A DNA stretch of 44,719 nucleotides. Source: a virus. Taxonomy: Duplodnaviria; Heunggongvirae; Uroviricota; Caudoviricetes. Under the pieces are notes generated by a model that was given only the letters and a program-made list of their open reading frames with translations, did not search any database and had not been told where the DNA came from. Shown one piece after another: positions 1-44,719 of this stretch; position 1 is the first letter of the stretch, and the number at the start of each line of letters is the position of its first letter. The DNA lies in IMG/VR virus record IMGVR_UViG_2737471862_000003, positions 1 through 44,719 of that record; one strand, written 5' to 3'. Both the position numbers and the translations under genes were made by a program.

Positions 1-582
1 TTACTCTGCAGGTGAAGTCGGCCACTCAATATCAGGTGCAGTTGATGTATCAACACGGTTCAGCAATACCCGATACTTCTTCCAGGCTTCCAGCAACGAG
101 GTTTCTTCCTCCGTTGCAATTTCCAGATCTGCAGCATCCTGAAGCGGCGCAATATGCTCACTGGCTACCTGCATCAGGCTTTTTTTTGTTTCTTCCGCCT
201 CCCGGATCCGGAACAGTTTTTCTGCTTCCGTATCCTTCACCCAGGCTGTGCCGTTCCACTTCTGATATTCCCCTCCCGGCGATAACCAGGTAAAATTTTC
301 CGGTAACGGACCGAGTTCAGAAATAAATAATGCATCCCCTGATGCCACGTCATAGACGGTTTTACCCCGATGGTCTTCAACGAGATGCCACGATGCCTCA
401 TCACTGTTGAAAACAGCCACGAAGCCAGCCGGAATATCTGGCGGTGCAATATCGGTACTGTTTGCTGGCAGACCTGTATGAGGTGGAATGTATGCATCAC
501 CTTCACCAATAAATTCATTGGTTCCGGCCAGCAGATTATAAATTTTTATGGTCCGTGGTAGTTCACTCATTCTGAATGCCAT
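1..582 (-). CDS. tfa: tail fibre assembly protein Tfa
   Basis: 193 aa ORF whose translation ([53 protein letters not shown]...) matches lambda Tfa as I remember it. Its start overlaps the stop of the upstream tail fibre gene, and its stop codon is at the window edge. Confidence 0.9.
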
Positions 583-2906
583 TATGCAAGCCTCACAATA
601 TAGTTAAATGCGATGTTTTTAACGGTGTTTTCCGCGTTACCCGCAGCGTCAACAGTAATGGTATGTCCGTGTGAACCAATACTGAAAGAATGGGCATGAG
701 CACCGATAACAACCGGATGCTGGTGCGCACCAATACCAACTGTATGCGCATGTGCACCGGCACTCACGGCTGTACCGGACAATGAGTGACTGTGGTTGCC
801 CTGGCTGTCCGTTTTCGATAAATAAGCAATACCCTGTGTGTTGGTTCCTTTAACTGTGGATAAACTTCCTGTAATGGTTGCTGTTCCATACTGACTCCAG
901 CCAGAACTGTTCATCCTTAAACCACTTGTGTGGGCATGAGCACCCGCGTCCCCTGTTGAACCGCTCAGACTGTGAGCATGAGCCCCCGTGTTATTCGTCG
1001 ATTTGGTGCCGTAATCGAAACTGCCTGTTGTTTTCGTCCCGTAATCAAACGACGATGTGGTTTTCGTCCCCAAATCCGTACCGGATGCACTGGCACTGTG
1101 GGTGTGCGACTTAATTCCATCCTGTTCCTGAGACAATACAGCACGACCGCTGGCGGGTTTCCCCTTGATTGTCCAGCCTCGCATATCAGGAAGCACACCC
1201 GATGGATACGCGACAGCAAGTTTTGGGTAGGCTGATTTGTCAAACGCCTGCCCCTGCATCAGGACGTAGCCAGACGGAACGATATCTGATGGCCACGGGA
1301 TCGGCGCACCTGCCGGAAAGGCCGAATTCTCTCCGGCCCCAAGGTATTCAAGAACATCTGCAACGGAATTTTTTGCCAGAATATCCCTGCCAACCTGAGT
1401 CAGTTCAGTCAGGCTGGCGGCATCATTTTCCGTAAAATACGGTAATTTATTTTTCGCCGTGGAAAGCCCTGCCAGCGCCGTCAGTGTCGCATTCTTCGGT
1501 TGTTTACCCGCAAGCGCGTTAGTCATGGTGGTAGCAAAATCTGGATCATTCCCGAGCGCTGCGGCCAGTTCATTCAGCGTATTCAGTGCGTCAGGTGACG
1601 CGTCGATAACATCTGCAATCGCGGCCAGTACAAAAGCGGTGTTCGCAATCTGGGTATTGTTTGTTCCCCTGAGCGCGGTTGGTGCTGTTGGCGTTCCGGT
1701 CAGTGCCGGACTGTCCAGTGGGGCTTTTCTGTTCGTTTCATCCATTACCACCTTAACCGCCTTTGGCGTTGCAGCAAGCGTTTCAGACGTGCTGTTGGTT
1801 GCACTGCTGAGCTGCACTATCCCCTTTCTCGTTGTGTCCGCATCCTCAAGCGCGACAGCTGAAGCTATATCTTCTGCACGTTTTGCCGAATTTTCTGCAC
1901 GTATTGCCGCCGCTTCTGCCGCACTTTTGCTCTGCGATGCTGATACCGCACTTCCCGCAGCCTCTGTCGCCTTCGTGGATGCCGTTGACGCACTCCCCGC
2001 CGCCGCTGTTTTTGCGTCTGCCGCGGCAGAAGCGCTCCGTTCCGCTGCTGTTTCAGATGACCTGGCATTCGTCTCGGACGTTTTTGCCGCCCTGGCAGAA
2101 TTTTCTGCCGCCGTTGCCGAGGAAGCTGCACGACCGGCACTTGATGATGCGTTCGTTTCTGATGATTTTGCTGCCTCTTTTGAGGCCACCGCATCTCGTG
2201 CTGAAGTGGCGGCCTCTGACGCTTTCGTGGTCGCGGTGGAGGCAGACGTGGCGGCTGATTGTTGTGACGCTGCAGCATTCGTTTCTGACGTTTTCGCCGC
2301 ACCGGCACTGGTGGCCGCCGCGTTTTTTGAGGACTCTGCGGCTGCGGCACTTTTTTCCGCTTCAGTGGCCTTTGCTGATGCCGCTTCTGCGCCGGAGGAC
2401 GCTTCCTGAGCTGACGATGCAGCCTGTCCGGCGGACGTGCTGGCGGCGCGTGCTGAGTCAGTTGCATCAGTCACAAGGGCCGCGACCTGAGCAGCTGATG
2501 CACTGGCATCGCCGGCTGATTTCTTCGCGTCTGCCGTACTCTGTGCCACCACGGACGCGTTACGCGCCACCTCTTCCACCATCAGTTCAAGACGACGCAG
2601 CACCTCCGGCCGGGCATCATCCTCCGTCATGGCACAGAGAAAATCATTCAGCGTCCCCGGTTGTGAATCTTCATACACGGTGATGGTCCCGGCGTGCGAT
2701 GGTGGAAAACCGTCAACCTGCAGGATGACACTGTACTGACCGTACTCCACATCCATGCTGTAACGCCCGGCTTCATCCGGATTCTCTGAGCCCACCGTGT
2801 TCACCACCACCGTGGTGCTGTTACGTCTGGCTTTCAGCTGAATGGTGCAGTTCTGTACCGGTTTTCCTGTGCCGTCTTTCAGGACTCCTGAAATCTTTAC
2901 TGCCAT
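582..2906 (-). CDS. stf: side tail fibre protein with Ala/Ser-rich low-complexity shaft and C-terminal Gly/His-rich repeats
   Basis: 776 aa ORF. N-terminus ([26 protein letters not shown]...) is lambda Stf-like, followed by a long Ala/Ser/Thr-rich region and repeated GAHAH and GTKTT.SFDYGTK motifs. Start placed at the internal ATG (M3). Confidence 0.9.
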
Positions 2907-2917
2907 ATTCACCCCAC

Positions 2918-2943
2918 AAAAAAGCCCACCGGTTCCGGCGGGC
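2918..2943 (-). terminator. intrinsic terminator downstream of lom
   Basis: GC-rich hairpin (GCCCGCCGG/CCGGTGGGC) followed by a T-run on the minus strand, between the lom stop and the stf start. Coordinates approximate. Confidence 0.5.
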
Positions 2944-2970
2944 TGTCATAACACTGTGTTACCTGGCTAA

Positions 2971-3591
2971 TCAGAATTTATAACCGACCCCAACGATGAA
3001 TCCGTCAGTACGCCAGTCGCCACTGCCGGAGCCTTCATAAGCAATATCAACAACGACGGACGCTGCCGGATTAATCTGTATACCTGCACTCCACGCCACT
3101 GAGGTATGCCGCATTGCTCTTTCGTCCCTGGCGGTGGTCGTCTCTTTCATATACCCGGGAGTGATTTCCGTCTTACGGTAATCCCTTGTACTGCCGGACC
3201 ACCGACTGTGAGCCACTCCGGCCATGGCGTACGCACTGACCTGCTTACTGATTTGTAAAACCGGTCCGGCCATCACGCTCACATAACGTCCACGCAGGCT
3301 CTCATAGTGAAACGTATCCTCCCCGGTCATCACTGTGCTGCTCTTTTTCGACGCGGCGAACCCCAGGGAAGCCATCACCCCCACACTGTCCGTCAGTTCA
3401 TAACGGTACTTCACGTTAATCCCTTTCAGATGACTCACACCGGTATCCCCGCCCGACAACGACGGCAATGTACCCGGTTTCACCTGAAAATAGCCCACCG
3501 TAAACGTACCATGTCCACCTTCCGCACGGGCCGGAGTGACTGTCACCGCAAGTGCGGCAAAGACAGCAACGGCAATACACACATTACGCAT
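2971..3591 (-). CDS. lom: Lom/Ail-family outer membrane beta-barrel protein
   Basis: 206 aa with an N-terminal signal peptide (MRNVCIAVAVFAALAVTVTPARA), beta-strand-rich sequence ending in an aromatic residue (GVGYKF), and the lambda position between J and stf. Confidence 0.85.
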   Translation of the reverse strand: MRNVCIAVAVFAALAVTVTPARAEGGHGTFTVGYFQVKPGTLPSLSGGDTGVSHLKGINVKYRYELTDSVGVMASLGFAASKKSSTVMTGEDTFHYESLRGRYVSVMAGPVLQISKQVSAYAMAGVAHSRWSGSTRDYRKTEITPGYMKETTTARDERAMRHTSVAWSAGIQINPAASVVVDIAYEGSGSGDWRTDGFIVGVGYKF

Positions 3592-3652
3592 CGTTCACCT
3601 CTCACTGTTTTATAATAAAACGCCCGTTCCCGGACGAACCTCTGTAACACAC

Positions 3653-6600
3653 TCAGACCACGCTGATGCCCAGCGTCTGTTTCTTAATCACCATAACCTG
3701 CACATCGCTGGCAAACGTATCCGGCGGAATATCTGCCGAATGCCGTGTGGACGTAAGCGTGAACGTCAGGATCACGTTTCCCCGACCCGCTGGCATGTCA
3801 ACAATACGGGAGAACACCTGTACCGCCTCGTTCGCCGCGCCATCATAAATCACCGCACCGTTCATCAGTACTTTCAGATAACACATCGAATACGTTGTCC
3901 TGCCGCTGACAGTACGCTTACTTCCGCGAAACGTCAGCGGAAGCACCACTATCTGGCGATCAAAAGGATGGTCATCGGTCACGGTGACAGTACGGGTACC
4001 TGACGGCCAGTCCACACTGCTTTCACGCTGGCGCGGAAAAGCCGCACTCGCCGCCTTTACAATGTCCCCGACGATTTTTTCCGCCCTCAGCGTACCGTTT
4101 ATCGTACAGTTTTCAGCTATCGTCACATTACTGAGCGTCCCGGCGTTCGCATTCACGTTACCACTGATATCGGCATTTTTCGCCGTCAGCCGGCCATCAG
4201 GTGTCAGGGAAAATGCCGGAGGATTACCGCCGCTGGTAATGGTGGGGGCCGTCAGGCGTTTCAGGAACACGTCATTCATGAATATCTGATTGCCCTGCGC
4301 CACAAACATCGGCGTTTCATTCCCGTTTGCCGGGTCAATAAACGCGATACGATTGGCGGCAACCAGAAACTGGCTCAGTTTGCCTTCCTCTGTATCCTCC
4401 ATGCTGAGGCCAAGTCCCGTGACATAATGTCTGCCGTCTCTGGTCTGCTCAATTTTGACGCCCCACATGGCATTCCATTTATCACTGGCGTCTTTCCACT
4501 CTTTCGAAAACTCATCCAGTCTGCTGGCGTTATCCTCCGTCAGGTCGACTTTTTCCAGCAACTCCTTGCCGAGATGAGATTCGGTTATCTTGCCTTTGAA
4601 AAAATCCAGGTAACCTTCCGCATCATCGCTCGCCCGACCGACAGCCTCCACGAATGCCGATTTGCCAACGGTGTTCACACTGCGAACGTAAAAATAATAA
4701 TCATGGCCCGGCCTGATATTGATACTGGCGGCTATCCAGTACAGCGCCGTACCAAGATAACGCGCGCTGGTTTCAACCTGCCTGATATCGGTAATCTGCT
4801 TTTCCGAGAACCAGAACTCAAACTGCACTGTCGGGTCATATACAGCCAGTTTCGGGACCGCCGTTATCTGAAAATAGCCCGGCGTCAGCTCAATCTGTGA
4901 CGGTGCAGCCGGTGCGGCAATCCGGAAAGAGACCGACGCCGCATCGCCCTGTTGCCCCCACGCATTTACCGCCCGGACCGTCAGCGTGTAATGCCCCAGC
5001 GCCAGTTGCCTGAAGCGGTATGTGGTTTCCGTCGTCCTGGCCGTGCTGACCAGCCGCTCACTGCCGTCATCCGCTGCCACGGTCAGGCGAAGCAGGAAGC
5101 TCACGCCCTTCACCACCTTCGGCGTGTCCCAGCGCGCCAGCACCTGATACTCCCCGCTGTCTGCGGTGACTTCGGCGGTCAGGTGCTGCACCGCTGGCGG
5201 CGTGACACCATTCACCGTGCCGCTCTGGTCGCCGTCAAAGTGCGCCCCGTTATCCACGATGGCCTCTTTTTCCGGTACATGCTGCACGGCGGTGATGGCA
5301 TACGTGCCGTCGTCGTTCTCACGGATACTCACGCAGCGGAACAGGCGCTGGCGCAACGTCGGCAGCTTCAGCCCCCATACGCTGTATTCAGCAACGCCGT
5401 CAGGAACACGGCTCACTTTCACCTTCACGCCGTCGGTGACGGACTGAACCTCCACGCTGACCGGACTCCCCTGCCCGTCAACCAGGCTTATCAGCGTGGT
5501 GCCGGAAGATGGCAGCGTGATTTCACGGTCGAGCGTCAGCGTCCGGGTCTGGCTGTTTACCGCCAGCACGCGCCCGCCGGTGCTGATACCGGCATAGTCA
5601 TCATCACAGATTTCAATGACATCGCCCGGCACATGGCGAAGCCCTTCTGCGCCCACGCTGAAGTCCACGGTCTGCGTTTCCAGCAGTTCTGTTTTAATCA
5701 GCCACAGCCCGGCGCGGTGTGCCTGCCCCCGGCTGGTACAGCCAAAAGCATCCATCTTCGTGACGTTACGACCGTAACGGGCAATGGCCTGCGTATCCTC
5801 CACAAGCTCCGTCGCCGTCTCCCAGCCGTTATCCGGGTCAATCCAGTTCACCTCCACGGCATTATGGCGGTCTTTCAGGGCGCTGAAGCTGTAACGGAAC
5901 GGCGCGCCATCATCCGGTATCACCACATTGCTGCGGTTATAGGTCCACACCTTATCCGACGGTCTGTCCTGCACGAACGTCAGCGTCTGTCCGTTCCATA
6001 CCGGCATACAGCGCATCGCCGAGCAGAAATCGCTGAGCACATCCCACGCCTTACGCTGTGATGCCAGATAAGCATTACAGGTGATACGCGGCTCCGTGCC
6101 ACCATAGCCATCCGGTACTGACTGGTCACAGTACTGACCGATAACATACAGGGTCCATTTATCCACCTCCGCTGCCCCGAGACGTTGTCCCATGCCATAA
6201 CGCGGATGGGTGAGCATGTCCCACAGGCACCAGGCCATGTTGTTACTGTATGCCGGTTTAAGTGTCCCGTCCCAGATACCGCTGTACTGCCGCGTCTGTG
6301 GATCATAGTTCGACGGTACCTGCAGAATGCGTCCACGAAGATGGTAATTACGGCCCACCTGCTGGCTGCCGAACTGCTCCGAGTCCACCTGTACACCGAC
6401 CAGTGCCGTGTTCGGGTAGCCCTGTTTCACATCGATGATTTCGGTGTATGACGACCAGAGCGTTTTGTTCTGCAGCTGGTCTGTGGTGCTGTCCGGCGTC
6501 ATTCTGCGCATCCGGATATTAAACGGGCGCGGCGGCAGGTTACCCACCACCACCGAGGCCAGATACTGCGAGGTGGTTTTGCCCTTAATGGTGATGTCTT

Positions 6601-7051
6601 TTTCCGTCACCCAGCCACCATTACGCTGTATCTGAACCAGCAGACGGACTTCCGACGGATTCCTGTCACCCTTTGAGGTGGTTTCCACCAGTGCCTGCAC
6701 ACCGAAGGTAAAGCGCAGACGGTCGATGTTTGCAGACGTGATGGTCCGGGTAATCGGCGTGTCGTACTTCACTTCCGTACCCAGCACCGTCTCGGAGCCG
6801 GAGGATTCAAATCCCTCCGGCGGTGTCTGCTCCTGCTCACCTGCCCGGAACACCACCGTGACGCCGGATATATTGGTATTCCCCTCACTGTCCAGCACCG
6901 GCGTACTGTTCAGCAGCACGCTTTTTAATCCATCCACCGGACCTTCAATCGGCCCTTCACTGATCGCATCAATCACGCTCAGTAACTGCGTGGATTTCAG
7001 GTTATCTTTCGCTTCGCGAGGAGTGTGCCCCTTGCTGCCACCTTTACCCAT
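3653..7051 (-). CDS. J: tail tip / host specificity protein J
   Basis: 1132 aa, the same length as lambda J, with a lambda J-like N-terminus ([24 protein letters not shown]...). Lies between I and lom. Confidence 0.95.
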
Positions 7052-7111
7052 TTATCTGGCTCCATTAACAACAAAACCGCCCGCAGGCGGTTTCACATAA
7101 AACGTTTTACA

Positions 7112-7759
7112 TCAGCGACCAATCACCACAACCTGACCACCATCACCCTCATCAGCAGTACTGATACTCTGTGAAATCACACGCGACCCCACACGCATCT
7201 CACCATACAGTACCGGTAACGGATTCCCCTGGGCGATCATATTATCCAGCGAGGAAAAAAAGGTGTTCTGTTTGCCGTTATCCGCGGACTCCATGGACGG
7301 CGTTTTGATGGCCGGTGTCAGCATCTGCGCTATCCCGCCGAGGATCATACTGGCCCCGGCGGCATACATCCCCGTAAGTGCTGCCGCACCCAGCCAGCCC
7401 GCGGGGTTCCACCAGGCTACCGCAACAACCACAGCACCCAGGATGGTCTGAAAAATTCCGCCATGCTTTGCACCGGCAAGCCGGGGAACAATGTGGATCA
7501 CCGCACCGTCCGGTAACGGCTCATGGAGCTGTGCCGTTACCCCGGACTCGCTGACATCCCGCCCGGCGATACGTACCTGATACCAGCCGTCACTCAGTTT
7601 CTGACGAAACGACGGAAGTTGTGTGGCCAGCGCCCGGATGGCTTCAGCCCCCGTTTTCACACGAAGGTCGATGCGGCGGCCAAATCGTTGCAAATCCCCG
7701 TAAAGGCAGAGGCGTGCCATGCCCGGTGCCGCCAGAGGGAGTGTGTGCGTCGCTGCCAT
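7112..7759 (-). CDS. I: tail assembly protein I
   Basis: 215 aa (MAATHTLPLAAPGMARLCLYGDLQRFGRRIDLRVKTG...) matching lambda I. The ORF overlaps the 3' end of K. Confidence 0.9.
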   Translation of the reverse strand: MAATHTLPLAAPGMARLCLYGDLQRFGRRIDLRVKTGAEAIRALATQLPSFRQKLSDGWYQVRIAGRDVSESGVTAQLHEPLPDGAVIHIVPRLAGAKHGGIFQTILGAVVVAVAWWNPAGWLGAAALTGMYAAGASMILGGIAQMLTPAIKTPSMESADNGKQNTFFSSLDNMIAQGNPLPVLYGEMRVGSRVISQSISTADEGDGGQVVVIGR

Positions 7760-8400
7760 TTTTCTGTATACCTCTCTCGTTTACTCAGTTGTTCAGGAAT
7801 ATGGTGCAGCAGCTCGCCGTCACCACAGTAAATGGCGGCATGATTCGGCACCGATGAACCAAAGCAGCACAGCAACACATCGCCCGGCTGCGCCGCTGAC
7901 AGGGTGACCGGGTAAAAGCCTGTATCTGCCATGTTGTCCAGGTAAAGATTCTGACCGTTACGCCACCAGTCATCCTCACGATGAAAATCCGGTATCTCAA
8001 TTCCTGCCAGATGATAAGCGTCCCGGAACAGCGTGTAACAGTCCGTCACCCCGTGATCAAAGCGCCTTCCGGTCAGATGTGGCACGCAGCGGAATTTATG
8101 GAGAGCCCCCCGACAGACCAGCCACCACGGCAAATCACTCTGTACCTGCAGCTGACGGTCGGCTTCACTCAGCCAGGGCAGACCACCGGGATGGCTGTGG
8201 ACCAGCGCCACCACCTCGCCCTGTATTTGTGCCCGCAGCCAGTCTTCCGGTACCATCCGGAAACACGCCTCCGGAGTACCGGAGATATTCACGCAGGGAA
8301 GATACCTTTCCCCCTCCGGCGTTCTCACCACGAAGCCGCACGACTCCGCTGGCGCACATCGCCGGGCGTGCGCCAGAATCACTGATTCAGTCTCTGTCAT
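7657..8400 (-). CDS. K: tail assembly protein K (JAB/MPN plus NlpC/P60-like)
   Basis: Translation from the internal ATG (MTETESVILAHARRCAPAESCGFVV...) contains the HSHPGG...SEADR metallopeptidase-like motif and is lambda K-like. The extended ORF in the track begins at a non-ATG codon upstream. Confidence 0.9.
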   Translation of the reverse strand: MTETESVILAHARRCAPAESCGFVVRTPEGERYLPCVNISGTPEACFRMVPEDWLRAQIQGEVVALVHSHPGGLPWLSEADRQLQVQSDLPWWLVCRGALHKFRCVPHLTGRRFDHGVTDCYTLFRDAYHLAGIEIPDFHREDDWWRNGQNLYLDNMADTGFYPVTLSAAQPGDVLLCCFGSSVPNHAAIYCGDGELLHHIPEQLSKRERYTEKWQRRTHSLWRHRAWHASAFTGICNDLAAASTFV

Positions 8401-8404
8401 GGAT

Positions 8405-9103
8405 TTACTGCGAAAGTTTATTGATGGAAAGGAAACCGCCAAAGTTACCGACGTTATGACGTGACTTACAGCCACTCAGGCATTTACTGCATTTATCCTT
8501 CGTGATATCAGACGTCGGCTGGTCATATTCATCCGCGACAGCCGGACCGTGATAACCGCACTCATCACCGCGATAGGTCCAGGTACAGGTGTTGGCCAGC
8601 ATGGTACGTCCCGGGAAAACCGCACCGTCTGTCTCCGCTGGCGAGGCCAGAACAAACGTTGCCGTCACCGCCGTCAGATCGCTGCACTGTTCAATACGCC
8701 AGTAACTGATCACCTCCTGTTCCGGATCGGCTTCACTGTTTCCGTTAGTAAAATTCACCGCATCCAGAAAACGGGCGTAAACCTTACGCCGGATCACCGT
8801 TCCGCCAGCCAGACTCTGTAAATCCTCCACCATCCCGGTAACCATCCCGTACAGGTTGGACACCGTCAGGGTGGGGCGGGCGCTGCTTCCCTTGCCTTTC
8901 ATTTCAAACCCTGCTCCCTGAACAGGATACACCTCATATTTCCGGCCCTGCCAGGTGACGGCCTCCCCCTTCTCGTTAGGCTCATTACTGAAAAAATAAC
9001 GCTCCCCGCCAATCTCTGTCAGATCAATTTCCCAGAGTACCAGGCTGGCAGACTGCTCCGTACGGGTACATTCATTCAGTGTTTCCTGCCGGATATCCTG
9101 CAT
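8405..9103 (-). CDS. L: minor tail protein L
   Basis: 232 aa, lambda L length, in the lambda gene-order position between M and K. Confidence 0.9.
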   Translation of the reverse strand: MQDIRQETLNECTRTEQSASLVLWEIDLTEIGGERYFFSNEPNEKGEAVTWQGRKYEVYPVQGAGFEMKGKGSSARPTLTVSNLYGMVTGMVEDLQSLAGGTVIRRKVYARFLDAVNFTNGNSEADPEQEVISYWRIEQCSDLTAVTATFVLASPAETDGAVFPGRTMLANTCTWTYRGDECGYHGPAVADEYDQPTSDITKDKCSKCLSGCKSRHNVGNFGGFLSINKLSQ

Positions 9104-9112
9104 CCGTCCTCC

Positions 9113-9442
9113 TCATACCACGACCTGTTCAAAATTTGCGGTTACCGTGACCCACAGCGCCCCCACACTGGACGACCATTTACGGCAGACCACCCGGACA
9201 GGTGTCCAGCCATAAGGCGGTGTCCACTGAAACGCCCTGACCCCACCGTGCCGGGCCAGAAACGCTTCCAGCGCCTGATGCTCCCCTTTACGGACACGGA
9301 TCGTGACACTGTACGTTGGCAACAGAGGATTCAGTCCCGCCGGACGACGCTGTTCATAACCATCACCCAGTTTAACTGTCACCACTTTGGGCTCTGAATC
9401 CACCTTCATATCCGGACGGACTTTCCAGCTAAATATCTCCAT
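9113..9442 (-). CDS. M: minor tail protein M
   Basis: About 109 aa, ending ...FEQVV as lambda M does. Its ATG overlaps the H stop (ATGA). Confidence 0.9.
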   Translation of the reverse strand: MEIFSWKVRPDMKVDSEPKVVTVKLGDGYEQRRPAGLNPLLPTYSVTIRVRKGEHQALEAFLARHGGVRAFQWTPPYGWTPVRVVCRKWSSSVGALWVTVTANFEQVVV

Positions 9443-12400
9443 CACCGGTATACTCCGCTTAACTGCCCGCCATCACGGGACTGTTGTTGCATAAAATCTT
9501 CTGCAGCCCTTTTCCCCAGGTTGTAAACCGCCTGCATGACTTCCGGCCCAATCTGTCCGTTCTGGCCATCATTATTGATCTCGATGTTGTACTGCGGCGC
9601 AAACATCACCATCCCCGAACCACAGGTCGCTGCCACAACACCCAGCTTACCGTCAGCCCCCCTGCGCAAGGGCAGGATAGCCTCAGGCCCCGCTTCACCC
9701 ATCACCCCCGCGCCTTTTGCAAAAGCAAAAAACGTCGGACGGTTAACCACCGTGCCACTGTAGCGACTCAAATCAGCAGACTGATAAACACCACCTTCTG
9801 CATTGGTTTTCACATCACCGAAATCAAACCCCATCACACTGCCAATCCCTTTGACAGCCTTCATCATGGTTGCCTGCGCCAGAATTTTTGCCATATCTGA
9901 CAGCACAGATGAGGTGAAAGATTTGAAATTGAGTTTGCCGGTGGTAACAAAAGTTGCCAGACCATTTCCCATACTACTGAAAGCAGACATAAACATCTGT
10001 TCTGCAGTCCCGGCAGCATTATCCGCGTCGGCAGTAAAATTCATGAACGCGCGTTTTGTACCGTTTCTCCACTCCCCCTGCGCAGCATCCATCTGTTGCC
10101 AGTAGCGGCGATTCTCATTCAGTTTCCGGTTCAGACTGTCTGTCAGCGTCTGTTCAGCCTTCCGGTATGCGTCAGAACCATACGAGCCTTTCTGCTTACT
10201 GTCCCGTTCAAGTTGCTCCAGCTGTTGCTGGTACTGCTGTCGTAGACGCAACTGCGACTGGTACCGCTGCCGTTGCTGATCGCCCATTCCTGCCATGGCA
10301 ACGTCCAGATCGTGTTGCTGACGCTGTGCGCACTCTTCCTCAGCCAGTTGACTGGTCAGCTGAATGGTCTTTTTCTTCAGGTCATTGAGGGCAGTCTGCT
10401 TCTGCAGCTCCTGCTGTTTTGCATCCAGCAGCGTCAGCGCCTGAATCAGCTCATCCTTGTGAGCCAGTACACTTTTTTCATCTGCTGTCAGTTTTTTACC
10501 GGCTAAATCGCTGATACGCTGCTGAAGGGCCAGAAGCTGTTTATGCGCTTCTGTCATCCTTTCAGTAGCCATGCCCGCTGACTGTCTGGCGGCGGCAATC
10601 TGTCCCTCCACCTGCGCCTGTTGCTGGCTGTACTGCAGTAATAGCCGGGTGGCCTCATCATTACGGGTGGCAGGCGTTTTTTTCTTAATGGCTTTTTCGT
10701 AACGTTCATTTTCACGCTGTATCGCTGCGTCCCTGACCGCCTGATCGGCGTACTGCATGGCATTAATACGCGCAATTTCACGCTGATGTCGTGCTGCTTC
10801 CGTTTCGTTCATCCGGTTCAGCGCGGCATTTTCAGCATTCCGGCGTTTCTGCTGCTCCTGATAATTTCGCTCAGCCTGCTCTTTTGCATCCTGCAAATCC
10901 TGCTGGCGTTTTCGCTCTTGCAGCGCATCCAGTTGTTGCTGATCGTATTCCCCCGTGGTGGACGCCTTAGTCCACGGAAATTTCTTCGCCCGCTGAATTT
11001 TTTCCTGCAGCGACGCAATCTGCGCATCAAGGGAATCTTCCCGACCAATGTTCATGGCCGCATCCCAGAACTGCTTCCACCAGTCAGACAAGGTTTGCAG
11101 CGTACTGCCCAGCGCATTGAGGTTATTATCAATATCCGACGTACGTTTACCGGTTTCCTCTGCCAGTGCAGACATGGCTATCCGGGCTGCGTCACTGGTG
11201 CGCCCCTGCTCTCCGAGCACACGGATCTGTTCAAGCTGGGTGGCTGTCAGAAAATGCAGTTCATCATCCAGCGCCTTCGCAGCACTGACCGGATCATCCT
11301 TCAGCCGTTTAAACTGACTGATGGTGTCACTGACAGACTGCCCTACCGAGCGTTCCATCTGTGCGGCAGCTTTCGCCACCATACCAATATCGTTACCGTG
11401 AAATGCACCGCTCCCCACTACCTGCGCCAGTGACCCCGCCATGGCATGTTGCGTGATGCCATTACCGGAAAGATTTTTACTGAGCGCCCACAACTGCCCG
11501 GCAGTCACACCGGCATAGTGTCCGGTGAGCTCAAGCTGCCGGTTAAAGGCTTCGCCTTCTTCCTGTCCCTCCATCCAGGCTTTACCCAGACCAATAACCG
11601 CAGCAGTGATCCCTCCGATAACTCCCCCCACCGCCAGGCCTTTCGGAGTCATTAATTTATCAATCCAGCCGGCACGGTTAGCCAGGGTGATCCCGGAGCC
11701 ACGAAGCGCACCGAAATTACCACGTGCCAGCTCACCAATCATGACCCCCAGCTCCCGACGGGCTGCCGCACTTTTCAGTCCCAGCGAATGTGTGGTGTTT
11801 CCGGCTTTCTCCATTTTACGGATGTACACCTCCGCGGCACTGCTGCACCCAAGTTGTGCCGCCTTTGCCCGAAGCAGTTCCGTCGTGGTCATTTTCTGGC
11901 GACTTGTCTGTTCTTTCAGCTGACGAATAAATGCGGTTTTCTGGCGGGTGGCCGTTTCCTCTGCCTGTGTCAGAACGCGGGTTTTCGCTGTCACCTCAGA
12001 AATCAGGGCCAGATAATCCTGCTGAGCAATCCCGCCACTGTTTCTGGCCTGTCGGATCTGCTGCTGAATACGCTGTAACTCCTGCAGCCCCGCACTGGCC
12101 TGTTGTACGCTGTCGATCTGACGATAAAATGCGGCAGCCATCTTATCCTGCGCCGCAGCCAGCGCAGCCGCCTGAACCTGCTCCTCCCGCATCTGACGAC
12201 TCAGGGCCTCCATCCGCAGGCGCGCCCTTTCCACATCTTCCGCCAGCGAAACATGCCCCTGCGCATGCTTCACCACGGCCTGAGTCTGTATCACCGTCGC
12301 GCTGGCAGCCTGTTTCTGACTTTCCTCAAACCGTTTCATACGGGCTTCGGCCCGCTCCGCCTCCCTTGCTGTACCATTCAGCAGATTTTTTACACGCGGA

Positions 12401-12465
12401 AGCTGCTCTTTAAAATCGGCGGTATCAATGCTTAAATCAATGACAAGGTCAGCAATCTGGTCCAA
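9442..12465 (-). CDS. H: tail tape measure protein H
   Basis: 1007 aa coiled-coil-rich protein with a lambda H-like N-terminus (.DQIADLVIDLSIDTADF...) and C-terminus (...GPEVMQAVYNLGKRAAEDF...DGGQLSGVYR). The apparent start is TTG with a GGGAGG ribosome-binding site upstream. Confidence 0.9.
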   Translation of the reverse strand: MDQIADLVIDLSIDTADFKEQLPRVKNLLNGTAREAERAEARMKRFEESQKQAASATVIQTQAVVKHAQGHVSLAEDVERARLRMEALSRQMREEQVQAAALAAAQDKMAAAFYRQIDSVQQASAGLQELQRIQQQIRQARNSGGIAQQDYLALISEVTAKTRVLTQAEETATRQKTAFIRQLKEQTSRQKMTTTELLRAKAAQLGCSSAAEVYIRKMEKAGNTTHSLGLKSAAARRELGVMIGELARGNFGALRGSGITLANRAGWIDKLMTPKGLAVGGVIGGITAAVIGLGKAWMEGQEEGEAFNRQLELTGHYAGVTAGQLWALSKNLSGNGITQHAMAGSLAQVVGSGAFHGNDIGMVAKAAAQMERSVGQSVSDTISQFKRLKDDPVSAAKALDDELHFLTATQLEQIRVLGEQGRTSDAARIAMSALAEETGKRTSDIDNNLNALGSTLQTLSDWWKQFWDAAMNIGREDSLDAQIASLQEKIQRAKKFPWTKASTTGEYDQQQLDALQERKRQQDLQDAKEQAERNYQEQQKRRNAENAALNRMNETEAARHQREIARINAMQYADQAVRDAAIQRENERYEKAIKKKTPATRNDEATRLLLQYSQQQAQVEGQIAAARQSAGMATERMTEAHKQLLALQQRISDLAGKKLTADEKSVLAHKDELIQALTLLDAKQQELQKQTALNDLKKKTIQLTSQLAEEECAQRQQHDLDVAMAGMGDQQRQRYQSQLRLRQQYQQQLEQLERDSKQKGSYGSDAYRKAEQTLTDSLNRKLNENRRYWQQMDAAQGEWRNGTKRAFMNFTADADNAAGTAEQMFMSAFSSMGNGLATFVTTGKLNFKSFTSSVLSDMAKILAQATMMKAVKGIGSVMGFDFGDVKTNAEGGVYQSADLSRYSGTVVNRPTFFAFAKGAGVMGEAGPEAILPLRRGADGKLGVVAATCGSGMVMFAPQYNIEINNDGQNGQIGPEVMQAVYNLGKRAAEDFMQQQSRDGGQLSGVYR

Positions 12466-12784
12466 ATCTCATTCCTCCCGATATACCTTCCCCCAGATGC
12501 ATCAGCTCTTCATCCGTGCGTTCAGGGATCACCCTGTCATCCGTAACCAGACTGAAATCATCCGCCGGAATACGTTCACCGGACACCATCTGAACCATCA
12601 GCGACTTCAGTGTGGAAATCTGTGCATCCAGCCAGATATCCCCGAAACTCTGCTTCCGGAAGAAATCCCCCCATTCGCCCAGTTCTGACGCTGACATTTC
12701 TGATAACATCCGCCGCCAGTCTGCCCGCCGGAACTCACGGGCAAGCTGCATCACAAACTGCATCTCCCGCGTCAGGACTTTTCC
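12449..12784 (-). CDS. T: T segment of the G-T tail assembly chaperone, expressed by a -1 frameshift from G
   Basis: The 104 aa ORF lies in the -1 frame relative to G and its reading frame runs continuously back across the G stop codon, the same arrangement as lambda G/G-T. Confidence 0.65.
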   Translation of the reverse strand, partial: GKVLTREMQFVMQLAREFRRADWRRMLSEMSASELGEWGDFFRKQSFGDIWLDAQISTLKSLMVQMVSGERIPADDFSLVTDDRVIPERTDEELMHLGEGISGGMRFGPDC

Positions 12785-13161
12785 GGTGTCAGAGGAACCT
12801 GTTCACCGTTCTGAACATCACCGGTGGAGACCGGCATACCACTCAGGGATAAAACCAGACTGCCCCCGTCGCCAAGCGCGTCATAAGACCAGGTGTTTTT
12901 TACATCCTCATTCAGCGCATCCACATCCTGTGACGGGTCCGTATTCCACATTGACCGGGAAACCAGCCAGGCGTTGATATCCATCCCCATACGCAGAAAT
13001 TCAATCTGACGTTCAGCCACCGGCATGGCATCATCCAGGGCGTCAAACTCAGCCGTCCGTTTCTGGACAAACGACAGATATTCCACCCGCTGCAGCCCGG
13101 ACAGTTCTGTCATAACCACAGACTGATCACCGTAATTAAATGTGTCCTGTTTCAGAAACAT
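12772..13161 (-). CDS. G: tail assembly chaperone G
   Basis: 129 aa from the internal ATG (MFLKQDTFNYGDQSVVMTELSGLQRVEYL...), lambda G-like. GGAGAAGG ribosome-binding site upstream. Confidence 0.85.
   Translation of the reverse strand: MFLKQDTFNYGDQSVVMTELSGLQRVEYLSFVQKRTAEFDALDDAMPVAERQIEFLRMGMDINAWLVSRSMWNTDPSQDVDALNEDVKNTWSYDALGDGGSLVLSLSGMPVSTGDVQNGEQVPLTPEKS
12778..12784 (-). other. candidate -1 programmed ribosomal frameshift site for G-T
   Basis: Minus-strand sequence CCG GAA AAG TCC TGA at the end of G. The heptamer G GAA AAG is a lambda-like (G GGA AAG) but non-identical slippery sequence. Confidence 0.4.
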
Positions 13162-13180
13162 AACCTTCTCCGCAAACAAC

Positions 13181-13203
13181 AAAAAAACCCCGGCATACCG
13201 GGG
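13181..13203 (-). terminator. hairpin plus T-run between V and G
   Basis: CCCCGG-CATA-CCGGGG hairpin followed by seven or more T on the minus strand. Could be a partial terminator or an RNA stability element inside the late operon. Coordinates approximate. Confidence 0.4.
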
Positions 13204-13221
13204 TACAAACAGACCGTCTGA

Positions 13222-13962
13222 TTAACCACCATTAACGGTAATACTGGCCACTGCGACCTGTGCGCCACCCGCTGTCATCCCGACAATCGAGGTGCTTCCC
13301 GCTTTCACACCTTTCACCGTGGCCACCATGCCACTCAGTGTAACCGTGGCGATCTCAGGAGAGGATGACGCCACACTCACCGTTTTATCAGATGCATCTT
13401 CCGGTACTGTGCTGAATGTCAGCGTCGTCGTTGCCCCCACCCTGACACTGGCAGATGCCGGTGCCACCGTCAGACCGGTCACGCTAACAAGCCCGGTGCC
13501 TTCCTCTGCCAGATACGGACGTCCCACACCGCTGATTTTCACAGTGCGGGTCATCACCTCTTTAGAGGTAACAGTTTTCCCCAGCGAGCTCAGCCAGCCA
13601 CGGAAAACATCAACAGTGCCGTTGGGATATTTGATACGAAACGCACAGACTTCACCAGAGTCGAACAACTGAACCAGTTTTTTCTGCCCGCTGTCACCCG
13701 GACGCCAGGCCAGCGTCGCCGAAGTATCACCGACGGATTTTTGCCCCTGGGTTGTCGTTTTCCAGTCAGCATTTTCATCATCGAGATAATCGTCATCTTC
13801 CGCATCTGCAGTCATTTCGCCCGGCTGTAAATCCTTCACCATCGCAAGACGCAGCCAGTCAGTATCTGACAACGGAGCCGCAAAGGCGTCCCCTTTGCCG
13901 GTATACATCCAGAACGTCGTCCCCGCGCCCTTCGTTTTTTCCAGTGGATTCGGTGTTGGCAT
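13222..13962 (-). CDS. V: major tail protein V with C-terminal Ig-like domain
   Basis: Translation from the internal ATG (MPTPNPLEKTKGAGTTFWMY...) is lambda V-like and AAGGAG lies 9 nt upstream. The C-terminal region is Thr/Val/Ser-rich, as in an Ig-like domain. Confidence 0.9.
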   Translation of the reverse strand: MPTPNPLEKTKGAGTTFWMYTGKGDAFAAPLSDTDWLRLAMVKDLQPGEMTADAEDDDYLDDENADWKTTTQGQKSVGDTSATLAWRPGDSGQKKLVQLFDSGEVCAFRIKYPNGTVDVFRGWLSSLGKTVTSKEVMTRTVKISGVGRPYLAEEGTGLVSVTGLTVAPASASVRVGATTTLTFSTVPEDASDKTVSVASSSPEIATVTLSGMVATVKGVKAGSTSIVGMTAGGAQVAVASITVNGG

Positions 13963-13976
13963 TACCATCTCCTTGT

Positions 13977-14378
13977 TCAATTTGTATATGTGATCTGATA
14001 CGTGATTTCCGCCATCGCCCAGGTGGCCATCTCGTTATCACGCTGATAGTTAAATCCCTGCGGGATCATGGTATCGATAAGATCTGAAAGTGCCGGAATA
14101 TCTGTCAGAGCCGGGTAAATAATGTCATCCATCCACGTATCCAGTTCTGTATCCGGTGCCTGCGCCCGGATAAAGACCGCGACATGCAGAACCGCCTGCC
14201 AGTCAGCCTCATCCACCATTTTTCCGGTGTACTGCGCATCGCTCAGCCATACCGCCACGGCGGGCAGTTCCTGCGCATCAATAAAAGCAGGAAGTCCATC
14301 GAACAGGACGGTATTCTCCCTGCACGTCGCTTTCAGGCACGACAATACGGCCTGACGAATTTGTGTGTGTCGGTTCAT
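13977..14378 (-). CDS. U: tail tube terminator protein U
   Basis: 133 aa, lambda U-like (…FDG.PAFID…PAVAVWL…IPALSDLI…ITY..). ATGA overlap with Z. Confidence 0.9.
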   Translation of the reverse strand: MNRHTQIRQAVLSCLKATCRENTVLFDGLPAFIDAQELPAVAVWLSDAQYTGKMVDEADWQAVLHVAVFIRAQAPDTELDTWMDDIIYPALTDIPALSDLIDTMIPQGFNYQRDNEMATWAMAEITYQITYTN

Positions 14379-14953
14379 CGGGTCAGATATAACCTCAGTT
14401 GTTGTTTCAGGGCATACCCCAGCTGTTTCGGCATCTCGTTATCAATGACGCTTTTACGGGCATCCTCAAATGCCAGTGTCAGCGGACCGGACAGCGGAAT
14501 TTTCACCACATCAATGGGGTAACGATTTTTGCCGTCAATACGCCGCATCACATGCCAGCGACCGTTCGCCAGTTGCTGAATAAAGGCATTCCGGAAGAGA
14601 TATTTTCCCACTTTCAGCACACTGCCACGGTAATGTAACCTGCCACCACGCCGGGTCATTCTGACCTGTGCAGCCCCCAGTTTTATGGCGGGCAGGTTGC
14701 CGCGATTTACGCGAATACGGGCATACATTTTTCCGTCCGGGCTGGCTTTAAGTACCCTGACACGCTCACGCACCAGTTTCAGGGGGATCCCCTTCACCTG
14801 GTTATCACCAGCCACAGTATTCTGCGCGACCAGCCGTGTGGCGACAGAGACAACCTTTGCCGCCACACGGTTCATCGCCCATGCGCTGGCCTGTGGCACC
14901 ATACGGGTATCAAGGATGTCCAGATTACGGATGGCGTTTTCAAGACCTTTCAT
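14375..14953 (-). CDS. Z: tail completion protein Z
   Basis: Translation from the internal ATG (MKGLENAIRNLD...NGRWHVMRRIDGKNRYPIDVVKIPLSGPL...) is lambda Z-like. Confidence 0.85.
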   Translation of the reverse strand: MKGLENAIRNLDILDTRMVPQASAWAMNRVAAKVVSVATRLVAQNTVAGDNQVKGIPLKLVRERVRVLKASPDGKMYARIRVNRGNLPAIKLGAAQVRMTRRGGRLHYRGSVLKVGKYLFRNAFIQQLANGRWHVMRRIDGKNRYPIDVVKIPLSGPLTLAFEDARKSVIDNEMPKQLGYALKQQLRLYLTR

Positions 14954-15314
14954 AATATCGCCCCGTACTGATATCACCCCGGGAACTGTCACACCGTTGC
15001 AGGCGGATATAACAGCATCCCCTGTCGTCCGGAGTAATGCGATCCACCCGAAAAAGATCCCCACCAACCTCCAGCGTATCCAGACGGCGCAGTCCCGTAA
15101 TATCTGCTGTTTTCACAAACAAAGACGGTGAAGAATCTTCAAACCGTACTCCTCCGGCAACGAACGAAATTTTTTCAGGATCATCAAAAACACCCCTGAG
15201 TGTTTTTCCTTCAAGCTGACCGGACGTAATTACCGCCGTAATCCCCATATGACAAAGAATGACCTCGTCAGCCATGGCGACGGCGGCATCAAACGGATTA
15301 TCGAAATCTGCCAC
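14940..15314 (-). CDS. FII: head-tail joining protein FII
   Basis: 124 aa (MADFDNPFDAAVAMADEVI...GVFDDPEKISF...SSPSLFVKT) matching lambda FII. Confidence 0.9.
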   Translation of the reverse strand: MADFDNPFDAAVAMADEVILCHMGITAVITSGQLEGKTLRGVFDDPEKISFVAGGVRFEDSSPSLFVKTADITGLRRLDTLEVGGDLFRVDRITPDDRGCCYIRLQRCDSSRGDISTGRYYERS

Positions 15315-15327
15315 CTTTCCCCCACAT

Positions 15328-15708
15328 TCAACACATTTTCACGAGGCCACTTTCTGCCATGCTGGCTGCCACCACAGCAGATAGACGAAACACTTCTCCC
15401 GGACGTACAAATGCCACGGGGTTATCCCGTGTGGCGTGGAGTGCATTGACATGTAACATCACCACAGCTTTGACCATGACCATATCCACAGAATTTCGGT
15501 TCTCACTCTCCCCACGTTCGGATCGTGTTTCGTTTTTTTGTTGTGGTTCTTCATCATCCTTATACAGGCCGTCTGAACCATCACTTAATTCTTCTTCCCA
15601 CTCCGCCAGACGTTGTTCAAGATCAGCTTTAGAGCCTGAAATATCGGCATCGCGCCCGAGTACTGCCGCCAGCTCCTGAAGACGCGCTGTTATTTCTTCT
15701 TTTGTCAT
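15328..15708 (-). CDS. FI: DNA packaging / head assembly protein FI
   Basis: Translation from the internal ATG (MTKEEITARLQELAAVLGRD...HATRDNPVAFVRPG.VFRLSA) is lambda FI-like. AGGAGA ribosome-binding site. Confidence 0.85.
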   Translation of the reverse strand: MTKEEITARLQELAAVLGRDADISGSKADLEQRLAEWEEELSDGSDGLYKDDEEPQQKNETRSERGESENRNSVDMVMVKAVVMLHVNALHATRDNPVAFVRPGEVFRLSAVVAASMAESGLVKMC

Positions 15709-15758
15709 CACATCTCTCCTGTGCGATAAAGAAAAAGGCGGGAATATCCCGCCTGACC

Positions 15759-16787
15759 TTATTTCACCTGAACCACCACAAATGCGTCCGGATCCGGCAA
15801 CACCATCAACGGCGCAGACTGCGTCATGGTATATTCGCACCCCGGGTCCCCCACCTCTAACCAGTGTTTCGGATAACGAATTGCAGAGGTGATCCCTTCA
15901 CTCAGCGCCTGGTTATCCTGGATTGCGCCATAACAACGGACACCCTCCACCTGAGTGTTTCCAAGAATCAGTGTGCCTTCCGGCAGATAACGCTGCTCAT
16001 CCCCGTTTTCATCAACATACGTTGTTTTCGCCACCATGATGGCCAGATCACCGTAATAACCTTTAAAAGAAACCACGGACCCCAGATCTTTCAGCGCGGT
16101 TTCCAGTTCAGATTTTGAGCCACGGCGGGTATCCAGTTTTTCACGAAACAGTTTAAAACCGTTCAGCATACGCCAGACAGTACCGTCCATAATCGCAATA
16201 TTGATGGTACCGGAAGCAAAATCGCAGTACGCATCCAGATCATGCGTCGGATCAAAGGTGTCAGTATTCTGTTTTGACCATTCGCGTCCCCCTGCCTGCG
16301 TAATGTTATTGGCGGCAGAACGTCCAAAATCCACTTCCACCGTCTCAAACTGTTCACCGCTCATGGTGTACTTACCCTGCAGAACAGCGCTGACCGCCTG
16401 CATTTCTTCCACCTGCACAATCGCCTGTTCTTCCTGTTTCAGGTTGTCAGTCAGAATACGCAGGCGACGGTAGGCCGGGTCATTAAGACGGGCCGGATCT
16501 TCCCCCGGAAGACGCTCCACCGCCTGCTGATAATCCAGCCGGTGTTTTGGTTTAACATAGCCGGGGCGTAACACGCGGGTTTCACCACCACGACTGCGCA
16601 GTACCTTACCTGACACAACCGGAGACACATATGCCGCAACCGGTGTTTTTCCGGTGATTTTATCCAGCATCACTTCCTGAGTATGGAAAGTGACCGTACG
16701 ACGAAAAAACAGCTCCAGAAACAGCGCACGGAATTTCACTTTCTGCTCGGTGTAGCCGAGCAACTGACGCGTGGTAAATAACCCCAT
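15759..16787 (-). CDS. E: major capsid protein E
   Basis: Translation from the internal ATG (MGLFTTRQLLGYTEQKVKF...) is lambda E-like through the C-terminus (SAPLMVLPDPDAFVVVQV). Confidence 0.95.
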   Translation of the reverse strand: MGLFTTRQLLGYTEQKVKFRALFLELFFRRTVTFHTQEVMLDKITGKTPVAAYVSPVVSGKVLRSRGGETRVLRPGYVKPKHRLDYQQAVERLPGEDPARLNDPAYRRLRILTDNLKQEEQAIVQVEEMQAVSAVLQGKYTMSGEQFETVEVDFGRSAANNITQAGGREWSKQNTDTFDPTHDLDAYCDFASGTINIAIMDGTVWRMLNGFKLFREKLDTRRGSKSELETALKDLGSVVSFKGYYGDLAIMVAKTTYVDENGDEQRYLPEGTLILGNTQVEGVRCYGAIQDNQALSEGITSAIRYPKHWLEVGDPGCEYTMTQSAPLMVLPDPDAFVVVQVK

Positions 16788-16856
16788 AATTGACTTTCCT
16801 TTAAAAACACAAACGGGCCGCATCACGACCCGTTTTTTCAGTTAATCACTTCACCA

Positions 16857-17192
16857 TCAGGCGTGGCTGATGGCACTTCCCACAAACGCGTTGGCTTTTT
16901 TCACCGCATCCACCGAATCCGGCCAGACCAGCGATTCGGTGGCAAACGTACCGCTTTTGTAGTACGTCAGTGTGGGCTCGGTCCCGGCCAGCGCCAGTAC
17001 CAGCACCCCCACAGCCGTTCCGGCTTTCTGACCATCCCATGCCACCAGTTTTCCGCTGGCGTCATCCAGCATCAGTGGCGTCAGTGAAGGCGTGGCAACA
17101 CTGATACCACTGGTACCTGTTGCGGTATATACCGGATCGCTTCCGGCAAAAATGCGCCCGTCCGCGCGCTTTTCTGTGGTGGTTTTAATCAT
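16857..17192 (-). CDS. D: head decoration protein D
   Basis: About 111 aa from the internal ATG, with lambda D-like motifs (TPLMLD...KLVAWDG...YKSGTF). Confidence 0.9.
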   Translation of the reverse strand: MIKTTTEKRADGRIFAGSDPVYTATGTSGISVATPSLTPLMLDDASGKLVAWDGQKAGTAVGVLVLALAGTEPTLTYYKSGTFATESLVWPDSVDAVKKANAFVGSAISHA

Positions 17193-17232
17193 TTTCTCAG
17201 TCTCCTGATTTATCTGAATCACGGATCCCCGC

Positions 17233-18849
17233 TTACGGCATACTCATCAGCAGTTCTTCTTCCCCGTTCCCGGCAGTTCCGCCACCGGAAACGGCACTGG
17301 CGGCATGCTGTGCCATGAAGCGCTCAAAAAGTGTTACCTGTGACGGTTGCGATACTGATGGCGCAGCTGCCAGCAGCGTTTTCGCCTGCTCCACTGTCAT
17401 TCCAGGTTGTTCAGCCAGCGCCTGTGCCAGTTTTTCGCGTCCTTTTGCTTCCGGCAACGCAATAATTTGATCGCCGGTACTTGCCGTACCGGTTGCCGGT
17501 GCCGCTGCCAGTAGCATTTTCGCCTGTTCCACCGTCATTCCCGGCTGTTCAGCCAGCGCCTGTGCGAGTTGTTCACGCCCTTTTGCTTCCGGAAGTGCCA
17601 TAATCTGCTCGCCGGTACTTGCCGCACCGGCAATCGGTGCCGCTGCCAGTAACGTTTTCGCCTGCTCCACCGTCATTCCCGGCTGTTCAGCCAGCGTCCG
17701 TGCCAGTTGTTCACGTCCTTTTGCTTCCGGAAGTGCCACAATCTGATCGCCTGTGCTGTCAGTACCGGCAACCGGTGCTGCCGCCAGTAATGTTTTTGCC
17801 TGCTCAACTGACATTCCCTGCTGACCTGCCAGCATCTGCGCCAGTTTTTCGCGTCCTTTCGCCTCCTGACAATTCAGGATCCCCATCACGCGCTGATTTT
17901 CCTGGGACACCGCTTCAGCAACGGTGAGATTTTTTGTTGTCATCGTATTCTCCTGTGTAACAGAGTCGTTCAGAGCAGAAACCATTACATCAACGGCATC
18001 TGCAGCATTAATCAGTTGATCAGCCAGGCCTGTATCAATGCCTGCCTGACCGTCATAAACGGCAGCCTCAGTATTCATCACCACCGCTGAACTCAGCCCC
18101 GTATAAAGTGCCACCTTGTCGACAAACATCCGGCGGGCCTCATCAATACGGCGCTGAAAATCCGCACGCACACCTGTCGGCAACGCCTGAATACTGTTGC
18201 CGTCAACCTTGTGCTGCCCGGAGTAAATCAGCGTGATATCCACGCCTTCCTGTGCCAGTTGTTTCTCGTAACTGGTGTGCGCCATCATCACACCAATCGA
18301 ACCAATTTTTGCCGTCTGCGTGACCAGCCGACGCGTACAGGCCGCCGCCAGCAACATGGCGGCTGAACAGGCCATGTCATTACACAGCGCCCACACGGGC
18401 TTCTGTTCCCGCAGACGGTAAATCATGTCAGCACAGTCAAACGCCCCGGCAGCCTGACCGCCCGGGCTGTCGATATCCAGTAAAATGCCGCGTACATCCG
18501 GGTCGTTCACCGCTGACTTAAGACGGGCAGTCAGACCGTCATAACCGGTCATACCGGAATATGGCCGCAGGGTACCCATTTTATGTACCAGCGTGCCGCT
18601 CACCGGCAGAATGGCAATACCATTTTTCACCTGGTAACTCTTTACCGGACGCGGACCACCAGTCATATAATCGGTAACCGCCAGCTGCATACCATCGGCA
18701 TCAAGCTGAACGGCCTGCTGCGGAACGGCAAGGCTGCCCGCCCCCATCTCCTTACCCAGTGCGCAAAAGAAAACCCGCGCATAGGCGGGTTCCAGTAAAA
18801 GCGGCTCATTAAATGCCATCGCGGCAATATGTGATAAATTACAGCGCAT
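17233..18849 (-). CDS. C: head maturation protease C (S49/ClpP-like) with nested scaffold (Nu3-like) C-terminal region
   Basis: 538 aa. The N-terminal two-thirds is lambda C-like (HIAAMAFNEPLLLEPAYARVFF...SYQV.NGIA.LPVSGTLV...). The C-terminal third carries the Nu3-like motif (NCQEA.GRE...PGMTV.QAK.LLAAAP) amplified in tandem. Confidence 0.9.
   Translation of the reverse strand: MRCNLSHIAAMAFNEPLLLEPAYARVFFCALGKEMGAGSLAVPQQAVQLDADGMQLAVTDYMTGGPRPVKSYQVKNGIAILPVSGTLVHKMGTLRPYSGMTGYDGLTARLKSAVNDPDVRGILLDIDSPGGQAAGAFDCADMIYRLREQKPVWALCNDMACSAAMLLAAACTRRLVTQTAKIGSIGVMMAHTSYEKQLAQEGVDITLIYSGQHKVDGNSIQALPTGVRADFQRRIDEARRMFVDKVALYTGLSSAVVMNTEAAVYDGQAGIDTGLADQLINAADAVDVMVSALNDSVTQENTMTTKNLTVAEAVSQENQRVMGILNCQEAKGREKLAQMLAGQQGMSVEQAKTLLAAAPVAGTDSTGDQIVALPEAKGREQLARTLAEQPGMTVEQAKTLLAAAPIAGAASTGEQIMALPEAKGREQLAQALAEQPGMTVEQAKMLLAAAPATGTASTGDQIIALPEAKGREKLAQALAEQPGMTVEQAKTLLAAAPSVSQPSQVTLFERFMAQHAASAVSGGGTAGNGEEELLMSMP
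17350..17865 (-). repeat. in-frame tandem repeat of about 138 bp (about 3.7 copies) inside C/Nu3
   Basis: The DNA repeats visibly, and the protein shows repeats of the 46 aa unit EAKGRE.LAQ.LAEQPGMTVEQAKTLLAAAP..G..STGDQI.ALP. Coordinates approximate. Confidence 0.8.
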
Positions 18850-20410
18850 CGCCTTTTTCTCCCGTTGTCTGTCGGATCTGCTGTTGAAACGCGTCCTTTA
18901 TCCAGACCGGACGCGGAAGACCGGCAGCCTGTCGCTCCTGAGTTTCCCGTAGCTGCTGGCGGAAAATCTCCTGATAGTCATCCCCCATCAGGGCCAGCTC
19001 TTTCTCGTATGTACTCAGGCCGCCTTCAATGCGCATCACCGCTTCCTGCACTTCCTTAAGGCCATCAATCGCCATACGACCGGCACCAATCCACTCGGCA
19101 CGGCACCACCCGGAACGGGCCTCCCAGAATGAGAAACGGGATTTCGGCGGACGGATCACGCCACGAATAAGGGCTTCCTCCAGCCAGCAGGCAAACATCT
19201 GTGACGCCAGGCGACTGGCCACAAATTTTCGTTTTCCCATAAAATACCGCCACGACTCATTGGCGGATGCCCTGGCACTGGAATAACTGACCTGTGAATA
19301 ATCCCGGGAAAGCTGCTCATACGACACACCCAGTCCGGCAGCAATGTAACGTAACAGCGCCTTTTCCAGTTCAGAAAAACCATTATCCGCATTCTGGGCT
19401 GTCTGCAGATTCAGTGAATCTCCCGGGTAAAGATGCGGAATACGGACCCCGCCCAGTTTTACCGTATTGGTGGCGTAATAACGCGCGTAGCCTTTCATGA
19501 TGGTGTTCAGGGGATTTTTACCTCCATCTCCCACCCCGGCGATATATTCAAACGCTTTTTCCGAATCCAGTGTGGATTCAATCGTGGCGGCATACATGGC
19601 GCGAACCACCGCCGACTGCAGTTGCGTGGCCTGCAGTGTGTCGAGCATCTTGAGACGCTCCATTACAGAATAAAACTGGTTGGCCCCGCGGGTCTGCCCG
19701 TCTTCCTGTGGCTGAAACACATGGATCATTCCCGGTCGTCCGGAAGGCAGTGTTGCCGTAATTCGTGTCCATTTACTGACACCGTAGCCGGGCCAGTCAT
19801 CATCCTGAACATGGTAGGCCAGCGCTTTTCCGTGTCGGTTTATTTCCACCCCGGCACGCATAAAACGATCGCCGGTACCATAACCGGGTGTACTGACACG
19901 CTTCGGGCTGATGGTTTTGAATTTCGTCCGGAATAATGACGTGGATTCCGCATCCCATACGGGCTGGACAAAAATTTCACCGTTAAACGTATGGACCCCC
20001 ACCCCTTCACGAATGAATTCGGTAAACGAACGACGCCCTTCCACATCCATCGTACCAAACACCGGATCGCAGTATTCCATCCACGCCGCCTCAACATCTT
20101 CAATAAAAGCATGTGAATCTGCTTCCGACATCCCCAGCCAGCGCCAGTTGGGACGGTAACTCAGACGAAACATGTGCCCGACAATATGATCCTTATGAAT
20201 TTCCACTGCATTCGATGCAATACCGTTGTTACGGACCAGATCATCCGCGCGGGCGTTACCCAGATGAATGGAAGGTAAGAGCGCCACGTCGGCACTTTCC
20301 GGTGCAGGCAGCCATTCTGCCATTTGCCCACCGAACCCGGAACCACCACCAGAATATCCCATGCTTTGCCGTAAAGGCTGCCCATGAATATCCACCAGTT
20401 CCCCGTTCAC
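18839..20410 (-). CDS. B: portal protein B
   Basis: 523 aa, lambda B-like length and position between W and C. Overlaps the C start. Confidence 0.9.
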   Translation of the reverse strand: MNGELVDIHGQPLRQSMGYSGGGSGFGGQMAEWLPAPESADVALLPSIHLGNARADDLVRNNGIASNAVEIHKDHIVGHMFRLSYRPNWRWLGMSEADSHAFIEDVEAAWMEYCDPVFGTMDVEGRRSFTEFIREGVGVHTFNGEIFVQPVWDAESTSLFRTKFKTISPKRVSTPGYGTGDRFMRAGVEINRHGKALAYHVQDDDWPGYGVSKWTRITATLPSGRPGMIHVFQPQEDGQTRGANQFYSVMERLKMLDTLQATQLQSAVVRAMYAATIESTLDSEKAFEYIAGVGDGGKNPLNTIMKGYARYYATNTVKLGGVRIPHLYPGDSLNLQTAQNADNGFSELEKALLRYIAAGLGVSYEQLSRDYSQVSYSSARASANESWRYFMGKRKFVASRLASQMFACWLEEALIRGVIRPPKSRFSFWEARSGWCRAEWIGAGRMAIDGLKEVQEAVMRIEGGLSTYEKELALMGDDYQEIFRQQLRETQERQAAGLPRPVWIKDAFQQQIRQTTGEKGDAL

Positions 20411-20616
20411 AGCCCCACTCCTGCCGGGCCACGACGCCGTCCGGATACACCCAGCGCACTTTCCAGCTCTTCAATATACTGACGCAGTTCACCAATTGTC
20501 GCCCGCGAATACTGAACCTGACGCCCGTCCTTGCTGACGGAAACCACAGCACGTCCGATCATCAGTTCATGTAACGCCCGGCGGGCATCGCATAGCATTT
20601 CATGCGTATAAATCAT
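20407..20616 (-). CDS. W: head-tail connector protein W
   Basis: About 69 aa (…ARRALHELMIGRAVV.V.KDGR.V...RRRGPAG) matching lambda W. Confidence 0.85.
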   Translation of the reverse strand: MIYTHEMLCDARRALHELMIGRAVVSVSKDGRQVQYSRATIGELRQYIEELESALGVSGRRRGPAGVGL

Positions 20617-20619
20617 CAC

Positions 20620-22539
20620 TTATCCTCCACTCAGAGCAGCCGCGATTTCTTCAATAGTCATTTCATCGTCGTCCTGTTCATCTCTTCTGGCGCGGGCCAG
20701 TGCATCCAGATCCAGTTGCCACCGCTGAACGGAAATGCGCAGCGCTGCATAGGCATACACCAGACAGTCCAGAGCTTCATTACGCCGTTTTCTGGCATCC
20801 CACTGGAGTTTCACCCGCCCGTTCACAACTTTTTCAACCAGCTCTTCTGCCACGAGTTGTTTAGCTTCAACATCAGAAAAAATGTCCGGGTTATCCGGAA
20901 AACGGAAGGTATACGGTGCGACTTCACTGGCAGATACCACCGGCAGGGCAAAACGCGCATACAGCATTTCCTTGACGGTATCGGAACCCACCTCACACAA
21001 AAACACCCCACGCTGGTTTCGCTTTTTTGGCATGGTGATCACCGGCTTGCCGTACACCGACGCCCCTTTGATGGGGAGCACAAAAAAAGTGCCGTGTTTT
21101 CTGGATCGCTGATACACAATGTCCTGGTCAATACCACCGGTATCCCAGCAGACGCGGGAAATAGAAATTTCAGTGCCATCTGCATGACGGTATTTTTTCC
21201 GGATCACGGCATCAACGCGTTTAAGGGTGTCCTCATCTTCCGGTCTCCCCATGATGATCTGCTTGTCAATCAGAAAAGCTTCTTCGCCAGGAGCCCAGCC
21301 CCAGACATAAATCTCATAACGGTTTTTCTGAGAGTCAATCCCTGCGGTCAGGTAAACCACCCGCAGGGGAACCTGCGCATCATAGTGGCAGACTTTTTCC
21401 AGCAACAACTCAAAGCTCAGTTTTTCTGCCACAGCCTCTTCATAAGGCTCCCCCAGCGTGGTGTTAATGAACGTCTTGACGCCATTCGGATCCTTCAGTG
21501 CATCAAGCCAGTCATAAACAATCTGTACCCAGGTGGTGAACGGGCTGTATGCCGTCCAGATGTGGTACGAGATTGAGCGCGGTGGCGGGATTTCCTCATC
21601 ACCGGCGCTGTAAAATGTCAGACCGTCACGCGTCCACATCCCGGTATTGTCACAAATCCACCGCCCGTCGGTCTGGTCAAGTTCCGACTGACGGATCACG
21701 CAGCCATTATGTTCACACAGGTAATACACCGTCTCCGGCTTGCCCTTCTCCCATTTCAGGCCAAAGGTTGTCGCATCATCGCCAAACTTCAGATACTGGG
21801 CTTCACCACAATGAGGGCATGGCACATAAAACCGCATAAAATGTGCAGATTCGTTCGCGGCTTTTTCAATCTGGCAAAAACCTTTAATTTTGGGCGTTGA
21901 GCCGCGTATGGATTTAGGCCATACCGAACCTTCGATACGCTTATCGCCAAGCAGAGTTGGTGAACCTTCTTTTTCCACATCCGGTTCAAACGAGGAGAGT
22001 TCGTCATAGCAGACCACATCCACAGATTTTTCACGGTAGTTTTTGGCAGCAGCTCCGCCCAGACACCAGAATCCCACACCGGAGGAGAAACGTTTCAGGG
22101 TAAGCGTGTTGTCCCGATGTTTTCTGCCAAACCACGGAGCCAGCTCCAGTAATACAGGAACGTCTCTTATCGTTGGTTCGACATGGGATTTCATAAAATC
22201 TTCTGCCGCAGAATCTGTCGGCTGAAAAAGCAGGCTGTTACGGGATTTGTGTTCAATAAAATAAGCCTCCACCCCCAACAGCATTTTGGTGTAACCAACA
22301 CGCGCCGATTTAATCAGATTAACGGTGCGGATCCGGTCATTCCCCATGCTGTTCATGATGGCAACCTGAAACGGCAGTGTTTCCCATTGCCCGGGAGTAT
22401 ATGAAGACTCTTTTGGCAGATAATAATGCTGATCAGCCCACTGAACTGTCGTCAGTGGTACCGGAATATTGAGAGATACAAGCCCTGTTGCTATCGCACC
22501 GGCTGCATTAGCTGCCTTCTGTGCGTCTGAAATCATCAA
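20620..22539 (-). CDS. A: terminase large subunit A
   Basis: 639 aa with lambda gpA-like sequence throughout ([12 protein letters not shown]...HVEPTIRD...DELSSFEPD...[11 protein letters not shown]). Confidence 0.95.
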
Positions 22540-23056
22540 TCCACCCGCCTACGTTCTCACCAGCTTTAGCTGCAACGTTGGAGGCTTTTGCGATTTCAGT
22601 TTTCACCACATCAAGGTGTGACGGTGAAATATCCGGATATTTACGCTGTAATGTCAGCGGCACACGTACAAGTATCCCCGAAATCTCCTGTGCCACACGT
22701 TGCAGAATGAAGGTAAACAATTCCGTTTCCAGTACCAGCCCTTCTTCGCGGGCATTTTTCAGTTCCTGTGCATCAGCCTGTGCTTTTGTGAGTCGGTAGC
22801 GCTCATAGTCAATGGTGCCGGGTTGTAAATCTGATTCCGCAGCCGCACGCAAATCCTCGGTCTCTTTGCGGAGTTTTTCGTTTTCAATATCGGCTTCGCG
22901 CTGCGCATACCACTGAATTGCCATGGCGGTATCAAATACAGATTCAACCCCCTTACTACCACCAGAGACACAAGAGAGCCCTTGAGACTGCCAGCGTTCA
23001 ATCGTTCGTGGATCCACGTTGAAAATTTCCGCGAGCTTCTTTTTATTAACCTTCAT
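22508..23056 (-). CDS. nu1: terminase small subunit Nu1
   Basis: Translation from the internal ATG ([27 protein letters not shown]...) is lambda Nu1-like, with a winged-helix N-terminus. Overlaps the A start. Confidence 0.9.
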
Positions 23057-23260
23057 AAAACATTTCCATATCAAATGCAGGGTCCGACATGGAAGTGCTC
23101 AAAAACGTCTTTTTCGGGCACTTTCATGTCGGACCTTTTACGGATGTGATTGATGAAAAAACAATGAGTTATACACGAGAAGTACCGACACGCTTTTTCC
23201 CGAAAAATTTTCATAAATAGCGAAAATCCGCGCCGCTGCCGCCCCGTGGCAGGCCACCCC
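23057..23260. other. cos site (cosB-cosN-cosQ region)
   Basis: The minus strand reads ACGGGGCGGCAGCGGCGCGGATTTTCGCTATTTATGAAAATTTTCGGG, closely resembling the lambda cos region (ACGGGGCGGCGACCTCGCGGGTTTTCGCTATTTATGAAAATTTTCCGG) immediately upstream of Nu1. The inferred cosN core is at about 23233-23244. Confidence 0.75.
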
Positions 23261-23781
23261 ACCGGAAGGACCCACACAAATGAGAGCATTTATCATTAAC
23301 ATTTACAGATAAGATGACGTACATCATTGAAACGCCATTCAGCCATATACAGGCAGCATTCGTAGTTGCACTCCGTAACTCTGCGACTAAGGTTAAAAAC
23401 ATGGCCCTCTTTTGCCACCGGCAAATCTTCAATGGATTTCCCCTGCCGGTTTTTTATTTTCGTCGATGTATAACATTGCATTTACATCAATAGCGGCTAT
23501 TGTCATTAGTATGTTGCATCAATGCATGGGTGGTATTGGCGGTCTTCGCCAGCCGGTTCTGTGTAGCTGCTCCCTGTGACCGGTTTTTTATTTCTCACAT
23601 TATCGCAGCCCCTCTGTGTGAAGGGCTGCTGTAATGCCTGCTGTTACTCAGTAACGACCGCGCCTTCCGGTAATTTCATACCGGCAAATACCGGACAGCC
23701 AGGTTATCAGGATCAGCCTTCAGGTTATTTTCTACAAACATAGTGTTCTCCTTTTGGGTACCCAGAGACATTCTGGGTCAT

Positions 23782-24006
23782 TCATGAAACAGGCAACAAC
23801 GTGGCTGTTACAATCTCCGCCATATTCGCGTTAAGATCACATTCAACAGAAATTTCTTCATCCGTGGCATCCACTTCATATGTCCGGGAATAACATTCCG
23901 TGCATTTACCACTGAAGATATCCTTAACCAGAACACGTCCACGCTGCAAAACCCTGAATGGAATCGTTCCGTTAAAGGGCTTTACGGTTACCAGTAATCT
24001 CTTCAT
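23782..24006 (-). CDS. hypothetical 74 aa protein immediately upstream of cos
   Basis: Internal ATG (MKRLLVTVKPFNGTIPFRVLQRG...) preceded by a strong GGAGG ribosome-binding site. No family recognised. Confidence 0.5.
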   Translation of the reverse strand: MKRLLVTVKPFNGTIPFRVLQRGRVLVKDIFSGKCTECYSRTYEVDATDEEISVECDLNANMAEIVTATLLPVS

Positions 24007-24168
24007 ATCCCCTCCGGATAAAAATGCCCCTTGCCGCCCGGGCAGTTGCTTGATTCGGCAAGATTTAGAATGAATAAGATAAAATTGGCACACGCAGCAG
24101 AATTTCATGCTTTCCGGACGCCGGCGCATCTTTCATTTTTCAGCAAAATATTCTGCTATTACAGGCGA

Positions 24169-24351
24169 TCAGTTCTGCATACACTGCCGAACACCATCAA
24201 TAAGCTGACAGACCTGAGACGCGGTATCGAAAAGCTGGCGCGCCTTATCCAGGCTGACGCATCCCACCAGGAAAAAAGGCACCAGTATCGCTACCAGTGC
24301 CCATTTCGCCGCTGTTCGCGGCGTTCTGTGTGTCCAGTGTTTTCGCTTCAT
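24169..24351 (-). CDS. small lipoprotein (60 aa; signal peptide with LVGC lipobox)
   Basis: MKRKHWTHRTPRTAAKWALVAILVPFFLVGC... The start lies 4 nt after the stop of the preceding small gene. Confidence 0.55.
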   Translation of the reverse strand: MKRKHWTHRTPRTAAKWALVAILVPFFLVGCVSLDKARQLFDTASQVCQLIDGVRQCMQN

Positions 24352-24355
24352 CTCA

Positions 24356-24490
24356 CTATCCACCAATCAATCCGGATAAGCTCAATACTCGCCAGGCGGT
24401 GGAAATGAAAATGGCAACCAACATTGCTGAAAATGAAAGACCAACAACCACACAGAGAATTCGCGCCAGTTTTATAATGCTATCTGACAT
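24356..24490 (-). CDS. small single-pass membrane peptide (44 aa)
   Basis: MSDSIIKLARILCVVVGLSFSAMLVAIFISTAWRV... with a G-rich ribosome-binding site. Tightly packed between two other small genes. Confidence 0.45.
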   Translation of the reverse strand: MSDSIIKLARILCVVVGLSFSAMLVAIFISTAWRVLSLSGLIGG

Positions 24491-24507
24491 ATTTACCCCT
24501 GCCCCAC

Positions 24508-24690
24508 TTACGATTTCACAGCAATGATCAATTTTGCCATCCCATACAGAATCGGAGACACAGCGATACCGACCGCCACCCACTTAATGGCAAAAGCCAC
24601 CGCTCTGCTGATGTCATCAGTTACAGGCGCTTTCAATTCAAGGCCGTTTTTCATAGTCAACCTCAACAGAATTCGTTTATACTTCTCCAT
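24508..24690 (-). CDS. small membrane protein (60 aa, C-terminal transmembrane segment)
   Basis: MEKYKRILLRLTMKNG...AIKWVAVGIAVSPILYGMAKLIIAV, with a GGGAG ribosome-binding site. First gene of a three-gene mini-operon. Confidence 0.5.
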   Translation of the reverse strand: MEKYKRILLRLTMKNGLELKAPVTDDISRAVAFAIKWVAVGIAVSPILYGMAKLIIAVKS

Positions 24691-24722
24691 GTTCTCCCTT
24701 GCTTACTCAAGGTCAGAAACAG

Positions 24723-24760
24723 AAAACCCCGAACTGTTCCCGCAGCCGGGGTTTTTGCTT
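24723..24760. terminator. bidirectional intrinsic terminator
   Basis: AAAACCCCG...CGGGGTTTTTGCTTTTT hairpin flanked by A-run and T-run, directly after the stop of the 93 aa gene. Coordinates approximate. Confidence 0.55.
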
Positions 24761-24761
24761 T

Positions 24762-25043
24762 TTATTTATCTGTATGGGCGCGACATCTTGCTATTTCATT
24801 CCGGGCTTCACTGTCGCCACGACAGATACAACGCGCCGTGTCACCGTTCAGTGTGATGATGTAGGCTTCATCCTCTTTTTCTACAGGAATGCACGGAATA
24901 TTCCCGTCCCGGCAATACTCAATCTTCGCTGCAAGATGAGTGTTACGCGGATAGAACTCCAGGCGGTACATATCCCCCAGGACATGCACTTCCTCAACAT
25001 GACGACCGTCTTCTGTTACCGTGATTTTCTTGAGTGCGTACAT
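24762..25043 (-). CDS. hypothetical 93 aa protein (Cys-containing, soluble)
   Basis: ATG start with a GGAGG ribosome-binding site and its own downstream terminator. No family recognised. Confidence 0.55.
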   Translation of the reverse strand: MYALKKITVTEDGRHVEEVHVLGDMYRLEFYPRNTHLAAKIEYCRDGNIPCIPVEKEDEAYIITLNGDTARCICRGDSEARNEIARCRAHTDK

Positions 25044-25074
25044 ACGTACCTCCGTTCTTTCGTTTTTGAGTAAT

Positions 25075-25098
25075 AAAAAAGGCCGCCGAAGCGACCTT
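25075..25098 (-). terminator. intrinsic terminator (UUCG tetraloop hairpin plus T-run)
   Basis: Minus strand reads GGTCGC-TTCG-GCGGCC followed by TTTTTT, downstream of the 68 aa gene. Coordinates approximate. Confidence 0.5.
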
Positions 25099-25122
25099 TG
25101 TCAGAATTATTCACACCTTATG

Positions 25123-25329
25123 TCAGGATGTATGGCAATCTCTGCAGCACCAGTAACATCCATTCACCCTCGTGTAACCCAGATTTTTTGCGGCCTTCAC
25201 TGCCGGCTCACATGAGCTAAACTCTCCAAGCTCTTTACGATTGTTTGCATCAGGAAGTCGAAAACATGTTTCTGTATGAACCTCATGATCGTTCTGATTA
25301 TCTGTAAGAGTGTGAACATAGTACTTCAT
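25123..25329 (-). CDS. hypothetical small Cys-rich protein (68 aa)
   Basis: Internal ATG with a GGAG ribosome-binding site. MKYYVHTLTDNQNDHEVHTETCF...GCYWCCRDCH suggests a possible metal-binding peptide. Confidence 0.5.
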   Translation of the reverse strand: MKYYVHTLTDNQNDHEVHTETCFRLPDANNRKELGEFSSCEPAVKAAKNLGYTRVNGCYWCCRDCHTS

Positions 25330-25418
25330 ACGTATTTCTCCTTTTGGTTGCGTACGCCCAGGAGAAATTAAACGCAAAATACACTTAACTCATTGATAAT
25401 GATCATTTTTAAATGCTA

Positions 25419-25964
25419 TCACACAGCCACGCGCTCTTTCATCCAGCCATAGACAAACGACTCATTGGCCTCGCGTTTCTCTGCCAGCTCCAGATAACGC
25501 TCGCCCTGCGTACAGTTCAGGGCTTTCACCAGTACCAGTTCACCATCCCTGCTGCGATTTTTCAGATATGCCCGTAACGCATTAAGAGTACGCGGCCCGA
25601 TGCGTCCATCAGCATCCATATCCGGATAGAGTTTCCCGCGCAGGTTGAAAACGTTCAGCCAGCGCTGAAGCATTCTGGACGCCACAGTTGGCCCCATGTT
25701 CACGCCCGTATCGCACAGTTCTGCGGCAATATCCGGCGACAGAGTTGCCACCTGGTCAAAACGTGGTCCGAACCAGTAATCCGCCTCGAGTATTTCCAGC
25801 GCCTGCCCGCGCGTCAGGTCACGCATATCGCCCTGATAACCGTGTGCACGGGCAACTTTTTCAGTGATGCCCCATTTAGTCGGACCACCTTTATCATCCG
25901 GGTGATTGACGTAACCGCCCTCTTTTCCCAGAATTTCGTCAAAAATTTCATCTTTCGACTTCAT
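25419..25964 (-). CDS. endolysin, glycoside hydrolase family 108-like N-terminal domain plus C-terminal peptidoglycan-binding domain
   Basis: The motif EGGYVNHPDDKGGPTKWGIT is characteristic of GH108-type muramidases. The gene sits directly downstream of two membrane-protein genes in the lysis position. Confidence 0.8.
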   Translation of the reverse strand: MKSKDEIFDEILGKEGGYVNHPDDKGGPTKWGITEKVARAHGYQGDMRDLTRGQALEILEADYWFGPRFDQVATLSPDIAAELCDTGVNMGPTVASRMLQRWLNVFNLRGKLYPDMDADGRIGPRTLNALRAYLKNRSRDGELVLVKALNCTQGERYLELAEKREANESFVYGWMKERVAV

Positions 25965-25965
25965 A

Positions 25966-26256
25966 TCAGCGCCTTCGTAATACAAGGATTTTTGATACGT
26001 TCCCGCGTGCTCGTATCACCAGCACGCAGAACACCAGGTTAATCAGGACGACCAGCCAGTTACCGGGTGGAAAGCGACCACACAGATAACAAAGCGGCGC
26101 AAAGGCATAAAGCAGCATCAGCAGCCAGGCCAGCCACGACATCAGCGGTTTATGTCTCGACTCACCACGACGATAAAAAAAGAGCGTCAGCACGATAACC
26201 GTGCTTAACACCACATTCAGTAATCCGGGAAGGTTACTTAACATTACCGCCTCCAC
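25966..26256 (-). CDS. hydrophobic membrane protein, holin/antiholin-like
   Basis: 96 aa, almost entirely hydrophobic with two or three predicted transmembrane segments. Overlaps the 3' end of the upstream holin-like gene and abuts the endolysin. Confidence 0.55.
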   Translation of the reverse strand: MEAVMLSNLPGLLNVVLSTVIVLTLFFYRRGESRHKPLMSWLAWLLMLLYAFAPLCYLCGRFPPGNWLVVLINLVFCVLVIRARGNVSKILVLRRR

Positions 26257-26623
26257 CCCGCAGACGGGAGAACAGCCCGGATACCAGCGATGCGATATCC
26301 TGCTGGTGGATGAATGAGAGAATCTTCACCGACACCACCGATACCAGTACCGCGCAAAGTGCGTCGAGAGATGTGCTGTGGAGATTCAGTTTTTCAACCA
26401 GGTAAGACGCCATCACATCCGCCCCCAGCACGCCAACAATGAACGACACCAGAAAATGCGCTGCCACACGCCAGACAGAAATCTTCTGTGGTATCGTGGC
26501 CACAAACAGCGCCCCTGCGAATGCACCAAACACAATCCCGAAATCCGTTCCGGTAAACAGCCCGAATACCGTCGCCCCGCCGAGCGCCGCAGCCGTGCCG
26601 GAACCGGACAAGGGTTCAGACAT
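26234..26623 (-). CDS. putative holin (multi-transmembrane, 129 aa)
   Basis: Gly/Ala-rich transmembrane segments and the first gene of the lysis cassette. Assignment is by position and composition only. Confidence 0.6.
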   Translation of the reverse strand: MSEPLSGSGTAAALGGATVFGLFTGTDFGIVFGAFAGALFVATIPQKISVWRVAAHFLVSFIVGVLGADVMASYLVEKLNLHSTSLDALCAVLVSVVSVKILSFIHQQDIASLVSGLFSRLRGGGGNVK

Positions 26624-26642
26624 ACGTTTTTCTCCTGTAAAT

Positions 26643-26664
26643 AAAAAAGGGCCTCTGTCGGCCC
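26643..26664 (-). terminator. intrinsic terminator downstream of the AraC-family gene
   Basis: GGGCC-N6-GGCCC hairpin followed by a T-run on the minus strand. Coordinates approximate. Confidence 0.55.
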
Positions 26665-26800
26665 GTAAAAAAACACCCCGTCAAAGGCACCCGCAGATAC
26701 CTTTTGTGTGGCGCTATCTGATGTGATGTGCGCCGGACGTGGCGCGGATATAAAAAAGGCCCGCCGCAGCGAGCCTGTTTTCAATGAGTGCAAAATTCAA

Positions 26801-27544
26801 TTATTCTTGAGTAACACTTAAACTCATCTCATTGAATGCAGCCATCCTGTAACCTGCCGGTGTAACACCAAAATAACTCCTGAATACGCTGATAAAATAA
26901 GATGTAAAATTATAGCCACACTGAGCAGCGATTCTGTTGATGGCGCAACGAGATTGAGTCAACAGCATTGCTGCCATTCTCATTCTCTCTGTAAGCAACA
27001 ACTCACTGAAACAGGTGCCTTCTTCTTTCAGTCTTTTTTTTAACAAACTTTCACTGATACATAACCGCGAAGACACATCTCTCAGAGTCCAGTTTGCTGC
27101 AATGTCCGTACGAAACAATGCACTAAGCCTGTCACTAATATTGCCAATACACGCGGTCAGAAACGACGAAAACATTTTCTCTGATGAGAAAAACGCCAGA
27201 CACGAAAAGGAAAGCATTTCCGCTAAATTGTCCGTATGAATCTTTTCCTCACAAAGATAATCAATCAGGATGCCCATCAATTCTGCCTTGGGAAAACTCA
27301 CGCAAAGATATCGTGGTATTTGCCGGACTAAAACTACATCCTGTTTTTCGTCTCCACACAACAGGTAACGGATAATTGTCGATTCACTGAGACTTATTCG
27401 CCGAAAACATTCCGAAAAGGGCAATAACGATCCAGCTCCCCCCCTGACAAGAAGTGCACTACCACTTTCCAGAGAGAGCTCTTTTCCTTCAAAGAGCACA
27501 ACAAACGGGGAATGAACAAAAACAACAGAACAAGCTTCATTCAT
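26801..27544 (-). CDS. AraC/XylS-family transcriptional regulator (AppY/GadX-like)
   Basis: The C-terminal double helix-turn-helix AraC signature (LRDVSSRLCISESLLKKRLKEEGT.F...IAAQCGYNFTSYFISVFRSYFGVTPAGY) is clear. Start placed at the internal ATG. The gene is AT-rich relative to its surroundings. Confidence 0.85.
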   Translation of the reverse strand: MNEACSVVFVHSPFVVLFEGKELSLESGSALLVRGGAGSLLPFSECFRRISLSESTIIRYLLCGDEKQDVVLVRQIPRYLCVSFPKAELMGILIDYLCEEKIHTDNLAEMLSFSCLAFFSSEKMFSSFLTACIGNISDRLSALFRTDIAANWTLRDVSSRLCISESLLKKRLKEEGTCFSELLLTERMRMAAMLLTQSRCAINRIAAQCGYNFTSYFISVFRSYFGVTPAGYRMAAFNEMSLSVTQE

Positions 27545-27666
27545 ATCAATTGCCCTGACATTACTGGTCACAAGATAAGTATATATCGATTTACAAAAAT
27601 ACAAGCCGAAAGACCAGTATTCGCAACCACCAGCGCGTTTAACGTCCTGTACCGTTTTTCAGGCAT

Positions 27667-27689
27667 AAAAAAACCCGCTCAGTGGCGGG
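27667..27689 (-). terminator. intrinsic terminator downstream of the ORF6N gene
   Basis: CCCGCC-ACTGA-GCGGG hairpin followed by TTTTTTT on the minus strand. Coordinates approximate. Confidence 0.55.
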
Positions 27690-27767
27690 TTTAAGCTGTT
27701 TGGCGTAGTAACCACTCTTAACAGGATATTCAACTTTTTACGATCGTAAAGCGTTCGGGGAAAATTT

Positions 27768-28256
27768 TTAAAACCGTTCCAGAGTGCATACCATCGCATC
27801 GGCGGGTAGTTTTTCCGTGAAGTCGACCTGACCGTGTTTATCGAAGTGGATCAGTAATGCGCATCCATCATTTTGGGTTGGGGTGTTTTGTGCTGCTGGT
27901 GGTTGTTTTTGGCTGAAATAACAGTCTTCCAGTTTTTCGAACACTTCCCACGCCTGATCGGTTTCCAGCATTTTGGCGTGACGGGCTGCTCCGCGTTCTG
28001 TCCAGAGGATGAGGTGCTTTGTACGCGGTGCAACTAAGTTACTTTGAGTAACCTTGTTCTTAAATTCCCGCAACTCAGCCCCTTCCAATTTGAAGTAGTG
28101 TTTCCCACAAACAAAACGCTCGGCATTGCGTGTATAGTTCACTTTGATGTTATTAGTTTCGGTGCCATAAAGTTGTGCCAAAAGCTCGGTAGTAATGACA
28201 GGGATTTGGTTATGGGTGATCGGGGAAAGAGTTTCAACTGAGATTTGAATAGCCAT
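27768..28256 (-). CDS. ORF6N/KilA-N-like phage regulatory (antirepressor-like) protein
   Basis: N-terminus (…IPVITTELLAQLYGTETNNIKVNYTRNAERFVCGKHYFKLEGAELREFK…) resembles the ORF6N DNA-binding domain. Family assignment is from memory. Confidence 0.55.
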   Translation of the reverse strand: MAIQISVETLSPITHNQIPVITTELLAQLYGTETNNIKVNYTRNAERFVCGKHYFKLEGAELREFKNKVTQSNLVAPRTKHLILWTERGAARHAKMLETDQAWEVFEKLEDCYFSQKQPPAAQNTPTQNDGCALLIHFDKHGQVDFTEKLPADAMVCTLERF

Positions 28257-28412
28257 AGGATGATCCTTTTTCTATGTGAATCATCACCACTGCTGACGCC
28301 AATCAGTATGGTGGTGAACTGTGCAGGGTTGGCGTAACCGGGAAAAAGGAACCGGCGCGGATCGCTCCGCCCCCACACAGCCCACCATTGAGATGTGACA
28401 GTGCAAACGACA

Positions 28413-28434
28413 ATAAAAAAGACGCTGGCGCGTC
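28413..28434 (-). terminator. tR'-like intrinsic terminator downstream of the late promoter
   Basis: GACGC-TGGC-GCGTC hairpin plus a T-run on the minus strand, about 60-70 nt downstream of the candidate late promoter. Coordinates approximate. Confidence 0.55.
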
Positions 28435-28495
28435 TGTTGTCGCCTTTTTCATCCGGGACGCCAATCCCGACGCCAGATTTTGCTGGCGCGTGAGG

Positions 28496-28525
28496 AATAT
28501 AGCCCCGGACAATGTGTCTGGTCAA
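28496..28525 (-). promoter_or_regulatory. candidate late promoter pR' (TTGACC-N18-TATATT) overlapping the Q stop
   Basis: The sigma70-like -35/-10 pair is read directly from the minus strand immediately 3' of Q. The position matches lambdoid pR'/qut. Confidence 0.45.
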
Positions 28526-28529
28526 GCTC

Positions 28530-28916
28530 CTACATGATTCGTTCTACGTATCTGTCCATCTCCAGTCGGATATCAAGCATCATCAACATGCCATCAATAA
28601 CCCCTTCCGCTTTCTGCAGGCGCTTGCCAATACAAGTATCCGAACACCCATGCTTTCGTGCCAACCCCATAAAAGTCATTCCACCTACGTAATAATCCAC
28701 CAACAAATCGTGCAAATCCTGATTTTTCTTGTTCAACCGGGCCATACAGCCACAAATTATCATTGCATCATCATCAGAACACTGAGGGCGTGATTTCACT
28801 TTCGGCGGGATTAATCCTTTAAAACCAGCAGCGATTGACGCCCATGACACATCTTCGTGATTGTTCGCAGCCCATGATCCCCACCGCTCCATAACCTGCT
28901 GAATATCACGCACCAT
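28530..28916 (-). CDS. late gene antiterminator Q (QuuD / phage 82 Q family)
   Basis: [35 protein letters not shown]...[16 protein letters not shown]... resembles the DLP12 QuuD-type Q antiterminator. Its start overlaps the RusA stop. Confidence 0.8.
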
Positions 28917-29283
28917 CGTTATCACCTGTAATTTCGTAAATCTTCACGCCCAACCGCCCACCAGGAACAGGCAGTCCGCGCACAATATTGATTTCATCAA
29001 ACTGCTCGTCGTCTATAAGTAGTCCGGCATGCGTCAGCGCATCCAGTGGTGCTTTCAGAATATTGTCCAGGTCACGACGGCGCTTATCCGGCGGCTCTGC
29101 AATAATTTTTATTGCCAGCCTTCCGGACAGGTTTAATTTCAGTCGCTGCTGGCGAACAATAAGCGCCACATCACGGCGATAACGCTCACCGGCTTTTGAT
29201 ACAAAATATGTGCTGCCACGACGTCGCCAGTAGGTGTTCACCGTTGGCGGGTAAGGCAAAACAAATTCTATGCGTTCAGTCAT
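28906..29283 (-). CDS. rusA: RusA Holliday junction resolvase
   Basis: 125 aa with [13 protein letters not shown]...DLDN..K...DALT motifs typical of RusA. Adjacent to Q, as in DLP12. Confidence 0.85.
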
Positions 29284-30342
29284 TTATGCTTTCCACTTCA
29301 GGACACCCGAATTTCTCGCGTGCATTAAAAAACGAATCAGCAACAACAGCTGGCTGCCGTGTTTTTCTTCAAAATCTTTTACCCCGGCGTGCAGTTCGTT
29401 ATGACATTTACGGCACAGCGGAATAACAAACAAATCGTCAGCCTTTGTTCCCATCCCTCCCAGTCCATGACCAATAATGTGATGCGGATCATCTGCCTGA
29501 TTGCCACACGTCATGCATTTCTGCGTTTTTACCCAGCGCGTGTATACGGGCATCTCTTCCCGCTGTGGTTTCTGACGCTGGAGATACTGAGCCGGAGACT
29601 CCGGATCAACGGCAATGCTGACCACCGTCTTTTCCTGTGGTGGGTTTTGTTGCTGGTGGGCGTGAGGCAACGGCGAAAAATTTTTTGTGCGCTGCTTCAG
29701 TATGCTGGTGGCTGTCTGCTCTCCCGGTATGATGTCGCTTTCGCGGTACACCGAGCGGATTTTTTCCGCACGCAACCCCAGAGAACGACGTAATACTGCC
29801 TCCGGTAGCGCGTCCGCCACCTGATTGCAGACCGCCCACCAGGATAATTCAGCCAGCGATAATTCCCGTTCCTGTGTACCGTTCATTGCATGACGTATGA
29901 CGTCAATCATCCAGGCTGTCAGATTTTGTTGAGCAAGCTGCCCGAGTGATTCGGATGTCTGGTCACGCAGCTGGTTGTCGCAGTGCCAGCACAACACCAT
30001 TGCGCCGGTACCGTAACGATGTATGACGATTTCACTGTGATGATAGTCACCATGAGGCCACTGGCAGGATTTGACATGACGCAACAGCCAGTCAGACAGT
30101 GCCCCAGCGCCGCCAGCAGCACGAATCACCCGCTCATCGCTGAAAAATGGCAGTAATGATTTATCCTCCGCCAGCGGCTGGCGAACGGCAGGGACGACTC
30201 CGGATGGCAGGCCGCACATGCTTTTCGGTTCCGGCTCCACCAGCACTCGAGGATTGTGAAATACCTGCATGGATTCACGACCTGGCTTAAGGACCACCAG
30301 CCCGAGTTCCGGTACCAGAACAGGTCGAAGTAATACCCGCAC
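29284..30342 (-). CDS. DUF968-like protein with C-terminal Cys/His HNH-like zinc-finger motif
   Basis: 352 aa. C-terminus reads CMTCGN...DPHHI...CRKCHNELH. The apparent start is GTG with a GGAGG ribosome-binding site. Family assignment is from memory (YdfU-like). Confidence 0.5.
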   Translation of the reverse strand: MRVLLRPVLVPELGLVVLKPGRESMQVFHNPRVLVEPEPKSMCGLPSGVVPAVRQPLAEDKSLLPFFSDERVIRAAGGAGALSDWLLRHVKSCQWPHGDYHHSEIVIHRYGTGAMVLCWHCDNQLRDQTSESLGQLAQQNLTAWMIDVIRHAMNGTQERELSLAELSWWAVCNQVADALPEAVLRRSLGLRAEKIRSVYRESDIIPGEQTATSILKQRTKNFSPLPHAHQQQNPPQEKTVVSIAVDPESPAQYLQRQKPQREEMPVYTRWVKTQKCMTCGNQADDPHHIIGHGLGGMGTKADDLFVIPLCRKCHNELHAGVKDFEEKHGSQLLLLIRFLMHARNSGVLKWKA

Positions 30343-30343
30343 G

Positions 30344-30616
30344 TTACCTCCAGATCCGTTGCTGGAATGTGCGGGACGGACGCGGTGGGCGTTCGGAGTA
30401 AGGAAGCCTGACGTAGATTATCCAGTGACGATAATCGAGGGTGAGGGCTTTCCTAAACTCATACCCGCGTCTGCGGTAGTTCTGAATCAGCCATTCGGCC
30501 TGTTCTTCAGTGCAGGGGTCATGCTGATACCAGTCATATTTGAATGTGTGAGAACGCCGCCCGTATCTGCTGGCAGGGGCGGCATCAGAATTGTTAATTT
30601 TCTTGTAATGCACCAC
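30344..30616 (-). CDS. hypothetical 90 aa basic protein (nin-region)
   Basis: ORF only, tightly packed upstream of the DUF968-like gene. Confidence 0.4.
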   Translation of the reverse strand: MVHYKKINNSDAAPASRYGRRSHTFKYDWYQHDPCTEEQAEWLIQNYRRRGYEFRKALTLDYRHWIIYVRLPYSERPPRPSRTFQQRIWR

Positions 30617-30682
30617 TACTATCCTCGTAATGGTGCGACAGACGCCAGTTGTTCAGGCTGGCTTTAACTACAACATTATAAT

Positions 30683-30877
30683 CTAGTCTTTCTTAATGCT
30701 GAAGTGACTGACCGAATCCGCATGCGATTCTTTGGTGATCAGAATAACATCGGATGGCAATGGCATTACGATAAACTCACCATTCTCAAGAACTATTACT
30801 TCATAATTACCTGGTATAGAAAGCGCAGCAATTAATTCCTTATCGTTCATAACCAAAATCCCGTGAACTTTAAACAC
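30683..30877 (-). CDS. hypothetical small protein
   Basis: ORF only. The start is uncertain and the ribosome-binding site is weak. Confidence 0.25.
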   Translation of the reverse strand: MFKVHGILVMNDKELIAALSIPGNYEVIVLENGEFIVMPLPSDVILITKESHADSVSHFSIKKD

Positions 30878-31011
30878 CTCCCCTTAAGGGGACCATCCTT
30901 CTTCTCCCTGCGCGCCAATCAAGTAATGAGATTCTATTTCCCCCGTAATTAGCCTCAAGAACAACAAATCACAAAAACACAAAAAGCCTGTTTGATTAAA
31001 AATAATCGTAA

Positions 31012-31032
31012 CAAAAAACCCGCCGAAGCGGG
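31012..31032 (-). terminator. intrinsic terminator at the 3' end of the hok mRNA
   Basis: CCCGC-TTCG-GCGGG hairpin followed by TTTTTTGT on the minus strand, about 70 nt downstream of the hok stop. Coordinates approximate. Confidence 0.55.
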
Positions 31033-31102
31033 TTAAGTGCGGGTGCGTTGAGGATGCCTGACACATCAGAGGTGGCGAGGGATTTCTCCCCCGCCAGGTC
31101 TC

Positions 31103-31258
31103 TTACTCCTCAGATTCGTAAGCTGTGAAGACAGCGACCTCCGTCTGGCCGGTTCGGATTCGTACCTCGCAGAGGTCTTTCCTCGTTACCAGTGCCGTCA
31201 CTATGACGGTTAAACAGATGACGATCAGGGCGATTAACATCGCCTTTTGCTGCTTCAT
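31103..31258 (-). CDS. hok: Hok/Gef-family type I toxin
   Basis: MKQQKAMLIALIVICLTVIVTALVTRKDLCEVRIRTGQTEVAVFTAYESEE is essentially the HokD/RelF sequence. AAGGAG ribosome-binding site. Confidence 0.9.
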   Translation of the reverse strand: MKQQKAMLIALIVICLTVIVTALVTRKDLCEVRIRTGQTEVAVFTAYESEE

Positions 31259-31315
31259 AGCCTGCTTCTCCTTGCCTTTCGGCACGTAAGAGGCTAACCT
31301 AGATTTGCCGTTCAT
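31103..31315 (-). CDS. mok: Mok (modulator of killing) overlapping reading frame
   Basis: An in-frame N-terminal extension of 19 codons begins at an upstream ATG, as in hok/mok/sok loci. Confidence 0.6.
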   Translation of the reverse strand: MNGKSRLASYVPKGKEKQAMKQQKAMLIALIVICLTVIVTALVTRKDLCEVRIRTGQTEVAVFTAYESEE

Positions 31316-31360
31316 AGATTGAGCCTCAGATTAATGTTAAGCGTCTTGCCGGACGCGTAA
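31285..31360 (+). ncRNA. sok: predicted Sok-like antisense RNA (position inferred, not located)
   Basis: In hok/sok systems the antitoxin RNA is encoded antisense to the mok translation-initiation region. Here the position is inferred from that architecture only; no promoter or terminator was located. Confidence 0.25.
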
Positions 31361-31595
31361 TGTTAACTGGGGCTTTTCTCTGTCTGCCTTACAGTGGCAT
31401 GCCCGAGGCAGACAGCCTCAAGCACCCGCAACAATCTTACCGACACCGATAAGAAAACGCTATTTTTATTGCCAGAACCTTCTGCCCAGGCTAATGTATC
31501 CGCGTCAGAACGGCGCAATGCGCTCGCCTGAGATACGTTTACTTGTCATTGGTGGCAACAGATAACGGCAATTGTTGTTTCTGTTTGTTTCCTTC

Positions 31596-31632
31596 AAAAA
31601 CCCCGGACCGTCAATCCGGGGTTTTTGTTTGT
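31596..31632. terminator. bidirectional intrinsic terminator
   Basis: AAAAA-CCCCGGA-N7-TCCGGGG-TTTTTGTTTG. Coordinates approximate. Confidence 0.5.
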
Positions 31633-31711
31633 TATCCCCAGCGGCAAATCGAATACACCACCAGCGCCACCGCCATCGCAATTCCTGTCGTTGTGAATGC
31701 TTCAGGCCTGG

Positions 31712-32056
31712 TCATCGTAAAACATCCTCCACGCTTGTCAGTCCGTTTCGCTCCAGGTAGTCCATCGCCTTATCCGGCAGTTTGCAGTCCGGCTTCGCTT
31801 TCCTCAGTTGCCAGGCTAACTGCTTTACCTGCATAGTTAACTCGTCGACCAGACGCTGATACCCCACTGGTTTGTATTCATGCAATTTACCGGCTGGCTC
31901 TGCTGCCAGCGATACCAGTGCGATTTCCAGAACAGCAATATCCATCTTATATGTGCGGATGATGTCATTGTCGATTGTGCCCGGTATGCACAATCTCTGT
32001 GCTTCAATAGTCTCCTCTGCGTGAGCTATTAACTGCTCTCTGGTAAAAGTCGTCAT
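31712..32056 (-). CDS. hypothetical 114 aa protein, paralogous N-terminus with the 135 aa protein at 32640-33047
   Basis: The N-terminus ([14 protein letters not shown]...[16 protein letters not shown]) parallels the N-terminus of the other protein (TKEQLIEEAKLKIA...FKIALASLESEP). Confidence 0.5.
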
Positions 32057-32418
32057 GCCGTAGCCCCTTCTTGATATTTTTCAAACCAGAACACAACTGG
32101 GTCAGATTTCATTTCAACCAATCCCATACGAACCAGCGCTTTGCCTTTCCCGGACGCAAGGAATTCACGACGACCATCACTGATAATTCGCCGATAATCT
32201 TCCAGACTACTGCAATGCTTGTGCAGATTGCATGGGTGGCATGCCGGAACCATGTTGGATATATCGTCACGTTCCTGGTGAAGCATATTTCCATCAAAAC
32301 GGATGACCGGTTTTACATGGTCTGCATGCCACTTTTCGCCAAGTTCGCAGCCGCAATAAGCGCAGCGACCACCGAACTTCATGCGCAGTTCTGCACGTTG
32401 TTTTTTCGTCAGTGCCAT
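32053..32418 (-). CDS. HNH endonuclease
   Basis: From the internal ATG: [26 protein letters not shown]...WHADHVKPV...[11 protein letters not shown], a classic HNH motif with two Cys pairs. AT-rich gene with an AAGGA ribosome-binding site. Confidence 0.85.
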
Positions 32419-32419
32419 A

Positions 32420-32659
32420 TCAGCTTTCCTTATACGGATTAATTTTATTGTGCAGTGTGTTGAACGACGCCCACACCACGTCGTTATACAATTCAATAAC
32501 TGGCTCAATTATTTTCCCGATTGCCCAGACAAAAATTAGCGGGGATATCGGTATCATCAATACGATAAACAGAATGAGAAACAAAAATTCTGTCGCTCTA
32601 CTTTTTCGCGGATATTCTTTTCTGAATAATGTAGGCACATCACTCTCCTTTGTTGCCAA
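32420..32659 (-). CDS. possible small membrane protein (79 aa)
   Basis: Hydrophobic core FLFLILFIVLMIPISPLIFVWAIG. The apparent start is non-ATG, so this is uncertain. Confidence 0.3.
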   Translation of the reverse strand: MATKESDVPTLFRKEYPRKSRATEFLFLILFIVLMIPISPLIFVWAIGKIIEPVIELYNDVVWASFNTLHNKINPYKES

Positions 32660-33047
32660 TGTTTACAGCCTGGCAGGCCTCCTTGAGTACCCAGTCAACA
32701 GCGTCTTTCCATGCTCCGGTTTCAGCTGGCGGATTCTCACACTTTACCTGTTCATAAAAGCGTACCGCTTTAACAAGCCCTTCAGGCACTACCGGCGATG
32801 GCGGGGCGGTGTAAAGGTCGTGGCTTCCATCAGGCAGTGAGTGACCTACATACTCACCGAATCCATCAACACACATGCCCCCATCTTCAATAATGCATGA
32901 CTCCACCGGCTCTGATTCCAGCGATGCCAGTGCAATTTTGAATAACTCACCCTCTATCCGTGCCATCCCTGAATGGGGGTGACATTTCGTAATCGCTATT
33001 TTTAATTTGGCCTCTTCGATTAATTGTTCTTTGGTTAATTCAGCCAT
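32640..33047 (-). CDS. hypothetical 135 aa protein (paralogue of the 31712-32056 product at the N-terminus)
   Basis: ATG start. A small hairpin lies just upstream. Confidence 0.5.
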   Translation of the reverse strand: MAELTKEQLIEEAKLKIAITKCHPHSGMARIEGELFKIALASLESEPVESCIIEDGGMCVDGFGEYVGHSLPDGSHDLYTAPPSPVVPEGLVKAVRFYEQVKCENPPAETGAWKDAVDWVLKEACQAVNIGNKGE

Positions 33048-33142
33048 TTTTCATTACCGCCCTTTCGGGCGGCCTCCTGATGTTCTGAGGGTGCAGAAAT
33101 CCCTCCGGTTAAGGATTAAATTTTTAACAGTGCTAAATTTAA

Positions 33143-33532
33143 TTATTCAGTTCTGGATTTTGTCGCTCTGCGTATCCGCGCTTTTGCGTTACGCTCAATC
33201 TGAATTAGCTTTTCTATATTTTTCCGCCTTTCCCGTTCCTCCTGACGCAATAGCCTTACATCATCTGCCAGTCTGGTTTCTCTTTTCGCCACAGAGAGCA
33301 TCCAGTCAAACGGCTCCACAACTGCACCGCAGATTTTACAGCGGACCTGACGCTCTTTTTCATCAACCCTGACAGAAGCGTGATGGCAATATGGTCTTTC
33401 CGATGGCTCATAAAGAAAATTAACCTGATTACGTGGGTCATCTTCTTTTACCGGAAATAAAACAATATTACTTAACTCATCTTCTGGTTTTATTTCCACG
33501 TCACTCTCCTTTGATGCGAATGCCAGCAACAC
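33143..33532 (-). CDS. hypothetical 129 aa protein with possible Cys/His zinc-binding motif and basic C-terminus
   Basis: ORF plus a CHH...C..C pattern. No family recognised. Confidence 0.4.
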   Translation of the reverse strand: MLLAFASKESDVEIKPEDELSNIVLFPVKEDDPRNQVNFLYEPSERPYCHHASVRVDEKERQVRCKICGAVVEPFDWMLSVAKRETRLADDVRLLRQEERERRKNIEKLIQIERNAKARIRRATKSRTE

Positions 33533-33812
33533 GTAGTGCGCGCTCTAAATCAGCCAGATAAATCCAGCTGCCATTTTCCTTAGGTATCATGACATGGCGC
33601 TCATCAGCATTTATCGGGTGTCCATATCGAAGTTCATAGCCAGCCGGTAGCTGGACTTCCCTTGCCTCCAGTTCTGCAATGCGCTTGTCTTTGGCTTCCA
33701 GTTCATCAAGAACCTTTTTTATGGCTGGTGAATGTGTCGTATAACTCGCAGCCGGACCGGCAAGCATTATCCTGAGCTGCGTTTTCGCTTTTTCCGTGTT
33801 CATTTGGTTCAT
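33501..33812 (-). CDS. hypothetical 103 aa protein
   Basis: ORF in operon context. Confidence 0.4.
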   Translation of the reverse strand: MNQMNTEKAKTQLRIMLAGPAASYTTHSPAIKKVLDELEAKDKRIAELEAREVQLPAGYELRYGHPINADERHVMIPKENGSWIYLADLERALRVAGIRIKGE

Positions 33813-33827
33813 TACCTTATTTAGTGG

Positions 33828-34247
33828 CTATATTCCCCAATAGAACGTTAGTATACGCTGCATAACTTCGCTTTCCCGGCACTCACGGCAAATCATGTTC
33901 TGAGGCCTGTCGTAGCGGCGTATTTCTCCGTCTGGTAATGACCAGATAAGGTCCGGAGCAACCACAACCGGTTTCTTCGCCTTTGCCCTCGATAGTTTTT
34001 TGCGGGCGTTTTGCCAGTCCTTACGAGCCTGTTCAGACGGAAATAACCCGTAGCCAGAATTGTATACATCGCCACTGGCAACCAGCTCTCTGGCGAGAAC
34101 ACTCATCAGATATCTTGTCGCACCTGTTTTCGCTTCCAGTTGCCGTAACGTCTCGCGCCAACTCTGGCGTACGAGATCAACGATCTGCCCTTTAATTTTT
34201 TCCCGCTCTTCCTGTGTAAATACTTTTGCCATAAGCGCCTCCGGCAA
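33828..34247 (-). CDS. hypothetical 139 aa protein
   Basis: ORF in operon context, immediately following the stop of the 264 aa gene. Confidence 0.4.
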   Translation of the reverse strand: MPEALMAKVFTQEEREKIKGQIVDLVRQSWRETLRQLEAKTGATRYLMSVLARELVASGDVYNSGYGLFPSEQARKDWQNARKKLSRAKAKKPVVVAPDLIWSLPDGEIRRYDRPQNMICRECRESEVMQRILTFYWGI

Positions 34248-35042
34248 TCACTTTTCCGATACAACACGGCGGGAAGAATCAGTAATCTGTCGAACAATAT
34301 CCCGGTGCTTGTTCAGCTCCCGCAGCGCGGCGCAGACTCGCTCCCACTTCTGGACATGATTTTTCGCCCGACGCAGTTCACGGTTTGCCATATGCAGCGA
34401 TGGTAAAATCAGGTTATCCGCTTGCGTTTCAGTAAACGATGGCAACGACTGCACAATGTCCCCCACAGTATCTGTTTTAATTTCTTCCTGTGTTGCCGCT
34501 TCCTGTCCTGGTAACGCAACACCGGCTGGCTGAGAAAAGGCTTTACCAGGTGTTTTCGCTACCGATACAACTTTCGGCTCTGCTGGTAAATTTTCCCCGG
34601 TTTCTTTTACCAGCATCCACTTACACCCCTTCCCCTGTCCCAGCTTAATCGCCATGCCATCGCGGCAAAGCTTTTCCATCGCAGAAACCAGCGACCTGAC
34701 GCAATCAGCACGCCCCACAGCAATTGCAATCTCAGCGGTGGTCATTGCCCCACCATGAACAAGTGTGGACAGGATGTCGCAGCGTTTCAGTGGCTCACGC
34801 TCTTTTCTGCTGACCACCGGATGGGATTTTCTTTCCACTTTACACACCGTTACTTTTTTTTCTTTCACGCCCGTTTGTCGTTCTGAAACAGACCAGTAAC
34901 CATTAACCGACACAACTTCTCCCTGCTCTTCGTACTCCCGCAACATTTTAATCGCCTCAGCCGGTGCAATGCCCAAACTGGTAGCAAGCTCAGTGCACGT
35001 CACCTTTTGCATCGCTTTTAACGTATCAATCAACGTTTCCAT
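34248..35042 (-). CDS. hypothetical 264 aa protein with N-terminal winged-helix-like region (replication-module position)
   Basis: N-terminus METLIDTLKAMQKVTCTELATSLGIAPAEAIKMLREYEEQGEV looks like a helix-turn-helix. No ATPase motifs were seen. Confidence 0.45.
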   Translation of the reverse strand: METLIDTLKAMQKVTCTELATSLGIAPAEAIKMLREYEEQGEVVSVNGYWSVSERQTGVKEKKVTVCKVERKSHPVVSRKEREPLKRCDILSTLVHGGAMTTAEIAIAVGRADCVRSLVSAMEKLCRDGMAIKLGQGKGCKWMLVKETGENLPAEPKVVSVAKTPGKAFSQPAGVALPGQEAATQEEIKTDTVGDIVQSLPSFTETQADNLILPSLHMANRELRRAKNHVQKWERVCAALRELNKHRDIVRQITDSSRRVVSEK

Positions 35043-35087
35043 TAAAATTTCTCCCGTTAAAAATTATTTACCAATCTCAAACAAAAC

Positions 35088-36308
35088 TTATCCCCTGAAC
35101 CCTGGTGGAATTTCGGTGTCCGGTTCAGAAATGTGATTCACACAACGCTGGTTGTTCGTGCCGCTTACCGGGAGCAACCAGGGGTTTTCAAAATTCCGGT
35201 CCGGTCCAAAAAACGTCGTCGCTCGCTGAACAAATTCCGTTCCCGCTTTCCCGGTCGCCGCCATGTATCTCGCGTAACGCCTCACACCATCCAGCATGGT
35301 CTCTGGTGACACCCCCTCGCGCAATCTGGCCTTCCAGGCACTGAATGCGGATTTCTTCGGGTTTGCCCCGGCACGCAACGGGTATTCCCGCCAGACCTGT
35401 TCGAACACATCCGGATAATCCACTCGTCCCACAGGCCGCCCGGTGTTTTCCGGGACTACCCGATCGGCTTCCCGCTGAATGGCGGAATCGGCTTCAGGCT
35501 GCTGCAGTTGGTGTGATTGCTCCGACCCTGCGGTCATCGCCTGCTGCACAGCGCCCGAATCGGCTTTCAGCGCATACGCCGAATCGGCTTCCGGTGTCGT
35601 GCCTGCTGGCTGACCAGAATTTACGGTCTGAACATCCCCTGCCTGGTTCATGGTGTTTTTTTCGCCATGAACCATAGTGTTTTTGTCCTGTTCCTGTTCT
35701 TTCTCCTGCTCCTGTTCTTGGCTTCGAAGCCCCTTAAAAGCCCCTTCGAAGCCCCTTACCGAATTTCGGCTATTATTCCGCCTCACATCCAGATGGAAAT
35801 CCGTTTTATATCTGTCGTAAAACGCTGACAGAAAAGCGTTTTCAGGTAATGATGCATACTCATTCCTGACACCTGCACAACGGTTATCGCCGGGCTTCAA
35901 CGTTTCCCCAACCTGCCAGGCTGCCATTTCATGGACCCAGACCATCTCTGCATCATGGTCATAGCTACAAAAACCAGCTTCAACAGCCCTTTTAAGCCCC
36001 TTTGAAGCCCCTTCCAGACCAAGCCCGGTTTCATGAGCAAGGTATAAAACTGGCAGGTAATACAAACCCAGCATATTTGCGTGAGGGGATGTCATCAGGT
36101 AAAAAGCAACAACTTGCGCTTCTGCACCCGCCTTTCTAAGTTCTCTCCCCGTTTCTCCCAGCCAGAATCGCGGAGAAACTTTTGCGTAATCACGCATGGC
36201 TACCTCATCTGGTGCCGAACCTTCCTCCGGATATAATCTGTGGTTCCCAATCGACAGAACCAGAGGAGGTTCGACATGTATTTTTTGAAAAGCCTTTATC
36301 AGGCTCAT
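35088..36308 (-). CDS. hypothetical 406 aa protein, candidate replication initiator (contains phased DNA direct repeats)
   Basis: Large ORF downstream of the cro/cII-like genes with an internal Glu/Gln-rich linker (SQEQEQEKEQEQDK). The DNA inside it carries iteron-like repeats. Confidence 0.5.
   Translation of the reverse strand: MSLIKAFQKIHVEPPLVLSIGNHRLYPEEGSAPDEVAMRDYAKVSPRFWLGETGRELRKAGAEAQVVAFYLMTSPHANMLGLYYLPVLYLAHETGLGLEGASKGLKRAVEAGFCSYDHDAEMVWVHEMAAWQVGETLKPGDNRCAGVRNEYASLPENAFLSAFYDRYKTDFHLDVRRNNSRNSVRGFEGAFKGLRSQEQEQEKEQEQDKNTMVHGEKNTMNQAGDVQTVNSGQPAGTTPEADSAYALKADSGAVQQAMTAGSEQSHQLQQPEADSAIQREADRVVPENTGRPVGRVDYPDVFEQVWREYPLRAGANPKKSAFSAWKARLREGVSPETMLDGVRRYARYMAATGKAGTEFVQRATTFFGPDRNFENPWLLPVSGTNNQRCVNHISEPDTEIPPGFRG
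35727..36013. repeat. five copies of AAGCCCCTT in two clusters with 11 bp phasing (iteron-like)
   Basis: Plus-strand copies at about 35727, 35738, 35749, 35994 and 36005. The copies fall in different reading frames, so the repeat is at DNA level rather than protein level. Confidence 0.6.
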
Positions 36309-36414
36309 GTATTAAATGTTGCAGCAACAAACCGCTGGTGTAACAGCCCCGAAATGCTCCCGGATTACAGAGCCTGGCTGCGCGCCGAAACATACCTTCG
36401 TCTCGACATATTGA

Positions 36415-36924
36415 TTAGCGAACTTCAAAAAGAGACTGCATCCATTCATAACCTTCAGGGTATCGACGCTGTTCGCATTCTGGTATCGCGCCATAGTGCT
36501 CTCTCAATAATTGAAGTGCGTCATCTCTCTTTTTCTGAACTGATTTTCTTGCTTCAACCAGCTCTGGAATCAGCGAATATCCCACCGGAAGTGATCCAAT
36601 ACCCACCTCATGTTGACGAGCAGTTACAAGATGTGCCATACAACCAGCGTGCTGGATTGACTCCCTGCTCAGAGGCTGAATGGGATCACTCTCTGCTGAA
36701 GAAATACCAAGATTTGTATAATCCTCAATAAGCCCGGCACACGCTTCTGCATCAGCCAGCTTTATTCTGGTTTCCTTGCGCTGTTCTCTGTCTGACAAAC
36801 GCCAGAGCAGCGCATTAGCTTTATGTATCAACCACTCTGCCAGCTCCACATCAGATAAACCGCCACGCCAGATGTGCGGACTGTTTTCGTAAACGCTCAG
36901 TGTCAATTTTTTGTCATTACTCAT
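36415..36924 (-). CDS. hypothetical 169 aa protein
   Basis: Start at the internal ATG (MSNDKKLTLSVYENSPHIWRGG...). No family recognised. Confidence 0.45.
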   Translation of the reverse strand: MSNDKKLTLSVYENSPHIWRGGLSDVELAEWLIHKANALLWRLSDREQRKETRIKLADAEACAGLIEDYTNLGISSAESDPIQPLSRESIQHAGCMAHLVTARQHEVGIGSLPVGYSLIPELVEARKSVQKKRDDALQLLREHYGAIPECEQRRYPEGYEWMQSLFEVR

Positions 36925-36937
36925 ATTTATTACCCAA

Positions 36938-37363
36938 TTAATGCACAGCCAGAGTGTTTCCTGCCGGGCCACCACGATTCATCTGGTTGAAACCAGCAAT
37001 CGCCACTGCGACAAAATCATCAGCGTCTCTCACCAGTCGTTCCCGCGTCTCCACCAGTTCCCGAAACCAGGCTGAACAGTGGCTGCGCATTCGGGCCACC
37101 AGCAGAGGTGGCATTGCTTTTTCGATCGCTGGTAACAACGCCTGAATTTTTTTAACCGCATCAGGGGTGTCTTTATCCAGCCAACGGAAAATTTTCTGGG
37201 TATTACGAGCCAGCGCTTCCGGATGCCTGTCGTCATATAGCTCCGGGAACGTCATACCCAGCTCAAAATAAGCCTGGGTTATTTCAGCTGCCGGAACTTT
37301 TTCACCGTCCGGATGCGCCCAGGCATTCATCGCCATACGGATGTGTTCATGCTTGATTTTCAT
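36938..37363 (-). CDS. YdaT-like protein (CII-analogue of Rac-type prophages)
   Basis: MKIKHEHIRMAMNAWAHPDGEKVPAAEITQAYFELGMTFPELYDD... resembles Rac YdaT as I remember it. Immediately downstream of the Cro-like gene. Confidence 0.6.
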   Translation of the reverse strand: MKIKHEHIRMAMNAWAHPDGEKVPAAEITQAYFELGMTFPELYDDRHPEALARNTQKIFRWLDKDTPDAVKKIQALLPAIEKAMPPLLVARMRSHCSAWFRELVETRERLVRDADDFVAVAIAGFNQMNRGGPAGNTLAVH

Positions 37364-37622
37364 GAATCAACTCCGGTGTATTTGGTGTGTTAGCCTTATC
37401 TCCAGCAGGCAACCCGTCAGTTGGATTCGGGTATAAATCTGGTCGCAATTCATGAGGAGTAACCCCAGTTGCAATATAAATTTGACGAACCCGTTCCCCC
37501 GTCGGAACTCGACCATTGTATTCATTTGCCCATTTGTGTATTTGAGATGGCCAAGCCCCTATTGCACGCCCTAGAGGACGAATACCACCAGCAATCTTTA
37601 TTGCTTTGTCCAATGCTGTCAT
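37347..37622 (-). CDS. Cro-like / YdaS-family helix-turn-helix regulator
   Basis: 91 aa (MTALDKAIKIAGGIRPLGRAIGAWPSQIHKW...TGVTPHELRPDLY), divergently transcribed from the repressor gene. Confidence 0.75.
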   Translation of the reverse strand: MTALDKAIKIAGGIRPLGRAIGAWPSQIHKWANEYNGRVPTGERVRQIYIATGVTPHELRPDLYPNPTDGLPAGDKANTPNTPELIHENQA

Positions 37623-37652
37623 ACAACCTCCAGTTCAACTAACCACAACAAT

Positions 37653-37711
37653 TGTTCACTTAAAACGAACATAAGTCAACACCTCGAGGAATTGTTAGTG
37701 TTCACTGAACG
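37653..37711. promoter_or_regulatory. OR-like operator region: TGTTC-N9-GAACA inverted repeat plus a second TGTTCACT-containing site between divergent promoters
   Basis: TGTTCACTTAAAACGAACA at about 37653-37671 and TGTTCACTGAAC at about 37699-37710. TTGACT lies on the minus strand for the cro-like gene. Confidence 0.55.
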
Positions 37712-37719
37712 GTTATAAT
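37692..37719 (+). promoter_or_regulatory. pRM-like promoter (TTGTTA-N16-TATAAT) giving a near-leaderless repressor mRNA
   Basis: TATAAT ends 7 nt before the repressor ATG. Lambda cI is also leaderless from pRM. Confidence 0.5.
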
Positions 37720-37725
37720 TGCTAA

Positions 37726-38115
37726 ATGGACATGAGAAAAAAGCAATACGACACCCCGCTAGCAGAAAGGTTAGATGCGATCTCTCAACAGCATCATTTA
37801 AGTGGTTCAGATTTAGCGCGTATCGCTGGTGTAGGTCGTTCATCAGTCAACGCATGGAAAAAAAGAGGAACAATCAGTAAAGATTCCGCAGCCAAAATTG
37901 CAGAAGCCACAAACGTTTCCCTTTCTTGGCTACTGACAGGGAAAGAAGAGACAAATAGAGAAGCGCTTGATGATGACGAGAAGGCCCTGCTTGATGTTTA
38001 CAGAAACCTGCCACCTGTAGAACGTAGAAATATGCTGGCAGCTTTTCAAATGCGACTTCAAAAACTGACCGAATTTTACTCAGAATACGTCGACCCAATA
38101 ACACGACAAAAATAA
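37726..38115 (+). CDS. prophage repressor (CI-like, XRE helix-turn-helix, no peptidase domain)
   Basis: 129 aa with helix-turn-helix LSGSDLARIAGVGRSSVNAWKKRG, divergent from the cro-like gene and followed by a strong terminator. Confidence 0.8.
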   Translation: MDMRKKQYDTPLAERLDAISQQHHLSGSDLARIAGVGRSSVNAWKKRGTISKDSAAKIAEATNVSLSWLLTGKEETNREALDDDEKALLDVYRNLPPVERRNMLAAFQMRLQKLTEFYSEYVDPITRQK

Positions 38116-38137
38116 TTCTTTATTTTACAGAATCATA

Positions 38138-38159
38138 CCGCCGCAAGGCGGTTTTTTTT
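38138..38159 (+). terminator. strong intrinsic terminator after the repressor gene
   Basis: CCGCC-GCAA-GGCGG hairpin with a GNRA loop followed by eight T. Confidence 0.8.
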
Positions 38160-38180
38160 ACCTTTTACGTATTCATTATG

Positions 38181-38209
38181 TTGACTTTTGTTCACCTAGA
38201 GAGAACAAT
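38181..38209 (+). promoter_or_regulatory. pL-like promoter with overlapping operator (TTGACT ... TGTTC-N9-GAACA)
   Basis: TTGACTTTTGTTCACCTAGAGAGAACAAT has the same architecture as the minus-strand cro promoter (TTGACTTATGTTCGTTTTAAGTGAACAAT). Confidence 0.55.
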
Positions 38210-38283
38210 GTATTCCATCAAAGCACAACGGTGCGACAGGTCTTAGTTCCGCCACCCCGGCGTTAAGGGGAAATGAGGTCAGC

Positions 38284-38436
38284 ATGGATACTATCGATCT
38301 TGGCAACAACGAATCTCTGGTATACAGCGTGTTTCCCAACCAGGACGGCACATTCACCGCGATGACGTATACCAAAAGCAAAACGTTTAAAACCGAAACT
38401 GGCGCACGTCGCTGGTTAGCCAGAAATACTGACTGA
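38284..38436 (+). CDS. hypothetical 50 aa protein, first gene of the early-left operon
   Basis: ATG with a GAGG ribosome-binding site (MDTIDLGNNESLVYSVFPNQDGTFTAMTYTKSKTFKTETGARRWLARNTD). Not in the ORF track because it is under 60 aa. Its stop overlaps the next ORF. Confidence 0.55.
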   Translation: MDTIDLGNNESLVYSVFPNQDGTFTAMTYTKSKTFKTETGARRWLARNTD

Positions 38437-38444
38437 TGAGGTTA

Positions 38445-39080
38445 ATGATGGAATTTAAAGATTTACCGCTATCAATCCAGGAGATTGCAGCACACACACT
38501 ACGTCAACGTCTGAACGAAGCTATGGCTGAATCTGCAACGAAAGAAACCATTGATAACATGGCTCGTAATGTACACGATGCGTTTACCGGATTGTATTTC
38601 TGTGCGTCTGTAAATAAACACGACCCAGAGAGTGTGGCAAAGAAAATTGCAGAAACGACAGTGCAAAACATCAATACGAAACCAACCGAAGACGAAATTG
38701 ACCAGCCTGCCAGTGAACAAAAAAAAGAAAAATCGCCATATGCGGGAAACATGTTTGTTTATGACAAACTTATCCGAATTCGTGGCGAAATTCCGACTGA
38801 ATACCTGGCAAGAATTCACCAGACATTACTTAAAAATCTGGAAACGGAAGTATTTGATGGCAACACCAACGGTTCCTTCGTGGTATCAGCTCTCACAAAG
38901 GAGTGGGATAAAGATAATCGCTGGAATGTTGCTACATGGTTATTCAGCAACAAAGCTTCTGCCCTGGAAGCTGCGGCGTGTATTTGCGACCTGCTAAGGA
39001 CAGACCGCAAATACAACCTGGATGTGTATAGCTATATTTATGCTGAACACTATCCGCTATGGATTAACTTTAACTGGTAA
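38445..39080 (+). CDS. hypothetical 211 aa protein (AT-rich cargo in the early-left operon)
   Basis: ORF with a GAGG ribosome-binding site. GC content is lower than in the flanking phage genes. No family recognised. Confidence 0.6.
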   Translation: MMEFKDLPLSIQEIAAHTLRQRLNEAMAESATKETIDNMARNVHDAFTGLYFCASVNKHDPESVAKKIAETTVQNINTKPTEDEIDQPASEQKKEKSPYAGNMFVYDKLIRIRGEIPTEYLARIHQTLLKNLETEVFDGNTNGSFVVSALTKEWDKDNRWNVATWLFSNKASALEAAACICDLLRTDRKYNLDVYSYIYAEHYPLWINFNW

Positions 39081-39290
39081 TTACAAAGCTGTACCTGCAG
39101 GGCCACGACGACCAGCACCACGATTGTAATCAATGATGCCATTATAAAGCGCATTATTTAATTTATCGTCGAATGCCGATTCTGTGAGCCCTGGCTCTGA
39201 ATGAGTTTTTAATAACCCTGATTGCCTGAGTTGATTAACCAGGCATTCAATCTGTTTTTCAATAAGCGGATGTATTGGCTTGTTTGGCAT
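39081..39290 (-). CDS. hypothetical 69 aa protein, convergent with the 211 aa gene
   Basis: Internal ATG with a GGAGGA ribosome-binding site (MPNKPIHPLIEKQIECLVNQLRQSGLL...). No gap between the two convergent stop codons. Confidence 0.5.
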   Translation of the reverse strand: MPNKPIHPLIEKQIECLVNQLRQSGLLKTHSEPGLTESAFDDKLNNALYNGIIDYNRGAGRRGPAGTAL

Positions 39291-39684
39291 TTTATCCTCC
39301 ATTGAGGTTACTGGTTGAGAATGGAGACCACACGTGACAGCGTGTTGTCGTGCGCCGGACACGGATAAGAATCCGGCACTGATAGTTTATGAAAGGATAT
39401 ATCCCTGAAAAGTCAGGGCATAACACGGAAGCGCACGGCGGAGGTGTCTTTTCCTTAGAAGGCTTGTCGTTAGATTTCTTCGACCGTGCGCTTCCGGTTG
39501 TGGCACTCCGCGAAATGGCGCGGCGGTAAGTATGGCGGGGTTATTCCTTACCCCCATTGGTGGCACCGGGTTGTCAGGTTGACCATACGCCTGAGTGACA
39601 ACCCCGCTACAACACTCCATGTTGATTTGTACCTTTGGCGGCATCAGTTTCATTGCTGGCTGATGTCCGCCCTTTTTAAAGTGA

Positions 39685-39834
39685 ATTTTGTGATGCGGTG
39701 AATGCGGCTAAGCGCACGCGGAACAGTTAAAAGCGTATTAAAGCATCTGTGTTATGGGTGGATTCTCTGTATCCGGCGTTAATTGTTAACTGGTTAACGT
39801 CACCTGGAGGCACCAGGCACCGCATCACAAAATT
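39685..39834. repeat. 16 bp perfect inverted repeat (ATTTTGTGATGCGGTG / CACCGCATCACAAAAT) flanking about 118 bp
   Basis: Read directly from the sequence. Lies in a 560 bp region with no convincing ORF that also holds a 13 bp inverted repeat (CGGAAGCGCACGG / CCGTGCGCTTCCG, about 39426-39496). Confidence 0.7.
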
Positions 39835-39853
39835 CATTGTTGAGGACGCGATA

Positions 39854-40042
39854 ATGGAAACATTATTACCAAACGTTAATACGTCTGAAGGTTGTTTTGA
39901 AATTGGTGTCAGTATCAGTAACCCTGCATTTACTGAAGATGCCATTAATAAGAGAAAACACGAACGGGAGTTATTAAATCAAATATGCATTGTTTCAATG
40001 CTGGCCCGTTTACGTCTGATGCAAAAAGGATACTGGCAATGA
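39854..40042 (+). CDS. hypothetical 62 aa protein
   Basis: ATG with a GAGGA ribosome-binding site. Translationally coupled (ATGA) to the next gene. Confidence 0.5.
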   Translation: METLLPNVNTSEGCFEIGVSISNPAFTEDAINKRKHERELLNQICIVSMLARLRLMQKGYWQ

Positions 40043-40230
40043 ATACAGCATTCGCACTCGTTCTGACAGTTTTTCTTAATACAGGCGAACCACTTGACCT
40101 TATTGTTGATATACGTGACTCAATGGAAGAATGCATGGCTGCCGCAGATGAACAGAAAATTCCCGGTAACTGTTATCCGGTCGATAAAGTTATTCGCATG
40201 AATAATAACGAAGTCCCGGCAGGGCTTTAA
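40039..40230 (+). CDS. hypothetical 63 aa protein with N-terminal hydrophobic (signal/transmembrane-like) segment
   Basis: MNTAFALVLTVFLNTGEPLDL..., with an AAGGA ribosome-binding site. Confidence 0.5.
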   Translation: MNTAFALVLTVFLNTGEPLDLIVDIRDSMEECMAAADEQKIPGNCYPVDKVIRMNNNEVPAGL

Positions 40231-40321
40231 ACCAGCACAGTAATAAATATCCGGTTTCATTTTTATATGCCAGCAATGGGCAGGGATTTGTTCACCCTAA
40301 AAATGGTTATGAGGTTTATCA

Positions 40322-42757
40322 ATGAGCACTGATAAAGAAGAAATTGCACTATATTACGAAGCCAAAAATGACAAAGTCAGAAAACGTCTTGGGATTAAAG
40401 GCGGTTTTTACTGGCGCACAGCAAAAAAATTATCGGTTGCAATATCACGCGGTGTTGTCGCAATGGACGATGCCGGATTTGACGAAGAGGATTTTAAAAA
40501 ACCTGTTCGCGTCCATTTACCCGTTGTGAATGACCTTCCTCCGGAAGGCGTGTTTGATATCGAATTCTGCAACCGATACGAAAAAGGCGGGGAAGATGGT
40601 ATCACAATGGTACTTATCGCGCCCTCGCCCTCTGTTCAGGATAAACCAGCCAGCACTGACAATACCAACGTCAACGGCGAAGACATGGCTGAGATTGAGG
40701 AGAACATGCTCCTGCCGGTTTCAGGTCAGATTCTGCCTGTTCGATGGCTGGCACAGCACGGCAGCGAAAAACCGATCACACACGTTTCGCGGGACGAACT
40801 GCGCGCATTACATAACGCACAGGATGAAAAACTTCCCGCCGTTACCGCGCTGGCTATCTCAAATAAAGCAGCGCAACTCGAACCGCTGGAGATTCGCGAT
40901 CTCCACAAACTGGTGCGAGACACTGACAAAGTTTTCCCCGCCCCCGTAAATTCGGACCTGGGACTGATAACCTCTTTTATCGAAGCATACCTGGACGCCG
41001 ACTACACCGATCGCGGTCTGCTGACAAAAGAGTGGATGAAAGGAAATCGTGTTTCGCGTATCACCCGTACGGCTTCCGGTGCAAATGCCGGTGGCGGGAA
41101 CAAAACCGATCGCAATCCGAATTTAGTACACACCTTCGATACGCTGGATGTGGAGATTGCAGCAGCCACACTTCCGATGGATTTTAATATTTATGAAATT
41201 CCGGGCAGCGTTTATCGTCGCGCAAAAGAAATCGTCCTGAAAAGAGAAAGTCCGTTCAAAGAATGGTCCGCAGCACTTCGCGCAACCCCGGGTATTCTGG
41301 ATTATTCCCGCGCCGCTATTTTTGCACTTATCCGGAGCGCTCACCCTGAGTTTTATCACTACCCGGGACGCCTTCAGGGGTATATCAACGCCCACTTAAC
41401 GGAGACTGATCACGAGAACCCCAGCAAGGAAACTCTCACTGCTGCACGACATACACCGGAAAAAGACATCCTGGAAGAAGTTAACCGCGAACTGGCTGCT
41501 GAACGCGAAACAGAAGAAGAAAAAAATAATGAGGAAAAATCACAACCGTCTGACGCAATGGCAGATGAACAGGCAACGACTGAAGCAATGGGACAGGATA
41601 CAACTGAATATCGCCAGGACACACAATCGCTGGATACTCAGGCACAGATAAATCCGGTTAATCAGGTAAAAGTTACCGCTGACGAAGTAAACAAAATTAT
41701 GCAGGCAGCCAATATCAACCAGCCTGATGCCGACAAAATACTGGCAGTCCATCGCGGTGAATTCGTTGACGGAATTAGCGACCCGAATGATCCGAAATGG
41801 GTTAAGGGGATTGAAACCCGCAATTCTGTGAACCAGAACCAGCCCGAATCGGAACAAAACAGCCAAAATGCGTTACAAAACGAGCCAGAAACGAAACAGC
41901 CTGAACCAGAAGAGCAACAAGAACCGGAAAAAGTCTGCACCGCCTGCGGTCAGACCGGCGGCGACAACTGTCCTGACTGTGGCGCGGTGATGGGCGACGC
42001 AACATACCAGGAAACATTCGATGAAAAAAATCAGGCTGAAGTTCAGGAAGATGATCCGGAGGAAATGGAAGGCGCTGAACATCCACACAAGGAGAACACT
42101 GGCGGCAATCAGCATCACAATAGCGATAATGAAACTGGCGAGACGGCAGATCACTCAATTAAGGTGAACGGTCATCACGAAATCACATCCACCAGCAGGA
42201 CGTGTGACCATCTAATGATCGACCTTGAAACCATGGGAAAAAATCCTGATGCCCCGATCATCTCAATAGGTGCAATATTTTTCGATCCGCAAACCGGAGA
42301 TATGGGACCGGAATTTAGTAAGACTATCGATCTGGAAACTGCTGGCGGAGTCATTGATCGGGACACCATTAAATGGTGGCTTAAGCAATCACGCGAAGCG
42401 CAATCTGCCATTATGACCGATGAAATCCCGTTAGATGATGCACTACTGCAATTGCGGGAATTTATCGACGAAAACTCCGGTGAATTTTTTGTTCAGGTCT
42501 GGGGTAATGGGGCCAACTTCGACAACGTGATTTTACGCCGTTCATACGAACGACAGGGTATCCCCTGCCCGTGGCGCTACTGCAACGATCGCGATGTACG
42601 CACAATCGTTGAGCTGGGGAAAGCCATAGACTTCGATGCCAGAACTGCTATCCCATTCGAAGGTGAGCGCCATAATGCACTTGATGACGCTCGTTACCAG
42701 GCAAAATACGTTTCAGCTATCTGGCAAAAACTGATCCCGAGTCAGGCTGATTTTTAA
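40322..42757 (+). CDS. large early protein with C-terminal DEDDh (DnaQ-like) 3'-5' exonuclease domain
   Basis: 811 aa. The C-terminal 184 aa contain DLET (Exo I), WGNGANFD (Exo II) and H-x4-D (HNALDDARY, Exo III) motifs. Upstream are an acidic Glu/Gln/Asn-rich linker and a C-x2-C-x9-C-x2-C zinc ribbon. It occupies the recE position next to xis/int. Confidence 0.75.
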   Translation: MSTDKEEIALYYEAKNDKVRKRLGIKGGFYWRTAKKLSVAISRGVVAMDDAGFDEEDFKKPVRVHLPVVNDLPPEGVFDIEFCNRYEKGGEDGITMVLIAPSPSVQDKPASTDNTNVNGEDMAEIEENMLLPVSGQILPVRWLAQHGSEKPITHVSRDELRALHNAQDEKLPAVTALAISNKAAQLEPLEIRDLHKLVRDTDKVFPAPVNSDLGLITSFIEAYLDADYTDRGLLTKEWMKGNRVSRITRTASGANAGGGNKTDRNPNLVHTFDTLDVEIAAATLPMDFNIYEIPGSVYRRAKEIVLKRESPFKEWSAALRATPGILDYSRAAIFALIRSAHPEFYHYPGRLQGYINAHLTETDHENPSKETLTAARHTPEKDILEEVNRELAAERETEEEKNNEEKSQPSDAMADEQATTEAMGQDTTEYRQDTQSLDTQAQINPVNQVKVTADEVNKIMQAANINQPDADKILAVHRGEFVDGISDPNDPKWVKGIETRNSVNQNQPESEQNSQNALQNEPETKQPEPEEQQEPEKVCTACGQTGGDNCPDCGAVMGDATYQETFDEKNQAEVQEDDPEEMEGAEHPHKENTGGNQHHNSDNETGETADHSIKVNGHHEITSTSRTCDHLMIDLETMGKNPDAPIISIGAIFFDPQTGDMGPEFSKTIDLETAGGVIDRDTIKWWLKQSREAQSAIMTDEIPLDDALLQLREFIDENSGEFFVQVWGNGANFDNVILRRSYERQGIPCPWRYCNDRDVRTIVELGKAIDFDARTAIPFEGERHNALDDARYQAKYVSAIWQKLIPSQADF

Positions 42758-42818
42758 TGTTCAACCGTCGCCAGTTGTCGTTGGTATTCTGCAACTGGCG
42801 CGTTCCGGAGTGATAGCC

Positions 42819-43088
42819 ATGAGCGAACAGTACCTGATAACGCTCGATGAGTGGAAGCCAAAACGGTTCAGTCTCCCAATAACAAACACTACCCTGGTGA
42901 AATACGGAAAACTAGGATACATCGTTCCAAGACCACAAAAAATTCGTGGGCGTTGGCTGATAGATCGCCGAGCAGTATTTGTTGGACCTGGTGAAACAGG
43001 AATTGCGCCGGAAATTCATACTGGCGATGATGATGCACTGAAGGAGATTTTAACTCATGTCACCGAGGCCACGAAAAAACAGCACTGA
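42819..43088 (+). CDS. xis: excisionase-like protein
   Basis: Small basic protein immediately upstream of and overlapping int (MSEQYLITLDEWKPKRFSLPITNTTLVKYGKLGYIVPRPQKIRGRWLIDRRAVFV). Called by position and composition. Confidence 0.6.
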   Translation: MSEQYLITLDEWKPKRFSLPITNTTLVKYGKLGYIVPRPQKIRGRWLIDRRAVFVGPGETGIAPEIHTGDDDALKEILTHVTEATKKQH

Positions 43089-44175
43089 CGTAGCCGGACT
43101 TTACGAAAAATTTGATCGCAGAACTGGCAGAGTTTACTACCAGTATAAAAACCCTGTGACTGGAAAATTTCACGGGCTCGGAACAGACAAAGGTAAGGCA
43201 GAAAAAATCGCTTCCACAGCCAATCAGCGAATAGCTGCAGCAGAGGCTGAATATTTCATGCGCAAAATTGATGAAAGTCCGTCAGCAACAAAGCGTCGGG
43301 GTATCAGATTAAAGGCATGGGTTGATCGATATCTGAAAATACAGGACACGCGACTGAAAAATGGAGATATTGCAGCTACAACTCACAAAGAAAAAGCCCG
43401 AATGGCTGCATACCTGGTTTCCCGTCTGGGAAACCACCCATTGAAAGAACTGGAAGTAAGAGACTTTGCATTAATACTGGATGAGTGGCTGGATAAAGAC
43501 ATGGTCAGCACAGCGAGAGTAAATCGTGGATTATGGGTTGATATTTATAAAGAAGCACAGCATGCAGGGGAAGTTCCTCCTGGATGGAATCCTCCGGAGG
43601 CTACCCGTAAACCGATCCCTAAAGTAACTAGAGCCAGGCTCACCCTGGAAGACTGGCAAAAAATTTACAACGCAACGCCTGAAAAACACTTTATCCGTAA
43701 CGCAATGCTTCTTGCGATTGTTACTGGTCAGCGCCGTGATGACATTTGCCACATGCGTTTTTCAGATGTGTGGAACGAACACTTGCATATCACCCAGGGA
43801 AAAACCGGAATGCGTCTGGCGTTACCGCTTACACTACGCTGTGATGCCATTGGGATAACGTTAAAAGAAGTTATTGATGGGTGCCGAGACAGAATATTAA
43901 GTCCATATCTAATCCATAGTCGGCACCAGAAACAACCAAAGCCGATGAGTAAAGACAACCTGAGCGACTACTTTGCCAAAGCACGGGATCTGGCTGGGAT
44001 AACTCCACCAGCAGGAAAAACTCCGCCAACATTTCATGAACAACGCTCCCTGTCAGAACGATTGTACCGCGCGCAGGGTATTGATACAAAAACATTACTG
44101 GGACATAAAGTCCAGGCAACCACCGATCGTTATAACGATACTCGTGGTCAGGAATGGGTTAAATTGGTTGTTTGA
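43057..44175 (+). CDS. int: tyrosine-type site-specific integrase (lambda Int family)
   Basis: 372 aa. The C-terminal catalytic region (…AIVTGQRRDDICHMRFSDV...HITQGKTGMRLALPL...PPTFHEQRSLSERLY...LLGHK...TDRYNDTRG.EW) parallels lambda Int. AAGGAG ribosome-binding site. Confidence 0.9.
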   Translation: MSPRPRKNSTDVAGLYEKFDRRTGRVYYQYKNPVTGKFHGLGTDKGKAEKIASTANQRIAAAEAEYFMRKIDESPSATKRRGIRLKAWVDRYLKIQDTRLKNGDIAATTHKEKARMAAYLVSRLGNHPLKELEVRDFALILDEWLDKDMVSTARVNRGLWVDIYKEAQHAGEVPPGWNPPEATRKPIPKVTRARLTLEDWQKIYNATPEKHFIRNAMLLAIVTGQRRDDICHMRFSDVWNEHLHITQGKTGMRLALPLTLRCDAIGITLKEVIDGCRDRILSPYLIHSRHQKQPKPMSKDNLSDYFAKARDLAGITPPAGKTPPTFHEQRSLSERLYRAQGIDTKTLLGHKVQATTDRYNDTRGQEWVKLVV

Positions 44176-44220
44176 CGAAATAAATACAGCTGAAAAATGT
44201 TGATATTGCTTTGCTAGTGT

Positions 44221-44243
44221 AAAAACCCCGGCATCAACCGGGG
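44221..44243 (-). terminator. intrinsic terminator of the flanking gene
   Basis: CCCCGG-N6-CCGGGG hairpin followed by TTTTT on the minus strand, just after the stop of the 155 aa gene. Coordinates approximate. Confidence 0.5.
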
Positions 44244-44251
44244 TTCGGAGA

Positions 44252-44719
44252 CTAATCTTGATCAGGTTCCTGCTTAGAATAATGTTTTCCAACAATAAAT
44301 GCCGTAACCAATGCAACAAGATCTATTGAAACGAGAGTTCCGGCAAGAACTGTCTCCCCCATGACGCCAAAGACAGTGGCAGCTAAGATGATCAATATTG
44401 CCAACCAAAAAGCCTTTGTTTGACCATCTCTGGCAATATCAATGCTATCAGCCACTGTTTTATGGCGATGAGCCTGCTCTTTTTCGGTCAACTCAACAAG
44501 TCGATTTGCAAGCCCAGGCACCAGTTGATCATACTTTTTAAGCATTGAAGGTGGCGGAACAGGCCCCTGAAAATGCTGGCAAACAATAGCCCGCACCTGC
44601 GGACTATCCAAAACCCTGTTTAAGACCTCTGGATTTTCGATTACTCGAGAAACCAGTTCATTATCCTTTTGTTCTTCACAAGTGAGTTTGGTGTTCTCAC
44701 TTTCTTTTTGATCTGGCAT
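44252..44719 (-). CDS. membrane protein with C-terminal transmembrane helices (possibly the flanking host gene or a prophage-end gene)
   Basis: 155 aa ORF whose ATG sits exactly at the window edge, so it may be N-terminally truncated. C-terminus is hydrophobic (AFWLAILIILAATVFGVMGETVLAGTLVSIDLVALVTAFIVG). Confidence 0.5.
   Translation of the reverse strand: MPDQKESENTKLTCEEQKDNELVSRVIENPEVLNRVLDSPQVRAIVCQHFQGPVPPPSMLKKYDQLVPGLANRLVELTEKEQAHRHKTVADSIDIARDGQTKAFWLAILIILAATVFGVMGETVLAGTLVSIDLVALVTAFIVGKHYSKQEPDQD

Follow-up and report, generated by a model that had tools for sequence, protein, structure and literature searches.

The untranslated region upstream of dicB in a Qin-like lambdoid prophage: a divergent DicF-type small RNA, two probable RNase III processing stems and a conserved folded domain between them

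The dicF locus of Escherichia coli K-12 and its RNase III processing stems have reportedly been known since 1990 and were reportedly revisited in 2023, studies of the K-12 dicBF operon being said to include those of Faubladier et al. in 1990, Balasubramanian et al. in 2016 and Ragunathan et al. in 2023. RNase III processing within polycistronic early transcripts of phages is also exemplified by the sites of the T7 early mRNAs and by the N-leader and sib sites of lambda. In K-12 a DicF species of 190 nt owes its 5' end to RNase III, and a 53-nt form is the product of RNase E (PMC10448788); Fig. S1 of the same paper gives the sequence from the tip of the hairpin termed IR1 below through its 3' arm. 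Passages in two further papers (PMC5069750, PMC9438474), citing Faubladier 1990, attribute a 72-nt DicF to RNase III processing of the full-length mRNA. The species seen in wild type K-12 is the terminated ydfABC-dicF transcript; accumulation of the longer read-through transcript was limited to cells with inactivated RNase E (PMC10448788).

The window analyzed here is a stretch of viral DNA of 44,719 nucleotides. Its region at 39291-39853 can be identified with high confidence as the long untranslated region in an early-left operon of dicBF type, carried by a Qin-like lambdoid prophage, and this confidence applies to the whole processing account set out below. On alignment the region is approximately 86% identical to the ydfC-dicF-dicB untranslated region of the K-12 Qin prophage. 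In K-12-lineage strains the alignment covers 90% of the query length at approximately 86% identity. A prophage of E. coli VG35A2 matches the query at 100% identity, and matches to it were obtained in 4724 of the 5426 complete E. coli genomes. Homology with K-12 Qin and with phage Tritos begins at approximately 39349, and the Tritos annotation puts DicF at the aligned position. The region is flanked by a dicA/dicC-type immunity switch and by dicB-ydfD-exo-xis-int, with genes in the order divergently transcribed Cro-like regulator gene, repressor, DUF1391, further genes, the region itself, dicB and a ydfD-like gene. Order and spacing are as in the K-12 annotation (dicA, ydfABC, dicF, dicB, ydfD), and the VG35A2 annotation lists an HTH repressor, DUF1391, dicB, DUF1482, exonuclease, xis and int. 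The gene following the region encodes the 62-aa cell-division inhibitor DicB, which is annotated in the identical VG35A2 prophage and aligns with K-12 dicB. This locus and K-12 Qin have in common the IR1 hairpin, element C, the position of the terminator, the IR2 structure and the dicB start. They differ in that K-12 has ydfB and ydfC where this locus has a gene of 214 aa and, on the opposite strand, one of 69 aa. The 69-aa gene, which K-12 lacks, lies inside the operon at the ydfC position and might affect transcription across the region; the annotation of the identical VG35A2 prophage lists its product as a hypothetical protein. The features of the locus are as follows.

39081..39290, minus strand: 69-aa gene of unknown function (ORF; full-length match to phrog_4274), the left border of the region
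39349..39418, plus strand: 5' portion of the untranslated region, conserved and containing small hairpins at ~39354-39377 and 39403-39418 (fold)
39419..39502, plus strand: IR1 hairpin, with base CAUAAC/GUUGUG and a hypervariable tip (fold and variation)
39498..39613, plus strand: element C, a folded domain of 116 nt (fold, covariation and covariance model)
39498-39505 with 39606-39613, plus strand: helix P0 of element C
39508-39512 with 39519-39523, plus strand: helix P1 of element C
39537-39540 with ~39551-39554, plus strand: helix P2 of element C
39568-39576 with 39596-39604, plus strand: helix P3 of element C
39530-39535 with 39583-39588, plus strand: pseudoknot of element C
~39622..39677, plus strand: DicF-type small RNA, divergent allele (Rfam match, terminator and K-12 position)
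39680..39838, plus strand: IR2 structure, a 21-bp closing helix round a branched, STnc100-related core, directly before the dicB ribosome-binding site
39710..39718, plus strand: third copy of AAGCGCACG, inside the IR2 core, where it falls in the loop and 3' strand of a small hairpin
39843..40042, plus strand: Shine-Dalgarno sequence GAGGA (39843-47) and dicB (ATG at 39854, stop ending at 40042)

The module at 39349-39418 was found in most dicB loci. An earlier note on this DNA had seen no convincing ORF in the region and this holds. The mechanical ORFs present (71 aa on the plus strand, 39486-39701; 88 aa on the minus strand, 39387-39653) contain 1- and 2-nt indels in the alignment with K-12 and Tritos, for example CCTTACCCCC versus CCTT--CCCC, and therefore have no conserved frame, so that a protein-coding reading was rejected. 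ARAGORN found no tRNA-like gene in 39300-39900, and beyond the families described below an Rfam search at permissive thresholds returned noise only (E above 1).

A small RNA is encoded at a position identical to that of K-12 dicF, upstream of dicB and under the dicA/dicC-type switch. The Rfam DicF model (RF00039) matched 39624-39672 on the plus strand over its full length (model 1-52) with 38.7 bits and E = 3.3e-6; this is below the gathering score of 48, and the match is unlisted in a gathering-threshold scan. The allele comprises a short single-stranded 5' part, a terminator hairpin at 39637-39671 (GGCGG...CCGCC) and a U-run at 39673-39677. A terminator scan matched 39640-39667 followed by a T-run (CGCCCTTTTT), and the 5' end of the RNA was placed where the K-12 RNase E site aligns. 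This small RNA is the main content of the region, which the earlier note had missed along with the identity of the next gene as dicB, and the RefSeq record of the identical prophage carries no RNA gene annotation here. The note had also suggested that the inverted repeats act as a terminator, whereas the true intrinsic terminator is this separate hairpin with its U-run. The allele differs from K-12 DicF in the 5' part and the loop. Against ftsZ from -35 to +12 its best duplex had an energy of -22.3 kcal/mol, with 78% of shuffles as good, compared with -30.9 and 5.6% of shuffles for K-12 DicF, by a crude measure that ignores accessibility and Hfq. This 47-nt target was used in place of 100 nt of ftsZ (-60..+40), against which full-length duplex energies were uninformative. 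As this measure shows no ftsZ complementarity beyond that of shuffles, the targets of this allele may differ from those of K-12 DicF.

The two inverted repeats which had drawn attention to the region are both present. IR1 is exactly as described, with 13-nt arms (39426-39438 and 39484-39496) that are 100% complementary and 45 nt apart. IR2 was reported as a 16-bp repeat, but its arms (39682-39700 and 39818-39836) are perfect as DNA over 19 bp, with 117 nt between them. That such repeats are unlikely by chance is borne out by a simple calculation, which gives an expectation in the window of approximately 0.1 for the 13-mer and 2e-5 for the 19-mer; in all 44.7 kb only five inverted repeats with a 12-nt exact seed within 200 nt were found, IR1 and IR2 included. 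The K-12 repeats carry an A-C mismatch and G-U pairs, whereas both are perfect in this prophage. The 13 perfect base pairs of IR1 lie inside a hairpin of approximately 25-29 bp (-57.7 kcal/mol, z = -5.6). In 26 variants 21 pairs of this hairpin are kept and 2 pairs show compensatory changes, as in GCGUACGG/CCGUACGC and CACAG/CUGUG. IR1 of most homologs has an A-C mismatch and G-U pairs, and its tip has been swapped across variants for several unrelated cassettes.

The 9-mer AAGCGCACG, noted previously as a thrice-repeated motif, does occur three times in the whole window, each time within the region (0.45 expected; three are reached in 2 of 100 shuffles), but it largely restates IR1. Two of the copies are the IR1 arms, leaving one independent event at 39710-39718. 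The base preceding GCGCACG at this third site is A, G, C or U in homologs, and K-12 has GAGCGCACG there and AAGCGCAUG in the IR1 5' arm. A true three-copy motif was rejected, given that the exact match of the third copy is unconserved; its resemblance to the IR1 arm is probably coincidence, and the copy has no role of its own.

As RNA, IR2 forms an uninterrupted helix of 21 bp (39680-39700 with 39818-39838; fold z = -5.1), and RNAalifold of 20 homologs gave a consensus structure of 45 pairs. Both repeats give strong folds. In the IR2 closing helix 12 changed cells keep a G-U pair on the plus strand and 3 break a pair. Since G-U pairs are A-C mismatches on the other strand, this pattern of variation points to the plus-strand RNA as the molecule under selection. 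Within the Qin-like set the closing helix shows no pair changed on both sides, and its support from covariation comes from wobble changes and from the distant copies in phages P1 and D6, where sequences resembling the IR2 core lie just upstream of tciA. The Rfam STnc100 model (RF02076) matched 39684-39831 at model positions 21-154 of 206, with 38.2 bits against a gathering score of 47. The Rfam search, which the earlier note had proposed, yielded two plus-strand matches, DicF and STnc100, both below their gathering scores. The STnc100 consensus closing helix and terminal CCUGG/CCAGG hairpin are kept here and the same helices were obtained from RNAalifold. Like the IR2 core the STnc100/PasD small RNAs are prophage-borne, and STnc100 shares with it the closing helix and the CCUGG-AGGCA-CCAGG hairpin. 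However, canonical STnc100 has its place in the late region, close to Q, stx and the esterase gene, whilst IR2 is in the early-left operon, and the closing helix is 8 bp in STnc100-type RNAs and 21 bp in IR2.

The RNA ends described in K-12 were then compared with these structures. Counting 190 nt back from the 3' end of K-12 DicF leads to a position inside CCGTGCGCTTCCG, in the IR1 3' arm. Counting forward from its 5' end by 72 nt, the length given in the passages cited above, leads to the 10th base of the 19-nt IR2 5' arm. Because these RNase III ends map into the arms of the repeats, IR1 and IR2 can most probably be equated with the RNase III processing stems already known for the dicBF transcript; each provides intramolecular double-stranded RNA with a length near two helical turns. 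With positions transferred by alignment and published RNA lengths, and hence an uncertainty of a few nucleotides, RNase III is predicted to cut at approximately 39491, giving the 5' end of an approximately 190-nt DicF species, and at approximately 39829, giving a new 5' end for dicB mRNA. A further predicted cut, after approximately 39691, would give the 3' end of the 72-nt DicF. The earlier suggestion of a structured RNA or processing site within the early-left transcript is supported by these K-12 positions and by the mostly G-U-tolerant variation on the plus strand.

In the resulting account, a repressor-controlled early promoter would drive plus-strand transcription through the region, and the nascent RNA would fold into the IR1 hairpin, element C and the DicF-type small RNA with its intrinsic terminator. 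On read-through transcripts the branched IR2 structure would also form, just before the dicB ribosome-binding site. Cleavage of the IR1 stem by RNase III would produce the 5' end of the approximately 190-nt species containing element C and DicF, and RNase E would cut downstream of element C to produce the short small RNA, whose usual 3' end would be made by the terminator. On read-through transcripts RNase III would cut the IR2 closing helix, releasing a 3'-extended small RNA and leaving dicB mRNA with a short leader of approximately 25 nt. Given such cuts in IR1 and IR2, the two repeats would serve as double-stranded RNA substrates through which the small RNA is excised from the polycistronic transcript and dicB is uncoupled from it. 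That the region as a whole is a dicBF untranslated region with repeats cut by RNase III is considered highly probable, on the basis of the homology, gene order, folds, terminator and conservation found here and of cleavages placed by position from K-12. The RNase III sites between genes of phage early transcripts are likewise long helices that separate RNAs and reset the downstream 5' end. The T7 and lambda sites have, however, no sequence relationship to these repeats, and the IR2 helix closes a branched core of 117 nt rather than a simple hairpin.

Between IR1 and the small RNA lies element C, whose helices P0-P3 were recovered in the fold of the processed species. In pair counts, 94.4% of cells were paired (33-57% in slid controls) and 8 pairs were changed on both sides versus 3.3 in shuffles; anchor-based tallies over 98 unique variants also back the pairing. 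P2 alone occurs as 53 distinct segment variants with several compensated stem types. A covariance model of the element scored 138.7 bits at 39498-39613. Searched with filters off, this model detected no second copy in the 44.7-kb window, the next best match reaching 10.7 bits. No Rfam family matched element C, and its core sequences had no match in the text of the accessible literature, where the domain is unmentioned. Its conservation exceeds that of the small RNA which follows it. A hairpin with a U-run follows within 4-37 nt downstream in 81 of 82 distinct downstream contexts, and these hairpins fall into more than ten classes. The element is also present in the ban leader of phage P1, directly before a terminator and, by an estimate from the annotated -10 signal, roughly 20-25 nt past the ban promoter, which is under C1 control. 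It is absent from the K-12 Rac prophage, in which the small RNA KilS occupies the equivalent position ahead of kilR. Nucleotides at the base of IR1, on its 3' strand, also belong to the 5' strand of P0, and the two helices are mutually exclusive.

The put RNAs of phage HK022 offer a point of comparison, being, like element C, folded RNAs in an early phage operon ahead of terminators, and in P1 the element is just downstream of a promoter, as putL is. The HK022 put model was nevertheless rejected: when 39340-39860 was compared with the immunity region by BLAST, matches were at chance level only, and the covariance model had no match in HK022 loci L095 and L096. Element C has a length of 116 nt, four helices and a pseudoknot, put approximately 70 nt and two stem-loops, and element C occurs in a single copy per prophage where one copy per early promoter is expected of put. 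The second copy that a putR counterpart would place in the rightward operon was likewise rejected, the best other match (10.7 bits, minus strand, 35354-35467) being regarded as noise. A tentative reading, possible but held at somewhat less than even confidence, is that element C represents an undescribed class of structured phage RNA, the constant core of interchangeable DicF-type small RNAs, conserved in Qin-like and Stx2c lambdoid prophages and as far as the P1 ban-operon leader. Under the same tentative reading the terminator hairpin and the seed following element C would vary freely, the element might regulate termination, or the read-through that reaches the early-left genes, or else direct small-RNA maturation, and the IR1 hairpin would be a competing structure that RNase III removes.

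Several other explanations were weighed against the processing account. One would add to it rather than replace it: element C could be the main functional unit, a cis-acting RNA that modifies the outcome at the adjoining downstream terminator, either as a put-like antiterminator or as a riboswitch-like switch or attenuator setting transcription into dicB, exo, xis and int, with IR1 as an alternative pairing partner that gates its folding. The conservation of the element beyond that of the small RNA, its covariation-backed helices and pseudoknot, the near-constant hairpin and U-run behind it, its placement between promoter and terminator in P1 and the mutual exclusion of P0 and the IR1 base are all consistent with such a role. 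It is nevertheless considered rather unlikely, given that neither sequence comparison nor the model showed any similarity to the putL- and putR-bearing immunity region of HK022, that the window has a single copy with none in the rightward early operon, and that the species seen in wild type K-12 is the terminated one (PMC10448788), which is unlike strong antitermination.

The remaining explanations concern the repeats themselves. The long perfect terminal repeats enclosing a 117-nt core are also what would be expected of a MITE-like mobile insertion with 19-bp terminal inverted repeats between dicF and dicB, and mosaic junctions do occur at the IR2 edges, two loci (L036, L080) diverging right after the 3' arm and another (L022) right before the 5' arm. 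However, every examined dicB locus with enough upstream sequence has IR2, and neither a precise deletion or clean empty site nor a flanking direct repeat was found, and the discrete insertion of 39685-39834 raised in the earlier note gained no support. The core is homologous to STnc100-type RNAs with a closing helix of only 8 bp, variation is G-U-tolerant on one strand, and the K-12 RNase III cut, as placed from the passages cited, falls inside an IR2 arm, leaving a mobile insertion highly improbable. The perfect DNA symmetry of this allele could alternatively reflect DNA-level sites, whether paired sites for a regulator or recombinase, as previously suggested, or cruciform-forming sequences. 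No support was found for this: the A-C mismatch and G-U pairs in IR1 of homologs, and the G-U pairs in their IR2, break the DNA symmetry and keep the RNA pairing. Operators do not typically have arms 45 or 117 nt apart with hypervariable sequence between them. From the gene positions, the operators of this switch would be expected between the divergent repressor genes approximately 1.6 kb away, and action as DNA sites is scarcely to be expected. It is also very unlikely that RNase III sensitivity arises from a sense-antisense duplex with the transcript of the 69-aa gene rather than from intramolecular hairpins. This minus-strand gene abuts the region and weak minus-strand promoter-like sites are present at 39789-39762 and 39889-39862, but such sites are no commoner than in shuffled sequence, and K-12, which is without the gene, has the same RNase III products.

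The finding itself, a dicF locus with RNase III processing stems, is thus already known biology, and what appears to be possibly new is element C, an undescribed conserved folded domain between the repeats. Because this DicF allele scores below the Rfam threshold and has no RNA gene annotated in RefSeq, it is missed by standard annotation, and counts of DicF-type RNAs in E. coli genomes are underestimates. Several small-RNA alleles are found across loci, the body of the small RNA behaving as a swappable cassette between conserved processing elements, which may mean that one and the same expression module is directed at different host targets depending on the prophage. If element C controls termination or maturation, this would explain how the output of small RNA is balanced against that of dicB, exo, xis and int in operons lacking N, and would link these N-less early-left operons to the ban leader of phage P1.

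A prophage of E. coli VG35A2 is 100% identical to the sequence. Of the 5426 complete E. coli genomes, 4724 contain a match; in K-12-lineage strains 90% of the query aligns, at ~86% identity. Alignment identified the K-12 counterpart of the non-coding stretch at 39291–39853 as the ydfC-dicB untranslated region of the Qin prophage, within which dicF lies, and DicF is annotated in phage Tritos at the aligned position. The annotated order in VG35A2 (Cro-like gene, HTH repressor, DUF1391, the non-coding stretch, dicB, DUF1482, exonuclease, excisionase, integrase) follows the same operon logic as K-12. The stretch described in the earlier note is real, but both the locus it corresponds to and the processing sites there have been described before, hence it is ordinary as stated in the note. 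Its lack of a convincing ORF was borne out, since every frame of the mechanical ORFs overlapping it is disrupted by 1- or 2-base indels relative to homologs. The dicB frame is open 5' of the ATG, giving a 97-aa mechanical ORF (39749–40042, + strand) with a GTG start inside the core of IR2, the inverted repeat next to dicB; this agrees with an old report in which DicB is said to be translated from an in-phase internal start. Upstream, a 214-aa ORF (38436–39080, + strand) is uninterrupted in the window with a full-length phrog_2151 match, and the identical VG35A2 copy (5157–5790 of that locus) is labelled a frameshifted pseudogene in RefSeq. The main features are:

39498–39613, + strand: element C, a 116-nt folded RNA domain between the 13-bp inverted repeat IR1 and the small RNA, and the most conserved part of the region
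L001 3749–3868, L092 (P1) 2487–2604 and L093 2498–2617: element C copies in other collected loci
ATG at 39854, + strand: dicB, the next gene

A repeat finder applied to 38900–40300 recovered the 13-bp repeat as first described, with perfect arms at 39426–39438 and 39484–39496 and 45 nt between them, whereas the repeat previously given as 16 bp has perfect arms of 19 nt (39682–39700 and 39818–39836) separated by 117 nt. IR1 and IR2 are among only five inverted repeats in the whole window with a 12-nt exact seed and arms no more than 200 nt apart. On folding, the IR1 hairpin extends from 39419 to 39502 (−57.7 kcal/mol, z = −5.6) and IR2 forms a 21-bp helix around a branched core (z = −5.1). Elsewhere, perfect 13-bp inverted arms flank a 7-nt loop at 31595–31627 (CAAAAACCCCGGA/TCCGGGGTTTTTG) and look like a bidirectional intrinsic terminator. 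The motif AAGCGCACG does occur three times, all inside the stretch (0.45 expected in the window), but two copies are the IR1 arms, and the third (39710–39718) belongs to a small hairpin inside the IR2 core. Homologs carry any of the four bases 5' of GCGCACG, and the K-12 sequences are GAGCGCACG at the third-copy site and AAGCGCAUG for the 5' arm of IR1, indicating that the exact three-fold 9-mer is peculiar to the window allele; it is treated as two GC-rich structural elements overlapping by chance.

To assess conservation, 88 dicB loci were gathered from genomes and viral contigs; the comparison covered the 65 distinct upstream sequences that were 482 nt or longer. The 21 base pairs of IR1 are kept in 26 variants, with compensatory changes at two pairs and G-U intermediates at several, and no fewer than three unrelated cassettes occur at its tip. 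The window's G-C is an A-C mismatch in most homologs, which makes the perfect 13-bp pairing a trait of the window allele. The closing helix of IR2 is nearly invariant; among changed cells, 12 retain a G-U on the + strand and 3 disrupt the pair. Distant IR2-like copies upstream of tciA in P1 and D6 retain the 8-bp core helix with one compensated pair. As a + strand G-U is an A-C on the other strand or at the DNA level, selection appears from these substitutions to act on the + strand RNA rather than on DNA symmetry. Of the readings offered earlier, that of a structured RNA or processing site is favoured by the folds, by K-12 RNase III positions and by the two matches returned by Rfam at a permissive threshold, both on the + strand and below gathering score: DicF (39624–39672, 38.7 bits against 48) and STnc100 (39684–39831, 38.2 bits against 47). 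The reading of IR2 as a discrete insertion is unsupported because neither a target-site duplication nor an empty site was found among the dicB loci compared.

In K-12 a 190-nt DicF species receives its 5' end from RNase III cleavage and the 53-nt form from RNase E cleavage (PMC10448788), the usual 3' end is made by the terminator, and a 72-nt DicF is an RNase III product of read-through mRNA (PMC5069750, PMC9438474, citing Faubladier et al. 1990). When these lengths were moved to the window via K-12 coordinates and alignment, the 5' end of the 190-nt species fell within CCGTGCGCTTCCG, the IR1 3' arm (~39491), and the 3' end of 72-nt DicF at base ten of the IR2 5' arm (~39691). The sequence printed in Fig. 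S1 of PMC10448788 starts in the IR1 tip and continues through the 3' arm, and to that extent is consistent with a 5' end in this arm. By analogy with K-12, the window prophage transcript would be cleaved by RNase III at these two places, and by RNase E at the 5' end of the short form.

The small RNA between the repeats is a hypervariable cassette between conserved flanks (39614–39677 in the window; aligned position in L001–L217). No other module of the region is as poorly conserved as the DicF position: in BLAST the window allele failed to match 70 of the 88 dicB loci, yet their flanks are 80–99% identical, and at least 10 classes of terminator hairpin occur there. A terminator scan placed a hairpin and T-run at 39640–39667. 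The window allele and K-12 DicF have GGCGG...CCGCC and the U-run in common and differ in the 5' part and loop; against the ftsZ ribosome-binding region, the best duplex formed by K-12 DicF is markedly stronger, and that of the window allele does not outperform shuffles. The RNA is best called DicF-type. RefSeq annotates no RNA gene at this position of the identical prophage, and the allele is a divergent member overlooked by annotation pipelines.

A viral-contig pattern scan together with the loci already collected gave 98 unique variants of element C, which is also present in the early-left region of Stx2c phages. In phage P1 it lies ~20–25 nt downstream of the C1-controlled ban promoter, as estimated from the annotated −10 signal, and part of it is named "dicF-like region" in the GenBank record. 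The proposed pairings are:

P0: GUUGUGGC with GCUACAAC
P1 helix: CCGCG with CGCGG
P2: a short hairpin with compensated stems (CGGGG/CCCCG, CUGGG/CCCAG, CGAGG/CCUCG, CAGGUGG/CCACCUG)
P3: GGGUUGUCA with UGACAACCC
Pseudoknot: GUAUGG with CCAUAC in the P3 loop

In phage P1 the pseudoknot is GCAUGG with CCAUGC, and U-G intermediates occur. In a 31-sequence alignment, from which the structure was itself derived, 94.4% of cells pair, against 33–57% in slid controls, and changes on both sides were seen in 8 pairs (3.3 ± 1.4 in shuffles, 1/500 reaching 8). Thermodynamic folding of the processed species (39490–39678) recovered P0–P3 and the terminator unaided; in the unprocessed transcript the P0 5' strand is taken instead by the IR1 base. 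A hairpin and U-run follow element C by 4–37 nt in 81 of 82 distinct downstream contexts. Among 159 distinct contexts, IR2 is downstream in 132, the IR1 sequence upstream in 114 and neither is present in 25, making element C plus terminator the constant core. With a covariance model, a single copy was found in the window, and neither K-12 Rac nor the HK022 immunity region gave a match. No Rfam family matched element C even at a permissive threshold, no tRNA was called in it, its core sequence had no match in the accessible paper texts, and a 2023 study of the dicBF operon is silent on stem-loops, terminators and antitermination. Element C may be the one feature of the region that is new.

These data suggest a scheme in which the early-left transcript would fold co-transcriptionally and an RNase III cut in IR1 would release the P0 5' strand, enabling element C to close. 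An RNase E cut downstream of element C would yield the short small RNA, and most transcripts would stop at the terminator. On read-through transcripts IR2 would be cut by RNase III, parting the small RNA from dicB mRNA and also taking away the 21-bp helix, whose end is 5 nt upstream of the Shine-Dalgarno. The homology, folds and conservation behind this scheme are observed directly; we infer that IR1 cleavage is coupled to the folding of element C, as well as any consequence for dicB translation. For element C itself, the leading ideas are that it may control the adjacent terminator or guide maturation of the small RNA; the species observed in wild type K-12 is the terminated transcript (PMC10448788), which argues against strong antitermination.

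Other RNAs in the prophage scored above Rfam gathering thresholds. C4 antisense RNA, its a1/b1 target and isrK (28307–28502, − strand) constitute a P1/P7-type immunity RNA module, and a hok/sok-type sok antitoxin RNA (31253–31427, − strand, 110 bits) and IS009 RNA (41–239, − strand, 224 bits) were also identified. Near-identical E. coli prophage dicF-dicB sequences in records of unrelated hosts, Aeromonas phage AP1 (MT713136) and a Veillonella parvula MAG (L007), probably represent assembly or binning contamination.

Below-threshold STnc100-like structures lie directly upstream of tciA (TerB-like) in P1 (L092 3842–3961) and D6 (L094 2001–2121), the same placement as IR2 before dicB, and the STnc100-like element may serve accessory genes generally as a leader or insulator. 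In K-12 Rac the annotated small RNA KilS (L218 7406–7503) follows a DUF1391 gene and precedes the FtsZ inhibitor gene kilR, a place analogous to that of DicF but lacking element C. This points to a recurring arrangement, a small RNA followed by a division inhibitor, assembled from unrelated parts.

Follow-up and report, generated by a model that had tools for sequence, protein, structure and literature searches.

A RecE-type N-terminal region joined to a DEDDh exonuclease domain in an early operon of an Escherichia coli prophage

The gene and its operon

The gene under study occupies positions 40322..42757 of a 44.7-kb stretch of DNA (the window, by which the whole analysed stretch is meant), and all features described below lie on its + strand unless given as divergent. 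According to the list of open reading frames and to matches with Pfam families PF06630 and PF16473, it encodes an 811-aa chimeric exonuclease made up of a RecE N-terminal region, a linker and a DEDDh domain, while a Shine-Dalgarno-like GAGG (40311..40314) can be read 7 nt 5' of its ATG start. The product is 100% identical to WP_040073359.1 of E. coli OkiPb01716, for which RefSeq gives the name '3'-5' exonuclease' and public collections already hold both precomputed Pfam domains; the novelty attributed to the protein in a first-pass annotation of this DNA was therefore overstated. The host element is a complete E. coli prophage at potB/potC, and near-full-length copies of the protein were detected in about a quarter of the complete E. 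coli genomes (1275 of 5426). In the literature on Rv2179c, RecE, DEDDh nucleases and prophages no description of a fusion between a RecE N-terminus and a DEDDh domain was found. Production of a free C-terminal domain from M632 via an internal ribosome-binding site was considered and appears unlikely, as the sole AGGA is situated 14 nt 5' of that ATG, a spacing too long to convince.

The gene is preceded in its operon by dicB (39854-40042) and a ydfD-like DUF1482 gene (40039-40230), both assigned by the RefSeq annotation of the identical record and by Pfam (DicB and DUF1482, respectively), and is followed by xis (42819-43088) and int (43057-44175), identified by PHROGs (excisionase and integrase) and RefSeq annotation, in the order originally reported. 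The same arrangement (dicB-ydfD-exo-xis-int) is found in phages Tritos and 640R1, and Salmonella prophages carry a stand-alone 189-aa homologue directly upstream of xis-int. A search for a DicF RNA upstream of dicB returned a sub-threshold variant only, below the Rfam gathering score. The consensus scan, on which the assignment depends, places a candidate early-left promoter (TTGACT-17-AACAAT, 38181..38209) just past the terminator of the repressor gene, with identical hexamers at a divergent cro-side site (37679-37651); the promoter scan gave no convincing promoter belonging to the exonuclease gene itself. Gene order and promoter scan together suggest that the operon is early and under repressor control, and hence speak against expression of the gene in a lysogen. 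The carrier can with some confidence be regarded as a lambdoid prophage with Qin/Rac-type immunity, of which this gene would be the modular early-operon nuclease.

The RecE-type N-terminal region and the module junction

BLASTP alignment with Rac RecE revealed 56% identity over 556 aligned residues (aa 58-613 against RecE 50-591). Additionally, PF06630 (RecE N-terminal region) was matched with an E value of 4.3e-28, and NCBIfam model NF007259, the exodeoxyribonuclease VIII equivalog, was matched over model positions 1-602 of 877, scoring 897.7 bits where the cut-off is 1269. On the basis of this similarity, residues up to ~613 are genuinely homologous to RecE, and the earlier term 'RecE-position protein', while apt for the place in the operon, understated a relationship that the profile searches it had proposed for this region make apparent.

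Structure prediction, for which a diverse alignment was assembled from representatives of a 50%-identity library, returned a confident fold for the N-terminal core (aa 1-375; 40322..41446), in which a small alpha/beta domain (aa 1-100) precedes a helical one (aa 120-375). No solved structural relative was matched by this model, and the RecE N-terminal core appears to constitute an independent module of confidently predicted fold. The core is followed by an acidic, Q/N-rich linker (41447..42178) that is common to RecE, varies among homologues and, by composition and pLDDT (under 50 for most of aa 410-620), is mostly predicted to be disordered. Within it lies a zinc ribbon (C539-x2-C542-x7-C550-x2-C553; 41936..41980) that is nearly identical in Rac RecE. 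The first-pass annotation had recognised this ribbon but had given its middle spacer as x9 rather than x7, and its presentation of ribbon and acidic linker as features of the new domain does not hold, since both fall within the region nearly identical to Rac RecE. A Dam methylase from a P2-like prophage has a C-terminal tail that is 64% identical to the zinc-ribbon peptide over 28 aa.

The similarity to recE, both of DNA and of protein, ends at a module junction spanning aa 609-613 (42146..42160): BLASTP similarity to RecE stops at aa 613, equivalent to RecE residue 591, and in the DNA alignment all similarity is lost after 'GCAGATC'. No similarity to RecE was detected by BLASTP past its residue 591, nor was there a Pfam match to PD-(D/E)xK or DUF3799 families. 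The DEDDh domain thus replaces the RecE PD-(D/E)xK nuclease exactly where the latter would begin, and the C-terminal domain does not belong to the PD-(D/E)xK lambda-exo/RecE fold, Pfam assigning it to PF16473 instead. With the PD-(D/E)xK domain absent and the NF007259 score below its cut-off, the protein falls outside the RecE/exodeoxyribonuclease VIII equivalog, and the routine label 'exodeoxyribonuclease VIII' misnames the catalytic domain encoded by this gene, which is very common in E. coli prophages.

The DEDDh domain and its relatives

The DEDDh 3'-5' exonuclease domain, of the Rv2179c-like/DexA family, was delimited by Pfam to aa 630-801 (42209..42724) and is supported by AlphaFold2 and PDB comparison. 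PF16473 (Rv2179c-like) matches it with an E value of 1.7e-67 and 227 bits (gathering threshold 27) over model positions 2-177 of 177. The three DnaQ-family motifs occur where they had first been noticed: Exo I as DLET at aa 634 (D634 and E636; 42221..42229), Exo II as WGNGANFD from aa 727 (catalytic D734; 42500..42523) and Exo III as HNALDD from aa 784 (H784-x4-D789; 42671..42688). Among 47 homologues D634, D734, H784 and D789 are invariant, while E636 is retained in at least 90%. By its motifs and its predicted RNase H-like fold the 811-aa protein is a member of the DEDDh superfamily, its 3'-5' polarity being family-derived.

The AlphaFold2 model of the domain (pLDDT 89.1), obtained along with the profile match as the first-pass annotation had recommended, is closest to T4 DexA, the best PDB match by Foldseek (8kel, E 8.5e-11, TM 0.73), followed by RNase T, REXO2 and Orn; including DexA, E values range from 1e-10 to 1e-6 with TM scores of about 0.7. 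Comparison by hhalign also gave a significant sequence match to DexA (probability 98.8%), with the same DEDDh catalytic set. The hhalign alignment ends at DexA 163, short of the acidic residue D169, for which D770 and D772, by residue counting, would be candidates at approximately the right distance from H784. DexA (PDB 8KEL/8KEN) is a phage-encoded 3'-5' DNA exonuclease, and the gene described here is likewise phage-borne with a predicted activity of this kind; in contrast, DexA is a stand-alone protein of 227 aa with extra loops, belongs to a lytic phage and shares only ~22% identity. The founder of PF16473, Rv2179c of Mycobacterium tuberculosis, after which the family is named, is a chromosomal, stand-alone protein to which exoribonuclease activity has been ascribed, and the family model built around it is the one so strongly matched here.

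Annealase linkage and probable role

In Rac, recE ends in a PD-(D/E)xK nuclease domain and is followed by recT, as the first-pass annotation had stated, upstream of xis-int. The two proteins have their N-terminal ~610 residues in common, zinc ribbon and acidic linker included, and each gene is the last large one of a leftward early operon near xis-int, but Rac RecE carries a 5'-3' nuclease accompanied by RecT, whereas the present protein carries a DEDDh domain of predicted 3'-5' polarity without RecT. Indeed, tblastn of the 44.7-kb window for RecT, Bet, lambda-Exo or RecE-nuclease similarity produced nothing better than E 0.09, an annealase is neither annotated nor detectable in the complete prophage, and with xis and int directly downstream there is no space for such a gene. 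Annealases outside the RecT and Redbeta families were looked for by annotation and Pfam scans in this window, and none turned up. Across 80 IMG/VR loci, a RecT-family gene accompanied none of the 61 DEDDh-type and all six PD-(D/E)xK-type loci, a further 12 loci having no nuclease domain at all (an IS66 element was confirmed in locus L040). Similarly, RecT, Bet, Exo and RecE-nuclease genes were missing within 6 kb of all 80 loci from species-representative genomes, where the integrase gene begins 250-750 nt downstream in 25 of 29 fused forms. The fusion is conserved over about a dozen enterobacterial genera, and with RecT-family genes missing from all 141 DEDDh-type loci examined (61 viral and 80 genomic) the absence of a RecT partner claimed for this gene is borne out; lack of an annealase is a trait of the whole DEDDh-type family and no accident of this prophage.

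On balance, we favour the view that the gene encodes a modular early-operon nuclease, a DexA-like 3'-5' DNA exonuclease of early lytic growth built on a RecE N-terminal module, and not a recombinase. Once the prophage is induced or a cell infected, transcripts from the leftward promoter, which the repressor controls, would run through dicB and ydfD into the exonuclease gene. The C-terminal domain would then strip nucleotides off free 3'-OH ends by two-metal catalysis, and the N-terminal module may serve for delivery or docking as a unit common to several proteins. DNA is the most probable substrate, because the closest characterised relatives (T4 DexA and E. coli EcD) are DNA exonucleases and because the same N-terminal module is otherwise borne by DNA nucleases. 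Given its family-derived 3'-5' polarity and the fact that a single-strand annealing protein is never linked to it, the protein would not be expected to form a two-component recombinase; more likely, its task during lytic growth would resemble that of DexA, with linear DNA or the 3' ends of DNA being trimmed or destroyed for scavenging, for the processing of ends or to exclude competing DNA. The earlier suggestion of anti-defence, host takeover or defence in place of recombination fits the evidence as a possibility.

That the protein is nevertheless a recombination exonuclease, partnered by a host factor or by an annealase that escaped recognition, appears distinctly unlikely. It shares its operon position and N-terminal module with RecE, and the prophage encodes RusA; however, none of the 141 DEDDh-type loci holds a RecT-family gene, the annotation of the complete prophage shows no annealase, the window lacks RecT-family similarity, and Pfam gave no match for the one sizeable unassigned product of the early operon (214 aa). 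Moreover, a 3'-5' exonuclease removes the 3' tails used by annealases and RecA. Polarity alone cannot dismiss a recombination-related role, since T4 DexA is reported to have a part in double-strand-break processing and intron homing. A different possibility is defence of the HREX type, whereby the hydroxymethylcytosine DNA of superinfecting T-even phages would be selectively degraded and the lysogen protected. Its model is EcD of E. coli, a stand-alone exonuclease of family PF16473 reported in 2025 that, like DexA, was shown to be a DNA 3'-5' exonuclease, digests T4 DNA while sparing unmodified DNA and, when expressed from a plasmid, protects against T4 (PMC12153337). EcD (HAK9828821.1) was compared by way of an EcD-like protein inferred from published primers and the stated position of A78, which by BLASTP is 38% identical to the C-terminal domain over 183 aa with all catalytic residues in common. 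Both belong to the same Pfam family and to prophage early operons, but EcD is a stand-alone 189-aa protein of a P2-like prophage, encoded beside dam, and 5hmC specificity is reported for it. The present protein has the homology to DexA and EcD and their catalytic residues. C754 (42581..42583), however, by hhalign and BLASTP, aligns with DexA W152, which has been proposed to recognise 5hmC (PMC12153337), and with the matching Trp that EcD retains. The equivalent Trp is absent here in two independent sequence alignments (at 22-38% identity), the column being W, Y or C among close homologues. Considering also that the gene lies in a repressed early operon without a convincing promoter of its own, that EcD protection came from a plasmid while EcD itself sits in a P2-like early operon, and that a PADLOC run on the 811-aa protein gave no match, we regard defence of this type as unlikely.

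An equally unlikely reading is that of an RNA exonuclease trimming RNA 3' ends, be it Rv2179c-like, TONDO-like in blocking RNA phages, or engaged in phage or host RNA processing. The exoribonuclease annotation of the PF16473 founder, the name '3'-5' exoribonuclease' borne by many RefSeq relatives and the strong structural matches to RNase T, REXO2 and Orn make an RNA substrate possible, but the best sequence and structure matches of known activity are the DNA exonucleases DexA and EcD, and the N-terminal module is fused elsewhere to DNA nucleases. Pfam RNase_T (PF00929), which we take to be the family of ISG20 and hence a proxy for ISG20-like proteins, scored 20.3 bits, under its cut-off of 24. 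TONDO nucleases resemble the present protein in being prophage-borne and in combining a DEDDh domain with an auxiliary domain of unassigned function; however, they represent another, ISG20-like DEDDh subfamily (ISG20 being placed in NCBI CDD cd06127), target the 3' ends of RNA phages and were recovered in a screen that took in candidates below 500 aa only (PMC13344964). Very improbable, finally, is a decaying remnant without function: many relatives are truncated by IS elements, a nuclease domain is wanting in the loci noted above and the K-12 relative ydfE is a pseudogene, yet the reading frame is intact here, the catalytic residues vary little or not at all, and both the 1275 E. coli genomes with near-full-length copies and the spread over a dozen or so genera speak against decay.

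RecE/RecT is a standard recombineering tool, yet the 600-residue N-terminus of RecE has no assigned function, this being described as still unknown (PMC11611040). Rac RecE is further reported to degrade msDNA and trigger retron-Sen2/Eco9 (bioRxiv 10.1101/2020.06.22.160242). The N-terminal module occurs elsewhere with PD-(D/E)xK domains, without any nuclease, and as a nuclease-less protein beside gam-bet-exo. Sequence and structure model suggest a portable, well-folded unit that nature has combined with nucleases of either polarity or with none; the all-or-none link to an annealase offers a concrete comparative handle on its job. Tentatively, and with rather low probability, aa 1-375 might be an autonomous targeting module that brings interchangeable nucleases to one cellular or DNA target, the DEDDh variant serving counter-defence or competitor exclusion rather than recombination. 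If so, the interchangeable partners would be a 5'-3' PD-(D/E)xK nuclease with RecT, a 3'-5' DEDDh nuclease without RecT, or none, and comparison of the variants would reveal what the RecE N-terminus, long without a known function, does. Were the DEDDh variant a defence or counter-defence nuclease, it would be relevant to phage-host and phage-phage competition in E. coli, Shiga-toxin strains among them.

A second fusion type is represented by the 823-aa YdfE-type exonuclease of Tritos, which occupies the same position behind dicB-ydfD and is ~93-98% identical from aa ~448 onwards (linker, zinc ribbon and DEDDh domain), but whose N-terminal ~250 residues are of another, YdfE type. The K-12 Qin pseudogene ydfE, of which the N-terminal part alone survives, cut by IS2, was considered as a fragment of a RecE-type N-terminus; it showed no BLASTP similarity to this and corresponds instead to the N-terminus of the Tritos-like 823-aa fusion.

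Domain architecture of the exonuclease

The open reading frame at 40322–42757 (+), which had been singled out in the first-pass annotation, is real and encodes 811 residues from an ATG start with a GAGG sequence 7 nt before it. Pfam analysis of its product identified two domains, PF06630 (Exonuc_VIII, residues 56–189) and PF16473 (Rv2179c-like 3'-5' exoribonuclease domain, residues 630–801; E-value 1.7e-67). The NCBIfam exodeoxyribonuclease VIII equivalog covers residues 1–613 only and, because only positions 1–602 of its 877 are matched, the protein remains under the cut-off of that model. Similarly, BLASTP against K-12 Rac RecE revealed 56% identity across residues 58–613 (RecE 50–591) and no similarity beyond, and the similarity to recE at the DNA level continues across both zinc ribbon and acidic linker before ending abruptly after 'GCAGATC' (approximately nt 42146–42160). 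The nuclease domain of RecE comprises residues 564–866 (PMC11611040); since similarity ends at RecE residue 591, the exchange takes out the conserved body of that domain. The zinc ribbon and acidic linker reported previously are indeed present, but the ribbon has the spacing C-x2-C-x7-C-x2-C rather than x9 and, as both lie in the RecE-homologous part, neither is new to this protein.

The three exonuclease motifs described in the first-pass annotation were all found (DLET at 634, WGNGANFD at 727 and HNALDD at 784), and across 47 homologues D634, D734, H784 and D789 never vary and E636 is almost invariant. In an AlphaFold2 model of residues 620–811 the mean pLDDT was 89.1, and the top Foldseek match of the C-terminal model in the PDB was the phage T4 exonuclease DexA (8kel; E-value 8.5e-11, TM 0.73), followed by RNase T and then by REXO2 and oligoribonuclease. 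Likewise, phmmer related the protein to 8kel (E-value 4e-6) and hhalign related its C-terminal domain to DexA (98.8% probability). The domain is thus clearly not of the PD-(D/E)xK fold but of the DexA type by all three comparisons; the earlier observation was correct, as was its structural interpretation. These data show the protein to be a chimera in which an intact DEDDh domain of the DexA/Rv2179c-like type follows a RecE N-terminal module.

By sequence comparison, the 823-aa protein of phage Tritos (locus L004:3641-6112) has an N-terminus of a second type, but its linker, zinc ribbon and DEDDh domain are about 93–98% identical to those of the window protein. The K-12 Qin pseudogene ydfE (locus L198:4079-4999) shares 99% identity with residues 1–256 of the Tritos protein, and so constitutes an IS2-truncated remnant of a Tritos-type nuclease.

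Module exchange and annealase linkage

Relatives of residues 1–560 are rare, amounting to only 249 among 1.84 billion cluster representatives. The 84 relatives of at least 450 aa end in a DEDDh domain (15), a PD-(D/E)xK domain (24) or no recognisable nuclease (45), and no Pfam domain was detected in the tails of the 10 scanned among these 45. The conserved core of the module extends from residue ~20 to ~370; the linker varies, and only about a fifth of the sequences have residues in the zinc-ribbon columns. In one IMG/VR locus (L077:5647-9419), the gene for a 676-aa RecE-N-type protein without a nuclease domain lies immediately before gam, bet and an exo gene of the YqaJ type, and therefore the module is also found next to a lambda Red system as a protein of its own. 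The RecE N-terminus behaves as a module in its own right, with a confidently predicted fold, and is swapped between nucleases of opposite polarity.

The absence of a RecT partner, as initially proposed, is borne out by the annotation of the complete prophage, which contains no annealase, and by tblastn of the window with three RecT-family proteins, a lambda-type Exo and the RecE nuclease domain, which returned no match (best E-value 0.09). Linkage was then surveyed in 80 IMG/VR loci encoding closely related N-terminal regions. A RecT-family gene accompanies none of the 61 loci in which this region precedes a DEDDh domain, in contrast to all six in which it precedes a PD-(D/E)xK domain (nominal Fisher p-value 1e-8, not a true probability because the loci are related). 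The single nuclease-less locus followed by gam-bet-exo carries bet, and the 12 loci in which no nuclease domain was recognised (L040 among them has a confirmed IS66 element) carry no RecT-family gene. A second survey covered 80 species-representative genomes with the DEDDh domain: long fusions of 641–851 aa with RecE-type N-termini are present in 29, spanning about a dozen enterobacterial genera, and stand-alone proteins of 182–235 aa in about 45. The integrase gene starts 250–750 nt downstream in 25 of the 29 fusions, and in Salmonella prophages a stand-alone 189-aa homologue lies directly 5' of xis-int. RecT, Bet, Exo or a RecE nuclease was not found within 6 kb of the DEDDh gene in any of the 80 genomes. 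Annealase linkage therefore tracks nuclease type, and its absence is a family rule for the DEDDh variant among the loci surveyed. This linkage, together with the module exchange, is of greater interest than the original focus of the first-pass annotation.

The zinc ribbon and following 'GDATY' peptide (41936–42019, residues 539–566) share 64% identity across 28 aa with the C-terminal tail (residues 294–321) of a Dam methylase (L115:5187-6167, - strand), whose gene neighbours an EcD-like exonuclease gene in a P2-like prophage. This sequence likeness suggests a small portable module common to unrelated phage DNA enzymes.

Early-operon context and proposed function

The window comprises a complete lambdoid prophage integrated between potB and potC; the exonuclease gene belongs to its leftward early operon, and its immunity is of the Qin/Rac type. 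Its order is HTH repressor (37726–38115 in the gene-order annotation; no peptidase domain), terminator and promoter-like site, DUF1391, a 214-aa protein, dicB, ydfD-like DUF1482, exonuclease, xis and int. The repressor and cro-like genes lie between two divergent promoter-like sites that have the same hexamers (TTGACT-17-AACAAT), namely the candidate early-left promoter at 38181–38209 (+) and the candidate early-right promoter on the cro side at 37679–37651 (-).

The exonuclease gene is thus shown to reside in the early-left operon and never to be linked to an annealase in the loci surveyed. Its expression would follow induction, because the site at 38181–38209 matches the cro-side hexamers and recE is silent in Rac lysogens. 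The protein would then degrade from 3' to 5' by two-metal catalysis, probably acting on DNA ends, and would serve to trim DNA ends, scavenge or exclude, not to recombine by single-strand annealing. That it is an active 3'-5' exonuclease is likely and that its substrate is DNA is reasonably probable, while the proposal as a whole, from chimera to non-annealing role, is favoured on balance.

The nearest functional work, from 2025, concerns DexA and its E. coli homologue EcD, characterised as 3'-5' DNA exonucleases; EcD expressed from a plasmid reportedly breaks down 5hmC DNA and confers protection from T4 (PMC12153337). We identified an EcD-like 189-aa protein through the published primers of that study, the stated A78 being present; it is 38% identical to the window DEDDh domain, and its gene (L115:6401-6991, - strand) lies in a P2-like prophage early operon with dam adjacent (int, cox, ..., exonuclease, dam, ..., gpA). 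The word "prophage" occurs nowhere in the main text of that paper, which presents EcD as 'bacterial defence'. DexA W152, the proposed 5hmC-stacking residue (PMC12153337), aligns at the sequence level with C754 of the window protein, and therefore the 5hmC specificity is not simply transferable; defence by a 5hmC-recognising (HREX-type) exonuclease is an unlikely role. An RNA exonuclease is equally improbable. Prophage DEDDh domains with auxiliary domains, the ISG20-like 'TONDO' nucleases, can block RNA phages (2026 preprint, PMC13344964) and share this prophage-borne layout, but no evidence supports membership of the window protein in that group. Recombination with an unseen partner is more doubtful still; the sole sizeable uncharacterised product between repressor and exonuclease is the 214-aa protein (38436–39080, +; phrog_2151, a PHROG of unknown function), which gave no Pfam match. 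A dead gene, set against the intact reading frame and conserved catalytic residues, is very improbable.

Prevalence and other prophage features

The window protein, known here from sequence and models, is a variant of two established families that is widespread and already carries an annotation. Copies of near full length, spanning at least 80% of the gene, are present in 1275 of the 5426 complete E. coli genomes, and the copy in strain OkiPb01716 (NZ_AP042701.1) is 100% identical. RefSeq names the protein '3'-5' exonuclease' or 'exonuclease', and older phage records 'exodeoxyribonuclease VIII'; a literature search found no paper on the RecE-N/DEDDh fusion or on its lack of RecT.

Additionally, a DicF-like RNA 5' of dicB (39624–39672, +) scored 38.7 bits, short of the 48 bits set as the Rfam gathering score; about 8 nt of the annotated phage Tritos DicF are absent from it, and it overlaps a terminator-like hairpin (39640–39667). 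Matches at the Rfam gathering level were IS009 RNA (41–239, -), C4 antisense RNA (28307–28502, -), together with isrK and its a1/b1 target, and sok antitoxin RNA (31253–31427, -), which adjoins hokD. The ECs1072-family phage gene (36276–36731, +) is a pseudogene with an internal stop according to the identical RefSeq record. Between int and potC, the gene for a DUF2335 membrane protein and a small ORF (44252–44719, -, continuing past the window end) are missing from the corresponding junction in phage record 640R1, and the DUF2335 protein weakly matches PD-T4-6 in PADLOC (E-value 0.002).
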